64,000 bases of DNA. Source: Spirochaetia bacterium (GTDB lineage Bacteria; Spirochaetota; Spirochaetia; WTKD01). Below the pieces are notes generated by a model. The model saw only the letters and a program-made list of their open reading frames with translations. It did no database searches and was not told the DNA's origin. Position 1 is the stretch's first letter. Each line of letters starts with the position of its first letter. Of this stretch, positions 1-64,000 are shown piece by piece. The position numbers and the translations under genes are program-made. The DNA lies in the NCBI GenBank assembly GCA_965243525.1, contig OZ251568.1:1632588-1696587 (forward strand), read 5' to 3'.

Positions 1-2437
1 TATATATGTTGGAGGATTAGTAGGTTCTAATAAAGGAAGAATTGAGCGTAGTTATTCAACTGCGGAAGTAATTAGTTATGGAGATGAGGGTGGTGGACTA
101 GTGGGAATGAATTCTGGGCATATTATCAATAGTGCTGCAAGTGGGACGGTCAAAGGAATGAAAATTGTTGGTGGATTGGTGGGAAAGAATAGTGGTTCAA
201 TTGAGGATACTTATGCGATTGGAAAAGTGATGGGTGTAGGTGATCCGGCTACTCAAATAGGAGTACTAGTGGGCAAGAATTCTGAATTTGGTGACATTAG
301 GGCAAGTTATTTTGCTAGGAACTCTGCTCGACAAAACCAAGGAGTGGGACTTAATGAAAACTCTAATCTCGATCTTAACAGAAATATCACATTGTTCTAC
401 ATGACTGATAGTTTTGTATACAATAGCTTTGGATTTAGCCGCATAGGTATGACAGATGTTAATCGGATTAGACAAGATGATTTTGCCGTTTGGAACTTTG
501 GAGTTGATTCTTGGAGTTGGCTAGGTGTAGGGTATTGGCCACAGCCGAATTTTTCTTGGAGAGTACCACCTAATCCGGATTTAGTTTACGTTTTCCCTGG
601 AGAAGAAGAGGAGCCTCGTGAACTAGTGTATGGAAATGATCCACTATGGAATTTAAGATATAACCAAATGATGTTCAAGACGTCACATAATTCGTATGCG
701 CATCATTATGGGGACAATGGTTATGCAATATCAGTGATTGCACAACTTGATGCAGGAGCTCGAGGTATTGAATATGATATCTATGATAATGACTTTGGAG
801 ATAATCAGGACTATATACTTGGACATAACGTTCCAGAGACATCAGATGAATTATATGGAGTAGGTGAGATACGCTGGACCGAGGGAAATCCTAAATCTAA
901 ATTACTGTTCCCTTGGCTCAAGGTCATAGATACTTGGTCAGATGCTCATCCTGGGCATACTCCTATTACCCTCACGTTGGATCTAAAGAATGATTTAACT
1001 GATAATGAAGGCTTTGCAAATGGTGATCTCATATTCCTGAACCATCAAGTGTATAAGACTTTTGAAGAAAAGCTCTATGATCCCGTTCCTTCTCCAGAGG
1101 GAGAGGAAAATCCCTGGCCAAGACTAGGAGAACTTCAAGGAAAGATCATTGTAGTACTGAGTGGAAATAAGAAGAGTCGTCTAAGCACTGCATCTATAGA
1201 TGGGCTAAATCCCTATGGTACAATGGATGATAGCGGTAAGGTTATCATTGCCTATAAAAGTGGGGGCAGCCTATACTATTTGAGAGGACAAAAGAAAGAA
1301 AATGGAAAAATAATAACTTTTTTTAAATCAGAGATCTTTGCAAGCGGGTCTCATCCTTCTATATCTCTGAATAATAACGGAAATGTTGTTGTTACATACA
1401 GTAGGGGTGGCAATCTTTATTATCGTATTGGAGAACTAAACGATAAGCATAGTATCAGATGGGTGACACAAGAAATAGAGATCGATCTTGCTAGAGAAAG
1501 CTCTAGTGGTAATGATGTGGATTATCCCAGAGTTGCATTGAATGATACAGGGATAATTGTATTAATATATAGGAAGAACACTGGCACTTATTATAGTAAT
1601 CATTCTGGCCAAGGAGTTCCTCAGGATCCGGCGAGACCAAATGGAGGCGAAAATGATCTTAAAATAGGAAGATTACGTTTTGCTCCTGATGGTGAGCCAT
1701 CTAGCATTGAGTGGCAATCACAGAAGATCAATTTTTACAAGCACTCTTCTATGCTTCCTCATACTCTTTATTTTAAAGATATTGATGGAAACGGAAATAA
1801 ACTCTTTGGAAGCTATACTGCAGGTCGATTCGATCTTAGTGCTTATTATAGGGAGCCTGAATATCCTGACCAGGGATTTGAACTATCTCTAACGGTTACT
1901 GATAATGTTGCTCGTTACAACGAAGATATTGTCTTTGGATCTAATCTACGAAGACCAATCAATGGTTGGGGAAGCCCCACACATGATGTACGAGGAGCGC
2001 TTTCGGACAAAGGAATGTTCCGAATATTCCGCTCGGAGGAGGGAGGTAATCTTAGCTACGAAAGACATGTTTTAGATGACCCGGGAAGAAGCTGGATTAT
2101 TCCATTGCGTAAAACACCATTTCTTTTTGTTGAGGCACAGGCATCTGGAACGATGATACATAGTTCCTTAGAACCTCACCTGCATACTTACGCCAGATTT
2201 TTTGCAAGTGAGAGTTATCATAATGGGCGCGATGGTGACAACAATAGGGATAATGCTGTTCCTGGGGAGTTATTGGCCCTCCGAGCAAGTCATGAGGGGT
2301 TAGTAATACGAGATTGGAGGTTTGGTGCCTCGAATGTAGAGGAAGCCAGAGACCTGTTGCCGAATTTTCCTGCGGTGAATTATCCTGCCCCAGATTGGTA
2401 TGAAGAGATGTTTAGCGACATAGGATATATTGAATAA
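1..2437 (+). CDS. Large secreted/surface protein, paralog A, 5' partial. Has GLUG-type glycine-rich repeats, a PI-PLC-X-like phosphodiesterase domain, propeller-like repeats and a conserved C-terminal domain.
   Basis: The frame stays open upstream of the track's M at 101 back to position 2, with the same repeat (GGLVGSNKGRIERSY), so the gene runs off the 5' edge. Repeats are of the form GGLVGKNSGSIEDTY. The motif FKTSHNSY plus EYD...LGHNVP resembles the eukaryotic PLC X-box (SSHNTYL / ELDCWDG / YHGY). Three roughly 46-aa repeats carry G(N/S)LYY(R)IG. The C-terminus (HLHTYARFFAS...RDW.FG.SN...LPNFPAV.YP..DWY) is shared with the downstream paralog. Confidence 0.8.
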   Translation, partial: IYVGGLVGSNKGRIERSYSTAEVISYGDEGGGLVGMNSGHIINSAASGTVKGMKIVGGLVGKNSGSIEDTYAIGKVMGVGDPATQIGVLVGKNSEFGDIRASYFARNSARQNQGVGLNENSNLDLNRNITLFYMTDSFVYNSFGFSRIGMTDVNRIRQDDFAVWNFGVDSWSWLGVGYWPQPNFSWRVPPNPDLVYVFPGEEEEPRELVYGNDPLWNLRYNQMMFKTSHNSYAHHYGDNGYAISVIAQLDAGARGIEYDIYDNDFGDNQDYILGHNVPETSDELYGVGEIRWTEGNPKSKLLFPWLKVIDTWSDAHPGHTPITLTLDLKNDLTDNEGFANGDLIFLNHQVYKTFEEKLYDPVPSPEGEENPWPRLGELQGKIIVVLSGNKKSRLSTASIDGLNPYGTMDDSGKVIIAYKSGGSLYYLRGQKKENGKIITFFKSEIFASGSHPSISLNNNGNVVVTYSRGGNLYYRIGELNDKHSIRWVTQEIEIDLARESSSGNDVDYPRVALNDTGIIVLIYRKNTGTYYSNHSGQGVPQDPARPNGGENDLKIGRLRFAPDGEPSSIEWQSQKINFYKHSSMLPHTLYFKDIDGNGNKLFGSYTAGRFDLSAYYREPEYPDQGFELSLTVTDNVARYNEDIVFGSNLRRPINGWGSPTHDVRGALSDKGMFRIFRSEEGGNLSYERHVLDDPGRSWIIPLRKTPFLFVEAQASGTMIHSSLEPHLHTYARFFASESYHNGRDGDNNRDNAVPGELLALRASHEGLVIRDWRFGASNVEEARDLLPNFPAVNYPAPDWYEEMFSDIGYIE

Positions 2438-2483
2438 GATTGAATTCTATAGGTGAAGAAAGTGACTACCTAAACTAAATCAG

Positions 2484-2520
2484 GCCCTCTTGTAATTAAC
2501 TTACAGGAGGGTCGCTTTTT
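2484..2520 (+). terminator. Rho-independent terminator hairpin (CCCTCTTGTAA...TTACAGGAGGG) followed by a T-run. It is conserved after both paralogs.
   Basis: An inverted repeat with a 6-nt loop is followed by GTCGCTTTTT. A near-identical element lies after the second paralog at about 5583..5612. Confidence 0.55.
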
Positions 2521-2862
2521 CGACGACGGAATCGTCAATATTCAAAAGATACACAATACAGATAGAAATCGTCAGTGAGAAGCTTTGCTCTGGATAAATA
2601 GCCTTGCACGGTTATGTATTTTGAAAGAGAAGCCTACAAAAGCAAAAACCTAAAGAAGATGAATACATGTTGCCTGGTATGATCCTGGACGCAAGATGAT
2701 TATTCTGATAAAAGTAGTGATGAGAACTAAAGAGTACTATAAAAAATAACTTTTGCAGTATTCATTGTATAGTTAATTGAGAATTAAGGACCCTTATTCA
2801 TTAAGGAGTTCCTTGAGGAGAAGGAGGTATTCAAGATTTATCTTGGATGTCTAGGAGGTTAT

Positions 2863-5535
2863 ATGTTAAAAACATTAAAAAAATCGATGTATGTGCTCGT
2901 CGGTGTAGTGCTGGGTATCGCTCTTATAGGGTGTAAATCTCAGTTTTTGGTTACTTCAGGAATCAAATCTGATGTATCTGTATTTACGCGGAGTAGTCAC
3001 TCAGACGATGGGTACGTTGCAATTGCGAATGCGGATGATTTTCAACTAATACGTGATGATCTTGATGGGCATTTCGTATTATCGGCTGACATAAGATTAG
3101 AAGAAGACTTCGTTCCTATAGGAGATGCAAGTGCTCCCTTTGAGGGATCTTTTTCAGGAGATGGTCACATAATTAGTAATTTAAAGATATCGACGACACC
3201 TTATGCGGGGTTATTTGGAACAATAGGAACAAATGGAAGCGTGAATGATCTTATTCTTATCCCTGCAACAGGAACGGAAGAAAATCCAAGTATAGAAGGA
3301 AGCAACTATATAGGAACGCTTGCAGGAGTAAACTATGGAACTCTTAGAAAAATTGCAGTGGAGGGTGGAGTAGTTAGGGGATCGAATATAGTAGGAGGAC
3401 TAGTTGGAGAAAACCATGGAACGATTTCAGCTAGTTATGTCAGGGTAGGCGTTTTAGGAGTTGGAGCCTCAGCTGCTGCGGGCGGGCTTGCTGGAACGAA
3501 TTATGGGACCATAGATTCTAGTTATACGTACAATAGCTATGTGCTGTCAAATGAGGGAACAGCATATGTTGGTGGGATGGTTGGATACAACAATGGAACC
3601 ATTAAGTATAGTTATGCAGACAGTGCAGTAGGGGGAGTGTTTAGGGTTGGTAGTTTTGTTGGAAGAAATGATAGCAATGGAACCATACTAAGCAGTTATT
3701 TTGACGGAAGTCGCGGGCATCATCCTGCAATAGCAAGAGAGATAGGAACAGCAGATGTAGTTGCTTATTACACTATAGATGAAATTGTGCGTAGTTCTGA
3801 TTCTTCTGGTGGGGAGCGGATTAGAAGGGATCATTTTCGCGATTGGACTTTTGATTCTCAATCTGCTGTATGGCATTGGGTTGGGAATGGACAATGGCCT
3901 GATTTTGTGGGGCAAATTGATCCTGTCGGTCCGGTTGATTTTGCAAATTCATCATTATGGCATACTAGGACCTATGATGAGTTAGCATTTAAGGCGACGC
4001 GTGATTCGTATAGCAAGCCAATACCTGCACAACTTGATGCGGGTGTTCGGTTCATTGAATATGATATCCATGATAATGACATTGAAAACAATCATGATTA
4101 TAGTCTCGGATATGACTGGCCAGGGCAGAAAGTACACCATAATGATGGGAATCCGGGATCTAACGATCTGTTTCCTTGGCTTAGTCTCATAGACACTTGG
4201 TCAGATGCTAATCCTGAACATGCCCCCATCACCTTGTTGTTGGATTTGAGAGACAATCTGACTGATAATGGAGACTTTGCACATGGTGATCTCACATTTC
4301 TGAACTATCAACTGTATAAGGCTTTTGGAGAAAAACTCTATGTTCCTTTTGTTCCTCCAGCGGGAGTTGCAAATCCTTGGCCAAAAGCAGAAGACCTTAA
4401 AGGAAAGATCATTATAGTACTGAGTGGCCACGAAGGCACACGCGTAGAATACGTGAATACTGTGACGGGAGAACAGCCATATGGCACGATTGATGATAGT
4501 GGTAGGGTTATTATGGTATATGAAAATGGAAATAGCCTGCACTATTGGACGGGACAAAAAAGAGAAGATGGAACAGTAATATTTATAGAACGAGCAAGAT
4601 ATGGCTCTGGGGCTAATCCTTCTATATCGCTCAACAATAGAGGAGTTGTTGTAGCAACACATGAGAGCGATGGCAATCTTTATTATCGAATTGGACAATT
4701 GGAAGATGACCTGAGACTTGTGTGGCAAACAGAAGATATAGAATACCTTACGGATGCGAGTTATCCCAGAATTGGATTGAATGATGCAGGACTTGTTGTG
4801 GCAGGGTATAAGCAGTCAGCATTCTATGCTCGACCCGGAAGATTAGCTAGTGATGGACGTAGTATTGATTTCGATTCAGCGTATTTAGTTAGTGATTCCA
4901 CGGGAGTTATTCCTCTTTCTCTTTATTTTGAAACCCTTGATGGAACGAATCTATATGCATCTTATGATCTACCGAGAGAACCTGCTGAGACAGTTGCTAT
5001 GGTTTTTGAGGCTTCAACTGATGAGAACAGTGATTCTTTAGAGAACCTGGGTTCTATCGTACTTAATAAACAAGCACCAAGATCGGAATACGGAGTTTTT
5101 TATGTATTTTCTCAGGGTGGACAGTTGATGTATAAGAGGAGTATGGGACTTTTGGGAGGGCAAGAGATCTGGCGTGTTCCAATAACTAATGCGCAAGTTG
5201 CTTTTGTTGAAGCACAGAAAAACAAAGACATATTGGGTCTGTTTCCTCCAGAAGAGATACATGGATCCTTACGACCCCACCTGCATACGTATGCCAGATT
5301 TTTTGCAAGTATGAGTCTTGATAATGGAGGCCTTGATGCAATCAATACAGATAATACTATTCCTGAGAAGCTGATAGATCTTCGAAACAGGTATGGATTA
5401 GTCATACGAGATTGGAAATTTGGCGAATCGAATAGAGAGCGTTCCAGTTGGGACTTACCAAATTTTCCTGCTGTAGATTTCCCTCTATCGGATTGGTATA
5501 ACACCATGTTTGAATCTTTCGAGTATCTTGAATAA
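2863..5535 (+). CDS. Large lipoprotein, paralog B. Same architecture as paralog A (GLUG repeats, PLC-X-like domain, propeller-like repeats, C-terminal domain), but the PLC-like domain has substitutions at both predicted catalytic His positions.
   Basis: Strong RBS (GGAGGT) before the ATG. The signal peptide is MLKTLKKSMYVLVGVVLGIALIGCKS, with the lipobox LIGC. The N-terminus has an IANADDFQLIRDDLDGHFVLSADIRL...FEGSFSGDGHIISNL stretch followed by repeats of GG(L/M)VG.N.GTI..SY. The PLC-like region aligns with paralog A, but TSHNSY is replaced by ATRDSY and LGHNVP by LGYDWP. The C-terminal 120 aa are highly similar to paralog A. Confidence 0.85.
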   Translation: MLKTLKKSMYVLVGVVLGIALIGCKSQFLVTSGIKSDVSVFTRSSHSDDGYVAIANADDFQLIRDDLDGHFVLSADIRLEEDFVPIGDASAPFEGSFSGDGHIISNLKISTTPYAGLFGTIGTNGSVNDLILIPATGTEENPSIEGSNYIGTLAGVNYGTLRKIAVEGGVVRGSNIVGGLVGENHGTISASYVRVGVLGVGASAAAGGLAGTNYGTIDSSYTYNSYVLSNEGTAYVGGMVGYNNGTIKYSYADSAVGGVFRVGSFVGRNDSNGTILSSYFDGSRGHHPAIAREIGTADVVAYYTIDEIVRSSDSSGGERIRRDHFRDWTFDSQSAVWHWVGNGQWPDFVGQIDPVGPVDFANSSLWHTRTYDELAFKATRDSYSKPIPAQLDAGVRFIEYDIHDNDIENNHDYSLGYDWPGQKVHHNDGNPGSNDLFPWLSLIDTWSDANPEHAPITLLLDLRDNLTDNGDFAHGDLTFLNYQLYKAFGEKLYVPFVPPAGVANPWPKAEDLKGKIIIVLSGHEGTRVEYVNTVTGEQPYGTIDDSGRVIMVYENGNSLHYWTGQKREDGTVIFIERARYGSGANPSISLNNRGVVVATHESDGNLYYRIGQLEDDLRLVWQTEDIEYLTDASYPRIGLNDAGLVVAGYKQSAFYARPGRLASDGRSIDFDSAYLVSDSTGVIPLSLYFETLDGTNLYASYDLPREPAETVAMVFEASTDENSDSLENLGSIVLNKQAPRSEYGVFYVFSQGGQLMYKRSMGLLGGQEIWRVPITNAQVAFVEAQKNKDILGLFPPEEIHGSLRPHLHTYARFFASMSLDNGGLDAINTDNTIPEKLIDLRNRYGLVIRDWKFGESNRERSSWDLPNFPAVDFPLSDWYNTMFESFEYLE

Positions 5536-5582
5536 GGCCGAACTCTAAAGACGAAGAAGGTGATTACCTAAACTAGACCAGG

Positions 5583-5612
5583 CCCTCTTGTAATTAGCTT
5601 ACAAGGGGGCCA
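5583..5612 (+). terminator. Rho-independent terminator hairpin (CCCTCTTGTAA...TTACAAGGGGG), the duplicated copy of the element at 2484.
   Basis: The inverted repeat and the preceding 20 nt (TACCTAAACTA.A.CAGGCCCTCTTGTAATTA) are nearly identical to the region after paralog A. Confidence 0.5.
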
Positions 5613-5873
5613 TTCTTAAAAGATAGAAACTTGAGAACTGCTGATTCAGGGAAGAACTGCAAGGGTAATAAATTTAATTTCAAAAGAGCATGTATGTAAA
5701 CAAGCAAGCTATCATTGACCCACGTTAATAGGTCTTGTCGATAAAGTTTTTACAAAATAGAATCTCCACCTTTAAGAATTTCTATAATAAGAATTTCATA
5801 TAATATGACAGTGTTTACGTAAAACTAAAATTTTTATTGACAGATTTTTAGAAAATTGGGATTATTGTGAAAT

Positions 5874-6584
5874 ATGCATTTATACATTCTTCGTCACGCA
5901 GACCCTTGTTATGACCCTGATAGTCTAACTGAAATTGGACATCAAGAGGCTAAAGTCCTTGCAAAGAGGTTGAAAAATCTCAACGTAAACTATGTTTATT
6001 CTTCGCCGATGACTCGGGCAAAGCAAACGGCAAACTATACTGCAGAATTGCAGGATCTTGAAATCATTGAGAAGCCTTGGTTAAAAGAGTTATCACATGT
6101 GCAAATTCAGCAGGATAACAAAAGTTATGCTATTTGGGATACCTATGGCGAAACAGTGCGAAATACGATACCACTTCCTGACCACAGTGACTGGTTCAAA
6201 CGCGATCCTTTTGATAAAACGAAGATAGAGGTCTTATGGGAAGAATTCCGTGCCCAAGCTGATATGTTTATCTCGGCACATGGCTATACACGTGTTGATG
6301 GACGATATCGCATAGATCGTTCTAACGATGACCGTATAGCCATATTTTGTCATAATGGGACCTTACTTTTTTTGCTAGCTCATCTTTTGGAAATTCCTCC
6401 TTCGTTGGCTTGGTCTGGTTTTTTCTGTTGGCCAAGTTCCCTCACCGACATTTATTTTGATGAGCGATCACCACAATGGGCAGTTCCAAGAGCGTTGCAT
6501 GTTTCTGATGTTTCACATTTGATTGCAGCGGGTATGAAACCACAGGCGCGGGGTATGGGAGATCGATGTGATGAATACTATTAA
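5874..6584 (+). CDS. Histidine phosphatase family protein (phosphoglycerate-mutase-like / SixA-like).
   Basis: N-terminal LYILRHAD (RHG-type catalytic motif) and overall size. An upstream TTGACA-17-GATTAT box ends about 8 nt before the ATG, so the transcript may be leaderless. Confidence 0.7.
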   Translation: MHLYILRHADPCYDPDSLTEIGHQEAKVLAKRLKNLNVNYVYSSPMTRAKQTANYTAELQDLEIIEKPWLKELSHVQIQQDNKSYAIWDTYGETVRNTIPLPDHSDWFKRDPFDKTKIEVLWEEFRAQADMFISAHGYTRVDGRYRIDRSNDDRIAIFCHNGTLLFLLAHLLEIPPSLAWSGFFCWPSSLTDIYFDERSPQWAVPRALHVSDVSHLIAAGMKPQARGMGDRCDEYY

Positions 6585-6813
6585 TTTCGAGCGGAAAGAA
6601 ATTTAGATATTCTCCTAAAAAGGCAGGGCGAGTAAGATTGTATCTTGCTGGGGAGAGTATTGTTATTTCTACGTATGATATTTATCAGAAGATAAGATTC
6701 TCATTCGTATGATCTAGTTTTTGAGGGTATTGTTTGATCTCTACAGGATACCTGCGGAAAATGAACAATGAACTGGACCCGGCACATAATTATGGACTAT
6801 TCTTCAGATTAAT

Positions 6814-6842
6814 TTGATCAATAAATTGATACTAGCTATACT
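6814..6842 (+). promoter_or_regulatory. Sigma70-like promoter (TTGATC-17-TATACT) for the CUT2 transporter operon, overlapped by a perfect palindrome ATCAAT-AA-ATTGAT.
   Basis: The -35/-10 hexamers have 17-nt spacing. An AGGAGG RBS lies at 6853..6858 and the ATG at 6866. Confidence 0.35.
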
Positions 6843-6865
6843 GAAGCATACTAGGAGGTATTTCA

Positions 6866-7855
6866 ATGAAGAAAATTTTTTCTTACGTGATGCTTTTTGT
6901 CCTTGTTTCCAGTTTTTCCGTCTTTGCTGTGGGAACTGCTGAGGAAAAGGATGATACGTACGAAGTGGTGTTCATCCCCAAACTTGTAGGAATTCCATGG
7001 TTTACTGCAATGGAAAATGGGTTTAAGGATTTTGCATCTGAAGATGGCGGTCTGAAGATATCAGTAGTCGGAGCTCCTGATACCGATCCTGCTGCTCAGG
7101 CGAGAATACTTGAAGATGCGATAGCTCAGGAACCAGATGCTATTGTCGTTGTTCCCAACGATACAAAGGTGCTTGAACCAATCCTTGCACGTGGACGAGA
7201 AGCAGGCATCTTTATGGCAACGCAAGAAGCTCCGAATGTGCAGAATGTTGATCTCGATATTGAGTTTCTCATTGCAGAGCGCTATGGCGCTGACATGATG
7301 GAACTTTTTGTTCGTGAGGCAGGCACAAAGGGTGGTTATGCTATCATGGTCGGGGGACTCACGGTAACTTCACATAATCAGCGCGCTGATATGGGTGTTG
7401 TGCACCAGGAGGCGAATTACCCAGATCTGTATCAAGTCACCAGTCGACTTGAAGGGTCAGAAAGTGTCGAAGAAGCACAGGATCGCACCCTGGAGCTCAT
7501 TACGGCATATGATGATCTTGTAGGTCTTATCTACATTGGTAGTCTTGGTGCTATTGGTGGAGCTCAAGCAATTACATCCCTGAACAGAGACGACATTGCT
7601 ATCGTAGGTGGATCTGTTCCCAGTCAGGCAAAATCCTATCTTGCAGAGGGAACCATCAACGCAAATTACATCAGTAATCCATATAGGATTGGTCGTGATT
7701 CTGCGTATATCGTGAAACATTTTCTCGATGGAGGAAGCTTTGCTAATGTTGGTGATCTTCCAGAATACGGCGTTCCACAAATTGATGGGTCTGTTATCAC
7801 CTTTCATGCACCCTCTGAAGTAACAGCAGAAAATGCTGATGACTTTGGATTTTAG
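6866..7855 (+). CDS. Sugar ABC transporter periplasmic substrate-binding protein (CUT2 / RbsB-like family).
   Basis: Signal peptide, periplasmic-binding-protein type I fold hallmarks (VVFIPKLVGIPWF...DAIVVVPND). It is followed by a duplicated-ATPase ABC protein and two RbsC-like permeases. Confidence 0.85.
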   Translation: MKKIFSYVMLFVLVSSFSVFAVGTAEEKDDTYEVVFIPKLVGIPWFTAMENGFKDFASEDGGLKISVVGAPDTDPAAQARILEDAIAQEPDAIVVVPNDTKVLEPILARGREAGIFMATQEAPNVQNVDLDIEFLIAERYGADMMELFVREAGTKGGYAIMVGGLTVTSHNQRADMGVVHQEANYPDLYQVTSRLEGSESVEEAQDRTLELITAYDDLVGLIYIGSLGAIGGAQAITSLNRDDIAIVGGSVPSQAKSYLAEGTINANYISNPYRIGRDSAYIVKHFLDGGSFANVGDLPEYGVPQIDGSVITFHAPSEVTAENADDFGF

Positions 7856-7870
7856 ATAGAGCAGCTAATC

Positions 7871-9385
7871 GTGCATACACCTAATACAGCGCAAGATTCT
7901 CATCTTCTTTGTTTTCGAACGATTACCAAGCTGTATCAAGGGGTATGCGCACTTGATGCGGTGGATTTTTCTCTAGAGAAGGGGGAAATTCACTGCCTTG
8001 TAGGGGAAAACGGTTCAGGCAAATCGACACTGATCAAAATTATTTCAGGAGTTGTCTTGCCTGAGCCGGGGGCTAAAATGCGGCTTGCGGGACAGGATAT
8101 GTACACTATGGATACGCATGCATTACTGCAAGCCGGTGTGCGGGTTATCTATCAAGACCTGGCACTCTTTCCAAACTTAACTGTAAAAGAAAACATAGCT
8201 TTTGGAATCCACAGCGATTCACCAGGGTCCTTTGTAAATTGGGCCATGCTTGCTGACCGGGCACGTGAGGCGATGCAACTCATTGGGCTTGAACTCGACA
8301 TAGAACGGAATATTTCAAGTCTTTCGATTGCTGAACAACAACAGGTTGAAATTGCCCGGGCGCTCACCGGAAATCTGCAGCTGTTGATCTTGGATGAACC
8401 TACGGCCTCGCTTACGCGCTCAGAGGTTGAAAAGCTTTTTTCTACGATACGAATCCTGCAAAAGAAGGGCATCACCACCCTGTTTGTAAGTCATAAATTG
8501 AATGAGATTTTTGAAATAGCAGAACGAGTAACGGTGTTGAGGGATGGAAAGAACATAGGGATTTTTTCTCCTGCTGAGCTAAGCCATGAGAAACTCATCT
8601 ATTTGATGACTGGAGAGAGTTTTTCTTCACATCCACCGGACCCTCTTTCGATGAGTACAAAAGAAATGTTGCGTGTTGAGCATCTTTCACTGGAGAGAAA
8701 TTACAAAGATGTCTCTTTTGTACTGAAAGAAGGTGAAATACTTGGTATAACAGGTCGCCTTGGTTCTGGACGAACGGAGCTTGCACTCAGTTTGTTTGGT
8801 ATGCATCCGGCTGAGTCTGGTGCAATTTTTTTGTCTGGATCGCCTTTAAAAATCAAAAACAATGCAACTGCGATCAAGGCAGGGATCGCCTATGTCCCGG
8901 AAAATAGGTTATTGCAGGGATTGGTGATGTCTCAATCCATTTCTTCAAACATGAGTATTACGGTGTTGCCACAACTCCTGAATAAAGTTGGCCTGCTCGA
9001 TGCAGACAAAACAGAGAAACTTGGCAGGACATGGGTGGAGAAATTCTCGATAAAAATATCGAATCTTATGGCGGCTGTGAAAACTCTGTCGGGTGGCAAT
9101 CAGCAAAAAGTGGTGCTTTCAAAATGGTTAGCGCGGAACCCTAAGATACTTATTCTGGACGAACCCACCGTGGGAATCGATGTTTTTGCGAAGAACAGCG
9201 TGCATACCTTCATCAAGGACCTTGCAGCCGGCGGTATGAGCATCCTACTCATTTCAGATGAAGTACAAGAAGTGCTTTCAAATTGTCATCGGGTGCTTGT
9301 TATGGATGGAGGGCGTATCGTTGATGAGGTGTTTCCTGGCCCAGAAGCTGAAACACAATTATTCGAACGGTTTAATTTGGCATAG
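7871..9385 (+). CDS. Sugar ABC transporter ATP-binding protein with two tandem ABC domains (RbsA/MglA-like).
   Basis: Two Walker A motifs (GENGSGKST, GRLGSGRTE), signature LSGGNQQKV, Walker B ILDEPT. Apparent GTG start. Confidence 0.9.
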   Translation: MHTPNTAQDSHLLCFRTITKLYQGVCALDAVDFSLEKGEIHCLVGENGSGKSTLIKIISGVVLPEPGAKMRLAGQDMYTMDTHALLQAGVRVIYQDLALFPNLTVKENIAFGIHSDSPGSFVNWAMLADRAREAMQLIGLELDIERNISSLSIAEQQQVEIARALTGNLQLLILDEPTASLTRSEVEKLFSTIRILQKKGITTLFVSHKLNEIFEIAERVTVLRDGKNIGIFSPAELSHEKLIYLMTGESFSSHPPDPLSMSTKEMLRVEHLSLERNYKDVSFVLKEGEILGITGRLGSGRTELALSLFGMHPAESGAIFLSGSPLKIKNNATAIKAGIAYVPENRLLQGLVMSQSISSNMSITVLPQLLNKVGLLDADKTEKLGRTWVEKFSIKISNLMAAVKTLSGGNQQKVVLSKWLARNPKILILDEPTVGIDVFAKNSVHTFIKDLAAGGMSILLISDEVQEVLSNCHRVLVMDGGRIVDEVFPGPEAETQLFERFNLA

Positions 9386-9390
9386 TGTAT

Positions 9391-10416
9391 ATGAAAAAAC
9401 ATAATTATCTTTCTAAACTATTTTCACAAAACGAAATATATCTCTTTCTGATGTTAATCATTCTCGTAAGCGTCATATCCTTGGTCAACCCTCGATTTTT
9501 CACTGGGCGCAACCTATTACAGGTCTTACGGAGTGCTTCATTTACCGGCATTCTTTCAATAGGATTTCTTTTCGTGTTAATCGCCGGTGGGTTGGATATT
9601 TCTTTTACGGCGACTGCCACGGTTGCACAATACCTGATGGCACTTGTTTTAATAGGAAATCCTGATATGCCCATCCTCTTTGTGATATGCATCCCACTGC
9701 TTGTGGGAACCTGTCTCGGTGCTCTGAACGCATTTTTGATTCACGTATTGAATGCGCCATCAATCATCATTGCGATCGCGAATCTCAATGTGTATTATGG
9801 GCTCTTGCAGATTATCAGTGGGGGCACTTGGATATATGATTTTCCGCAATGGTTTCAGAAGTTTGGAAAGGGTTTTTTGTTTCGCTTTTTCGACGAGAAC
9901 GGCGCTGCTTATGGGATAGCCTATATCACTATTATCTGGGTTGCGGTGGCAATCGCAGCGGTGGGAATTCTTCGCTACATGAAATTGGGAAGAAAGCTCT
10001 ATGCATTGGGGGGAAATTATGAAGCGGCTCGTCGAGCAGGATTGAATATTTTTCGATTGCGTCTGTTTGCCTATTCTTTTCTTGGATTTTCTGCGGGAAT
10101 AGCCGGACTTATCCAGGCGTTGAATACGCAAACCGTTGCCCCGAATGCCTTGATAGGACGTGAATTTGATGTTGTAGCAGCGGTGGTGCTCGGGGGAGCA
10201 AGTATCTTTGGAGGCACCGGCACGGTTATTGGAACCTTTCTTGGAGTGCTGCTCATCACAGTGATCACCAATGCTCTTACAATATTAAAAGTTCCCGCCT
10301 ATTGGCATCAGGTTTTTATTGGGGCGCTCGTACTTAGCAGTATAGGCATAACATCGCTACGTATCATGCGAGCAAAGAAGAAAGAACGGAGTATCGCCAT
10401 TCATGAAGATAATTAA
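9391..10416 (+). CDS. Sugar ABC transporter permease (RbsC/branched-chain type, CUT2).
   Basis: Polytopic membrane protein immediately after the ATPase. ATG at 9391; the track's 9385 is GTG. Confidence 0.85.
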   Translation: MKKHNYLSKLFSQNEIYLFLMLIILVSVISLVNPRFFTGRNLLQVLRSASFTGILSIGFLFVLIAGGLDISFTATATVAQYLMALVLIGNPDMPILFVICIPLLVGTCLGALNAFLIHVLNAPSIIIAIANLNVYYGLLQIISGGTWIYDFPQWFQKFGKGFLFRFFDENGAAYGIAYITIIWVAVAIAAVGILRYMKLGRKLYALGGNYEAARRAGLNIFRLRLFAYSFLGFSAGIAGLIQALNTQTVAPNALIGREFDVVAAVVLGGASIFGGTGTVIGTFLGVLLITVITNALTILKVPAYWHQVFIGALVLSSIGITSLRIMRAKKKERSIAIHEDN

Positions 10417-11419
10417 GCGATTTCAAACTTGGAATGACAAAAACATAGATATTGCGATCCTTCCATGGTTATTCGTCGGGGTATTGTTGCTCATGACCAT
10501 TACAACGCAGGGAAAGTTTTTGCGTATACACAACGTATCCAACATTCTCTTGCAGATGCCAGAATTGGGACTTTTGTCGCTGGCCATGATGCTTGCGATG
10601 ATTTCTGGAGGCATCAACCTATCGATTATCAGTTCGGCGAATCTCACAGCGGTTGTTATGGCTGTTTTTTTGACTCTCCCCGGGATAAAGGCAGGAACGG
10701 TCCCAGCATTTGTCTTCATCGGTGTTGCGCTTCTTTTGGGAATACTCGTATCCATACTCCTTGGTGCCGTGAATGGATATCTCATTGGGTATATAGAAGT
10801 ACCAGCAGTGCTAGCAACGATGGGAACGATGATTCTCTATGAGGGCATCACCCTGGTTATTACGCAGGGATCAGTTATCTCTGACCTTGCTGAACCATTT
10901 TTATTTATTGGAACCGCTCGTTTTTTTGGCATTCCCTTTCCAATGATCATTTTTTGCGTAGTCGTATTATGTGTCTCTGTACTTTTGCAGCGACGTCCTT
11001 ATGGAAGCTATCTCTATTTTATTGGATCCAATGTAATTGCGACGAGATTTTCCGGCATTAATACGCGAAGGGTTCTCCTGCAGACTTACATATTGTCCGG
11101 TCTGCTTTCTGGCGCTGCGGCTATTGTTATGGTATCACGTTTTAACTCTGCGAATGCACGCCAAGGAAGCTCGCTGCTTCTTTCAACGGTATTGATTTGT
11201 ATGTTGGGGGGAGTTGATCCCTTTGGTGGATTTGGAAAGGTGAGTGGACTTATCATGGCCCTGGCCATTTTGCAGATGCTGACCAGTGGATTAAACCTCT
11301 TGGGAATACCTTCGTTTGCGACAGTGGCGATTTGGGGAGCGATGCTCATAGCGGTCATGATATATCGATATATTCAGAACAAGCGATTAGAGGGACGCTT
11401 GTTAGGAACTAACCCATAA
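10403..11419 (+). CDS. Sugar ABC transporter permease (second RbsC-like subunit).
   Basis: Polytopic membrane protein that overlaps the previous permease by 14 nt. Confidence 0.85.
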   Translation: MKIIKRFQTWNDKNIDIAILPWLFVGVLLLMTITTQGKFLRIHNVSNILLQMPELGLLSLAMMLAMISGGINLSIISSANLTAVVMAVFLTLPGIKAGTVPAFVFIGVALLLGILVSILLGAVNGYLIGYIEVPAVLATMGTMILYEGITLVITQGSVISDLAEPFLFIGTARFFGIPFPMIIFCVVVLCVSVLLQRRPYGSYLYFIGSNVIATRFSGINTRRVLLQTYILSGLLSGAAAIVMVSRFNSANARQGSSLLLSTVLICMLGGVDPFGGFGKVSGLIMALAILQMLTSGLNLLGIPSFATVAIWGAMLIAVMIYRYIQNKRLEGRLLGTNP

Positions 11420-11473
11420 ACACAACAAATTGGTATACTTCTGTATGAACTAAATTTTATTGAGGAGGAAGAA

Positions 11474-12319
11474 ATGAATTTTGGAGCACATGCATTTATC
11501 TGGGAAGGAGAGTGGAATAGTGCAAATGGGTTGCGGGTTATCTCTGAGGCATCGCGGCTAGGGTTGGATTTCGTCGAGATTCCGTTGCTGCGGCCAGACG
11601 ATTTTCAGAGCAAGGAGACGAAGCAACAATTAGCAGATCATGGTATCTACGCGACGTATTCGCTGGGGCTGCCGGTGAATAAAAGCCTTCCGGAAAACCC
11701 AAAGGGAGCTGAGGAGTTTCTTATGAGCGCAGTGGACTCCGTCGCTGAAGCCGGTGGAAACACTCTTACTGGAGTATTATACGGCACGCTTGGAGGATTT
11801 GAAGGACGCCCTCCAACGGATGCTGATTATGCAGTGATTGCTAAAACTCTCAACACTGTTGCAGAATATGCAGAATCGGCGGGAATCCGCCTCGGCATTG
11901 AGCCGGTTAACCGGTATGAAACATTTCTTGTGAATACTGCAGAACAGGCTGTGGATCTGCTCAATCGTGTTGATTCAAACAATATTTTCATCCATTTGGA
12001 CACCTATCATCTCAACATAGAAGAGGAATCGTTTAGAAAAGCGATACAAACAGCGGGGGCTCGCATGGAATATATCCATTTGTCTGAAAGCCATCGTGGT
12101 ACTCCCGGTGAGGGAACCGTGAACTGGGATGATGTCTTTGCGGGGTTACGGGATATCTCGTTTCGAGGTGCACTCACGATGGAGTCTTTCGTGAAGCTGA
12201 ATCCTGATATTGCAAAGGCAACGTGCATGTGGCGTAACATCGTTGATGATTCTGAGGCACTTGTGAAAAAAGGGCTTAGTTTCTTAAAACATAAAGCCTT
12301 AGAATATGGCTTGAAATAA
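11474..12319 (+). CDS. Sugar phosphate isomerase/epimerase, xylose-isomerase-like TIM barrel (ketose 3-epimerase-like).
   Basis: GAGGAGG RBS. The pattern MNFGAHAFIWEGEW...IEP...HLDTYH...E is typical of tagatose/psicose 3-epimerase-like enzymes. Confidence 0.7.
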   Translation: MNFGAHAFIWEGEWNSANGLRVISEASRLGLDFVEIPLLRPDDFQSKETKQQLADHGIYATYSLGLPVNKSLPENPKGAEEFLMSAVDSVAEAGGNTLTGVLYGTLGGFEGRPPTDADYAVIAKTLNTVAEYAESAGIRLGIEPVNRYETFLVNTAEQAVDLLNRVDSNNIFIHLDTYHLNIEEESFRKAIQTAGARMEYIHLSESHRGTPGEGTVNWDDVFAGLRDISFRGALTMESFVKLNPDIAKATCMWRNIVDDSEALVKKGLSFLKHKALEYGLK

Positions 12320-12341
12320 TTTCTTGATCAACGAGAAAAAA

Positions 12342-13727
12342 CTATGCCTCTTTGTATTGTATAAGTTGCTGTTGTAGGTGAGGCAAAATCGGAATATTTT
12401 TTTCTAAACCAGCAAGTGCGAGTATTGCTGCACCGCGGGCGGCTGATTCTGTTTCAAGGGGCATGCGGAGTGGGCGTTGTATGCGTTCAGCGAGCGTTGT
12501 TCTGAGTGATGCATTCTTTGTGAAGGCGTTCCCCGAAATAGCAGCATAGCTTTGTGGTGCATCAAGCATGTGGATGTGATCACCGATCATAGCAAGTAAT
12601 TCTTCAATGACACCAGAAGACATTCCCCAGAAAATATCAGAAAGGGTGAAATTGTTGAGTGTTATATTTGATATAGACCCTGTCTGGTGTGGATTTTTTC
12701 TTGTGCCGTTGAAAAGAGTGGATATCACCAGAGGAATATCCGAAGAAGGTCGTTTGAGCTCGTTGAGGATGCCATATGCATCCTTGGAGGGACAAGCGGC
12801 CTTTTCAAGGGTCTCAGAAATAAGATGCGTGAGAAGCTCAAAGGATTTGCCGCCACTGAGACTAGCTCCGACAAGAAGCATACGATTATTTGGAAAGGGA
12901 CGTATCTCTAGGGGTGAATCTTTGAAACTATCTGATGATGCTGTGGATGGGGCGAGGAAGGATACCTGTCCGCTGGTTCCAATATTGACAGATATTGCAT
13001 GATTAGGATCGCGCACACTGGCGATGAAACTCATTTGATTGTCGCCCTCAGGGAGAAAGACAGGAATTCCCGTTGAGGTTTTTCCTATGCAATGCCCACA
13101 AGATGTGATGATCGGTAACGCTATCTTGGATTTTTTCGCAATCTCCCAAGGAGCCAAAAAAATACAGCGATCACTATCAAAGAAACCAAAACTATGAGCG
13201 AGGCTTGCACTGATGGAGTGAGATTTCTGTTCGATGATATGTCCAGCGATGTAATCAGGAAGGCTAGTCAGAAATCTTGCCTTCTGAGGAATTGCGGCCT
13301 GCCGCTGCAAGACATAGAAGCTTCCGAATGCATACCCAGCGGGAACGGTGGCCTTGAATTCATCGTGCATGAGGGCTCCATAGGTCTTTGCACTATGTTC
13401 ATCATGCCAGGACAACCGATTATCCATCCAAGTGTATACGGGAGAAACAGGATCGCCTGCATCATCCAAAAGAAGCATGCTGTGCATCTGTCCGGTAATC
13501 CCGATAGCGATTGGATCTGTACAGATTTTGCATGCATTTGCCAATTCTTGTTCTAGACAGCGGATTAATTTTTTGGGATCTTGTAGAAAGGCTCCTGCTT
13601 GATCGGGGGGTAGATCTGCTTGATGTCTGCGGGATGAAACAAAGATATTTTTTCCGCTATCTCCATCAACTGCCACAACTGAGATTGATGTGGTGCCGAC
13701 ATCTATTCCTATTACTACCCTTTGCAT
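12342..13727 (-). CDS. FGGY-family carbohydrate kinase (xylulokinase / sugar kinase-like).
   Basis: N-terminal VVIGIDVGTTSISVV and the two-domain FGGY layout. It is convergent with the epimerase gene. Confidence 0.75.
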   Translation of the reverse strand: MQRVVIGIDVGTTSISVVAVDGDSGKNIFVSSRRHQADLPPDQAGAFLQDPKKLIRCLEQELANACKICTDPIAIGITGQMHSMLLLDDAGDPVSPVYTWMDNRLSWHDEHSAKTYGALMHDEFKATVPAGYAFGSFYVLQRQAAIPQKARFLTSLPDYIAGHIIEQKSHSISASLAHSFGFFDSDRCIFLAPWEIAKKSKIALPIITSCGHCIGKTSTGIPVFLPEGDNQMSFIASVRDPNHAISVNIGTSGQVSFLAPSTASSDSFKDSPLEIRPFPNNRMLLVGASLSGGKSFELLTHLISETLEKAACPSKDAYGILNELKRPSSDIPLVISTLFNGTRKNPHQTGSISNITLNNFTLSDIFWGMSSGVIEELLAMIGDHIHMLDAPQSYAAISGNAFTKNASLRTTLAERIQRPLRMPLETESAARGAAILALAGLEKNIPILPHLQQQLIQYKEA

Positions 13728-13866
13728 AACACTATATTCTATATCAATTCTTTATTGCATCAGAGCATCGAATTGTCAAGAGTGAACGTACTGAAATGCT
13801 TTAACCGCGAACCTAACTCTCCGAAAAAGCTGTTTACGTGAATAGGTGAGGCAACCATGGTTTGTT

Positions 13867-15840
13867 CTATGTTTTCTTCGGAGGTTTTTTTCGACCACGG
13901 AATGCTGTTCGTTGTGGTTTTTTCTTTTTAGCCGATGAGCGTGGACCGGTGGTGATCGATTTTACAGTTTTTCTTTTCTTTGCATAAAGTTCTGGATCAA
14001 TAAGTTTCACCAAAGCATCGGTGAGCACTCCAACAGTGCGGGCAAATGTTCGAGAGGTCGTAACGATTTCGGAGGCCATGATCCATTCAGGGTGTTTGTG
14101 TTTCAAAAGGCAACCAGGATGTATTGCAATATCGGTGACAACCTTGTTCATATAGCTCCGATTATTTCGAAAAGAGAGGGTGCTTGATAGACCAGCACTC
14201 AGGCAGAGCATTATCTCATCGTATTTTGATGGTGTATCACTGATGAAGATGCCAAGATCTTCGGTAATTTCAATTAGTTGAGTGCGAATGTTCACTATTT
14301 CATGGAGTACTTGATTATCAAAAAAATGAGTATCGCAAAATTCTTTTTTATTCTGACTCGCCGTATAGGTAGTATAGAGGTGTAATAATGCGTGAAAATC
14401 TCCATATCCATGGGCAAACCGCGCGTGTGCTGCACGTGATTTTGCTTCTTCTCCAAAGGGCAGAAGGAATGGCGTTGAGGTGGTCAGAAACGCAACAATG
14501 GTGAGTGCATCGAGCAATGCCTCAGGATATCGATTGATCGCTTCCACAATGATGCGAGAATGTCGAGGAGCGAGCGGATAGTGGAGCATCGTCTTTCCAA
14601 TAGGAGTCAAGGCATGTTGTTTTGTCAGCGCCTTGAGTTCAATCAGGTTTCCAATAGCACCGCTAAGGTCGGTTCGTTTTGGAGGCAAAAGAAATTCAAA
14701 CCGCTCAAAATCTTCAATGCCAAGATCTGCCATACGAAGCACGACCTCAGCAAGATCGGTACGCATTATCTCTTCCAGAGGATACATTGGACGCCGCAAC
14801 AGGTCCTTTTCAGGATATAGGAACAAGCATGTCCCAGGTGCAGTTCTTCCTGCGCGTCCTTTGCGCTGCATCGCTGAGGAACGTGATATGCGCGTCAATT
14901 CAAGTGCAGACGTACGTTTCACCGGATTGTACGAGTTTATCTTTGCTAGTCCAGAATCGATCACTGCTGTAATGCCATCAATCGTTATGCTTGTTTCTGC
15001 AATATTAGTTGCAATAACGATTTTCTTGTATCCCTTTGGGGTCGCTTCGAGAGTCAGTTCCTGCAGTTCTGAGCTAATTCGTGCATAGAGCACGCGTATG
15101 ATGACTTTCTTTCGCCATGGCTGTGCGAGAATGCCGGCCTGACAGCGTTTTATCATTTCTTCGCCTGGGAGAAAAATCAGAACATCTTTGTGGTGAGGAT
15201 CATCTATAAAGGCTTTTGTTCTTTCGACAATGACATCAATCAAATCTTCTTTTTGAGGCATCGTATCGAGAAAAACATTCTCTACGTTATATGATCTTGC
15301 TGGAATTGAAATAATCGGACAGCGATTAAAATATTTTGAGAAAGCTCGCGCATTTATTGTCGCCGATGATATGATCACCTTGAGATCCTTGCGCTGGCGC
15401 AATGCTCGCTTTAAAAGGCCAAGGATGAAATCGATGGTGAGACTTCGCTCATGGGCCTCATCGATGATGATTGTTTTGTATTGCGAGAGCATGGGATCAC
15501 CCTTTATTTCTTGCAAGAGGGTTCCATCAGTCATCACTTTGATATGGGTGGCAGAGGTCGTTGCATCTTCAAAACGCATTTTATACCCAACGAGGCTTCG
15601 TTCGCGTTTTGCGACGCTTTGTTTGATATAGTGAAAAACACTCAGCACCGCAATGCGGCGCGGTTGGGTAATTCCAAGGATGCCTTGTCTGGTGTATCCA
15701 GCCTTGTATAGAATAATCGGTAGCTGCGTTGTCTTCCCCGATCCTGTTGGGCTCTCGACTACGATTACTTGATTCTTCTTTAAAGCTGTAATGATTTTCT
15801 TTCGCTGTGCGTATACTGGAAGTTTAGATTGCTGAAGCAT
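13867..15840 (-). CDS. ATP-dependent DEAH-box RNA helicase, HrpA/HrpB-like, with a Lys/Arg-rich C-terminal tail.
   Basis: ESPTGSGKTTQ Walker A, IIIDEAHERS DEAH box, HA2-like C-terminal region, tail KKRKTV...KKKKPQRTAFRGRKKPPKKT. The track start at 15903 is TTG; I chose the internal ATG (MLQQSK), which still overlaps the hisS 3' end. Confidence 0.75.
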   Translation of the reverse strand: MLQQSKLPVYAQRKKIITALKKNQVIVVESPTGSGKTTQLPIILYKAGYTRQGILGITQPRRIAVLSVFHYIKQSVAKRERSLVGYKMRFEDATTSATHIKVMTDGTLLQEIKGDPMLSQYKTIIIDEAHERSLTIDFILGLLKRALRQRKDLKVIISSATINARAFSKYFNRCPIISIPARSYNVENVFLDTMPQKEDLIDVIVERTKAFIDDPHHKDVLIFLPGEEMIKRCQAGILAQPWRKKVIIRVLYARISSELQELTLEATPKGYKKIVIATNIAETSITIDGITAVIDSGLAKINSYNPVKRTSALELTRISRSSAMQRKGRAGRTAPGTCLFLYPEKDLLRRPMYPLEEIMRTDLAEVVLRMADLGIEDFERFEFLLPPKRTDLSGAIGNLIELKALTKQHALTPIGKTMLHYPLAPRHSRIIVEAINRYPEALLDALTIVAFLTTSTPFLLPFGEEAKSRAAHARFAHGYGDFHALLHLYTTYTASQNKKEFCDTHFFDNQVLHEIVNIRTQLIEITEDLGIFISDTPSKYDEIMLCLSAGLSSTLSFRNNRSYMNKVVTDIAIHPGCLLKHKHPEWIMASEIVTTSRTFARTVGVLTDALVKLIDPELYAKKRKTVKSITTGPRSSAKKKKPQRTAFRGRKKPPKKT

Positions 15841-17110
15841 GTTGTTCGATGAATTGTATGAGTCTTGATGGTTGATCTGTGGTGATGCTGGCGGATGAGT
15901 CAATATGTTTTATGGAAATGCTCTGTTCATCTGCTATGCGTATTACAAATGGAATAGTTGCCTTTTCTGCATAGGCAAACTGTTTTTTTATAGGCTTTCT
16001 ATCAGGAAATAGTTCCGAAGCGATGGTATTCGTTCGAAGTTCTTGTAAGAGTGAGTGATAGAACGACAGGTGTGAATCATGTTCATTGCAAATAAGTACG
16101 CGCCGTAGCAACCGAGGTGAATGAATTTTTGACTGCTCTGTCAGCCCGGCGATGAGCCGGTCGAGCCCTATGGATGCGCCGATTCCCGAAATAGCTTGTT
16201 TGGAATAAAGGGATGTGAGGTTGTCGTATCGCCCACCCGAACAAACCGATCCAATATGGGGAAGATCATCTAAAAATGTTTCAAACACAATGCCGGTATA
16301 GTAATCGAGTCCTCGAGTGATGCTTGGATCAAAGACAAGATGTGTGTTCAATCTGCTTTCTGCACTTAGATCCAAGATAGCTTTAATTTGATCATACTGC
16401 TCTGCAGCGAGAATGCCATGAAACTGATCCAATCGATCTGCATTTGCTCCTTCTGCGATGAGCAAGGAGAGCATCTGTTCGATCTGCGGAGTCTCCAAAT
16501 ATGAGGCGAGCTGATGTCTGCAGGCATCCATGCCAATCTTAGTACGCTTGTCTATAACACGCATTATCTCAGCAATGTTTTCTGTTACATGCAGATGCCC
16601 TAGCAAGGAAGGGAGCACAGCTCGATGTGAAAAATGAATGTGTATGTTTTCTACACCAAGTTGTTCGAATATGGCCCAAATTGAATGCAGAATTTCCCAA
16701 TCGCCAAGGAGTGAAGGTTCTGCGATCAAATCCCAATCGCATTGATAAAACTCGCGATAGCGTCCCTTCTGTGGGTTTTCACCACGAAACACCTTTCCCA
16801 CATGAAAGCGCCGAAAGGGAAACGCCAACTCGTGCATATGTTGTGCAACAAATCGTGCGAGCGGAACAGTGAGATCATAGCGCAATGATAGGTTACGTCC
16901 TCCCGGATCTACAAAAGAGTAGACTTGTTTATCAGTTTCGCCGCCACTTTTTCCAAGTAGTATTTCAGAATATTCAAGCGTCGGCGTATCGATGGGCAGA
17001 TATCCCATAAGAAAACAGGTGTGGCGAATAGTATCAATCATTGATTGTCGATGAAATTCGTCCAGAGGCAGACTGTCACGAAAGCCTTTTGGAATGCGCG
17101 CGGATATCAT
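15824..17110 (-). CDS. hisS: Histidine--tRNA ligase.
   Basis: Class II aaRS motifs and HisRS-like sequence (RIPKGFRD, LRYDLTVPLARF, GGRYD). Confidence 0.9.
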   Translation of the reverse strand: MISARIPKGFRDSLPLDEFHRQSMIDTIRHTCFLMGYLPIDTPTLEYSEILLGKSGGETDKQVYSFVDPGGRNLSLRYDLTVPLARFVAQHMHELAFPFRRFHVGKVFRGENPQKGRYREFYQCDWDLIAEPSLLGDWEILHSIWAIFEQLGVENIHIHFSHRAVLPSLLGHLHVTENIAEIMRVIDKRTKIGMDACRHQLASYLETPQIEQMLSLLIAEGANADRLDQFHGILAAEQYDQIKAILDLSAESRLNTHLVFDPSITRGLDYYTGIVFETFLDDLPHIGSVCSGGRYDNLTSLYSKQAISGIGASIGLDRLIAGLTEQSKIHSPRLLRRVLICNEHDSHLSFYHSLLQELRTNTIASELFPDRKPIKKQFAYAEKATIPFVIRIADEQSISIKHIDSSASITTDQPSRLIQFIEQHASAI

Positions 17111-17297
17111 GCTGTTATCCTAGCACTTCAGAACGTATTGATATAGAGACCCTATATGGTTGATCTAGGCTTGTTTGTTTTCTGTTTCACAGTGATTGTC
17201 TTAGGTAGACAGGAGGCCCCTATATGTACGTATATGCAAAGGTTTACAGAATTTACGCAGAGGATTAGCATAGAATATACAAATTATTGGAGGGAAT

Positions 17298-18497
17298 ATG
17301 AAAAAAATATTTATTATTTTGTGTATTGCTCTTGTTCTTCCTGTTTTTGCAGGAGGCGATGCAGAAGAGTCTAGCTCTATTACTCTTTGGACAAATGAAG
17401 GCGAATCTGAGGGGACACTTGATTGGATAAACGATCTTGCAACCCGATTTGAAACCTCCTCGGGAATAGCGGTTGAAGTTGTGTCAAAAGACACAGAGGC
17501 ATTACGTGAAGATTTTATCAGCGCAAGCATCGCAGGTGCTTCACCTGACGTTTTGTGGACAGTAAACGATCACGCAGGGCCATTTAAGACAGCGGGCCTT
17601 CTCGACACAGTTGATGACATCTATGATGCTACTGACTTTGTGGAATCAGTGACCTTTGACGGTGAAGTTTATGCGGTCCCAATTTCTACGGGAAACCATC
17701 TCATGTTGCTATACAACAAAAAATTAGTTGCCTCTGCTCCTGAAGATAGCGATGCATTCGTAAAAGTTGCGTCAGCGATTACCGGCGGTGATACGTATGG
17801 ACTGGTGTACAATCAAATCGAGCCATTTTGGCTGGTCCCTTGGCTTGGCGGTTTCGATGGTCGCGTATTTGCCGAAGATGGGGTAACACCTACGCTCAAT
17901 ACAGCTGCAATGGTTGATACTCTGCAATTTCTGCTTGACCTTAAAACTAGGCATGGAGTTGTTCCAGAAGAATCTGATTATGGCACTGCAGACACCTTGT
18001 TCAAAGAAGGCAAGGCTGCTTTTATCATCAATGGTGACTGGTCTCTCAGTGACTATTTAGGCGTTCTTGGTGATGATCTCGGCATCGCACCATTGCCGCG
18101 TGTTTCAAAAACCAATCAGTATCCGGCACCATATACCAGTGGAAAATATTTCATGATTAGTGTTGGTCTTGATGAAGGCAAGAGAGAAGCGATAAAGCAG
18201 TTTATTCAGTTTGTTGTTTCTGAAGAAGTTCAAATTGAAATGCTCAACAGTTTGAAGCGATTACCTTCGCGGCTATCGGTCTTAAATTCACCGGTTGTGG
18301 CAGATGATCCAGTACTCGCTAGTTCGGCAGCACAGGTTGCAGTTGGAACACCGATGCCCTCAGTTATTGAGATGCGGGCAATTTGGGATGCAATGAAGCC
18401 AGAAATGAATGCAGTTCTCTTTGCAGGAAAATCTCCTCGAGAGGCAGCACAGGCCATGCAAGAAGCAGCTGAAGCGGGCATTCAAAATCTGCAATAA
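17298..18497 (+). CDS. Sugar ABC transporter substrate-binding protein (CUT1 / MalE-like family 1 SBP).
   Basis: Signal peptide, and size and sequence typical of family-1 extracellular solute-binding proteins. Followed by MalF/MalG-like permeases. Confidence 0.8.
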   Translation: MKKIFIILCIALVLPVFAGGDAEESSSITLWTNEGESEGTLDWINDLATRFETSSGIAVEVVSKDTEALREDFISASIAGASPDVLWTVNDHAGPFKTAGLLDTVDDIYDATDFVESVTFDGEVYAVPISTGNHLMLLYNKKLVASAPEDSDAFVKVASAITGGDTYGLVYNQIEPFWLVPWLGGFDGRVFAEDGVTPTLNTAAMVDTLQFLLDLKTRHGVVPEESDYGTADTLFKEGKAAFIINGDWSLSDYLGVLGDDLGIAPLPRVSKTNQYPAPYTSGKYFMISVGLDEGKREAIKQFIQFVVSEEVQIEMLNSLKRLPSRLSVLNSPVVADDPVLASSAAQVAVGTPMPSVIEMRAIWDAMKPEMNAVLFAGKSPREAAQAMQEAAEAGIQNLQ

Positions 18498-18502
18498 CAT
18501 GC

Positions 18503-19534
18503 ATGCTAAGTAGTCTATTTTCAATAAGCACCACAGTATTTCTTGTGGTGCTTTTTATTGTTGTCGTAGAAGTAATCCTCTATCTGATCTTACACAGGGG
18601 ACTGCACTTAAAAACCGCCTTTCCCTATATACTTATTTCTCCTGCTGTTATTGGCATTTCACTACTCATTCTCTATCCAATCACCTATAATTTTATCCTT
18701 GCCTTCAGTAATATGAGTATCTCAAAGTTGACTGTTGAAAGAGGACTTGTCTTTGGCTTTGAACATTTTTTTTCCAATATCGCTCGTATCTTCACAGCAC
18801 CTGTTCTAAAACAGCAATATTTTTTCTCCATTCTGCTTAGAACGATGTTGTGGACAGCCATACAAGTGACCTTTCATGTGACTTGTGGCTATTGTATAGC
18901 AGTATTACTCAATCGTCCTATGCGTATGCGGGGAGTCTATCGAGCATTACTTCTCTTCCCTTGGGCGATTCCACAGGTCATTGCGGTGCTTTCTTTTCGT
19001 GGAGAGTTCAACTATGAATACGGATACATCAATACCGTTTTAGGATATTTTAATATTGAAAAAATCCGATGGCTCACCGATGGACTTTGGAATTTTATCG
19101 CGATTAATATCACCAATATCTGGTTAGGAGTTCCCTTTATGGCGATTATTCTTCTTGGTGGTTTGCAATCAATCGATCAGACATATTATGATGCTGCTGA
19201 AATTGATGGTGCATCAAAGCCTCAACGATTTTCTAACATCACATTACCGCTTCTAAAACCAGTTATGATTCCAGCAATTATCTTGGGCATTGTGTGGACT
19301 TTTAACAATTTTAATGTGCCCTTTCTCTTGAATCAAAACGAACTTGAAACGTCGGATATACTCGTAACGGCCTTGTTTCGTGCTGCATTTCTTGAGTTTC
19401 GCTTTGGGTTCGCAGCAGCACTTGCCTTGATAGTATTTTTCATACTTTTGGGGTTGAGCTTGGTCATGCTTGCAGTGACGAAACCCGACATACAATTTCA
19501 ATCGAAACGTAAACGATTAAAGGAAGGTGAATAG
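18503..19534 (+). CDS. Sugar ABC transporter permease (MalF-like, CUT1).
   Basis: Polytopic membrane protein with an EAA-like loop (IDGAS....ITLPLLKP). Confidence 0.85.
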   Translation: MLSSLFSISTTVFLVVLFIVVVEVILYLILHRGLHLKTAFPYILISPAVIGISLLILYPITYNFILAFSNMSISKLTVERGLVFGFEHFFSNIARIFTAPVLKQQYFFSILLRTMLWTAIQVTFHVTCGYCIAVLLNRPMRMRGVYRALLLFPWAIPQVIAVLSFRGEFNYEYGYINTVLGYFNIEKIRWLTDGLWNFIAINITNIWLGVPFMAIILLGGLQSIDQTYYDAAEIDGASKPQRFSNITLPLLKPVMIPAIILGIVWTFNNFNVPFLLNQNELETSDILVTALFRAAFLEFRFGFAAALALIVFFILLGLSLVMLAVTKPDIQFQSKRKRLKEGE

Positions 19535-19535
19535 T

Positions 19536-20396
19536 ATGACTACTCGAAATTTTTTCTTTTCCAGACGTTCTGATTCGCCGTTTAAGCGAATCCTCATTCA
19601 TATAGCTTTGATCTGTATGTGTGTGATCACCGTCTATCCTGTTTTACGCATAGCATCGGTTTCGTTGCGACCTTCAAATCGATTGTTATCCACCGATTTG
19701 GCAGTTATTCCAGAAGACGCAAGCTTTGAAAATTATCGTGTCGTTCTTTTTGAGCGTGATTTTTTGCAATGGTTGTGGAATAGCTTGTTATTGACGATAT
19801 CGACATCGATCATTGGGGTATCAATCGCCGCAACCTCTGCCTATGCGATATCGCGGTGGAGCTTTTTTGGCAGAAAATTCATGGTTATCACCCTATTGGC
19901 AACACAGATGATTCCGGGAGCCATGCTGCTTCTCCCTATCTACATCATTGCAACCCGGTTAGGTCTGATTAGCACCTGGTATGGAACAATTATAGCCTAT
20001 TCAGTTACAGCAGCTCCGTTTTCAATTTGGATTCTAAAAGGATATTATGACACGATTCCTCGTGAACTCGAACAGGCGGGATTGGTGGATGGATTGAACC
20101 GATTGCAAGTCTTTTTTAAGATAATGCTGCCCCTTTCAACTCCGGCACTTGCGATTGCCTTATTGTTTAATTTCACGCAGGTGTGGAATGATTATTTGCT
20201 GGCGAGAATATTCTTGCAAGATCATGCTATGGCAACATGGCCGCTTGGATTGGCTCGATTACAAGAACAGTTTCAGACGCAGTGGGGACAATTTGCTGCA
20301 GGAGCCCTAATGGTTTCGGTGCCAGTCATGGTGTTATTTTTGCTTTCATCTCGATGGTTGATCTCCGGACTGACACTTGGTTCAGTCAAAGGATAA
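19536..20396 (+). CDS. Sugar ABC transporter permease (MalG-like, CUT1).
   Basis: Polytopic membrane protein. ATG at 19536 with an AGGAAGG RBS; the track start at 19527 is GTG. Confidence 0.85.
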   Translation: MTTRNFFFSRRSDSPFKRILIHIALICMCVITVYPVLRIASVSLRPSNRLLSTDLAVIPEDASFENYRVVLFERDFLQWLWNSLLLTISTSIIGVSIAATSAYAISRWSFFGRKFMVITLLATQMIPGAMLLLPIYIIATRLGLISTWYGTIIAYSVTAAPFSIWILKGYYDTIPRELEQAGLVDGLNRLQVFFKIMLPLSTPALAIALLFNFTQVWNDYLLARIFLQDHAMATWPLGLARLQEQFQTQWGQFAAGALMVSVPVMVLFLLSSRWLISGLTLGSVKG

Positions 20397-20437
20397 ATTG
20401 ACGCTATGCAGTGTATGTGTTAGAGTGATTATTAATT

Positions 20438-21055
20438 ATGGCAAGAAATAGTACAAAACGCGGAAAACTTGTGCGGAAGTTTGGTCAGAACATCTTCGGA
20501 AATCCAAAATATGATAGATTACTGAAGAAAAAATCAAAACCGCCTGGCTCACAAATACGTCGTGGTCGAAAGAGAATTAGTGAATTTGGAAAGCAGCTTC
20601 TGGAAAAGCAAAAACTGAAATTTGCATATGGTTTGTCTGAGCGACAGTTTAGAAATTTGTTTTTTAAGGCAAAAGCAAAAGATGGAGTAACGGGAGAGAC
20701 CATGCTCGTCATGTTGGAGCAAAGACTCGATAGCGTTGTCTATCGCTCAGGATTTGCATGCAGCAAGAATCAAGCACGTCAATTGGTGACCCATGGGCAG
20801 TTTCTCTTAAACGATAGACGAATCGATATTCCATCCATTCAGGTACGTCCGGGTGATGTGTTGAAGGTTCGCCCTAAAAAGAATGTAGTTGAGTTGTCTC
20901 GAAGATTGCTCGCTGAAAATTCTACTCGTGAAGTTCCTGATTGGTTGCAAGTGTCGCCGGATGATTTGACGATAGTTGTTAACAAACTACCTTCAAAGGA
21001 AGCCATACCCGTTATTGCAGAAGTGCAGTTAGTTGTTGAGTATTACTCAAAGTAG
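20438..21055 (+). CDS. rpsD: 30S ribosomal protein S4.
   Basis: MARNSTKRGKLVRKFGQNIF...S4 domain; length 205 aa. Confidence 0.95.
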   Translation: MARNSTKRGKLVRKFGQNIFGNPKYDRLLKKKSKPPGSQIRRGRKRISEFGKQLLEKQKLKFAYGLSERQFRNLFFKAKAKDGVTGETMLVMLEQRLDSVVYRSGFACSKNQARQLVTHGQFLLNDRRIDIPSIQVRPGDVLKVRPKKNVVELSRRLLAENSTREVPDWLQVSPDDLTIVVNKLPSKEAIPVIAEVQLVVEYYSK

Positions 21056-21181
21056 AATCTAGTATTCAAGAACAGCTTTTTAATCAGCTTTAGAGGCAGA
21101 GATGGGTGATTTTCACCATGTTACACTCTGCCTTCTTGCATATCAGCACCTATCTAGAACTAGAAGTAACTAAACGCTGTG

Positions 21182-21403
21182 TTACGATTGCGGGGTTGCT
21201 TCGTATCCTATGCGGTGCACATATTCACAAATCTTTTTGATGTTTTCCTGATCTCCAGAATGATAAACGAGAAGGGTGTTGTCCTTGCGGTTGTGAATGA
21301 CATCCTCAACGCCAGGGAGCTTTCTTGCCATATGGGATATCGCGATACTGCAAGATGTACATTGTGCACCTTTTAGCTTGATAATTGATTCAATTGTTTC
21401 CAT
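21182..21403 (-). CDS. Small heavy-metal-associated (HMA) domain protein, copper-chaperone-like, with an atypical CTSC metal-binding motif.
   Basis: METIESIIKLKGAQCTSCSIAISHMARKLPGVEDVIHNRKDNTLLVYH...IGYEA matches the HMA fold pattern (GMxCxxC replaced by GAQCTSC). The frame stays open upstream to a TTG at 21535, which would add a signal-peptide-like N-terminus overlapping rsmD. Confidence 0.5.
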   Translation of the reverse strand: METIESIIKLKGAQCTSCSIAISHMARKLPGVEDVIHNRKDNTLLVYHSGDQENIKKICEYVHRIGYEATPQS

Positions 21404-21485
21404 GCGAAAGTATATTGTGTGTGGAATATTCTGCCAAGAAAGGCAGGCAAACGATATGGTCAGATGAAGTAGCAGGCTGATGTTT

Positions 21486-22025
21486 TTATTGTGCAGTGTC
21501 TTTGATGGCAAAGGCTCTGAGATAAGAAAATCCAAACAATTTTTCTTTCACGCAGCTTATTGATGGGTTGAGAACGAAGTCTTCTTTTTTGGGAGTATGG
21601 ATGATGACCGTGGTAGTTGGAACAACAATCGATGAGGAAAATACCCTCCTTAGGAGATCCGACTTGTATTTGTACGCAAAGGGAGGATCTAAAAACACAA
21701 TATCAAATGATTGCTTTTCTTGCTTTATAAATGCTTCAACGGGCTTGACTATGTAGTGAATGGATATCTCTTGTTTTTTTAGAAAATTTCTCACTTGCAG
21801 GACTGTTTTTGCGTCGCGCTCTACGGCGGTGGGACTAGCCCCGGATGAGATCGCCTCAAGAGAGACGATGCCGGTTCCTGCGAACAAATCAAGAAAGGTT
21901 TTGTTCTCAATTGAACCAAGGTATTGAAACAGCCACTCGCGGGCCTTTGCGGTAAGTGGGCGGTGATCACCTTTTATATATGGCAGGGGCAATCCTTTGA
22001 GCTGTCCTTGGATAATTCTCATCAT
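21486..22025 (-). CDS. rsmD: 16S rRNA (guanine966-N2)-methyltransferase.
   Basis: DLFAGTG...DPPFAY motifs; 179 aa. Confidence 0.85.
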   Translation of the reverse strand: MMRIIQGQLKGLPLPYIKGDHRPLTAKAREWLFQYLGSIENKTFLDLFAGTGIVSLEAISSGASPTAVERDAKTVLQVRNFLKKQEISIHYIVKPVEAFIKQEKQSFDIVFLDPPFAYKYKSDLLRRVFSSSIVVPTTTVIIHTPKKEDFVLNPSISCVKEKLFGFSYLRAFAIKDTAQ

Positions 22026-24064
22026 AGCGGTGATTCCATTGAATCAATATGGTCGATACCCATGCGGTCACGTTCTGTTGCAGATGTCAAAATTTTTGAT
22101 GCGATTTTTTGCGATGATTCAAGCAAGTCTTTTCGTCGCAAAACCAACATGAATTCCTGAGCATTGAATCCGGATTGATGGGTGCCTGCCAAATCTCCCG
22201 GTCCTCGCAACAGAAGATCTTTTTCTGCTATGAGAAATCCATCACTCGTTTCATACATAATTTTTAGACGTTCTTTTGCAATATCAGTCAGATCCTCAGC
22301 ATAGGCAAGGCAACAATACGATTGTAGATCACTTCGTCCGATACGCCCTCTCAGTTGATGCAGTGTGGAAAGCCCAAACAATTCAGCGTGTTCAATAAGC
22401 AATATGCTTGCATTTTTCACGTCGATACCAACCTCGATGATGCTACTTGCAAGCAAGACATGGATACTTCTTTCTTTGAATTTCCGCATGGTAGTTGAGA
22501 TCATTTTTGCATCCAGTTGGGAATGCACCACTCCACAATTATACGCCGCAAAGCGTGATTGAACACTCTGTAACATGGATTCTATGCTGCGTATATGGTT
22601 TGATTCTGCAATTCTGGGGTATACGATATAGGCTTGATGTCCCTTATCAAGTTCTGACTCGATCAGGCGATATGCCTGTTCTATGTTTTTTTGGGTAGAC
22701 AAATGCGTACGTATCGGCTTTCTGTCTAGCGGTTTTTCGGTGATCGTGCTGACCGTTATATATCCGCTGATAATCTGTGCAACGCTTCGTGGAATCGGGG
22801 TGGCGCTCAGCATAAGGACATAGGGTGGGGGAAATTGAGATTTTGTGAGTGCTTGTCGCTGTGCCACACCAAAACGTTGTTGCTCGTCGATAATCAGTAG
22901 TGCGAGATTTTTTCCTTCTATGGTTTCATGCAGGAGTTTGTGGGTTCCAAACAATATATCGATGGACCCTTGAAGAAAATCCTCTTGCAGGGCATGCACA
23001 GCATCTGCGGCAAGGTTTCTGTGCAGAAAAGCAGATCGAATTGAATATTTCTGCAATAAGGCTTGATTGTTCTCAAAATGTTGGAGCGCAAGCAAATATG
23101 TTGGTGCAAGAAAAATCGTTTGGTATCCTTGTTGAGCAAGCACTATCGCAACAAGTAGGGCTACAATTGTCTTTCCGCATCCCACATCTCCTTGAATAAT
23201 ACGCCTTCCGGTACGCATCTTCTGCATGTGAGAAAGAATATCTGATACTGCAGTGAGCTGTCCTTCAGTGAGTTGAAAGGGGAGATTCTCAAATAGGGCT
23301 GGATCAAGATGCAATGTTTTTTCAAGTGGATATGACTGAGCTATGCTCCCTATGGAAAACCGCACTTGAATGTGAATGAGATTTCGAAATGCGATGAGCA
23401 TGTGCGCAACCTTGGTCGATGGCATGTTCGGTGGAATGTGGATTGCTCTATACAAAGCAGCAAGATAGGAAGGTGAATAGGTGAACTGATTAGCTCCCTC
23501 GATGCCGCTGGTGATCAAATCATGTGAATCAATGTCATCTTCAAGCTGATCGGTGATGCAAAGAACAGATTTTTTCAGGAGATTTTGAAGGCTCACTTGG
23601 CGAATGCCCTTTTTGAGGTGGTAAATTGGTTGGATAGTTAAGAATGCATCGGCGTTTTTTTCAAGCGCATATTCAAATTGACTACTGGTCCATTTTCCAT
23701 ATGATTTTGAAAATTGCGTATACAACAACACTGTTTGGCCAACTGGCAACTGTTTAGCGATAAAATTTCTGCCATAACACATGAGATAGGCCTGCATCGT
23801 TGCATCTGAAACAGTGATCTGCAGCACGCGAGTATTTCGAAACGGAATATAGGCATGCTTTTGGACGATTACCCGGGAACTTGCCTTTTCAGTGCATTGG
23901 AGCTGAATTGTTCCCAACTTTGTCCTGTCTTCATAACGTTTTGGAAAATACGAAAGAATGTCCCAGGCAGAGTTGCAGTCTAATCGGGTAAAGATTGATT
24001 TTTGGTGCTTCGTGAGAAAGGAAAGAACAGAAATATCGATGGATTTCAATTCATGTGCAAGCAC
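22022..24064 (-). CDS. recG: ATP-dependent DNA helicase RecG.
   Basis: Wedge domain followed by a helicase core with GDVGCGKT, DEQQRFG and QLRGRIGR motifs. Confidence 0.9.
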   Translation of the reverse strand: MLAHELKSIDISVLSFLTKHQKSIFTRLDCNSAWDILSYFPKRYEDRTKLGTIQLQCTEKASSRVIVQKHAYIPFRNTRVLQITVSDATMQAYLMCYGRNFIAKQLPVGQTVLLYTQFSKSYGKWTSSQFEYALEKNADAFLTIQPIYHLKKGIRQVSLQNLLKKSVLCITDQLEDDIDSHDLITSGIEGANQFTYSPSYLAALYRAIHIPPNMPSTKVAHMLIAFRNLIHIQVRFSIGSIAQSYPLEKTLHLDPALFENLPFQLTEGQLTAVSDILSHMQKMRTGRRIIQGDVGCGKTIVALLVAIVLAQQGYQTIFLAPTYLLALQHFENNQALLQKYSIRSAFLHRNLAADAVHALQEDFLQGSIDILFGTHKLLHETIEGKNLALLIIDEQQRFGVAQRQALTKSQFPPPYVLMLSATPIPRSVAQIISGYITVSTITEKPLDRKPIRTHLSTQKNIEQAYRLIESELDKGHQAYIVYPRIAESNHIRSIESMLQSVQSRFAAYNCGVVHSQLDAKMISTTMRKFKERSIHVLLASSIIEVGIDVKNASILLIEHAELFGLSTLHQLRGRIGRSDLQSYCCLAYAEDLTDIAKERLKIMYETSDGFLIAEKDLLLRGPGDLAGTHQSGFNAQEFMLVLRRKDLLESSQKIASKILTSATERDRMGIDHIDSMESPL

Positions 24065-27000
24065 TTATGAACACCACACATCGGTAATAAAAGGAAATTT
24101 TTTCAATTCTTCCAACACAGTGCTACGTGGGCTCAACTGCAATTGTGGTGAGCATACCAACAATTCCTCTTCGTCGGTATGAGAGGGATGGACGTAGACG
24201 CTGCTAAATCCAGGATTATTTTTGATAAACGTACGCAACTGCATCGCAGAATGTTTTGGGTTATGTACATCAGAAATACGTACATGGATTTTCTCAATTG
24301 CCAATTCTTCATTTGGTATTGCTCGCTGGATAGACCCTACGTTATACAGGTGCGCATCGCGGCTATCCTGAGTAACACTCACGTGGATTACCTTGCCATC
24401 AACGAGGTGTGCCGCATATTTCTTATGTTCCTGCGCAAAAATGCGCAATTGTTTGTGCCCTAGTGAGGTTTCAAGACTTGCGCTTACTATTTCTTCTTTT
24501 CTTCTCGTCGTATATCGAGATTTCTCTTGGTATACCCCAATAAATTCCCGCTGAGAAGAAGAGTATTGGCGTTGATTGATGCGTGATTCTGAAACAGAAT
24601 AATTAGACAAGGGATTCCCGCTTGCGTAGAACTGCAGAAATTGTTTTTCATCGTGAAGCCTTTCTTCAAGCGACCAGTCGGGAAGGTCTTCGTTGAAAGA
24701 GGCAAATTCCGTTTCTTGTGGATCGAACAACGTAAACTGCCCGGCTTCCTGAAGTTTCTTTTGTTGTTGAGCGTGTGCATACAAAGTTTCAAGCTGCAAA
24801 AAGAGCATCTTCCGGTTTGTGTGGATCGAATCAAAAACACCTGCGCGAATAAGACTTGCAATGCTTGTCTTTCGCACGATGGTCAAATTAACACGGGTCA
24901 AAAAATCGTTTATCGATGTAAATGGATGATCTGCCCTAGCCGTGACAATTGCTTCTGAAACTGCCTCGGCAACTGTTTTTATTCCAATCAACCCGAAAAG
25001 AATTTCTTTTTGATCCTTGACGGTGAAGTACACTTTTGATTTGTTTATATCCGGTGGAATCAAGGTGATCTTCATGTTTTGAATTGTTTCTATAAACGAC
25101 ATAAAACTGTCTGGAAATTTGTATTCGCAGTTCAGATAGGCAGCAAAAAACGGAGCAGGGTAATGCGTCTTCAGATAGGCGGTTTGGAATGCAAGCAGGG
25201 CATAGGCAGCAGCGTGTGATTTGTTGAATCCATACCCCGCAAAAGGTTCTATGATGTCGAAAATGCGCTCAGCCCTGTCCTTGGTATACCCTTGCTTGTG
25301 CGCGCCATCAACAAATTTTTGGCGAATTTCTTCAAGCTCTTCGCGCTTCTTTTTTCCCATAACCCTTCGCATGATGTCCGCTTCACCAAGCGAAAATCCA
25401 CCAATATGCTGCACAATCTGTATGACCTGTTCTTGGTATACAATAATGCCGTAAGTTTCTTCAAGGATACTCTGCACCTCGGGCAACAAGTATTCCAACG
25501 AGTGCCCTTTTTTCTTGTTGGTAATATAAAGGTCTATAAACTGCATGGGGCCGGGGCGATAGAGCGCGTTTATAGCTGTGATGTCTTCGATGCGCTCAGG
25601 TAATGTTCGTCGAAGAATCTGCTGCATGCCAGCGCTTTCCAGTTGAAATATTGCTTGACTGTTTCCCTCTTGAAGCATCGCAAACGTCGCCGTATCGGTC
25701 AGGTCAATGGATTCCATGGAAAACGTGGGGTGATAATGTCGGATTGTTTGTTCTGCATTATGGATGACTGTGAGTGTTTTCAACCCTAGGATATCCATTT
25801 TGATCAGTCCAAATTCCTCAAGCGCATCCATAGAATACTGCGTTGCAATTGATCCGGATCGCGGCTCTCGGTATAGGGGAAGGTATTCAATAATGGGTTT
25901 TTTCCCGATGATGATTCCTGCCGGATGGGTTGAAGCATGACGGTTGAGTCCAATGAGTTTTTGCGCGATGTCCACACATTCTCGATAGGTCGTATCTTCG
26001 TTGTAGTATTTCTGTAACACCGAATGCTCTTGAAACAACTCGACTAGGCTTGTATCAAGAAAATAGGGGATATGTCCCGCCAAGGTGTTTACTTCGCTGA
26101 AGGGGAGATTCAAAACTCGTGCAACATCCTTTAAAGCTGCGCGTGCTTTCATGGTGCCAAAGGTGATAATCTGTCCTACGTTTTCTGTGCCATATCGCTC
26201 TGTGATGTATTGAATGATTTCTGGACGTCCATCTATACAAAAATCGATGTCAAAATCAGGCATTGAGACTCTGTCAGGATTGAGAAATCGTTCAAAAAGG
26301 AGGCCGTATCGAATTGGATCGATATTGGTTATGCTTAGGGCATAGGCAACAAGAGAACCTGCACCAGAACCACGGCCTGGTCCCACGGGAATATCATGTT
26401 CTATAGCAAAATGCACGAAATCCCAAATAATCAAAAAATAGCCAACAAATCCCATCGAAATAATGGTATCAAGCTCAAAATCTGCACGCTTTTGCAGATT
26501 CGGTGTTATATCGGGATATTTTTTTTCCAGCCCTTCATAGGTGAGGTGCCGCAAATACGCCCCGGCGTCTGAAAACCCCTCTGGAATTTCATATTCGGGA
26601 AGCTGTGGGGGAAGCGGTTCAAATGTGGTTTTGCATTGCTGTGCAATGTGCACAGTGGTGTGCATTGCCTGGAGACTCTCAGAGAACTCTTCTTCGATCA
26701 CCTCCCTTGGTTTTAAATAAAACTCGCGAGAGGGAAACAAGATACTTCGGTCTTCTTTTTTTCTGTTTTGCCCAATACGTATCAGAATATCGTGTGCATC
26801 TGCATCTTCCTCTTTCGCATAATACGCCTCGTTGCAGATAGTTGTTTGTACTTCATATTCATCCGCTAGTTTCTCCAAGTGGTTGTTGAGCGCTATTCGT
26901 TCAGCAGTTCCATTGTTTGAAAGAGCGAGATATACACTGTCTTTTCCATAGGTATCAATATAAAATTGCAGGCGTTCTTTTGCATATGCGTGTTGGTTGT

Positions 27001-27442
27001 TGCGGAGTGCGATTCCAATGTCACTCCTTGTTGCTCCTTGAATACAGAAAAGACCATGGTTGTATTTTTTGATCAATGCATCGTCTATGCGTGGATGATA
27101 ATAGAATCCTTCGATATAGGCATAGGAAGAAAGCAGGGAGAGGTTTTTGAATCCTTCATTTGTTTTCGCGATAAGGTGAATAGTATGTTGGGGAGTTTTT
27201 GCTTCTTGTTTCGATTTTTCATGTCTTCCACGTGGAGCAATCGCAAATTCACATCCAATGACCGGGGTGACGTTATGTTGCTTGCAGGCCCGTACAAAGG
27301 GAATGACACCAAAAAGATTTCCTTCATCACAGATGGCAGCATGCGTATTGCCTTGTGCTATTGCATGCAGAACGATGTCTTCAACGCGAATCAAAGAACG
27401 CAGAAGGCTATAATCAGAGTGCACATGGAGAGGTATGAACAT
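24065..27442 (-). CDS. dnaE: DNA polymerase III alpha subunit.
   Basis: N-terminal PHP domain (FIPLHVHSDYSLL), polymerase core and OB fold. The track start at 27478 is TTG; the ATG at 27442 gives MFIPLHVHS. Confidence 0.9.
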   Translation of the reverse strand: MFIPLHVHSDYSLLRSLIRVEDIVLHAIAQGNTHAAICDEGNLFGVIPFVRACKQHNVTPVIGCEFAIAPRGRHEKSKQEAKTPQHTIHLIAKTNEGFKNLSLLSSYAYIEGFYYHPRIDDALIKKYNHGLFCIQGATRSDIGIALRNNQHAYAKERLQFYIDTYGKDSVYLALSNNGTAERIALNNHLEKLADEYEVQTTICNEAYYAKEEDADAHDILIRIGQNRKKEDRSILFPSREFYLKPREVIEEEFSESLQAMHTTVHIAQQCKTTFEPLPPQLPEYEIPEGFSDAGAYLRHLTYEGLEKKYPDITPNLQKRADFELDTIISMGFVGYFLIIWDFVHFAIEHDIPVGPGRGSGAGSLVAYALSITNIDPIRYGLLFERFLNPDRVSMPDFDIDFCIDGRPEIIQYITERYGTENVGQIITFGTMKARAALKDVARVLNLPFSEVNTLAGHIPYFLDTSLVELFQEHSVLQKYYNEDTTYRECVDIAQKLIGLNRHASTHPAGIIIGKKPIIEYLPLYREPRSGSIATQYSMDALEEFGLIKMDILGLKTLTVIHNAEQTIRHYHPTFSMESIDLTDTATFAMLQEGNSQAIFQLESAGMQQILRRTLPERIEDITAINALYRPGPMQFIDLYITNKKKGHSLEYLLPEVQSILEETYGIIVYQEQVIQIVQHIGGFSLGEADIMRRVMGKKKREELEEIRQKFVDGAHKQGYTKDRAERIFDIIEPFAGYGFNKSHAAAYALLAFQTAYLKTHYPAPFFAAYLNCEYKFPDSFMSFIETIQNMKITLIPPDINKSKVYFTVKDQKEILFGLIGIKTVAEAVSEAIVTARADHPFTSINDFLTRVNLTIVRKTSIASLIRAGVFDSIHTNRKMLFLQLETLYAHAQQQKKLQEAGQFTLFDPQETEFASFNEDLPDWSLEERLHDEKQFLQFYASGNPLSNYSVSESRINQRQYSSSQREFIGVYQEKSRYTTRRKEEIVSASLETSLGHKQLRIFAQEHKKYAAHLVDGKVIHVSVTQDSRDAHLYNVGSIQRAIPNEELAIEKIHVRISDVHNPKHSAMQLRTFIKNNPGFSSVYVHPSHTDEEELLVCSPQLQLSPRSTVLEELKKFPFITDVWCS

Positions 27443-27562
27443 GTAATTTACCCTACCTGCAGGTATTTCAATCGTCAAGTGACATATGTCATGAGGTTGC
27501 GCTCGACAATAATACTAGAACCTCATTTATGATATTGGAGTAGAGAAGGGTGCAATTATTTC

Positions 27563-28765
27563 CTATGCGCAGACTGCATTAATCTGTGCGCTAATGTACT
27601 CGATGTCTTCGGAGCTTAATGCAGGGTATATAGGTAGGCTGAGGATGTTCTTTGCAATGGAGTCAACATGAGGCAGTGGTGTTTTGGCGAATGACTTAAA
27701 ATAGCGTTGGTGATGCAATGGTGTAAAATGGATCGATGTTTGAATGCCTGCCTTTTGCAATTTTTGGACCATGGCCTCTCGATTGACCGCATCACCACAT
27801 ACTTGAATGACAAACAGATGCCACGAATGCAGCGGATGGATTTGATTTGGGAGGATGATTGACGCATTGTCTTTTAGCAGTTTGTGATAGAGTTGTGCGA
27901 TCTCTTTTCGTCGATTTTGTAGCACTATTTGTTTTTTTAGCTGCACCCGGGCAAGAGCAGCTTGAATATCTGATAGATTGTATTTGAATCCATCTGATAT
28001 CACCTCATACGTCGCTGATTGATTTTTATACCGTTGCCATGATTGGGTTGAAATGCCATGAGAACGTAATACCTGCATTGTACGAGCAACAGTCGCGTCT
28101 TGCATGCAAATCATTCCTCCCTCAGCAGAACTCAGAGGTTTGGTTGCATAGAATGAAAACACCGCGACATCTTTTGCAGGATAACCATGGTGTTCACCAA
28201 CGATAGGAGAACAATGTGCTGCATCTTCGATGAGCCATAGATCGTATTTTTTTGCCAATGCAACATAATCTTCGATGAATCGCGGTTCCCCTGCATAATG
28301 TACGCACATGATTGCGGTTATGGGATGATTGGTATTTCGTGCATCGAGAATAGAAGCTTCTAACGCCTGAGGATCCATATGGAAGGAATTTGGAGCGATG
28401 TCAATGAAGAAGGGACGATGTCCTGATTGGATGATCACCTGTGCACAGGAGGCAAAGGTGAGCGGTGATACTGCAATGCAACTTTTGGGAGCTAGGCTAC
28501 CTAATAGTATTGCTAGGTGTAACCCCGCAGTTGCACTTGATACTGCACCGGCCTGAGCCGCATTGACTGTCTGTGCGAATTCATCTTCCAACATTCGACA
28601 TTCCTCACCGGTGGTAATCCAACCACTCGATAAGGCCCGTGTTATCGCTTGTTCTTCTTCGTGATCATATGCGATGCGGTGAAACGGAATACGAATCTGT
28701 GAAGATGGTGAACTGGAATCTTTTTCGATAATAGAATCTCTTGAACTCATAGGGAACTGTGGCAT
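27563..28765 (-). CDS. DegT/DnrJ/EryC1/StrS-family PLP-dependent sugar aminotransferase (PglE/PseC-like).
   Basis: IPFHRIAYDHEEEQAITRALSSGWITTGEECRMLEDEFA, with a conserved catalytic-Lys region. Confidence 0.8.
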   Translation of the reverse strand: MPQFPMSSRDSIIEKDSSSPSSQIRIPFHRIAYDHEEEQAITRALSSGWITTGEECRMLEDEFAQTVNAAQAGAVSSATAGLHLAILLGSLAPKSCIAVSPLTFASCAQVIIQSGHRPFFIDIAPNSFHMDPQALEASILDARNTNHPITAIMCVHYAGEPRFIEDYVALAKKYDLWLIEDAAHCSPIVGEHHGYPAKDVAVFSFYATKPLSSAEGGMICMQDATVARTMQVLRSHGISTQSWQRYKNQSATYEVISDGFKYNLSDIQAALARVQLKKQIVLQNRRKEIAQLYHKLLKDNASIILPNQIHPLHSWHLFVIQVCGDAVNREAMVQKLQKAGIQTSIHFTPLHHQRYFKSFAKTPLPHVDSIAKNILSLPIYPALSSEDIEYISAQINAVCA

Positions 28766-28777
28766 GCTGTCTCGAGA

Positions 28778-30262
28778 TCATTCATTGGTAATCGAAGTGC
28801 GGGCATTGGATGTTGATACCGAGGAAGCATGAGTTTTTGTTTCGTGCAGATATGTTTCTTGTAGCTCAAAAAACTGCTTTCGTATCTTAGCATGGGAAAT
28901 ACTTGGATCAAGCAAGTCGAGCATGGTCCTTCGTAGTGTTTGATAATATGTCTTATTTGGAGTAGACACACTTGATTGTGTATGAATAGAAAACACTTGT
29001 GGGATATTTGTCTTTCGAATCTGTTCATTTGAAGCGATCAGCTCTTCAGAAATTTTTTCTGAATCTGCGAGTCCAGTATAATTAAGTTGAATCGCATCGT
29101 GTACATGAGGAAAATAAAATTGCAGCAGCGCATCTACCATATCTTTAAGTTTCATCGGAGCACCCATATCAAACCCATAGATGGCATGATCCTTTCCATC
29201 GAACAAGAGACGCAAAATCAAGGATGCAGCCTCGGAAACCGACATATAATACCGTTCGGAATCCGGATCTGTTAACTGCAATGGTTGGGTCAGGGCATGG
29301 TTTTTGATAACTTCGGCAATACTTCCCCGTGATGAAAGTATGTTTCCAAACCGAACCACGGTCGCAGGAAGGGAGCCATGCAGGCTCAATGCTTCACCGA
29401 TCATCTTGGTCAGCCCATAGGTTGAATGAGGGTTTACTGCCTTGTCCGTTGAAACCTGTAAAATGCGTCCCACCGGATATTCTTGCAACACGTCGTAGAG
29501 GTTGATTAGGCCAACGACATTATTCGCAAACGCTGCATAGGCATGATCTTCCATCAACAAAACATGCTTGTGTGCAATGGTATTGATTACAAAATCTATT
29601 TGGAGTGCTGCAATTGTTTGTTTGAGAGCAGCCTTGTCTTGCAGATCAAGGATGACCGGTATGATGTTTGTATGTGGTGACAGCCCGTCCTTTTGCAATT
29701 GCTTGAGTTTTCTATAGATGCGTATAATACTTGTTTCTCCGTGTCCCATGAGATAAATCGTAGAGAAGGAGAGCCAGAGACATTGCAGAGCGAGTTCTTG
29801 CCCAAGACTGCCACCGGCACCGGCAATCAAAATATGTTTGGTCTCTGCCTCTTGTTTATGAGAATGTAGCTGCAAAGATTGGTATGAGCGACCAATAACA
29901 TCTTCCGGTTTGATCGGTCTTATATTATGCAGATATACTTCTCCTTCAATAATAGGCGTTGATCCTGGAATTATCTGTATTGAATCACAGTATTTTTTTC
30001 TCAAAAATCTGTACAATTGAGCGATTCTCGATTTTGAAACGCTTGGCATTGCTATGAGAACAGTATCGATTGTTTTAAACGTATAGCGGTTTAATGCAGT
30101 TTCAATGGGGCCTTGTACTACAGTCCCATGTGCAGTAGATCCTATTTTTTTTGGATCATCGTCATAACAGTATACCGTTTCAACGGTAGGGAAAAATTGA
30201 TCAATGCACGCCAAAATAGATTGGCCGGCTGAACCCATGCCAAGGATATGCAAAGACTTCAT
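28778..30262 (-). CDS. Polysaccharide biosynthesis protein, CapD/PglF-like NDP-sugar 4,6-dehydratase/epimerase, with about 150 aa extra C-terminal sequence.
   Basis: HILIAGAGGSLGQELALQ Rossmann motif, an N-terminal PglF-like domain and a short-chain dehydrogenase core. Confidence 0.75.
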   Translation of the reverse strand: MKSLHILGMGSAGQSILACIDQFFPTVETVYCYDDDPKKIGSTAHGTVVQGPIETALNRYTFKTIDTVLIAMPSVSKSRIAQLYRFLRKKYCDSIQIIPGSTPIIEGEVYLHNIRPIKPEDVIGRSYQSLQLHSHKQEAETKHILIAGAGGSLGQELALQCLWLSFSTIYLMGHGETSIIRIYRKLKQLQKDGLSPHTNIIPVILDLQDKAALKQTIAALQIDFVINTIAHKHVLLMEDHAYAAFANNVVGLINLYDVLQEYPVGRILQVSTDKAVNPHSTYGLTKMIGEALSLHGSLPATVVRFGNILSSRGSIAEVIKNHALTQPLQLTDPDSERYYMSVSEAASLILRLLFDGKDHAIYGFDMGAPMKLKDMVDALLQFYFPHVHDAIQLNYTGLADSEKISEELIASNEQIRKTNIPQVFSIHTQSSVSTPNKTYYQTLRRTMLDLLDPSISHAKIRKQFFELQETYLHETKTHASSVSTSNARTSITNE

Positions 30263-30348
30263 AAACCGAGTATAGACTGATTTGGATAGAAATGCACGAA
30301 AAAATGTAATTGTAACTTTAATCGTGCCGAAATTATATGTGAAAAGGT

Positions 30349-31728
30349 ATGAAATTGACCAGTGTATTAGTGCTATTATGTCTCGTTTCTATTGGAATTT
30401 TTGCACAGTCGTATACTACAATCGTAGCAAACGGAAGACAAAGCGATTTTCCTCAGCGAGGGTTTTTCGCTTATTCAAATGCATTTCCAGAGGGAACACG
30501 TTTAATTCTTCGAAATCCCGACACAAATGCAAAAACTACGGTGACTATTCTATCTCCAATAGGCTCCACTGGAGGAGCGATGCTTGTTTCTCCTGAGGCT
30601 GCCGTTACACTCGGCATTATTAGCCCTTCTATCATTCAAGTAGAGCAAGACGATACGAGTTCTGTTGCTGCTCTCGAAAGAGCGCTCGTTCAAAATCCTG
30701 ATCTAAATCCAGCACTCTCATTTCAAAATTCACTTCCTTCAGAAGAAGATCAGCCGATCACTGATCCTGAACCTCCTTCTGATGTTGAAGTTTCTGTTGA
30801 CACTGATCCCCCTCTTTCTGTTCCTGATGACATCGATCCTCCGCCTTCTGTTCCTGAAGATCCGATACTGCCACCAGAAGAAGAATCTTTGATAGCTGAA
30901 CTTCCCTCAGAAGGGTTTTTCGATGGGAACGAAAGTGATACTCCGGCGAATCTCCTCGCTCTTCCAGAAATTCCAGAAGAGGAAGAGCCTGAATTTAACA
31001 TTCAAGAATTAGGAAGTGAAGAGCAGGCGGAATTGTTTAGCCTTCCTCAACCACAACCTCTGGAGGATGATCTGTTGGCTGAGGTACCTGTAGTAGAAGA
31101 AATTATCGAAGAACCATCCCTACGGCCAGAGTTATTTGAAGAAAGCATACCTGATTTCGTGGAGTTACTCGAACCCACCCTAGAGGAGATTGTTCCTGAT
31201 ATTTTGGAAGCTGATGTATCTGATGAGGTCATCTTGGCTGCGGATTTAGAGTTGCCAGAAGAAGCCATCTTGGCTACAGATTTAGAATTGCCAGAAGAGC
31301 TCCCATTGGAAGATTCATTGCCAGAACCAGATTCAACTGATTTCATCTTGCCGCCAGAGGAACTTGCTGTGGCTCCAGATAGAGAAGAGCAAGAAGAGAT
31401 TTTTGATGATACTCCTGATAGTGTTCTGCCGGAAATTGATAATGTCGTTGTTGATGAGGAAGATTCTCCTCCTGATTCAATCGCGAGTTCTTCAACTATC
31501 GAAGTGGACGCAGACTATATCCAAGTAGGAGCATTCAGCGACCTTCTTTCTGCACAAGAAATACGTTCGTCGCTTTCTTCTCTGTACGATACTTCAATTG
31601 TAGACAAAGACAGCATCAAATTGGTTGTTGTCGGTCCAGTATTAGATGACGAAAAGGGTGTGTTGTTGTATACCTTGAGAAATATAGGATACCCAGACGC
31701 ATTTATTAAAAATGCATCTGAGTTTTAA
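30349..31728 (+). CDS. RlpA-like protein: signal peptide, DPBB (double-psi beta-barrel) domain, long acidic Pro/Glu-rich repetitive linker, C-terminal SPOR domain.
   Basis: AYSNAFPEGTRLILRNPDTNAKTTVTI...GAMLVSPEAAVTLGI resembles the RlpA DPBB. The linker holds repeats DPPLSVPDDIDPPPSVPEDPILPPEEE and ADLELPEEAILATDLELPEELPLED. The C-terminal ADYIQVGAFSDLLSAQEIRSSLS...KLVVVGPVLDDEKGVLLYTLRNIGYPDAFIK is a SPOR-like domain. Confidence 0.7.
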   Translation: MKLTSVLVLLCLVSIGIFAQSYTTIVANGRQSDFPQRGFFAYSNAFPEGTRLILRNPDTNAKTTVTILSPIGSTGGAMLVSPEAAVTLGIISPSIIQVEQDDTSSVAALERALVQNPDLNPALSFQNSLPSEEDQPITDPEPPSDVEVSVDTDPPLSVPDDIDPPPSVPEDPILPPEEESLIAELPSEGFFDGNESDTPANLLALPEIPEEEEPEFNIQELGSEEQAELFSLPQPQPLEDDLLAEVPVVEEIIEEPSLRPELFEESIPDFVELLEPTLEEIVPDILEADVSDEVILAADLELPEEAILATDLELPEELPLEDSLPEPDSTDFILPPEELAVAPDREEQEEIFDDTPDSVLPEIDNVVVDEEDSPPDSIASSSTIEVDADYIQVGAFSDLLSAQEIRSSLSSLYDTSIVDKDSIKLVVVGPVLDDEKGVLLYTLRNIGYPDAFIKNASEF

Positions 31729-31731
31729 ACC

Positions 31732-33621
31732 TTAGAAAAGACTTTCTATTTTATCTTTATATTTTTTCGCAATAACAAAACGTTTTAGCTTCATCGTTTT
31801 GCTCAACTCATCACCTGGTTTAAGCTCGTCGGTAATGATGTGAAATCGCGATATGAGTTCATAAGGATGAAATCCACTCTGGGTATTCACCAAGGAGTTC
31901 ACCACCTTGCTAAGCATTGCGAATACCTTTGCATCGGCACAGAGTTTTTCTGGTGATGCATGTGCTATGTTTTCTTCCTTTGCATATTCTGTGATGGCAT
32001 CCTTGTTTACAAATAACAGTGCAGCAAGTCTGTTTTTATCCTGTCCGACGACAAATGCACTGTCGATAAATTGAGAACTGCATAACACATCCTCGATGGG
32101 AGCAGGTTCAACGTTTTTCCCACTACTCAAAACGATTGTATCCTTGAGACGTCCAAGAATTTTAATATCTTTTTGATCAGTTTCTACGACGAGGTCGCCT
32201 GTTTTAAACCATCCATCATCTGAAAGAATCTTTTTAGTACTCTTTTCGTCTTTAAAATATCCACGCATCACCTGTTCGCTGTTGATAGCAAGCTCGCCCT
32301 GTTCACCGGGGCTGCAGGTTGTTCCATCCTTAGCAATTACTTTGTAAGCGACTTTTGGTATCACCTGTCCAACAGTCCCTCCTCTGTTTTTTTCAAGGGT
32401 GTTTATTGCCACAACAGGTGCTGTTTCAGTAAGCCCATATCCTTCGCAGAGAGTGATGCCTATGGCTTGAAAGAATGAAAACGTAATAGGATGCAGAGCT
32501 CCTGCACCGGAGACTCCCAATCGAAAACGTCCACCAAGTCTAGTTTTTAATTTTTTGAACACGAGGATTTTTCCCAGGCCATTAAAAGGCGCAAGAAGGA
32601 TCCTTCCTAACAAGGCTCCAAAACGTGTGATGATGTTTGGGGCGTTTTTTCCAATACGTGCGATTAAATCATACTGCACATTTCTCAGTCGAGCAGTAGC
32701 ATATCCAACTGAAAGAAAAAAGTGAAATAAGCCTCGCCGTATAGCAGATGAAGAGCGTACATTGCGCAACACCCCTAAGCGGATTGCTTCCCAAATACGT
32801 GGCACCGATGCCATGATTGTTGGTCTTACTTTTGCCATGTCCGCAACGAGTATTGCTGCAATTGGTTTTGAATAGGCAAGAGAAGCTAGGGCATGCGTGC
32901 CTAGAATATTAGCGATACGTTCGAAACTATGCCAGACCGGTAACACACATAAAACGGTGTCGACTTGTGTTATCAAGCCATACGTGGTCAAGATTTCAAG
33001 CTGAAACGTAAAGTTTCTGTGGGTAAGCATAACTCCGCGAGGCACTCCTGTTGTTCCTGAGGTATAAATCAGCGTTGAAAGGTCTTGTGGATTTCCCTCT
33101 GCGATCCTTTTGGCAAATGCATCGTCTGATAAGGTGCTAAGCTTTTTTACTTCATCAAGGTTGTATAATGTATGCTTTTTTGTTTTTTTGATGGATTCCT
33201 TTGTATTATCAGTGAATACAAAAACCATCCCCTCTGGTGCTTTCCCAGCAACCATATCGTATAATTTGGCATGTTCAAGGACGCAGAGTTTTGGTTCGGC
33301 GTGCCCAAGGACATAGGTCAATTCGTTTTTTGTGCTATCAGCACCGTTAGGAACATCGACAGCATTAATAGCACCAGCTGCTAAACAGATATGCAACCAA
33401 TCAGAGCGATTATCGCTGACATGCATGATGCGGTCTTGTGGTTCGACACCAAGGGCAATAAACCCTCCGGCAATGGACTGAATCGATTGCCACATCTGCC
33501 CAAACGTAATGGGGTGAAATGCTCCTTCAGCATCTTTTTCTAGCTGTGCAACAAGATCTTTGTTGCTCTCATGGCGAGCATACAACAATTGTGGAATAGT
33601 TAACGATTTAAATGAGGTCAT
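31732..33621 (-). CDS. Long-chain-fatty-acid--CoA ligase (AMP-dependent synthetase).
   Basis: AMP-binding motif YTSGTTGVPRGVMLTH and GYGLTET; 629 aa. Confidence 0.85.
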   Translation of the reverse strand: MTSFKSLTIPQLLYARHESNKDLVAQLEKDAEGAFHPITFGQMWQSIQSIAGGFIALGVEPQDRIMHVSDNRSDWLHICLAAGAINAVDVPNGADSTKNELTYVLGHAEPKLCVLEHAKLYDMVAGKAPEGMVFVFTDNTKESIKKTKKHTLYNLDEVKKLSTLSDDAFAKRIAEGNPQDLSTLIYTSGTTGVPRGVMLTHRNFTFQLEILTTYGLITQVDTVLCVLPVWHSFERIANILGTHALASLAYSKPIAAILVADMAKVRPTIMASVPRIWEAIRLGVLRNVRSSSAIRRGLFHFFLSVGYATARLRNVQYDLIARIGKNAPNIITRFGALLGRILLAPFNGLGKILVFKKLKTRLGGRFRLGVSGAGALHPITFSFFQAIGITLCEGYGLTETAPVVAINTLEKNRGGTVGQVIPKVAYKVIAKDGTTCSPGEQGELAINSEQVMRGYFKDEKSTKKILSDDGWFKTGDLVVETDQKDIKILGRLKDTIVLSSGKNVEPAPIEDVLCSSQFIDSAFVVGQDKNRLAALLFVNKDAITEYAKEENIAHASPEKLCADAKVFAMLSKVVNSLVNTQSGFHPYELISRFHIITDELKPGDELSKTMKLKRFVIAKKYKDKIESLF

Positions 33622-33623
33622 AG

Positions 33624-34058
33624 TTACTCCTTTCTACTGACTATACAAGTCCATTCGGCTTCAGCTGCAACGGCTTCATCAAGATAGCAAACACCTTTTT
33701 GCTTTATCATAGATGGGTTTTCAGGAAGTCGAATATTTTCAATAACAATCTTTACAGTATCACCTGGTCTGATCTGCTTTCTAAATTTTGCCTTTTCTAT
33801 GCCTGCAAGGAAGAACAGCATATCAGCGTTGTTTTCTAAGATGATTTTCATGCCAGCACCGCCGCACTGTGCCATTGTCTCAACCAGAATTACGCCAGGT
33901 ACAACGGGATAGCTTGGAAAATGACCTTTGAAGAAATATTCATCCTTTGTAAACGATTTATATCCAATGATACGTTCACGAGTTGCAGTCTCTATCGAAT
34001 CTACGAATAAAAAGGGATCCCTATGAGGTAAAAGTTCAGTCAGGTCAGCATAGTGCAT
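33624..34058 (-). CDS. fabZ: 3-hydroxyacyl-[ACP] dehydratase FabZ.
   Basis: LPHRDPFLFVDSI...HFPSYPVVPGVILVE hotdog-fold motifs. I chose the ATG at 34058 (MHYADL), which has an AAGGAG RBS; the track start at 34121 would add 21 aa. Confidence 0.85.
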   Translation of the reverse strand: MHYADLTELLPHRDPFLFVDSIETATRERIIGYKSFTKDEYFFKGHFPSYPVVPGVILVETMAQCGGAGMKIILENNADMLFFLAGIEKAKFRKQIRPGDTVKIVIENIRLPENPSMIKQKGVCYLDEAVAAEAEWTCIVSRKE

Positions 34059-34164
34059 ATGTACTCCTTTTTGCGATGTCTTATTATGCCTTGTTTGATA
34101 ATTCGATGCTAGCATATACAATCACAAGGGTATAAAATAATACTATTAGTTACGCGGAGGAATA

Positions 34165-34665
34165 ATGAAACTTGAACTGAAAGATATCACAAAACTAATG
34201 GATAATTTTGCGAATGCTCCAATTCACGAACTGATGTTAAAAAGTGGAGACACCGAGCTCTTGTTGAAGAAGGAAACAAGTCAACCGGCAGCACCTTCGA
34301 ATACGATAAGCTCTATTCCGCAAAAAGAGGCTCCGCCAATTGAGCAAGAAGATGCACCAGAACCGCAGATGTTAACAAAAGGGAAAAAGCAAAAACAATC
34401 AGGCCCAAGCACCAACACTGGACCGACAGAAGCGATCACCTCACCATTGGTGGGGACGTTTTATCGATCTCCTTCTCCGGATTCCCCGCCCTTTGCCTCA
34501 GAGGGAAGCATTATCAAAAAGGGAAAATCCTTAGCTATCATTGAAGCGATGAAAATTATGAACCATTTGGAAGCTGATTACGACATGGAAGTTGTTCGAA
34601 TATTTGCAGAGAATGGCGATCTCGTTGAATTTGGGGCAAAGTTATTTGAGGTTCGGCGCGTATGA
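34165..34665 (+). CDS. accB: Acetyl-CoA carboxylase biotin carboxyl carrier protein.
   Basis: C-terminal biotinyl domain with the EAMKIMN lysine motif and a Pro/Ala-rich linker. Confidence 0.9.
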   Translation: MKLELKDITKLMDNFANAPIHELMLKSGDTELLLKKETSQPAAPSNTISSIPQKEAPPIEQEDAPEPQMLTKGKKQKQSGPSTNTGPTEAITSPLVGTFYRSPSPDSPPFASEGSIIKKGKSLAIIEAMKIMNHLEADYDMEVVRIFAENGDLVEFGAKLFEVRRV

Positions 34666-35984
34666 TCTCTTCTTTGCTTATTGCAAATAGAGGAGAAATT
34701 GCGGTGCGTATTATCAGGACCTGTAAAGAGCTTGGCATCCGCAGTGTGCTTGCCTGTTCTGAGGCGGATAAAGATTCACTTGCGAGTCAACTCGCTGATC
34801 AGACAGTGTGTATTGGACCCTCTATTTCACAAAAGAGCTATTTAAATATGCAAGCAATTGTTTCGGCTGCCCTTGGTGCGCGATGTGAGGCAATACACCC
34901 AGGCATTGGATTCCTCAGTGAAAATGCAGAGTTTTCAGAGTTTGTCAGCAAGGCAGATCTTATATTTATTGGAGCTGCCTCAGAAACCATTGCCCTGCTT
35001 GGTGATAAGATTCAAGCAAAACTTGTTGCAGAAAAAAGTAAAATTCCCTTGGTTCCTGGTACCAAACAAGGATTGAAGGATATTGAAGAATGTGTTTCGG
35101 AAGCACAGCGTATTGGATTTCCTGTTATCCTTAAGGCTGCAGCCGGCGGTGGGGGAAAGGGAATGCGAATTGTTCGAAATCCGGATGAATTGCAGGGAAC
35201 TTTTGAAACTGCGCAACTTGAGGCGGAAAAAGCCTTTAACGATAACCGGATGTATATGGAGCGATACCTTGAAAATCCGCGGCATGTGGAGGTGCAGTTG
35301 ATTGCTGATGCGCACGGAAACGTTGTTCATCTTGGAGAGCGGGACTGTACAGTTCAAGAAAATCATCAAAAACTCCTCGAAGAGAGCCCAGCCCCGCAGA
35401 GCAATTCTGATATGCTTGAACGCATGTATGCTGATGCGGTGCGGTTGTTTCAGTCGATAGGCTATGTCGGAGCTGGAACGGTGGAGTTTTTGGTCGACGG
35501 TGATGAGTATTTCTTTATGGAGGTCAATGCACGATTGCAGGTTGAGCATCCCGTAAGTGAATTACGATCAGGCATCGATCTTGTGAAAATGCAATTGATG
35601 GTGCATACTGGTGAGCCATTACCGATTAGTCAGAAAGATATCCGCCTAGATGGGTATGCTTTGGAAACGCGCATCAATGCGCGGACTCCAGGGAAAGTGC
35701 AGTTTTTTCATGCCTCTGGAGGATTTGGTGTGCGAATAGATACCGCTTTGTATACGGGTTGTTTTGTTCCGCCGTTCTATGATTCACTTGTCGCAAAGGT
35801 GCTTTGTTATGGTAAATCGCGTGCAGAAGGTATCGATAGAATGTTGCGAACCCTTGGTGAGATGAAGATCGAGGGTATTCAAACGAATAAAGAAGAACAG
35901 ATGAGTATTATCAACAGCAAGAAGTTCAGGAGTGGCGTTTACAGCACAAAGTTTATTGATGAATTTAAGGAAGCAAAGCAGTGA
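34662..35984 (+). CDS. accC: Acetyl-CoA carboxylase biotin carboxylase subunit.
   Basis: ATP-grasp biotin carboxylase (MISSLLIANRGEIAVRIIRTCKELGI...). Overlaps accB by 4 nt. Confidence 0.92.
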   Translation: MISSLLIANRGEIAVRIIRTCKELGIRSVLACSEADKDSLASQLADQTVCIGPSISQKSYLNMQAIVSAALGARCEAIHPGIGFLSENAEFSEFVSKADLIFIGAASETIALLGDKIQAKLVAEKSKIPLVPGTKQGLKDIEECVSEAQRIGFPVILKAAAGGGGKGMRIVRNPDELQGTFETAQLEAEKAFNDNRMYMERYLENPRHVEVQLIADAHGNVVHLGERDCTVQENHQKLLEESPAPQSNSDMLERMYADAVRLFQSIGYVGAGTVEFLVDGDEYFFMEVNARLQVEHPVSELRSGIDLVKMQLMVHTGEPLPISQKDIRLDGYALETRINARTPGKVQFFHASGGFGVRIDTALYTGCFVPPFYDSLVAKVLCYGKSRAEGIDRMLRTLGEMKIEGIQTNKEEQMSIINSKKFRSGVYSTKFIDEFKEAKQ

Positions 35985-37756
35985 AACAGTTTCTTTCAAA
36001 GATTATCAAGGCATTTTCGATCTATCGGCCTGATTCTGGACAATCTATTGAAAGTGATGATCAGTTTTTTCTCAAGCAAAACCACCTTTGCCCTGACTGC
36101 AAGGAAACAGTGCATTACGAAGAACTCTGGAAAGAGCTTCTGGTCTGCCCACATTGTTCCTATCATTTTAGAATCAATGCGAAAGAACGCTTTCAGTTTT
36201 TGTTTGATAGAGAAGAGGGATATACCGAACTGTTTCAAGGACTACAACCTCTCAATCCAATTGATTTTCCCAACTATAGTCAGAAAGTCGAAAGCGCACA
36301 GATAAAATCTGGATTGCGTGAGGCTGCGAGCACTGCTATTGGAAAGATTGAGGGAAAGCGTGTCGTTGTCACGGCGATGTCCTTCCATTTTCTTGGTGGA
36401 AGTATGGGATCGGTTGTGGGAGAAAAGATTACGCGATCGATATTGCTTGCCGTGGAAGAAAAATTACCCTGTGTGCTTTTTTCAGCGAGCGGTGGTGCGC
36501 GCATGCATGAAGGAATCTTTTCATTGTTTCAAATGGCTAAGACATCCCATGCGATTACAATGCTGCACGATGCTAATCTTTCACTCATCGTTGTGCTCAC
36601 TGATCCAACAACCGGCGGAGTCACCGCTTCGTTTGCAATGCTTGGTGATGTAATCCTTGCTGAACCAAATGCTCTTATTGGATTTGCAGGTCCGCGAGTG
36701 ATTGAAGGCACGATCAGACAGAAACTCCCTCCAGGCTTTCAGCGATCAGAATTTTTGCAATCACATGGATTTGTTGATGTGGTTGTGGAGCGTAAACAAC
36801 TTCGCACGGTTTTGTCCAAGATATTGGATAGTACTGTAAAACGCACAAAAAAAATCCCCTCCAGTGCACAACGGGCACAACAACTTATTCAGAGCCCAAA
36901 CCTTCGAAGATCTTCGTGGGATACCGTCCAACTTGCACGCAACATCAATCGTCCAACATGTTTATCCTATCTAGAGATGATCTGCTCAGAATTTATCGAG
37001 TTTCACGGTGATCGTGTGTTTGGAGATGATAGGGCGCTCATTGGTGGAATTTGTGCTATTGAGGGAATTTGGTTTACGTTTTTGGGACATCAAAAGGGCA
37101 AAAACATGCGCGAAAACATCGAGCGTAACTATGGCATGCCCCATCCAGAAGGGTATCGAAAAGCTGTTCGCTTGATTAAGCAAGCAGAAAAATTTGATAG
37201 ACCTATTATTACGTTTGTTGACACTTCAGGAGCATATCCAGGCATCGCATCAGAAGAGCGAGGTATTTCAGCAGCCATTGCAGAGAGCATTCAGCTATTT
37301 TCTATTGCACAGGTGCCGATTATCACGATTATTATTGGTGAGGGTGGTTCTGGTGGTGCCTTGGGAATTGCCGTCTCAGATCGAACGTATATGCTCGAAA
37401 ATTCGATATATTCAGTTATTTCACCTGAGGGGTTTGCATCGATTTTGTTACGCGATCCTGCACGTTCTGAAGAGGCCGCTCAGCTCTTGCGCTTAACATC
37501 TCATGATCTGCTTCGATTTGGTCTCATTGATGGCATTGTTCCTGAACCAGAGGAAGGCGCACATGCCGATCCAGAACAAACTGCACAGAATATAAAATCA
37601 ACGATTCTCTTGGCAATTGATGATCTACAGAAAAAACGAACAGATACCTTGCTTCGTGAACGCTCTGAAAAACTTCTTTCCTATGGAAAGATCACGAACA
37701 CGGACGAATCCTCATCGAGTAGTTTTAAATGGTTCATCCAACGTCTGGGAAAATAG
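35981..37756 (+). CDS. Acetyl-CoA carboxylase carboxyltransferase, fused beta (AccD) and alpha (AccA) subunits.
   Basis: An N-terminal Cys4 zinc ribbon (CPDC...CPHC) and an AccD carboxyltransferase half are followed by an AccA-like half (GGSGGALGIAVSDR...); 591 aa. Confidence 0.85.
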   Translation: MKQFLSKIIKAFSIYRPDSGQSIESDDQFFLKQNHLCPDCKETVHYEELWKELLVCPHCSYHFRINAKERFQFLFDREEGYTELFQGLQPLNPIDFPNYSQKVESAQIKSGLREAASTAIGKIEGKRVVVTAMSFHFLGGSMGSVVGEKITRSILLAVEEKLPCVLFSASGGARMHEGIFSLFQMAKTSHAITMLHDANLSLIVVLTDPTTGGVTASFAMLGDVILAEPNALIGFAGPRVIEGTIRQKLPPGFQRSEFLQSHGFVDVVVERKQLRTVLSKILDSTVKRTKKIPSSAQRAQQLIQSPNLRRSSWDTVQLARNINRPTCLSYLEMICSEFIEFHGDRVFGDDRALIGGICAIEGIWFTFLGHQKGKNMRENIERNYGMPHPEGYRKAVRLIKQAEKFDRPIITFVDTSGAYPGIASEERGISAAIAESIQLFSIAQVPIITIIIGEGGSGGALGIAVSDRTYMLENSIYSVISPEGFASILLRDPARSEEAAQLLRLTSHDLLRFGLIDGIVPEPEEGAHADPEQTAQNIKSTILLAIDDLQKKRTDTLLRERSEKLLSYGKITNTDESSSSSFKWFIQRLGK

Positions 37757-37766
37757 ACGTACAGAT

Positions 37767-38363
37767 TTAGTTCATAGCCCGCCAGGTCGAGATTGCGTTT
37801 TTAATCGCGGAAATTATCTGTTGTTGACTCCAATCAAGTCCGCCAATGTGCTGGAATACGATGTTGCCATAGGGATCAATAAGAAACGTAGTTGGAATAC
37901 CGCGAACATTATTACTTACTGCAATTGTTCCAGATTCATCCAACAGATTTGAGAATGTGTATTCATTTTCATTGACAAATAATGCAACAGTCTTCATGTC
38001 TTCTTGCACGTAAACCATATGATAGATAAAAGCATCTTCTTCATTTAATCTATCACTAAGCACCTGGAGGGTGGGGAGTTCTTCGCGACAGGGAGGACAC
38101 CAAGTAGCTCCGAAGCTTATCAGCTGAAATGCATCGCTATATCGCTCTGATAATTGTTTTGATTTCCCCGCTACGGTTAAGAATTCACCATCGACAAAAC
38201 TGCCTGAATTTCTTGTGTTCATTCCAATATTTTTGAAGATACGCTTGAACTCACTGGTAAGAACCTTTGCAGGTTGTGTGGTTTCTTGTGCAATAACACT
38301 TTGAGCACAATAAATATAAAACAGAAGACAAATTGTTATAGTAATTTTTCGCATAGTAATCAT
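37767..38363 (-). CDS. TlpA/ResA-like periplasmic thiol-disulfide oxidoreductase (thioredoxin fold).
   Basis: Signal peptide and WCPPCREELP active site. Confidence 0.8.
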   Translation of the reverse strand: MITMRKITITICLLFYIYCAQSVIAQETTQPAKVLTSEFKRIFKNIGMNTRNSGSFVDGEFLTVAGKSKQLSERYSDAFQLISFGATWCPPCREELPTLQVLSDRLNEEDAFIYHMVYVQEDMKTVALFVNENEYTFSNLLDESGTIAVSNNVRGIPTTFLIDPYGNIVFQHIGGLDWSQQQIISAIKNAISTWRAMN

Positions 38364-38429
38364 CCTTTATCTTAGAAACATACCTCTAATATATATTTCA
38401 GATAGCTTATTTAAGCAATATTTGTGGTA

Positions 38430-38996
38430 TTATTCTTTCCACAGACTAATCGCGCCTTTGATCGCATTTATATTGCGTGCACTCGTCCAATCGAGGAGTC
38501 CAACACTCCTAAACACCGTTGATCCATCTGGATAGAGGAGATAGGCAGTTGGGTATGCTTCGATTTTGTTTTTACTTGCTGAGAGACCACTCAGATCTAG
38601 CGCATATGGAATTGTGTACTTGTTCTCTTCGATGAAGCTTTTGATGTGCGCTTGATCTTCTTGTACGAATATAAAAACCATGTTTAAGTCTTTGGGGAAA
38701 CTACGTTTGATGGATTCTAATTTTGGCAGTTCCTTTTGGCAGGCTGGGCACCACGATGCGCCGAAGGCAATCAACCAAAATTTGCCATTGTCTTCAAAAA
38801 CCGATGCATAGGCGCCTGATTCTCGCAATACTTCGATGTCTACGTAAGAATTCTGTGAAGTATCCGGAATATGATTAAATGCTGATTGAATTTCTTGCTT
38901 TTTTTCTTCGCTGTTCCCGAAGGCGGAAACAGGCAGTGCTGCTGTAATAAAAAAGGCAAGAACTAATACAGAAAGAAACGTATTTTTACACACCAT
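38430..38996 (-). CDS. TlpA/ResA-like periplasmic thiol-disulfide oxidoreductase (second paralog).
   Basis: Signal peptide and WCPACQKELP active site. Confidence 0.8.
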   Translation of the reverse strand: MVCKNTFLSVLVLAFFITAALPVSAFGNSEEKKQEIQSAFNHIPDTSQNSYVDIEVLRESGAYASVFEDNGKFWLIAFGASWCPACQKELPKLESIKRSFPKDLNMVFIFVQEDQAHIKSFIEENKYTIPYALDLSGLSASKNKIEAYPTAYLLYPDGSTVFRSVGLLDWTSARNINAIKGAISLWKE

Positions 38997-39068
38997 AGCA
39001 CGTATGATTGCACATTTTCTTCAATATGTATACACAGCGTTGTGATGTTCTTTTTACGTTTGGTGCAG

Positions 39069-39986
39069 CTAGATGCCTTGAAAGCGAAGATACCAAGATA
39101 ACCCGTGAATAATTGAGATAGAAGCAAAAAATTCCAGGAAAATCAGAGTTGCCAAGACTGCACTTATGCCTAGTTTGATATACCAGTGCGTCAATCGCTT
39201 TGAGATCAGAGTGAATACAATCCCAACACTATAGATTGCTGCAAGAATTATTGAAACAATCAAAGTATGCTCAGTATACAATTGAAGTATCTGCGAAGAG
39301 GCCCTGATAAGCAATCCATTCAATAATTTTATACGATCGAACAGAATTACAAGACCAAGAACCAAAAGAATAGTCCCAGTGATAATTTTGAGTGTCAAGA
39401 GATGTTTTTTGGAACGATGCACGAATGTATGCACCTTTGGATAGAAGAAAGATAGCAAGAGAAAGGGAATGCCTAATCCGATGCTGTACAACAACAACAA
39501 CAATATTGACCACGACAGAGATCCTTCTTGTGCAGCGAGCAGGAGGATGCTTGCGAGAATTGGCCCAATGCAAGGAGTCCATCCGGCTGAAAATGCCATG
39601 CCGATAGGGAATGCAGAGAAAAAGGACCGCGGCGGAGTGCCGGCAGTGGGGCGTTTTTCGTAATTTAGAAATGGAAAAATATTAAACAAGATGTGGAGCG
39701 CCAATAGGATGATGATGCTTCCGGAGATGATGTTCAAAATGCTAATCGGAAGAAAGGAGAGCCCTAGCGTGAATACTATACTCAGCGCGATGAAAATCAC
39801 GGTGAACCCAGCAATAAATCCAAGGCTTCGTATGATTAAAGTAGAACGAATTTTCTTTGACCATGGTTCTTTCATGAGCGACGAATCCATCAAAAAGGAA
39901 AGATAAGACGGAATCAAGGGAAGAACACAGGGGGAAAGGAATGATACCAGTCCTGCAAACAAGGCTAAAAATGGAGAAACGATCAC
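39069..39986 (-). CDS. ccdA: Cytochrome c-type biogenesis / disulfide reductant transfer protein CcdA (DsbD transmembrane domain family).
   Basis: FLSPCVLPLIPSYL motif, a second conserved Cys in GWTPCIGP, polytopic. Confidence 0.8.
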   Translation of the reverse strand: MIVSPFLALFAGLVSFLSPCVLPLIPSYLSFLMDSSLMKEPWSKKIRSTLIIRSLGFIAGFTVIFIALSIVFTLGLSFLPISILNIISGSIIILLALHILFNIFPFLNYEKRPTAGTPPRSFFSAFPIGMAFSAGWTPCIGPILASILLLAAQEGSLSWSILLLLLYSIGLGIPFLLLSFFYPKVHTFVHRSKKHLLTLKIITGTILLVLGLVILFDRIKLLNGLLIRASSQILQLYTEHTLIVSIILAAIYSVGIVFTLISKRLTHWYIKLGISAVLATLIFLEFFASISIIHGLSWYLRFQGI

Positions 39987-40633
39987 AGCGTATACCTCAC
40001 AAGTAATACTATATTATAAAAAACATGTGCAGTCAGCGAACTGAGCAAGTTTTTTGAATATGCGTTTATACCAAAAAAGAGTAATCCAGCAAAGAATGCG
40101 AAGATGCTTTGAGGGAAGGAATTGGCGCTATGCAATAGAGCGAACAAGAGGGATGAAAGGAAGGCGGTGCTCAGTGCTGTATACCCATAATACGCGAAAA
40201 TAGTTGCACTTATTCCTCGAAACACGAGTTCCTCAAGCAATGCTGCTAAGACAAGCGTACTACTAAACAGAAGCAAGTGATTGTGAATCGTTGGATTTTC
40301 AGGGGGTGCAAAAAGGTATATCTGTGCAAAAAAACAGAGGCCTCCTGCGATACATCCAAGGATAATTGCTCGATATGGTTTGTGGGTGAACTGTTTCCAT
40401 TGGATGAGTTTTTTGTGAAGATGCCGCGTAGCGATGCGTATTATCAAAGCAAAGAGGATAAGGCGGATCAAGGTACCACCAAACAGAGATATTTCGGGCT
40501 GCGTTGGTGAGAGAAGCATAATGAATTGTGGAAGGGGGAGCAAAAAGATGAGTAGAAACCCTGCAAAGGTATATGCGAGCATGTTTGATTTGTTCATACG
40601 AATGTATTGCACGATGAAGGCCTGGATTTTCAA
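39983..40633 (-). CDS. CPBP-family (CAAX/Abi) intramembrane glutamic metalloprotease.
   Basis: EELVFRG and FALLHS motifs within a polytopic protein. Overlaps ccdA by 4 nt. Confidence 0.75.
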   Translation of the reverse strand: MKIQAFIVQYIRMNKSNMLAYTFAGFLLIFLLPLPQFIMLLSPTQPEISLFGGTLIRLILFALIIRIATRHLHKKLIQWKQFTHKPYRAIILGCIAGGLCFFAQIYLFAPPENPTIHNHLLLFSSTLVLAALLEELVFRGISATIFAYYGYTALSTAFLSSLLFALLHSANSFPQSIFAFFAGLLFFGINAYSKNLLSSLTAHVFYNIVLLVRYTL

Positions 40634-42119
40634 AACAATACCGGCGATTCCTCCATCGTTCTACAGTGTACTGGTTATTGCGGTGGTTGTGTATGGCAAC
40701 TTCGCCATAGCAGCTTGTTTGCTCTTTTGTGTTGTGCTATCGATTGCGTGGATTATTTGGAGCTCGCAAGGTTCGAAACCACGTTCACGCACATCTATCC
40801 TTGTCTTTGTGCTGCTTGGCATGATCATCGCAACATATGTGCGCGTGTATACATATGCGCATCAATTGCGTTTTCCTGTTCATCCGGCTGATGTGGTTAT
40901 GCTCGAAGGGGTGTTAAAGAATGATGCCATATACAGTGGAAACAGATATGTTCGCCATGTTGTTTGGATAGAAGACATGCACACGCATCACGAGGTGCAC
41001 GCAGAGGCGACTGGATTTTTAGAAGTCTTTGCGCAGATCACTGACAGCGGATACCGAGGAGACAGAGTTATTCTGCATGGATATTTTTATGATAACACCG
41101 GAAGCACAGGTGAAAATTCTCGGGAATACACGCTGAACACAGGAAATACTTCAGACGATGCATCCCATTGGCGGTTTCGAGTAGATGACATCGAGATTCA
41201 TCCGGTAACACGAGGTATTGTAAAATATCGCAGGCGGTTGTTTCTTGCGATTTCGCAGCGTATTTCTGCATTGCCACCGCGTATTTCGGGATTATTGCAA
41301 TCTCTTTTTCTCGGAGACAGATCCTATCTTGATCCAATCATCGCAGATCGATTTCGAAAATCAGGCAATGCGCACGTTCTTGCTCTCTCGGGGATGCATC
41401 TTTCGTTGTTGTCGCTAGTGCTTACCTTGCTGTTTCAACTCTTTTTTAATCAACGAACTTCGTTGTGCATCGTGTTATGTGTGTTGACTGGATATTGCAT
41501 TTTGGTTGGACCGATCCCATCATTGGTACGCGCATACAGCATGATCTTTGTGTTTTGCCTTGCACGATTGGGGAGGGTTGTTCCGCGCTTATCGATGGTG
41601 TTTTTCATATCCTTTGCGCTCTGTGCGATAGTCTATCCACGCCTGATCTATGAAATATCGTTCATGCTCTCGAGCCTTGCGATTCTAGGTTTTGTCGTAT
41701 TCTTAAAGCCTGTTGCATCATTGCTAAAACGATATCTTCCGCAGGTGATTGCAACAGCATTCAGTGCGAGCATAGCTCCTATTGTCGCGTCTGCGCCAAT
41801 TGTCTTATACAGTTTTGGTCATATCTATACTGGCGGCATAGTAGTGAGCGTTGTATTAGGAGGGGTTATCAGCGTGTTCTTGGTTGTTGGTATCGTCTAT
41901 ATTTTATTCCCCTCGATGCCATTGCTTCCAATTCTTCTTGAATGGTTATACTTTCTTTCGTTGGACATCATCGGCATTGGTCAGTTATTTCCGGCCATCA
42001 ATTGGAAATGGTTCATCGGGTGTCTGGTTGGTGGTGCGGTGGTCTATGGGTGTGATCGCTGGGCATTTCACAAAAAATCACAGCGGTTTGCTCAAGTGAT
42101 GCTCTATCCCAAAACCTAA
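40581..42119 (+). CDS. comEC: ComEC/Rec2-family membrane protein (DNA internalization-related competence protein). It appears to lack the C-terminal metallo-beta-lactamase domain.
   Basis: ALSGMHLSLL competence-domain motif; polytopic. The start is uncertain: the track ORF begins at 40434, overlapping the divergent CPBP gene. Confidence 0.65.
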   Translation: MFDLFIRMYCTMKAWIFKTIPAIPPSFYSVLVIAVVVYGNFAIAACLLFCVVLSIAWIIWSSQGSKPRSRTSILVFVLLGMIIATYVRVYTYAHQLRFPVHPADVVMLEGVLKNDAIYSGNRYVRHVVWIEDMHTHHEVHAEATGFLEVFAQITDSGYRGDRVILHGYFYDNTGSTGENSREYTLNTGNTSDDASHWRFRVDDIEIHPVTRGIVKYRRRLFLAISQRISALPPRISGLLQSLFLGDRSYLDPIIADRFRKSGNAHVLALSGMHLSLLSLVLTLLFQLFFNQRTSLCIVLCVLTGYCILVGPIPSLVRAYSMIFVFCLARLGRVVPRLSMVFFISFALCAIVYPRLIYEISFMLSSLAILGFVVFLKPVASLLKRYLPQVIATAFSASIAPIVASAPIVLYSFGHIYTGGIVVSVVLGGVISVFLVVGIVYILFPSMPLLPILLEWLYFLSLDIIGIGQLFPAINWKWFIGCLVGGAVVYGCDRWAFHKKSQRFAQVMLYPKT

Positions 42120-42153
42120 TAGCAGATATCTAGTATACTGTTTGCGAGGAATA

Positions 42154-42969
42154 ATGCAGCTTCATAAGCGTAGCCATCTTGGACAACATTTTTTGAGCGA
42201 TACACATTATCGCAGGGTATTTCTCGGCGGCATTGATTCAACGACGAAGCATAGTCAGAAATCTTTGCGTATTTGGGATATGGGCGCAGGATCGGGACTG
42301 ATCTCCTCTGAACTCTTGGAGCAGGGGCATGTCGTCCATTTGTTTGAATATGATCATCGGTGGTGTGCATATTTACGTGAGCAGTTTGCAGGAGCAATCA
42401 AGGACAACCGATGTAGCATCATTCCAGGGGATATGTGCAAGACATGGCGGGGTATGAGCATACCCGATTGCATTGTGGGTAATTTTCCTTTTGATGTGGG
42501 TATTCCCTTTATTATGCAGTTTACTGAACAGGCGGAAAAACTGATGCCAATACATGCGATACTTCAAAAAGAATTGGTAGATCGCATCTGTGCATCCCCA
42601 CATACCAAGGATTATAGCGCTGTTTCGGTATATCTTCAGATGTTTTATCGCACAACACGTAGGATGGCCATACCCCCTGGAGCATTTTCTCCACCTCCAC
42701 GTGTGCGCTGTGCCAGCCTGTCCTTGCTGCCATATGAACATGCCGAATTGTTTGATTACCGGGCAGAGGTCTTAACAATTCTCAAGACAGGGTTTTCCAA
42801 AAGAAGAAAGACATTACGTAATAATTTTAGACAAGACAAGGCAGAACCATGTTATGTATCAGATTTTCCTATTGATCGGCCTATTGCTCTGAAGCGAGCA
42901 GAAGAGTTGAATCTTGACCAGTGGAAGACGATCTGCAAAACGATGCTTTTCGAAAACTCTGCGATGTGA
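42154..42969 (+). CDS. rsmA: 16S rRNA (adenine1518/1519-N6)-dimethyltransferase RsmA/KsgA.
   Basis: HLGQHFLSD and the SAM-binding DMGAGSG motif. ATG at 42154; the track start at 42142 is TTG. Confidence 0.85.
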   Translation: MQLHKRSHLGQHFLSDTHYRRVFLGGIDSTTKHSQKSLRIWDMGAGSGLISSELLEQGHVVHLFEYDHRWCAYLREQFAGAIKDNRCSIIPGDMCKTWRGMSIPDCIVGNFPFDVGIPFIMQFTEQAEKLMPIHAILQKELVDRICASPHTKDYSAVSVYLQMFYRTTRRMAIPPGAFSPPPRVRCASLSLLPYEHAELFDYRAEVLTILKTGFSKRRKTLRNNFRQDKAEPCYVSDFPIDRPIALKRAEELNLDQWKTICKTMLFENSAM

Positions 42970-43014
42970 GTGCGAGAAAAGCGACGGCCTTTATCAGCTA
43001 ACAGAATCAAAAGT

Positions 43015-43890
43015 CTATACGAGTGATAGTGATGTTAGCACTGCTTTTACTGCCTGCTTTTTTTCTTTTGAAAGTTCACTGAGGGGCAGGCGATAGGATT
43101 CTTTGCAGCAGTTCATCTCTGCCAGGGCATATTTCACAGGTATTGGGTTTGAATCACAAAACAAAATGGAAAAGAGTGGAAAAAGTCGATGGTGCAGAGT
43201 CCGTGCTTTTTCAAGATGGCCGTGTAGTATTGCGTTGATCATTTGTGACATCAGCTTGGGGACAACATTGCTGGCAACTGAAATCACCCCATTTCCTCCT
43301 AATGCACAGAGCATAAATGCAGAATCGTCGTTTCCACTTAACACTGAAAACCCTTCAGGCCTTCTCATGATTAAATCTGATATCTTTATAAGATCACCGC
43401 TTGCTTCTTTCACCGCAACGATGTTGTCATGATCTGCCAAGCGAAGGATGGTCTCGTTGTCTATAGATCCACCAGTACGCCCCGGTACATTGTAGAGAAT
43501 AATAGGTAATGTGCAGGAATCTGCAATGGTGACAAAATGTCTGTACAACCCTTCCTGGTTTGGTTTGTTGTAATAGGGACACACCTGAAGGCTATACGAA
43601 GCGCCGATATCGGCAGCATGTTTGGTCATCTCAACTGCCTCAGCCGTTGAGTTTGACCCGGTTCCCGCAATGACAGAGATCTGTCCACGAGCAGCATCAA
43701 CCACTTGCTTAACAATATCTATGTTTTCTTTGTGGGTGACTGTTGGGCTTTCGCCAGTTGTGCCAACCGCAACTATTCCATCGATGCCCTGTTCAATTTG
43801 ATCATGCACCAGGGCAGTAAGCGTATTATAATCTAGAGAGCCATCCTCGTTGAATGGCGTAACAATTGCTGTATAGGTTCCTGAAATCAT
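43015..43890 (-). CDS. dapA: 4-hydroxy-tetrahydrodipicolinate synthase.
   Basis: MISGTYTAIVTPF...GIVAVGTTGE motifs; GGAGG RBS. Confidence 0.9.
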   Translation of the reverse strand: MISGTYTAIVTPFNEDGSLDYNTLTALVHDQIEQGIDGIVAVGTTGESPTVTHKENIDIVKQVVDAARGQISVIAGTGSNSTAEAVEMTKHAADIGASYSLQVCPYYNKPNQEGLYRHFVTIADSCTLPIILYNVPGRTGGSIDNETILRLADHDNIVAVKEASGDLIKISDLIMRRPEGFSVLSGNDDSAFMLCALGGNGVISVASNVVPKLMSQMINAILHGHLEKARTLHHRLFPLFSILFCDSNPIPVKYALAEMNCCKESYRLPLSELSKEKKQAVKAVLTSLSLV

Positions 43891-43919
43891 AAGTATACAT
43901 CCTCCTTAATTTATATCAA

Positions 43920-44663
43920 TTAGATAGACAGAATATCACGCATACAGTCATCAATCGTGTAAAATCCGGGCTCTTTCGTGCAAATCCATCGTGCCGCATA
44001 GAGAGCTCCCAATGCAAAACCATTGCGATTGCGCGCAGTATGGGTGATTGCAATGCTATCAACGGAACTATCGGCGGTTATCGTATGCGTGCCAGGAATT
44101 GTTCCACCCCGAGTTGCAGTTACATGGAGTGTTTCCGGAGAAATAGCCGCCTGCAGGGATTCAGAAGAAATGTTTGTTTTTCGATCAAGTGCAGCGAGCA
44201 TTGCCTGTGCAATACTCAAAGCGGTTCCTGAAGGGCTATCTTGCTTCAATCGGTGGTGGTATTCGTGCAGCATAATATCATAATCCGGAACGTTGTTGAT
44301 ACATTGAGCGAGATGGGTCGCAAGTGAGGAAAGGATATAGGCTCCGATAGAATAGTTGCTTGCCCAGATATAGGGTGCTGAAAGCGTTTGCATTTCTTGA
44401 AGTCTCTCGGCAGGATTCCATCCTGTTGTTCCAACTACTGCTGGAATTCCATGCTCACTGTAATAGGCAAGGTGTTGCTTCACCGCATCCGGATGAGAAA
44501 ATTCAATAACGACATCGGCTTGGGCCCGGTGTTCTGGGAGCAGTTTTTGTGCACTTGCCTCAGGATCACGGGGGTCGATGCTCTGGACAATGCTGTCTTC
44601 TCCTGCAACAAGAGAAGCAATCGCCTTTCCCATACGACCATAACCACAAAGGATGATATTCAT
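43920..44663 (-). CDS. dapB: 4-hydroxy-tetrahydrodipicolinate reductase.
   Basis: MNIILCGYGRMGKAI Rossmann N-terminus; size; adjacent to dapA. Confidence 0.85.
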   Translation of the reverse strand: MNIILCGYGRMGKAIASLVAGEDSIVQSIDPRDPEASAQKLLPEHRAQADVVIEFSHPDAVKQHLAYYSEHGIPAVVGTTGWNPAERLQEMQTLSAPYIWASNYSIGAYILSSLATHLAQCINNVPDYDIMLHEYHHRLKQDSPSGTALSIAQAMLAALDRKTNISSESLQAAISPETLHVTATRGGTIPGTHTITADSSVDSIAITHTARNRNGFALGALYAARWICTKEPGFYTIDDCMRDILSI

Positions 44664-44750
44664 AAATAACGATGGATATATACTCTGTATCTGTCAAGTG
44701 CTGTGTGTGCTCTGGTATTCAAAATGAGATAGGTTGCATACAATAGGTGC

Positions 44751-45524
44751 ATGGTCGTTGGCGTATATGGATGTGGCAGATTTGGTAGCCTTTGGGCACG
44801 TATTCTTTCTGAACGTCACGAGGTCATTGCGGTTGATCCATATAAAAACACCGGCGGAGAAGAGCAGGAACCACCTCTGCAACCAGTGAATGCATTATCT
44901 TCTTGTGAGCTTGTCTTCTTATGTGTGCCAATATCCGCAATTGGAAGAGCTGTTCAGGAGATACACGCACATATAGGACCAAGATGCATCGTGGCTGATA
45001 CGTGTTCAGTGAAAGAATACCCCTTGCGTCGGTTAGAGGAGCTGCTCCCTGCATCCACAGCGATTATTGGAACGCATCCACTTTTTGGTCCTGATTCATA
45101 TGCAAGTGACCACGCATTGCACATCGTGTTGTGTCGCTATCGTGCGACCGATACTGAATTCAGAATCTTTAAATCTTGCCTCGATATGTTTTCGTTTGTA
45201 TTAGATGAAATGAGCCCCAATGAACACGACACCCTCATGGCGCATACACAGTGCATAACACATCTGGTGGGAAGAATTCTTGGAAAGCAACTGCTTCCGA
45301 AAAATGACCACACGACCAAGGGATATCACGCATTGCTTGAACTCGTACAACAAACAGACAACGATACTGAGGAGTTGTTTTTTGATATGCATATGTATAA
45401 TCCATATACTACTAACGTGCGAAAACAATTTTTACAAGCGACAGCTGATATTATCCAATTGATTGACATCAAACAGAAAAGTATACTGCAATTACAAGAT
45501 GGCGAAACAAAAAAAACAAGATAA
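44751..45524 (+). CDS. tyrA: Prephenate/arogenate dehydrogenase family protein.
   Basis: GVYGCGRFG NAD-binding motif and a THPLFGP catalytic region. Confidence 0.7.
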   Translation: MVVGVYGCGRFGSLWARILSERHEVIAVDPYKNTGGEEQEPPLQPVNALSSCELVFLCVPISAIGRAVQEIHAHIGPRCIVADTCSVKEYPLRRLEELLPASTAIIGTHPLFGPDSYASDHALHIVLCRYRATDTEFRIFKSCLDMFSFVLDEMSPNEHDTLMAHTQCITHLVGRILGKQLLPKNDHTTKGYHALLELVQQTDNDTEELFFDMHMYNPYTTNVRKQFLQATADIIQLIDIKQKSILQLQDGETKKTR

Positions 45525-45855
45525 CAATACGATTGAAACACTCTTTGCATCAGATTTTGTATTCAAGGGCAGCGTGCATAGTGAGGAAGTTGTTCTTGTG
45601 CAGGGCGCGATTGAAGGAACGATTGATTCATCGGTTGAAGTATATGTAAGCAAGCATGCAGACATAGAAGCCGATATTAGCGCAAAAAGTGTCATCACCT
45701 ATGGAACCATTCGAGGCAAGGTGCACGCACGAGATGCAATTGAAATATACAAATCGGCGAAAACAATCGGCGACGTACAAGCCAATGTTATTACAATCCA
45801 AAAAGGCGCTGAGCTACAGGGTAGTTACAGCATAGGAGGTGTTAGTTCGACATGA
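45499..45855 (+). CDS. Bactofilin (polymer-forming cytoskeletal protein).
   Basis: Beta-helical repeat pattern FKGSVHSEEVVLVQGAIEGTIDSSVEVYVSKHADIEADI...ITYGTIRGKVHA...GDVQANVITIQKGAELQGS. ATG at 45499 (MAKQKKQ) overlaps the tyrA end. Confidence 0.8.
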   Translation: MAKQKKQDNNTIETLFASDFVFKGSVHSEEVVLVQGAIEGTIDSSVEVYVSKHADIEADISAKSVITYGTIRGKVHARDAIEIYKSAKTIGDVQANVITIQKGAELQGSYSIGGVSST

Positions 45856-46517
45856 TACGGTTCTCTCGTAGTATGGCATGGGTATTGCTCATATTCGGAA
45901 TGCAGATTTTTGCTCAGAACGATGCTCAAGATCAGAATCCTCCTGAACAGAATCAGGAAGAGCGCCAAGATGCCTTGCAATTATACCGTAACAGGCAGTA
46001 TGCAGCTGCAATCAGGGTAACCGAACAAGAAGTGACTGCTGACCCACAAAATATGGATGCCTATACGGTTATGGGGTGGAGCTTGCTCGCGCTCCGGCGA
46101 TACGACCAAGCCATTGAATGGATGCAGAAGGCTCGCAACGTCAATGGTTTTGACAGCCGAATAGTGTATATCCTTGCAGAGGCACAGTATGCTTTGTCTA
46201 ATTTTGCACAGATGATTGAAGAAGGGATCCGCTATCTGCGATTAACTCCCAACGGGAGCTATATTGATCAGATTCATTATTTCATGGGGATCAGCTATCG
46301 TGAATTAGGATATACCAAAAAAGCAGAGATCAGCCTTAGTGCAGCAACGTATTACAATGATTCTGCAGCATCGTGGTGGGAACAGTTAGGACTCTTGCGA
46401 GAATTGCTTGACGATGATACTGGTGCAATAGAAGCATTTGAGCAATCCTTATCCTTGGATGGAACAAGGGGTATAGCCCAAGAGGCACTTGCAAGACTGC
46501 AAGTGCAGAGAAATTAA
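45852..46517 (+). CDS. Secreted TPR-repeat protein.
   Basis: Signal peptide (MIRFSRSMAWVLLIFGMQIFAQ); TPR-like repeats (YAAAIRV...AYTVMGWSLLALRRYDQAIEWMQKA). Confidence 0.65.
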   Translation: MIRFSRSMAWVLLIFGMQIFAQNDAQDQNPPEQNQEERQDALQLYRNRQYAAAIRVTEQEVTADPQNMDAYTVMGWSLLALRRYDQAIEWMQKARNVNGFDSRIVYILAEAQYALSNFAQMIEEGIRYLRLTPNGSYIDQIHYFMGISYRELGYTKKAEISLSAATYYNDSAASWWEQLGLLRELLDDDTGAIEAFEQSLSLDGTRGIAQEALARLQVQRN

Positions 46518-46559
46518 TATTGACAGCAGGACGTCGACAACGGTATACTGTTGCCGTGC

Positions 46560-46632
46560 GGGCCGCTAGCTCAGTTGGTAGAGCGACGCCCTTTTAAGGC
46601 GAAGGTCACAGGTTCGAACCCTGTGCGGCTCA
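46560..46632 (+). tRNA. tRNA-Lys (anticodon TTT).
   Basis: Cloverleaf: acceptor GGGCCGC/GCGGCTC, D-arm GCTCAGTTGGTAGAGC, anticodon loop CTTTTAA, T-arm GGTTCGAACC. No encoded CCA. Confidence 0.9.
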
Positions 46633-46668
46633 AGTAGTTTGAAAGACCAGTAACAGACTATAGTATTT

Positions 46669-46740
46669 GTCTCCTTCGTCTAGTGGTCAGGACTCTGGGT
46701 TTTCAGTCCAGCAACAGGGGTTCGACTCCCCTAGGAGATA
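46669..46740 (+). tRNA. tRNA-Glu (anticodon TTC).
   Basis: GTCTCCTTCGTCTAGTGGTCAGGAC...TTTTCAG...GGGGTTCGACTCCCCTAGGAGATA is similar to canonical bacterial tRNA-Glu. No encoded CCA. Confidence 0.9.
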
Positions 46741-46741
46741 T

Positions 46742-47803
46742 ATGGACCATACATCTTTTTGTGTTCGGTTTTCAGATATTGATATGAGTCTACGTGATTC
46801 AGATCAGGTTTTCATCGACTCAATTGAATCACTCTATACGCGGGCGATGCAATGCATGGCCCAAATGAACACCTCTTCAAAGAATACCGAAAAAAATAAA
46901 CAAGAACTTATTGATCTATACGGTGAAATCGGCAAGCAGATGCAACAATTTGTATCTGATGACAGCCGTATTCACGTATACTCGTTTAAAACTCCAAGAG
47001 ATCTGCATGCAGAAGCCTCATATCTTATTTCAAAAATGAGAAACCATGCTACGAACAACGAGGAATTTGTGTATTTTACTCAACGGGCATACGAACTCTT
47101 GTTTAATTTTTCTTTTTTGCATCCAGCACAGAGCAAAAAAAACTATTTTATAGTTCCCACTCCCGTAGATAGCCCCGTGCAAAACCTTGCGGTGCACAAG
47201 GTCCCCGATGTGGATGATGAAATTCGCGATACCGCCATGTGCGTGATGTTGCGTGGTGCCTTGCTGCCATCGATGATTATGTCGAAGGCAATTCAAGAGT
47301 ATAGCTCAACGTCCTATGTAACTCCTTTTTCATTGTTTAAGATTCAGCGAGATGAGCGTGAGAATGATGCTCTTGCCTATACAGTAAATCTGGAATCCAG
47401 TTTTTTTAAAGCTGCTGATTTGCATGACAGACATCTCATTGTCGCGGATCCTATGAATGCAACGGGAGGAAGTCTTATTACGATAATACGCTACCTAGAG
47501 CAGCAACAGATCAAACCACGTTCAATTCGATTGTTTACGGTTATTTCTGCGCTGCGAGGTGTTATGCATATACTCCGAAACATTGAAGGAATTCAGATTT
47601 ATACATTGTGGATGGATCCCATGCTCAACGAGCGATCTTATATCATGCCAGGACTTGGTGATGCCGGAGATCGTATAAATGGACAAGATAATGAAACTGA
47701 ACCAAGAAATATTATTCAGCTTATTGCAGATTATGGATTAACAATAAATAATCTATATAGGGCGCAGGTGAAAGCAATTGAAAAATGTGTATTTAAAGGT
47801 TAA
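46742..47803 (+). CDS. upp: Uracil phosphoribosyltransferase-like protein with an N-terminal extension of about 75 aa, internal insertions and a C-terminal extension.
   Basis: IVADPMNATGGS (PRPP-binding) and the C-terminal YIMPGLGDAGDR motif match the Upp hallmarks (DPMLATGGS / IIPGLGDAGDK); CVMLRGALLP is similar to VPILRAGLGM. The first ATG lies 2 nt after tRNA-Glu; the track ORF extends upstream into the tRNA. Confidence 0.7.
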   Translation: MDHTSFCVRFSDIDMSLRDSDQVFIDSIESLYTRAMQCMAQMNTSSKNTEKNKQELIDLYGEIGKQMQQFVSDDSRIHVYSFKTPRDLHAEASYLISKMRNHATNNEEFVYFTQRAYELLFNFSFLHPAQSKKNYFIVPTPVDSPVQNLAVHKVPDVDDEIRDTAMCVMLRGALLPSMIMSKAIQEYSSTSYVTPFSLFKIQRDERENDALAYTVNLESSFFKAADLHDRHLIVADPMNATGGSLITIIRYLEQQQIKPRSIRLFTVISALRGVMHILRNIEGIQIYTLWMDPMLNERSYIMPGLGDAGDRINGQDNETEPRNIIQLIADYGLTINNLYRAQVKAIEKCVFKG

Positions 47804-48698
47804 TAGAACATACCCCATTGGTTTTCTTTGGGTGCTTGCAGTGGTGATACTCAGTGGATGCCAATCGGTATCGCGGGTTGATCTTGCAAGAGAGTATTTT
47901 TCCATAGCGCAGGACTATTTCGCTGAAAAAAATTATGCGCGTGCACTTGAATATTTTCAGCAAGCAGAAACGTATTTTCCTGATAGAAATCGAGATGTCT
48001 CGTATAATATCGCGGTTATTGAACTGATTGAAGGAAACCTATCCCAGGCAGAAGAGATTATAGTGACGCTCAAAGAAGCGGATCCCGATAATCTGTTGGT
48101 TCAAGAGCTTGAGGCTCTGTTGTTTTATCAAAAAGGATATTATCTTGCCGCCTTAAAAACCTTTGTTTCATTGCGAAATAAGGGTATGACAGATGTACGA
48201 ATAATTCAGAATATGGCCTTGATATATACTGATCTGCAAGACAACGTAGCCTTTGTAGAAAGTGTTCAAGAAAATGAAGCGTTGAATGAGGAAGAATATC
48301 TTGTGGGACTTGCTGATGCCCATGCGAAGTTGGGAAACCTTGATGAGGCAACAATTCTATACAAAGAATACATGCAGATCGTGCAGGATGACGAACAAAA
48401 ACTACTGATTGCAGCGGATTTTTTCTATGAGATTGGGGATTATTCTGAGTTGCTCGCGGTTTATGACGACTTGCTTGAGCTAGGCGGAGAAAATGCTGAG
48501 TATCTGTTTGAAAAGGCGTATATTCAAATTGTTAATGGAATTGCATACGAAGAGGGAATCAACCATTTAGAAAGAGCTCTGCAACTAGGATATGATGCTG
48601 TTGAGCGTTTGAAAGCCTTGTTGGATGCCGAACTATTTGATCCCGAAAGTGTGCGCCGCGTATATAGAACATTTAATGTAGAAATACCCAGTGAATAA
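47778..48698 (+). CDS. TPR-repeat lipoprotein.
   Basis: Lipoprotein signal ending VVILSGC; multiple TPR-like repeats. The track start is TTG and overlaps the upp-like 3' end, so the true start is uncertain (a GTG lies at 47787). Confidence 0.6.
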   Translation: MKNVYLKVNRTYPIGFLWVLAVVILSGCQSVSRVDLAREYFSIAQDYFAEKNYARALEYFQQAETYFPDRNRDVSYNIAVIELIEGNLSQAEEIIVTLKEADPDNLLVQELEALLFYQKGYYLAALKTFVSLRNKGMTDVRIIQNMALIYTDLQDNVAFVESVQENEALNEEEYLVGLADAHAKLGNLDEATILYKEYMQIVQDDEQKLLIAADFFYEIGDYSELLAVYDDLLELGGENAEYLFEKAYIQIVNGIAYEEGINHLERALQLGYDAVERLKALLDAELFDPESVRRVYRTFNVEIPSE

Positions 48699-48732
48699 GC
48701 AGTGAGTATATTGGAGAATTTTCCTGTATGTC

Positions 48733-48761
48733 TTGACCGTGCTTTACGATGTGGTATATAT
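48733..48761 (+). promoter_or_regulatory. Candidate sigma70 promoter (TTGACC-16/17-TATATA) upstream of the tRNA-Ala / 16S / tRNA-Ile unit.
   Basis: Good hexamers. The predicted start site is a few nt before the tRNA-Ala 5' end. Confidence 0.4.
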
Positions 48762-48772
48762 TCTACGTTCAT

Positions 48773-48846
48773 GGGGGTATAGCTCAGTTGGCTAGAGCAC
48801 TAGATTTGCATTCTAGGGGTCGAGGGTTCGAGTCCCTTTACCTCCA
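48773..48846 (+). tRNA. tRNA-Ala (anticodon TGC).
   Basis: GGGGGTATAGCTCAGTTGGCTAGAGC...TTTGCAT...GGTTCGAGTCCC with the G3:U70 pair in the acceptor stem. Confidence 0.9.
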
Positions 48847-48984
48847 GAGAAGGATTGACATAGTTTTTGCTATGTGCCATCCTTCAACACAAGACTGAGA
48901 GATCAATGGAAGAATAAGGGAAGGGAAGCAAGCGGGCTAGGAAAAAGAAAAGAGAACCTCCATGAAAGTGGAGGGGAAAAAATA

Positions 48985-50518
<1,534 letters not shown>

Positions 50519-50862
50519 TCAATGAGAAAGGTATGAGGAAGTATTGTACGACGATACTTCATATAACAATACCGAGTACCTGCTTGTTTCCTGCTTATTC
50601 TTCTACTCTTAGTTTTTTTATCATAATTCCCATAGAATCAATAGATAGTTTCACTAGTGTATATACACTATATATCCCTTTTTGTGAGGTCTGTAGATGT
50701 ATGCTTTAGGGTTCTCTATATGCTGTCTGCAAGAGGCAATTTGAGATCATCAGCAGGGTGGTTACTCCCAACAAGGGGTGGATTATGAAAAACTTGAACA
50801 AAAGGACTGCAACATGCCTTGAAAGGATTCTTGTGATAGGATATGATATCCTATTCTTTCGA

Positions 50863-50936
50863 GGGCCTGTAGCTCAGCCGGTTAGAGCACTTCTCTGATA
50901 AGGAAGGGGTCAGTGGTTCAAATCCACTCAGGCCCA
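50863..50936 (+). tRNA. tRNA-Ile (anticodon GAT) in the 16S downstream spacer.
   Basis: GGGCCTGTAGCTCAGCCGGTTAGAGC...CTGATAA...GGTTCAAATCCACTCAGGCCCA, close to canonical tRNA-Ile(GAU). Confidence 0.9.
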
Positions 50937-51133
50937 AGACCCTTTCTATATAAGCAAAATAAAAGATTATTAAGAAGAGAAATAGGGAAGAGCTTTCTTG
51001 TTTTATTCATTGGAACTATTTTTTAAAATCAAATTCTATTTCTGCTGTTTTCTAACGAGAAATCTGCGCAGAAGCCTCTGTTTGCCGAAAGGGCAACTTT
51101 ACTCTGTTAACGTGTACTACTACACTAGTATAG

Positions 51134-51982
51134 ATGATTCTAATAAAATCCGTGCTTATTGTTGCATCAATTGTGCGGAAAAAAGCAAAAATCTATGCAG
51201 AGAGGATATACTCGTATTTTAAATACAGAGACATCCACTGTGATATTTTGCCGTTGCGCGAACTTGATCACGCGGATACTACACGACATTATGATCTTGC
51301 AGTCACCTTGGGTGGTGATGGAACGGTACTATGTGCTTCGCGTATTCTTTCTCCACATAGCACACCGATTCTTCCGATAAACTTGGGAAATTTTGGATTT
51401 ATTACTGAAATAGAGGCTAGCGAGTGGCAAGAGGCGATAGAGCAGTATGAACAGGGAGATCTCATTGCCGGGCAGCGAATATTATTAGAAATAGTGATTC
51501 TCCGCGATGGAAAGAAACTCATTACGAGTGTGGGACTCAATGAAGCGGTTATATCGTCATCGGGAGTTGCGAAGCTAGTGAATTTACGTCTTGAAGTACA
51601 GCAGCAAGAGCTTGGAAGATATCGCGCAGATGGTTTGATCGTTGCTACACCTACGGGATCAACGGCGTATTCAGTTGCTGCAGGAGGTCCCGTCTTGCAT
51701 CCTGAGATGGAGGCGATTATTGTGAATCCCATTTGCCCTTTTACCCTTTCGCATCGCCCCTTGGTACTTCCAGCAAGAGAATTACTACATATTTATATTG
51801 GGGAAAGTCAACGAACTGATATTATTATTACCGTGGATGGACAAAAGGCGATTCCCCTTGAACCAGGTGATATTATTACGATTTCTTCATATAATGAACG
51901 TGCGCACATCATCCGTTCACCTAAGCGGAGCTATTATGAGGTCCTATGTAAAAAATTAGGATGGGGAGGGGGAAGCCAATGA
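51134..51982 (+). CDS. nadK: NAD(+) kinase.
   Basis: GGDGTVL motif, NE/DGxxxxT region; 282 aa. Confidence 0.85.
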   Translation: MILIKSVLIVASIVRKKAKIYAERIYSYFKYRDIHCDILPLRELDHADTTRHYDLAVTLGGDGTVLCASRILSPHSTPILPINLGNFGFITEIEASEWQEAIEQYEQGDLIAGQRILLEIVILRDGKKLITSVGLNEAVISSSGVAKLVNLRLEVQQQELGRYRADGLIVATPTGSTAYSVAAGGPVLHPEMEAIIVNPICPFTLSHRPLVLPARELLHIYIGESQRTDIIITVDGQKAIPLEPGDIITISSYNERAHIIRSPKRSYYEVLCKKLGWGGGSQ

Positions 51983-53661
51983 TTGAGTCACTAGAGATTT
52001 ATAATTATATCCTTGTAGATCATATCGTCATAACGTTTGATTCTGGGTTTACGGTGTTAACTGGTGAGACAGGGGCAGGAAAATCGATACTTGTTGGAGC
52101 TCTGAAGATTCTCGCAGGAGAAAAACTTTCTGATGCATATATTCGCCCCGGAAAAGATGAGGCGAGTTTTACTGCGGTGTGGAATATAAAAAACCGTAGA
52201 GCAGTGCATGCCTTTTTGCAAGATCGTGGATTATCTTGCGACGATGAACAATTGATCGTGCGGAGAACAATTCGTGTCGGCGGAAGGCCTTCGTCCTATA
52301 TTCAATCACAGCAAGTTACGCAAAAGGATCTTGAAACACTGTCTGCGTTGCTCGTTGATCAGCATTCGCAACATGAACATCAGTCCTTGTTTGTTTCGCA
52401 GGTGCAGCGAACGCTTCTTGATACCTATGCGGGGTGTGTCGATGCAGTGGGTGCGATAACCCGTTCCTATCACGCGGTGCAGAAATTGCATCAAGATTTG
52501 CAAGAACATCACGAGGTGTTGAACAAGATTGTTGCTGAAAAAGAATATCTCCAACATGCGATGGAAGAAATTGAACAAGCAGGGCTGCAATCGGATGAGG
52601 ATCGTGGTCTTGAAGAGGAATTGAACGTTCTTGCGAATAGCAAGGATATAGAAGAACTCTGTGGACAGATAGGTCAGTTGTTTGAAGGAGAAAAGGGTGT
52701 CACTGCAGGACTTGGGCAGGTGCTACGCTTGATTCAATTGCTGAGCAGAAAAAGCACTACATTTGCCGCATTGGAAGAACGTATAACAGCAGCGGATATT
52801 GAACTACGAGACATTCATTCAGATTTTTCAGATAAGGTTGGGCGGTTGATATTTGATCCTGCACATCTGGTTCGAGTTGAAAAGAGACTGGGATTGATCG
52901 ACCTTCTTAAGTCAAAGTACGGGAAAACTATTGATGCTATTTTGACATTTAAAGTGGACGCACAGAAGAAACTTGAGCACCTTGACCAGTCTGATGAAGA
53001 GATTGCTCTGCTTACCCGAAAATTACGTGATGAAGAGAAAAAATTATTCCAATTGTCAAAGCAGGTTTCTTTGAAGCGAATGCAGGTTGCGAAGAAACTC
53101 ACCGGTGAAATTACCGAACATTTGCGATTACTTGGGATGCCGCATGCGCAGTTAACAGTGCAGGCAGATATATTAAAAAATGCAAACGGAACAGCACAAT
53201 GCGGTCCGTATGGCATTGATGAGATAACATTTTTGTTTACCGCTAACGCTGGCGCGCAACAAACGCAGCTAAAACGTGCTGCATCTGGTGGGGAATTGTC
53301 GCGCATTATGCTTGCTATTAAATCGGTGTTTGCCTATGAGGACACCATTCCGACGCTTATTTTTGATGAGGTTGATGCAGGTATTGGGGGTGAGATTGCG
53401 CTTCGTGTAGCAGAACATCTCAAGAAACTTGCAGAGACAAAACAAGTGCTCTGTATCACACATCTTGGCTCACTCGCTACGTATGCAGATCATCATTTCA
53501 AGGTTTCAAAAACAGTGCAGAACAATGAAACATTTACCGAAGCAAGGTTGATTGAGCACGAGGAACGCATCACTGAGGTTGCTCGCATGCTCTCAGGTAA
53601 CAGCGATGCCTCTGAATCCCGCAACCATGCAAAATCACTCTTGGAAAAGGTACACGCATGA
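51979..53661 (+). CDS. recN: DNA repair protein RecN.
   Basis: N-terminal Walker A LTGETGAGKSIL, long coiled-coil, C-terminal SMC-like signature. ATGA overlap with nadK. Confidence 0.9.
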   Translation: MIESLEIYNYILVDHIVITFDSGFTVLTGETGAGKSILVGALKILAGEKLSDAYIRPGKDEASFTAVWNIKNRRAVHAFLQDRGLSCDDEQLIVRRTIRVGGRPSSYIQSQQVTQKDLETLSALLVDQHSQHEHQSLFVSQVQRTLLDTYAGCVDAVGAITRSYHAVQKLHQDLQEHHEVLNKIVAEKEYLQHAMEEIEQAGLQSDEDRGLEEELNVLANSKDIEELCGQIGQLFEGEKGVTAGLGQVLRLIQLLSRKSTTFAALEERITAADIELRDIHSDFSDKVGRLIFDPAHLVRVEKRLGLIDLLKSKYGKTIDAILTFKVDAQKKLEHLDQSDEEIALLTRKLRDEEKKLFQLSKQVSLKRMQVAKKLTGEITEHLRLLGMPHAQLTVQADILKNANGTAQCGPYGIDEITFLFTANAGAQQTQLKRAASGGELSRIMLAIKSVFAYEDTIPTLIFDEVDAGIGGEIALRVAEHLKKLAETKQVLCITHLGSLATYADHHFKVSKTVQNNETFTEARLIEHEERITEVARMLSGNSDASESRNHAKSLLEKVHA

Positions 53662-54437
53662 ACACCAGTATTCTTGAAAGCTCAGAATATATCGAGCGAA
53701 TGAAAATGCTCCGCTCGCTATCTGTAAGATATGAAAAATCCGCAGAACAACAGTTGATAACACCTGATTCTCATGAGTCCCAGCAGATATTGCAGTATAG
53801 CGATATGCTATTGAATGCGCTCTCGTATAAAATCGCTGAATCAGAAACATCTCTGTATGAATTTAAACTGCGCAATCAGCGAGTTTTAAATGCGGGGCGT
53901 AAGCTTATCTATGAAGTATTGATTCGTCTTGAAGGACTTGTTAGCAATCTCATTGATGTTCCGCTGAGTGATTTATTGGTCTATCAAAAAAAAATAGAAG
54001 CAGTAGATGATACTATGCGGTCTTCTTTAATACGTAAACTCTTTATTGCACTGGATCATATAAAAATTGCCTATGGGGATAACACAAAATGGAAGTGGAC
54101 ATTCACAGAACTTGTGGGAAGAGCCTCAGTGATCAGTAAAAATCTTCTCCATTTGAAGCGAATCAGCGCAGGGTTATGGCCAGAACAACCGGGGTATAAA
54201 GAGTGTCGAGTTCATTTGAAACTAGTTATTGAAAAATTGCAGTTTGCAGCAGGTGAATATCGTTCAAAATATGAATTAGCTGGAAAGCAGTTAATCGATA
54301 TGCAATTTGCCATGAAATTGTTAAATGCTACTCGACAATTGGCGATGTTGACTGCTGATCGAGAACTTGCTGATGAGCTGAAGCGAAAACTCAGCGTTTG
54401 GAAACAAAAACTGGAATTTGAAGTAAAACGAAAATGA
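53658..54437 (+). CDS. Hypothetical cytoplasmic alpha-helical protein, translationally coupled to recN.
   Basis: ATGA overlap with the recN stop. No signal peptide, and no motif I recognise. Confidence 0.5.
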   Translation: MNTSILESSEYIERMKMLRSLSVRYEKSAEQQLITPDSHESQQILQYSDMLLNALSYKIAESETSLYEFKLRNQRVLNAGRKLIYEVLIRLEGLVSNLIDVPLSDLLVYQKKIEAVDDTMRSSLIRKLFIALDHIKIAYGDNTKWKWTFTELVGRASVISKNLLHLKRISAGLWPEQPGYKECRVHLKLVIEKLQFAAGEYRSKYELAGKQLIDMQFAMKLLNATRQLAMLTADRELADELKRKLSVWKQKLEFEVKRK

Positions 54438-55450
54438 CCATTTTACGGGTGGTTTTTCTCTACGTATTCTTTTTTGCTCTTGTATTTTTCGCTCTACTCT
54501 TGCTCCCGTATAAGCAAAATGAAGAACATGCTGTCAATCTGCAGTGGGCAACAACTGTATCTGAACTAGGCAAAAATAGTGTTAATCGGACTGCAAACCT
54601 ACGTGCATTTCAATACAGGAATCGGTTTGGGTATATTCATCCAGAAACAGGAAGAGGCTTCTCATTATCCACCCAGAACCTTGTCGCACAATCGGATCAA
54701 CTTTTTGCCCAAAAAGAAACAACCGAAAATACGTATTTGTTATTTGATTCAACCGGAGCTTTTATACAAGCGATTCCAATAAAAGGGGAGCTTATCATCC
54801 ACAACGATGAGGTTGCCCTTGTGAGCGAAGATTATCACAGCATATATCAGATACACGACAGAGTAATTGTGAAAACAGAATTTGGAAATGCAGTTGTTTC
54901 TTCGATTTTTAGCTCAGAAAATATTGTAGCATACTTGTTTTCTTTGGGACTTGTGGATCTTTCTTCTGATCAAGTACTATTCACTCCAGATTCGATGGTC
55001 ATTGATTATAAAAATAGCGGCGCGATGACCACGGTGCTCCGCATCTACGAAGAGGATATATCATCTAGCGTGGTTGAGATCTATGCAATAAATAGACAGG
55101 AAGAACAACAACTGAAGCTCTCGCGCGTTATCGCGTCTTCACCAGTCCATATTGAGACAAACGATTCACATAGCTTGATTGCCTTTGCCAATATTGCTCA
55201 GTTTTATTTGGGTGATGTGGTAGCGCAAGAGTATACGTACAATGGAATGGTGGAGAAGGTGTTCGCAAGTGATGAAATCTTTGCAATCCTTGTGCGTAAC
55301 TCAAAAGGCCAATCACAGATTTCTATATATTCAGCAGATGCGCAGTTTATTGCGGGGTTGTCCCTGAGTGCAACAGATGAGGTCATATCAGTGTTTGACA
55401 ACAGCATACTTTTTGGAACGCAGTATACCTTGCTCTTGGTTTCGTTGTAA
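54434..55450 (+). CDS. Hypothetical bitopic membrane protein (N-terminal TM anchor, beta-rich periplasmic domain).
   Basis: ATGA overlap with the upstream gene. N-terminal hydrophobic segment VVFLYVFFFALVFFALLLL. Confidence 0.5.
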   Translation: MTILRVVFLYVFFFALVFFALLLLPYKQNEEHAVNLQWATTVSELGKNSVNRTANLRAFQYRNRFGYIHPETGRGFSLSTQNLVAQSDQLFAQKETTENTYLLFDSTGAFIQAIPIKGELIIHNDEVALVSEDYHSIYQIHDRVIVKTEFGNAVVSSIFSSENIVAYLFSLGLVDLSSDQVLFTPDSMVIDYKNSGAMTTVLRIYEEDISSSVVEIYAINRQEEQQLKLSRVIASSPVHIETNDSHSLIAFANIAQFYLGDVVAQEYTYNGMVEKVFASDEIFAILVRNSKGQSQISIYSADAQFIAGLSLSATDEVISVFDNSILFGTQYTLLLVSL

Positions 55451-56247
55451 TGCGTTGCAAAATTATCAGTGTTCTAATTTTTTGTATATCTGCCGTATCA
55501 GGCCATGCGCAATGGCGTATGCCCATTGAACAACCGCTGCTACGTACTGCATTTTCGCCGGATAGATATTTAACCACGATAGAAAGTAACCAATCTGAAA
55601 ACAGATATATCTACCCCATTGCATCAGGACGATTAGTACATACGATTGATAGCGAAACTGTTATTTCCGCGGTTACTAATACTGCCTCACCAGAACAAGA
55701 GCGCTATCAAAGGGTGTTGATCTTACACGACAATGGTTATGCGAGTATCTATATGGGAAATTTTATCGTTCTTCACCGCGAACCAATTATTTCGGAATCA
55801 CAACCCATTGCAATCCTCCAAAATGAGGCTGCATTCTTGTTTGCTTTGTACGATGTTGAACGCCATGCTTGGATCAATCCATATTTTGTATTCATGCCAG
55901 AGGTTGCCCGCAGCAATCATATTCGCTACAATGCCGTTCTCAAAAATACACATGAATCGTTGTTTGATCGAAGTATCGTTACCCAAGATGCCAAATTGCA
56001 AATCTATCAACAACCCGATCAAGAAACCATTCTTCCCATTGCAGAACAAGTCTTTTTAAATGAGATTCTTATAAAAACCAACTATTTTACTCATGTTTTG
56101 TTAGGATCAAAAGATCTGTTTCCAGATACGGCAATCACCATTCAAGTAACAGAAGATTTTGGCGTGCGTGGTGACATCTCCATTCGGCCGTTCTACTCGG
56201 AAACAAATTCAAATTCTCAAGCGTTTTTTTTCAGAATCGTGAAATAA
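55450..56247 (+). CDS. Secreted protein with a degenerate LytM/M23-peptidase-like domain (catalytic His/Asp residues apparently not conserved).
   Basis: Signal peptide MRCKIISVLIFCISAVSGHA. LILHDNGYASIYMGNF and ...FLFALYDVERHAWINP resemble the M23 core (IDHGNGYSTLYAHL / GPHLHFEV...NP) but lack HxxxD and HxH. The start overlaps the upstream stop (TAATG). Confidence 0.45.
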   Translation: MRCKIISVLIFCISAVSGHAQWRMPIEQPLLRTAFSPDRYLTTIESNQSENRYIYPIASGRLVHTIDSETVISAVTNTASPEQERYQRVLILHDNGYASIYMGNFIVLHREPIISESQPIAILQNEAAFLFALYDVERHAWINPYFVFMPEVARSNHIRYNAVLKNTHESLFDRSIVTQDAKLQIYQQPDQETILPIAEQVFLNEILIKTNYFTHVLLGSKDLFPDTAITIQVTEDFGVRGDISIRPFYSETNSNSQAFFFRIVK

Positions 56248-56333
56248 TTCTTTTTAATTGTTGCCAAAACAGAATTTCATCACTAAACTATTTTTGTGGG
56301 GAAAAGTGGGGAATTGTAGAAAATTGTGGAGTT

Positions 56334-56774
56334 ATGCTAACAGGACAATACAAGACAAGCCTTGATGAGAAGGGGCGGATCCTCATCCCTAATCGATTGC
56401 GCAATGCGATTCTTGGTTCTCAAGTGATTGTCACTGCAGGCATTGATTCTTGTCTGTGGGTTTTTTTACCGAACACCTGGCAGGAATTGTCAGATAAGAT
56501 AATGGAAACTTCATTGTTTTCACAAAAGGCGCGATTGCTGCAGCGAAGAATTGTTGCTCCAGCGATGGAACTTGACCTTGATAAAATGGGACGCATTCTT
56601 ATTCCACAAAACTTGCAGGACATCGCCTTGGTTAAGAAAAATTGTATTCTCCATGGGTTGAAAAAATTTATTGAAATTTGGGATGCGGAAATGTACGAGG
56701 CATACCTCGAAGCCAATGAAAGTGATTTCAAAAAGCTGCTGAAGAGTTGGGAGGGACCGTCGTCATATGAGTGA
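56334..56774 (+). CDS. mraZ: Transcriptional regulator MraZ.
   Basis: MLTGQYKTSLDEKGRILIPNRLR and the duplicated DxxxR motif. Confidence 0.9.
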   Translation: MLTGQYKTSLDEKGRILIPNRLRNAILGSQVIVTAGIDSCLWVFLPNTWQELSDKIMETSLFSQKARLLQRRIVAPAMELDLDKMGRILIPQNLQDIALVKKNCILHGLKKFIEIWDAEMYEAYLEANESDFKKLLKSWEGPSSYE

Positions 56775-57699
56775 AACCTACCATACTCCGGTAATGTTTC
56801 AAGAGGTGGCATCGTTTATCGGAAAACTCGATGAACCAAAGATGTTTATCGATGCTACTCTTGGTGAGGGCGGTCATTCAGCACATATATTGGAAACATT
56901 TCCGCATATTTTTTGTGAGGGCATTGATGCAGATGATCGCATGATATCTCGTGCTCAAGAGCGGCTAGCAGGATTCGAAGAGAGAACTCGCTTACATACC
57001 ATGTGGTTTGATGAATACTTTGCGCAACATGCACCGAAAAATGCCGCTTCGGCGATACTCTTTGATTTGGGCATTTCTACGTATCATTATACAGCAAAGG
57101 ATCGAGGGTTTAGCTTCGATAGTGAAGATCCTCTAGATATGCGCATAGCGAGAGAACAAACACGCAGCGCAGAAGACGTGTTGTATGAAAACAGCGAGCG
57201 GGAATTAGCAGATATACTCTATACATATGGAGAAGAGCATCGTGCACAAAAAATCGCCCGCGCTATTCATAAGCATTTGATTGTTCCCCGTGTCCACCCA
57301 ATAACCTGCAAGGATCTAGCATATGTTGTGAAAGGATGTTTTGCAAAGGAACGACGTTATCGCTTTCCACATCCCGCAACGAAGGTGTTCCAAGCCTTGC
57401 GAATTGTTGTCAACAATGAACTTGAACGGCTAAAAAAGACACTTTCTGCTGCGATTGCGGCATTGGCGCATTTAGGAGTGATTCTTGTTATCTCATTTCA
57501 CTCATTAGAAGACAGAATAGTTAAGCATTTTTTTAAATCGCACGACATTCAAAATGGAAACCCCGACGATGTCGATGGAACACCTCGTCTGCGGATACTT
57601 ACAAAAAAGGTTATGCGTGCTGATGAAAAAGAAATTGCGACAAACCCAGCCTCGCGTAGTGCAAAAATGAGAGTTGCACAGAGGGTTATGCATGAATAA
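56767..57699 (+). CDS. rsmH: 16S rRNA (cytosine1402-N4)-methyltransferase RsmH (MraW).
   Basis: HTPVMFQEV...DATLGEGGHS motifs. Confidence 0.9.
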   Translation: MSETYHTPVMFQEVASFIGKLDEPKMFIDATLGEGGHSAHILETFPHIFCEGIDADDRMISRAQERLAGFEERTRLHTMWFDEYFAQHAPKNAASAILFDLGISTYHYTAKDRGFSFDSEDPLDMRIAREQTRSAEDVLYENSERELADILYTYGEEHRAQKIARAIHKHLIVPRVHPITCKDLAYVVKGCFAKERRYRFPHPATKVFQALRIVVNNELERLKKTLSAAIAALAHLGVILVISFHSLEDRIVKHFFKSHDIQNGNPDDVDGTPRLRILTKKVMRADEKEIATNPASRSAKMRVAQRVMHE

Positions 57700-57982
57700 A
57701 TCAATGAACATGGTTTGGGTTGGAAGCATTGTAGCGGTACTTGTTCTGTTTGCGACGCATGTCTATGTCTCCTGGAAATATCAGGAACAGCAAGAACAAA
57801 TTTCTCACCTTGAATCAGAACTTGAGCGCAGCCATTTGTTATACAATGAAAAATTCCTTTCACTCGCTGAAAAAAAGCACAACACAAGAACGCTGTTATA
57901 TCAGCGGATACTATCAGAAGAGCGTTCTTTTCACTCTATTCTTGATCAACTACCGCTCAAGGATGGCTCAGCTCGTGATTAG
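57692..57982 (+). CDS. ftsL: FtsL-like cell division protein (small bitopic protein with coiled coil).
   Basis: Position between rsmH and murF. A single TM (VWVGSIVAVLVLFATHVYV) is followed by a coiled-coil (QEQISHLESELE). GAGGG RBS before the ATG at 57692. Confidence 0.55.
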   Translation: MNKSMNMVWVGSIVAVLVLFATHVYVSWKYQEQQEQISHLESELERSHLLYNEKFLSLAEKKHNTRTLLYQRILSEERSFHSILDQLPLKDGSARD

Positions 57983-59588
57983 CTATGCTCAATTCATTCA
58001 CCATCTTTCCTCTTTTGAAGATGGGCCAGAGATATTAGCTGAACCTGGAGTAAAAAATCTTGATGAATCCTTTGTTGTGCAATGGGATTCTCGTGTTTGC
58101 GATAAGCAGTCGCTTTTTGTTGCATTGCGTGGTATGCATGCCGACGGACATACTTTTATCGACCAGGCATATGGCCAGGGATGTAGGGCGTTTTTGGTGC
58201 AACAGAACTGGGTGAAAGCGCATTTCGCGTTTTTTAAGAAGCTCATGAAATCTGCTTTGTGCATTGTTGTGAATGATGTGCGAGCATCTCTTTTTTGGGC
58301 GGCAAAACAGCATCGCGCCTCGCTGCAGGCCTTGAGAATCGGAATAACGGGGAGCGTCGGAAAAACAAGCGTGAAAGAGTGGATAAAAACGATCACAGGC
58401 ATGCAGTACAATGTTGTGGCCACTCAGGGAAATTTGAATACCCCCATAGCAATTGCAGCGAGAATCCTGTCTTTATCAGAAGAGACGGATATCTTCATCT
58501 GTGAGCTTGGCATTGATATCCCAGGTGAGATGCAAACATTGGTTGATCTTGTGCTTCCTCATCTTGCTATTATTACAACTATTGGCAGTGCTCATATTGG
58601 AAATTTTGCATCGCAAGAGGAGCTTGCCTATGAAAAGACGCAGATCCTTTCTCGATTGGCAGAAACGGCGCGTGAGATACCAAAATTACGTGTACGGGCA
58701 AATCTCCCAACTGCTTGGGTGCCCCGACAAGATGCCTATATGAATCTATTTAAAACCGTTGCACAGGATGTTTCTGTTTCACAACATTTGGATACTGCTT
58801 GTTGGGATAATGACTCGACTGATGCACAGACGGGAAAAATGCAATTTCAAGGCGATATCGAAAATCATAAATATATTGTTGTCTTGAATACCCAATTGGA
58901 CATCTACCCTCTCACCATTGCTATAGCGGTTGCACAATCCATTGGCGTTTTGCCAAGGGTGATTCAGGAAGCCATTTCGCAGGGAATTGAATTATCCGGG
59001 CGGGGAAACATCATTACCATTCCAAAAGGGATTGTCATCCACAGCGCATACAACGCCTCTTATGAGTCGATGATGGGTGCCTTGATCGATCTTGCAAAAA
59101 GAAGCCATCGCAACCATAGTATTGCCATCCTTGCCCCGATGAATGAGCTCGGTGATCATGCTGATTTCTATCACGCCAAGGTGCTTCGATATTTAGCTGA
59201 TTCTTCTATCCAAGATGTTATTTTGATAGGAGCAGCCTGGAAGCCGTTTATTGCAGACTACGCAGCCTATCATTTTGTCGATACCTGTGATGAGGCATTA
59301 GCAATCTACAATACCATTGTTCAAGAAAACCAAGTTGTATTGCTGAAGGGAAGTCGCTCCTATGCGCTTGAGCAACTGCTTGATGGGTTAACGCTACAGA
59401 ATAATCCTGATAAAGGACATGTCAAAAAAACAGCAGAGACAGATCATTATCGAGATCGCGATTTTGAGATTCACCAGTGTTCGAGAGTAGAGAACATCTC
59501 CCAAACACCACTCCAAATCTTGGATTCGGTATGTGTCAGTAATATTTTCTCTCAGGCATATTTTGGTAAAAAAAGGAATAATTTATGA
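57963..59588 (+). CDS. murF: UDP-N-acetylmuramoyl-tripeptide--D-alanyl-D-alanine ligase MurF, with a C-terminal extension of about 80 aa.
   Basis: ITGSVGKTS P-loop and Mur ligase domains. The ATG at 57963 (MAQLVISY) was chosen; the track ORF begins earlier and overlaps ftsL. Confidence 0.75.
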   Translation: MAQLVISYAQFIHHLSSFEDGPEILAEPGVKNLDESFVVQWDSRVCDKQSLFVALRGMHADGHTFIDQAYGQGCRAFLVQQNWVKAHFAFFKKLMKSALCIVVNDVRASLFWAAKQHRASLQALRIGITGSVGKTSVKEWIKTITGMQYNVVATQGNLNTPIAIAARILSLSEETDIFICELGIDIPGEMQTLVDLVLPHLAIITTIGSAHIGNFASQEELAYEKTQILSRLAETAREIPKLRVRANLPTAWVPRQDAYMNLFKTVAQDVSVSQHLDTACWDNDSTDAQTGKMQFQGDIENHKYIVVLNTQLDIYPLTIAIAVAQSIGVLPRVIQEAISQGIELSGRGNIITIPKGIVIHSAYNASYESMMGALIDLAKRSHRNHSIAILAPMNELGDHADFYHAKVLRYLADSSIQDVILIGAAWKPFIADYAAYHFVDTCDEALAIYNTIVQENQVVLLKGSRSYALEQLLDGLTLQNNPDKGHVKKTAETDHYRDRDFEIHQCSRVENISQTPLQILDSVCVSNIFSQAYFGKKRNNL

Positions 59589-60664
59589 TTCGTGCATTGT
59601 TGGTACCGCTGACTAGTTATATTACTGGCTTTAATATATTTCGGTATATTACATTTCGTTCTTTTATGGCGGCATTGACTGCACTTATTGTTAGTTTATT
59701 GCTTGGGCCATTTCTCATAAAACGTCTCACCGCATATCGACTTTCGCAACAAATCCGAGACGATGGGCCGCAGTCGCATAAGAAAAAAAGTGGAACTCCC
59801 ACGATGGGTGGCATACTCATTATTTTTGCGGTAATTTTTTCGTCTTTGTTGTGGATGAATTTTGAAAACCAGTCGAGTTGGATCGCCATAATTACCATGT
59901 TGGGATTTGGGCTCATAGGATTCTTGGATGATGCGCTAAAGCAACGCCAAAAGGGAACCAAGGGGCTTGAGGCAAAGTTCAAGTTATACAGCCAGTTTGC
60001 CATCAGCCTTTTAGTCAGTGTATTCATCTATTTTCAGGGCGATGAATCAGCGAGCTTGTTGTATATTCCGTTTTTGAAAAACGTATCTGTTGACCTTTCT
60101 CTTCTGTATATACCGTTTACCACTCTATTATTAGTGGCGACCTGCAATGCAGTAAATGTTACCGACGGACTTGATGGGCTTGCAATTGGATTGGTGTTGA
60201 TGGTTTCTGCGACATTTGCGATCCTTGCCTATTTAAGTGGGCACGTAGAATTTGCACAATACCTTCAAATACCGTTTATCGCGAGCAGCGGAGAATTAAC
60301 GGTTATCTCTATGGCCTTGGCAGGTGCCTCAGTAGGATTTCTTTGGTTTAACGCACATCCTGCGCAAATTATGATGGGCGATTCGGGAAGTATGGCTCTT
60401 GGTGGTCTCATCGGTATTCTTGCAATTTTGATCAAAAAAGAAATGGTGCTGATTATCTGTGGTGGCGTCTTCGTTATTGAAACCTTATCAATTATTATTC
60501 AAGTTATTTCGTACAAATTTTTCAAGAAACGTGTGTTCTTAATGTCTCCTATCCATCACCATTTTGAGTTGAAGGGATGGTCAGAGACACAGGTGGTGCA
60601 GCGTTTTTGGATCCTGGGAGGGGTGTGTTCGATTTTGAGTTTATTGATACTAAAAACACGATGA
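59585..60664 (+). CDS. mraY: Phospho-N-acetylmuramoyl-pentapeptide-transferase.
   Basis: Polytopic, with NAVNVTDGLDGLA and MGDSGS motifs. Confidence 0.92.
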   Translation: MIRALLVPLTSYITGFNIFRYITFRSFMAALTALIVSLLLGPFLIKRLTAYRLSQQIRDDGPQSHKKKSGTPTMGGILIIFAVIFSSLLWMNFENQSSWIAIITMLGFGLIGFLDDALKQRQKGTKGLEAKFKLYSQFAISLLVSVFIYFQGDESASLLYIPFLKNVSVDLSLLYIPFTTLLLVATCNAVNVTDGLDGLAIGLVLMVSATFAILAYLSGHVEFAQYLQIPFIASSGELTVISMALAGASVGFLWFNAHPAQIMMGDSGSMALGGLIGILAILIKKEMVLIICGGVFVIETLSIIIQVISYKFFKKRVFLMSPIHHHFELKGWSETQVVQRFWILGGVCSILSLLILKTR

Positions 60665-61791
60665 AACCGCAGATGTCTAGATTGCACATACCTCTTATTC
60701 TTGCTTTTTGCCTATTGGTCTCAATAGGGGTGATTGTGCTGTTTTCGGCATCATACCCACGAGCAGAAGTGTTATTTGACGATCCATTCTATTTTGTGAA
60801 ACGGCAATTGTTCTGGGTTGCCTCAGGACTTCTTCTTGGGGTTGTGATATTGTTTGTTCCTTTTGGATTTCTTCGAAAGATAGCGCCTGTTTTGATGTTT
60901 GGGGGGATTATACTCCTCTGTTTGCCTTTGATTCCTGGAATAGGAGTATCCATTCTTGGTGCACGCCGATGGATATCAGTGTTTTCATTTACGTTTCAGC
61001 CCTCAGAGTTTATTCGATTTCCCATAGTCATATACCTCGCGCACATGATTGCAAAAAAAGAAAAACGTATGGATGATTTTTTCAACGGGGTGCTTCCTCT
61101 GTCTTGCGTGATCGCTTTGGTCACTATCATCATCTATGTACAAAACGATTTTTCGACAGCGATGTTCATCTTTGTCGTGTCATTTGCAATGCTCTGTGTC
61201 GCAGGATTACGCATACAGCATATCGCCGCATTTTTTGTTGCGAGCATACCACCTATCGTTGTTTTTTTGTTTACCCAAGAATATCGTGTCAGACGTCTGT
61301 TGACGTATTTTTTTCCCGATGTTGACCTAACTGGCACAGGATACCAAGCGCATATCTCACGCAGTGCAATTGCACGAGGGGAATTTTTCGGGCTGGGAAT
61401 AGGGCAAAGTCTGAGCAAGCATGGGGTTCTGCCAGAAGCGCATTCTGACTTTTTGGCGGCCGTTTTTGCCGAAGAGCATGGATTGGTGGGGATTGTATGG
61501 CTTTGTGCATTATTCGGTGTGTTCACCTATTGTGGGTATGCCATTACGCTCCAAGCAAAGGATAGTTTTATTGCGCTCTCTGCATTTGGGGTTACCACCT
61601 TTATTGCCCTGCAAGCGTGCATTAACCTTGCGGTCGTGGTTAACGTTTTGCCGACGACGGGGTTGCCCTTGCCGTTTTTTTCGGCCGGAGGATCGTCGAT
61701 GATCAACTCCATTATCTTGGGAGCCTATCTTATCAAGGTTTCGCTCTATCAGCAGGCCCAAAATTTAAACCAGGAAATTGTTCATGCATAG
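60661..61791 (+). CDS. ftsW: SEDS-family peptidoglycan glycosyltransferase / cell division protein FtsW.
   Basis: Polytopic SEDS protein with an ATGA overlap with mraY and a GLPLPFFSAGGSS motif. Confidence 0.85.
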   Translation: MKPQMSRLHIPLILAFCLLVSIGVIVLFSASYPRAEVLFDDPFYFVKRQLFWVASGLLLGVVILFVPFGFLRKIAPVLMFGGIILLCLPLIPGIGVSILGARRWISVFSFTFQPSEFIRFPIVIYLAHMIAKKEKRMDDFFNGVLPLSCVIALVTIIIYVQNDFSTAMFIFVVSFAMLCVAGLRIQHIAAFFVASIPPIVVFLFTQEYRVRRLLTYFFPDVDLTGTGYQAHISRSAIARGEFFGLGIGQSLSKHGVLPEAHSDFLAAVFAEEHGLVGIVWLCALFGVFTYCGYAITLQAKDSFIALSAFGVTTFIALQACINLAVVVNVLPTTGLPLPFFSAGGSSMINSIILGAYLIKVSLYQQAQNLNQEIVHA

Positions 61792-62533
61792 GAGTATCAA
61801 TACCATTGTTACAGTGCTTGCTATTTCCTTGGGAGGGGTTATAGTGTGTGAAATCATCTATATCCTCGTGTTGGTGCCACTGGTGAAGATAAAAACCATC
61901 GTACTCCAGACAGATTTGTCGGTGAGTCAAAAAGAACTGTTTCAATTTTTAGGGCTTGCAGATCCTCTGCTCTTTTTTCAAGTTGATGAAGAGGTTCTTA
62001 CGCATTCACTCACAGGGCATCCGGAAATCATCTCAGCTGATGTGGAAAAGCAGTTTCCGGATACGCTGCATATTACCCTCTATGGAAGAACGCCAGTTGC
62101 CTATGTGGCATTAGATGATGCAGCAGATGCGAACTTGCTCTTACTTGATGATGCAGGGGTGATCTATTCACGTATAGCAGCGCTTCCTTCATCTTCATTG
62201 CCCATTGTCTCCTTCTATAACGATTATCCGATGGAGAGCGATAGTGCAGAGCAACAGTTACAAATGCTTGCTGCGCTTTTGAAAAATCTTCAAGAAAACT
62301 ATCTGAACTCGTATACGCATATTTCTGAAATTGTATTGTTGCCTGATCAGTTGATGTACATCTATACAATGTCACAATTTGTTCCAATTCGTCTTTCAGC
62401 AACTATTGCAGTATCAACCCTTCATACCGTTATTTCGCAGACGCCCTATCTATACAATACCGTTGATGCAAATGCATTCTTTGAGGTTGATGTGCATGGT
62501 GAGCACGCAGTGCTCCGGAGGAGGAGATTGTGA
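61784..62533 (+). CDS. ftsQ: FtsQ/DivIB-like cell division protein (N-terminal TM plus POTRA-like domain).
   Basis: Position between ftsW and ftsA; a single N-terminal TM. ATG at 61784 (the track start is TTG). Confidence 0.55.
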   Translation: MHRSINTIVTVLAISLGGVIVCEIIYILVLVPLVKIKTIVLQTDLSVSQKELFQFLGLADPLLFFQVDEEVLTHSLTGHPEIISADVEKQFPDTLHITLYGRTPVAYVALDDAADANLLLLDDAGVIYSRIAALPSSSLPIVSFYNDYPMESDSAEQQLQMLAALLKNLQENYLNSYTHISEIVLLPDQLMYIYTMSQFVPIRLSATIAVSTLHTVISQTPYLYNTVDANAFFEVDVHGEHAVLRRRRL

Positions 62534-63729
62534 TTGTTGCAGGCTTGGATGTAGGTAGTTACGCAATTCGGTTGGCGGTTGCTGAGGTTCAAGACGGAAC
62601 CACACAACTTATCGATATTGTGCAGGTGCCCTCTCAGGGAATGAAAAAAGGCATTGTTGTAAACCTCGAAACAGTGACGCAATCCATTCGCAATGCGGTA
62701 TACCAATTTTTGGAGAAGCATGATCTTCAAATACAAGAAGTGGTTTTGGCCCTGGGTGGAACGCACATCGAGAGCAAAAATAGCAAGGGTGTTGTTGCTA
62801 TTGAAGAGCGACAAAAAGGGGTTACCCCAGATGATCTTCAGCGAGTTATGGAAGCAGCCAGTGCGGTTCCGCTTTCATTGGATTCTGAAATCATCCACCG
62901 CATCCCCAATGAATACACTATTGATGGCATGCAACAAGTTGCAAATCCAATCAACATGTTGGGGGTTCGCCTCGAATTGAATGTGCATATTATTGCAGTG
63001 TCCTCAACTGGTGCGCAGGGACTTGTCTTAGCAGCAAACCGTGCCGGGTTGGTGGTTTCAAAGTTGGTATACGATGCCTATGCATCATCAAAAATTGTAT
63101 TGGCTGCAGATGAACAAGAATTAGGAGCGATCCATGTTGTCATTGGACATGATACTACTTCAGTTATCTGCATAAAGGATGGGGGAGTCTGTTGTAGTTT
63201 TGTCATTCCCATTGGGGGGCGACACATTACGAATGATATTGCCGTAGTGCTGCAAACATCTTTGCAAGAAGCAGAGCGGATTAAACTGCACCACGGAGTT
63301 TGTTACGCAGATATCATCGATGAGCACGATGAAATTCTTATACAGGGAATCGGGGGACATCGCCCCCGCTTATGTGCCCCAAAAGATCTTTGTCGCATTA
63401 TTGAAGCCCGTCTTTTTGAAATTTTTGATGTAATGCGAACAATATTAGAACGATCTCAGTATAAACTACAGGATTTTCACACAATGGTTCTCAGCGGAGG
63501 AGGTGCGCTGCATCTTGGAATTACCGAGTTGATCTATGCAGAATACAATATACCTGCTCGCATCGGTATTCCGCGTCGTATGGAAGGGCTCGACGCCAGC
63601 AGGCGCACGCCCTTATGGAGTACCACCCTTGGTCTTATTGGAGAAGCTCCGGTGTATACCGGCGAACTTGCTTCCAAACAAAGACGTTCCGGTGGTTTTG
63701 TTTCATGGATAAGAAATTTTTTCGAATAA
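62530..63729 (+). CDS. ftsA: Cell division protein FtsA.
   Basis: Actin-fold N-terminus IVAGLDVGS; GGAGGAGG RBS; GTG start. Confidence 0.9.
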   Translation: MIVAGLDVGSYAIRLAVAEVQDGTTQLIDIVQVPSQGMKKGIVVNLETVTQSIRNAVYQFLEKHDLQIQEVVLALGGTHIESKNSKGVVAIEERQKGVTPDDLQRVMEAASAVPLSLDSEIIHRIPNEYTIDGMQQVANPINMLGVRLELNVHIIAVSSTGAQGLVLAANRAGLVVSKLVYDAYASSKIVLAADEQELGAIHVVIGHDTTSVICIKDGGVCCSFVIPIGGRHITNDIAVVLQTSLQEAERIKLHHGVCYADIIDEHDEILIQGIGGHRPRLCAPKDLCRIIEARLFEIFDVMRTILERSQYKLQDFHTMVLSGGGALHLGITELIYAEYNIPARIGIPRRMEGLDASRRTPLWSTTLGLIGEAPVYTGELASKQRRSGGFVSWIRNFFE

Positions 63730-63750
63730 TTATGCAATGTGGGAGGTATA

Positions 63751-64000
63751 ATGCAAATTTCAGTAGTTCAGCCTGAGGGTTCAATGGAACCAAGGGGCAC
63801 AACGATAAAGGTAATTGGAATTGGAGGCGGAGGAAGTAATGCTATTAATCGCATGATTCACAGCGGTGTTTCATCGGTTGAATTTATAGTAATGAATACG
63901 GACTTGCAATCACTTATGAGCGCAGATGCCGGGACAAGGTTTCCCTTGGGAAGCAAGGTTACTGGCGGATTAGGTGCCGGAGGTAATCCAAAAATAGGTG
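63751..64000 (+). CDS. ftsZ: Cell division protein FtsZ (3' partial, runs off the window).
   Basis: GGGAGG RBS and ATG at 63751. [17 protein letters not shown] tubulin-like GTP-binding N-terminus. Confidence 0.9.

Follow-up and report, generated by a model that had tools for sequence, protein, structure and literature searches.

A recN-linked helical-repeat gene and a beta-propeller/degenerate LytM pair probably form a composite of two conserved spirochaetal units upstream of mraZ

Degenerate-site M23/LytM proteins such as EnvC, NlpD, ActS, and the Caulobacter protein DipM are exported to the periplasm, where they stimulate other wall hydrolases. EnvC works with FtsEX, in which FtsE is an ABC ATPase and FtsX carries four transmembrane (TM) helices with periplasmic loops. 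In SpoIIQ of Bacillus, a membrane-held degenerate LytM domain serves as a scaffold rather than an enzyme, with anchor and LytM domain on one polypeptide and SpoIIIAH as the partner. PQQ-type propellers such as BamB, an outer-membrane lipoprotein, are periplasmic protein-interaction scaffolds. In the locus described here, gene C encodes a protein that resembles the four activators in its degenerate M23/LytM domain and predicted export, and gene B encodes a membrane protein that may, as FtsEX does for EnvC, present a catalytically inactive LytM partner in the periplasm, although the resemblance extends only to this general idea. The genomic partner of C is a single-pass beta-propeller protein instead of FtsEX, and the first gene of the trio, A, encodes a helical-repeat protein where the known system has the ATPase FtsE. 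If C is likewise a scaffold, it would be anchored by another protein, the propeller, unlike SpoIIQ, and its locus has no sporulation context.

The genes lie on the forward strand of a 64,000-nucleotide stretch of DNA (here, the window) from a small genome of ~1.8 Mb. The run begins with nadK (positions 51134 to 51982; NAD kinase; Pfam NAD_kinase_C, 1.4e-33, and NAD_kinase, 2.9e-16) and continues with recN (51979 to 53661; 560 aa; SMC-like DNA repair ATPase; Pfam SMC_N, 1.6e-17), gene A (53658 to 54437; 259 aa), gene B (54434 to 55450; 338 aa), and gene C (55450 to 56247; 265 aa). It is followed, after 86 nt and not the 87 nt given by a sequence-only reading of this DNA, by mraZ (56334 to 56774; Pfam MraZ, 3.3e-35), the first gene of the dcw cluster. 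That reading had linked nadK, recN, A, B, and C by ATGA/TAATG overlaps and had taken these to imply cotranslation. The open reading frames and junctions were indeed found in the sequence, with ATGA at recN/A and A/B and TAATG at B/C. The nadK/recN ATGA overlap is contingent on the 560-aa recN start (Met-7 ATG); the longest recN open reading frame begins at 51961, and the shorter start agrees with the gene called in a relative, L001, whose RecN is also 560 aa long and 72% identical. However, at least 12 other same-strand junctions in the window have 1- or 4-nt stop/start overlaps, and since such overlaps are common throughout the window, they carry little functional signal. A, B, and C are real genes, each with homologues under selection, and their products are 69%, 47%, and 42% identical, respectively, to those of L001.

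The product of gene A is predicted to be an all-alpha protein with a TPR-like repeat (AF2 pLDDT, 95). Searches of Pfam and NCBIfam gave no family match for A, and comparisons with TPR, 14-3-3, and helical-repeat proteins gave generic fold matches, with no specific structural or sequence relative. The protein lacks P-loop or other ATPase features and had no match to an ATPase family. It belongs to a family without a name that occurs in at least 580 Spirochaetota genomes and shares the conserved motif YGDN[ST]KWKW-F-EL-GR. Across related loci, recN was followed by A in ~77 of 80, with a recN-A gap of no more than 30 nt in 69 of 76, and nadK lay 5′ of recN in 66 of 80. Gene position suggests that A is co-expressed with RecN.

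A possible counterpart has been described in Treponema pallidum, where TP0443 is a conserved hypothetical protein of 267/284 aa whose gene adjoins recN and has a LysM-M23 gene, TPASS_0444, nearby (PMC4403809; PMC3373638). Like the A family, TP0443 follows recN, has nadK (TPASS_0441) upstream, and is of the same size, and we infer from position and length only that it is the equivalent of A. Titz et al. proposed a role for TP0443 in "DNA metabolism and/or repair," based on its yeast two-hybrid partners GidB and RecX and its recN neighborhood (PMC2386257). The same authors cite a DALR domain; none was found in 49 A-family members. RecN is not known to have a stable partner. A could be a dedicated accessory subunit of this repair ATPase, and the near-universal, tight juxtaposition of recN and A would then stem from a RecN-A complex, and so would the reported two-hybrid contact of TP0443 with RecX if TP0443 is the orthologue of A. 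In its full form, this proposal holds that two undescribed spirochaete-specific systems stand side by side, a RecN-A complex and a B-LytM pair with a methyltransferase neighbor; we regard it as tentative and would sooner doubt than accept it. If true, the B-LytM pair would be a new way to anchor and control a LytM factor, and one that may have switched repeatedly between active endopeptidase and dead regulator.

Gene B encodes a protein with one predicted TM helix at residues ~6 to 24 (VVFLYVFFFALVFFALLLL; 54449 to 54505, read from the translation), preceded by a cytoplasmic tail of ~5 residues (M-T-I-L-R). The hydrophobic N terminus keeps its position across 26 homologues, while the tail varies among homologues in both length and sequence. 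An iterated HMM search recovered 29 B homologues among A-anchored loci, and the window lineage aligned with B of its relatives over 313 columns (hhalign, 98.4%, E 9.5e-15). Searched against the PDB, the B family profile matched Cake10 (5.5e-15, in seven stretches), 3hxj (2.4e-11), and BamB (4.8e-4), all in keeping with a PQQ-type propeller. In Pfam, family members matched various propeller models, PQQ_2 (2 of 26 members), and DUF5711 (2 of 26), in every case below the curated cutoff. As judged from these profiles, B is a PQQ/BamB-like beta-propeller anchored in the inner membrane. It differs from BamB in being held there by an N-terminal TM helix, and its locus has no BAM context.

The start of gene C affects both its export and its overlap with B. 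Public annotation (P0001) begins the protein at Met-24, giving 242 aa and hence neither a signal peptide nor an overlap. We favor the 265-aa start because the hydrophobic N terminus and the residues W22-R23-x-P25 are kept in L001 and in a second relative, L002. From this start, a signal peptide is predicted at 55450 to 55509 (MRCKIISVLIFCISAVSGHA, followed by QW; read from the translation). H19-A20 is common to the window and L001. F11-C12 might instead be a lipobox-like site; F11 is invariant in the window, L001, and L002, and C12 is shared by the first two only.

No direct Pfam match was obtained for C itself. Its positional orthologues in relatives, with which it aligned over 194 columns (hhalign, 97.1%, E 7.5e-11), pass Pfam Peptidase_M23 (PF01551) at 2.5e-19, 1.2e-11, and 8.6e-6. 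An M23-domain HMM built solely from relatives gave matches to C (E 1.8e-4) and to the orthologue in L002 (4.4e-4). In the PDB, the orthologue family had its strongest match in the inactive LytM factor DipM (7.6e-15), with further matches to EnvC, ShyA, and SpoIIQ (1.5e-7). An AF2 model of C from a two-sequence alignment reached a pLDDT of 31, too low to be of use. The profile matches mark C as a highly divergent member of the M23/LytM proteins, with its core at residues ~22 to 150 (55513 to 55899, from hhalign column mapping and a table of catalytic columns). Unlike NlpD and DipM, which carry LysM, and EnvC, which has a coiled coil, C has a C-terminal beta-rich domain, and no LysM or coiled-coil Pfam matches were found in C or its orthologues.

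All five catalytic columns are replaced in C (by L, E, a gap, A, and L); in the hhalign alignment, HxxxD reads L-T-T-I-E, the "YAHL" position reads Y-M-G-N, and HxH reads F-L-F. Because all five catalytic/metal-binding residues are lost, C cannot cleave peptidoglycan. The sequence-only reading is supported for the individual proteins. A cytoplasmic helical A agrees with the predicted structure, a bitopic B with a periplasmic beta-rich domain agrees with its TM helix and propeller-type profile matches, and neither A nor B has a Pfam or NCBIfam family match that would place it in a named family. For C, a signal peptide joined to a catalytically degenerate M23 domain is borne out by the conserved N terminus, the profile matches, and the retention of none of the five catalytic residues.

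Loss of every catalytic residue might also suggest that C is a decaying M23 remnant in a reduced genome, its function gone. Consistent with decay, C has diverged more than A or B (42% identity to L001, compared with 69% for A), Pfam no longer detects it, and neighbor genes known from relatives are missing from the window. However, the open reading frame is intact at 260 to 265 aa in the window, L001, and L002, three lineages whose C proteins share only 33 to 42% identity (a difference of 58 to 67%) and keep 63 invariant columns, including WINPY and FYSE. Moreover, among 40 B-adjacent M23 proteins, 27 are degenerate, and degenerate versions prevail in large-genome relatives too, where the gene is still coupled to B. 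Such retention is typical of functional dead-LytM factors, and we consider decay highly improbable.

The other 13 of the 40 retain H/D/H/H/H, so that, as read from their sequences, about one-third of C orthologues are probably active enzymes, in contrast to the inactive LytM activators. These intact sites suggest that the ancestral activity was that of an endopeptidase rather than amidase activation, and they favor a different account in which B-C serves in cell shape or the trimming of sidewall peptidoglycan rather than in division or amidase activation, and the dead LytM protein scaffolds an active paralogue encoded elsewhere. The Csd1/Csd2 LytM pair of Helicobacter offers a comparison. The B-C module is not consistently beside dcw, and M23 paralogues should be common in the phylum, since several M23 proteins have been reported for T. 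pallidum (PMC4403809). Against this account, the M23 HMM from relatives gave no second match in the 64-kb window, so no active paralogue is visible there. A link to division fits equally well, given that divIC adjoins the module on a metagenome contig (L096) and mraZ lies within 5 to 8 kb in most loci. We judge a shape module to be unlikely.

Neighborhoods in relatives bear on whether A, B, and C form one system. Of 46 loci holding B, 38 have the M23 gene beside it; among the other eight, a contig end truncates six, L022 reflects an artefact of open reading frame calling, and L025 lacks a called M23 gene. When metagenome loci were sampled by their B gene, all 12 testable ones had the M23 gene downstream of B. 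B and C are thus conserved as a coupled pair, as the sequence-only reading would have it, and in 31 loci the M23 gene is followed by a class-I SAM methyltransferase gene. That reading had gone further, proposing a single split, trans-envelope hydrolase-activation system, similar to FtsE-FtsX-EnvC and tied to the dcw cluster. In its favor, the three genes are contiguous with stop/start overlaps in the window, L001, and L002; A directly adjoins B, with the M23 gene next, in 11 of 46 loci and in the window lineage; outside Treponema, almost all Spirochaetia loci with sufficient sequence have A upstream of B; and C is a degenerate LytM protein. However, 51 loci have A with recN and no B within 10 kb; contig L096 lacks recN and A but has the B, M23, and methyltransferase genes, flanked by a PTS-EIIA regulator gene and divIC; and, of the 40 loci holding both A and B, 28 have an opposite-strand cdd (cytidine deaminase) gene in between. 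A is therefore separable from the B-C pair in genomes, unlike the single FtsEX-EnvC unit, and the adjacency data weaken a functional A-B link and run counter to co-occurrence of the three as one unit. The proteins fit no better: B combines a single TM helix with a propeller, whereas FtsX has four TM helices, its short, unconserved tail offers little for a cytoplasmic partner to contact, and A has neither ATPase features nor more than generic fold matches. We find a split trans-envelope unit improbable.

Instead, we consider it likely that two spirochaetal units, each conserved independently of the other, make up the run, lying end to end and against mraZ in this small genome, with B positioning a dead C. 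One unit would be nadK-recN-A; the other would be B-C, with the methyltransferase gene next in relatives. The propeller of B may hold or position C on the periplasmic side of the inner membrane, and C would be a noncatalytic peptidoglycan-binding or regulatory LytM factor that, by analogy with EnvC, NlpD, ActS, and DipM, might direct or stimulate another wall hydrolase. In relatives with an intact site, the C orthologue would itself be an endopeptidase. Any link of B-C to division is one that we infer.

The tie to the dcw cluster proposed by the sequence-only reading also loosened on comparison. Although mraZ is within 5 to 8 kb downstream of the module in many relatives, relatives have genes for a methyltransferase, a DUF4912 protein, and a GH57 branching enzyme in the interval from the M23 gene to mraZ, and the contact between C and mraZ here reflects missing genes. 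In L001, mraZ opens a collinear mraZ-rsmH-ftsL-murF-mraY-ftsW-ftsQ-ftsA cluster. A promoter/terminator scan found no terminator-like site 3′ of C, so read-through from C into mraZ is possible. The same scan found a promoter-like site, TTGCCA-17-TAAACT, in a segment (56261 to 56331) of the C-mraZ spacer, which has 84% mean column identity across the window, L001, and L002, compared with 33 to 42% identity for the C protein among these three; by this sequence evidence, mraZ retains its own conserved promoter. The segment also contains four direct repeats at 10-nt spacing before mraZ (GTGGGG, GTGGGG, GTAGAA, and GTGGAG), which, after the MraZ boxes of E. coli, we take to be a probable MraZ operator.

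The run of genes leading up to mraZ is most likely a composite of two units: nadK, recN and gene A, which would form a phylum-wide operon core, and genes B and C, a predicted periplasmic pair whose LytM member is probably held or regulated by a propeller anchored in the membrane. On the forward strand of the window, nadK (51134-51982), recN (51979-53661), gene A (53658-54437, 259 aa), gene B (54434-55450, 338 aa) and gene C (55450-56247, 265 aa) precede mraZ, which starts at 56334; Pfam confirms NadK, RecN and MraZ. Sequence and open reading frame (ORF) table bear out the order nadK-recN-A-B-C and its linkage by ATGA and TAATG overlaps, as claimed by the sequence-only reading. The ATGA overlaps lie at recN/A and A/B and the TAATG overlap at B/C, while the nadK/recN ATGA overlap is conditional on recN starting at its seventh codon, giving a 560-aa product as in the gene called on L001, a related 13-kb Logan contig. 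C does lie close to mraZ, but the spacer measures 86 nt and not the 87 nt claimed. Since overlaps of 1 and 4 nt also occur at many further same-strand junctions of the window, they describe a compact genome rather than a special coupling signal. A scan of the window sequence revealed no terminator-like site inside the run.

Direct scans of A, B and C against Pfam and NCBIfam returned no matches, in agreement with the earlier view that A and B fall outside any named family. In word-indexed homologue searches covering 5.8 billion proteins, each of the three matched itself on a 1.79-Mb contig and its counterpart on L001, and A matched one additional fragment. Gene order on L001 is identical to that of the window (nadK-recN-A-B-C-mraZ-rsmH-ftsL-murF-mraY-ftsW-ftsQ-ftsA), with 72% identity for RecN, 69% for A, 47% for B and 42% for C. 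An exhaustive profile search was run with A, the best-conserved protein, and relatives of B and C were recovered through synteny.

The HMMER profile search with A returned 243 representative clusters, of which 101 lay below 1e-30; lengths fell between 255 and 285 aa in nearly all. Pfam matches were absent among 49 family members and NCBIfam matches among 18, and every source name was "hypothetical protein." Scanning genomes with the A alignment gave matches in those of at least 580 species; the 80 best-matching loci, which do not include the window's own genome, were all Spirochaetota (Treponema, Spirochaetaceae, Spirochaetales, Brevinematales, Sediminispirochaeta, Gracilinema, and others), the closest being L002, a Spirochaetaceae MAG, at 52% identity. 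Gene A lay directly 3′ of recN in about 77 of these 80 loci, and the gap from recN stop to A start was 30 nt or less in 69 of 76, with the genes overlapping in 30. Gene A represents an unnamed family with a high-confidence fold, present in 580 or more Spirochaetota genomes and almost always beside recN. Given this tight juxtaposition, we infer that a RecN-related role is the best lead for A, so that it stands as a candidate RecN-associated factor in the phylum to which the syphilis and periodontal pathogens belong.

In Treponema pallidum, the NAD kinase is TPASS_0441 and a LysM-M23 protein is TPASS_0444 (PMC4403809), while TP0443 is a conserved hypothetical protein of 267/284 aa adjoining recN (PMC3373638). 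Its position and size make TP0443 the probable orthologue of A. Titz et al. assigned TP0443 to "DNA metabolism and/or repair" on the basis of its two-hybrid partners GidB and RecX and its recN context (PMC2386257), and it is additionally a two-hybrid partner of FliG-2 (PMC1943423). The DALR domain proposed for TP0443 is unsupported by the Pfam scans of 49 A-family members.

ORFs were predicted in every locus, and window proteins as well as iterated HMMs served as queries against them. By Pfam, the typical order in B-bearing loci is cheW, a degT-like aminotransferase gene, nadK, recN and A, then cytidine deaminase (cdd) on the opposite strand, B, an M23 protein, a SAM methyltransferase, DUF4912 and a GH57 branching enzyme, and last mraZ-rsmH-ftsL-murF. 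The opposite-strand ORF between A and B is not spurious, being a clear cytidine deaminase (8.4e-22). Homologues of B were found in 29 A-anchored loci, all outside the Treponema-labelled group, and a B-anchored metagenome scan added 17 further loci, in which M23 followed B in 12 of the 12 that could be tested. B and M23 were adjacent in 38 of the 46 loci with B; the eight with no M23 called comprised six contig-end cuts, one ORF-calling artefact (L022) and one locus, L025, with no M23 gene called. A methyltransferase followed M23 in 31 of the 46, A and B were separated by opposite-strand cdd in 28, and they were directly adjacent in 11. Conversely, A occurred without B within 10 kb in 51 loci, largely Treponema-labelled and many from termite gut, where ABC transporter genes or an HD-domain gene came next. 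On metagenome contig L096, B-M23-methyltransferase has a PTS-EIIA regulator gene on one side and divIC on the other, and recN and A are absent. What is conserved across the loci is therefore recN-A on the one hand and B-M23(-methyltransferase) on the other. The genes cdd, methyltransferase, DUF4912 and GH57 are absent from this position in the window, L001 and L002, and none was found anywhere in the 64-kb window; their absence is why C adjoins mraZ in this lineage.

The methyltransferase is a class-I SAM enzyme (Methyltransf_23; L009 13132-14001, L096 3359-4240, L089 4032-4883, and 28 further loci), and its position after M23 holds even on L096, the sole contig with B-M23 away from recN. It may be part of the B-M23 module. 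An M23 gene of different architecture lies near nadK-recN-A, with B absent, in some host-associated Treponema (L063; T. pallidum TPASS_0441-0444, PMC4403809). In such genomes, as in L063 (5292-7392), a rumen Treponema MAG, the gene after A encodes an HD-domain protein and the next one a LysM-LysM-M23 (NlpD-like) protein. Some Treponema loci have an HD-domain protein 3′ of A; Pfam ruled out that it is a divergent B.

These neighborhoods bear on the earlier proposal that A, B and C form a split trans-envelope hydrolase-activation system beside the dcw division cluster. As one conserved unit, the trio holds for the pairing of B with an M23 protein and fails for A, which is separable from B-C across loci. 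That A and B are neighbors in nearly all non-Treponema loci speaks for the three-part model; nevertheless, it is weakened by this separability, by the opposite-strand gene between A and B in most loci holding both, by the lack of resemblance of the window's A and B to FtsE and FtsX of the FtsEX system, and by the negligible cytoplasmic tail of B. The translation of B begins M-T-I-L-R and runs straight into about 19 hydrophobic residues, so that its predicted cytoplasmic part is about five residues; among homologues, the tail varies widely in length and is unconserved.

Against PDB, the B family profile matched PQQ-type beta-propellers, with the designed "Cake" at 5.5e-15 and up to seven matched blades, as well as 3hxj (2.4e-11) and BamB (4.8e-4). 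Pfam propeller, PQQ_2 and DUF5711 matches for the family were present under curated cut-offs. B of the window lineage (window, L001 and L002) aligned with the homologues from other loci at 98.4% in hhalign (E 9.5e-15, 313 columns).

The gene 3′ of B in relatives passes Pfam Peptidase_M23 (2.5e-19, 1.2e-11, 8.6e-6), and a C profile built from the three window-lineage sequences matched that family at an hhalign probability of 97.1% (E 7.5e-11, 194 columns), the alignment taking in the LytM core along with some of the C-terminal domain. An M23-domain HMM from relatives alone found window C at 1.8e-4, as the sole match among all window ORFs, and the L002 orthologue at 4.4e-4. For the C-orthologue family, the best solved relatives were DipM (7.6e-15), zoocin A and other M23 enzymes, followed by SpoIIQ and EnvC. 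The C profile itself gave no matches to PDB sequences at E ≤ 10, and AF2 of C from a 2-sequence alignment gave pLDDT 31. Judged from the profile matches, the M23/LytM assignment of C appears correct. We scored five catalytic/metal positions: two in HxxxD (H and D), two in HxH (both His) and the single His in "YAHL". All five were lost in window C, which, together with the profile matches, shows the earlier reading of C as a degenerate LytM protein to be correct; dead LytM proteins are a known kind, to which C adds a new and highly divergent member. The public record of C (P0001) annotates 242 aa from Met-24, without signal peptide and TAATG overlap with B. Because the N-terminal hydrophobic segment is conserved in L001 and L002, sequence comparison favours the 265-aa start.

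Among 40 B-adjacent M23 proteins, all five positions were kept in 13 and at least one was lost in 27. In their alignment, residues are kept in L037, L044, L069, L006, L004 and others, versus lost in L009, L057, L068, L077 and L081. Substitution patterns vary among members (e.g., FDNHH, SDNHF, TWNQG, SIRGY), which suggests that enzymes turned into pseudo-enzymes repeatedly and independently. Since about one-third of C orthologues look like active endopeptidases, crosslink trimming or cell shape competes seriously with amidase activation as the role of B-C. In the window lineage, where the LytM domain is dead, the C of our proposed propeller-LytM pair could act solely through binding, its targets being peptidoglycan, B, or another hydrolase that would be directed or activated as with other dead LytM factors. 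Amidase activation specifically would be an analogy with those factors, and the locus shows none of their known adaptors (FtsEX, LysM or coiled-coil targeting). A literature search returned nothing specific on a spirochaete LytM/propeller system, nor did we find any LytM protein described as the partner of a single-pass beta-propeller. How spirochaetes control their cell-wall hydrolases is poorly understood, and the propeller-LytM pairing, with the active site lost in about two-thirds of sampled orthologues, is a concrete candidate for positioning or regulating wall remodelling. Neither this pairing nor the A family alters current concepts.

The 86-nt spacer between C and mraZ has 84% mean column identity among the window, L001 and L002, while the flanking C protein is 33 to 42% identical among those genomes. 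Within it (56261-56331) lie a promoter-like site, TTGCCA-17-TAAACT, and, 3′ of that, four direct repeats (GTGGGG, GTGGGG, GTAGAA, GTGGAG) at exact 10-nt spacing. An MraZ operator arrangement is known in E. coli, which the four-repeat spacer presumably resembles, and by that analogy the repeats are probably an MraZ autoregulatory operator. Given the conserved spacer with its promoter-like site and repeats, the dcw cluster is therefore predicted to have its own control region. The cluster is short (mraZ-rsmH-ftsL-murF-mraY-ftsW-ftsQ-ftsA; window 56334-63729, L001 5274-12633), lacking ftsI, murE, murD, murG and murC between ftsL and ftsQ, an arrangement that we take to resemble that of Borrelia.

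Immediately upstream of nadK is a complete 16S rRNA gene (48982-50517) flanked by tRNAs (48773-48846 and 50863-50936), a position taken in relatives by cheW and the degT-like aminotransferase gene. Rfam reported no 23S or 5S genes within the window; the rRNA genes are therefore unlinked or more than 13 kb apart. At the other end of the window, two adjacent ORFs, 101-2437 (778 aa) and 2863-5535 (890 aa), have weak, sub-threshold matches to Ca2+-dependent PI-PLC-like domains, the former also matching a GLUG motif, and may encode paralogous surface or secreted proteins.
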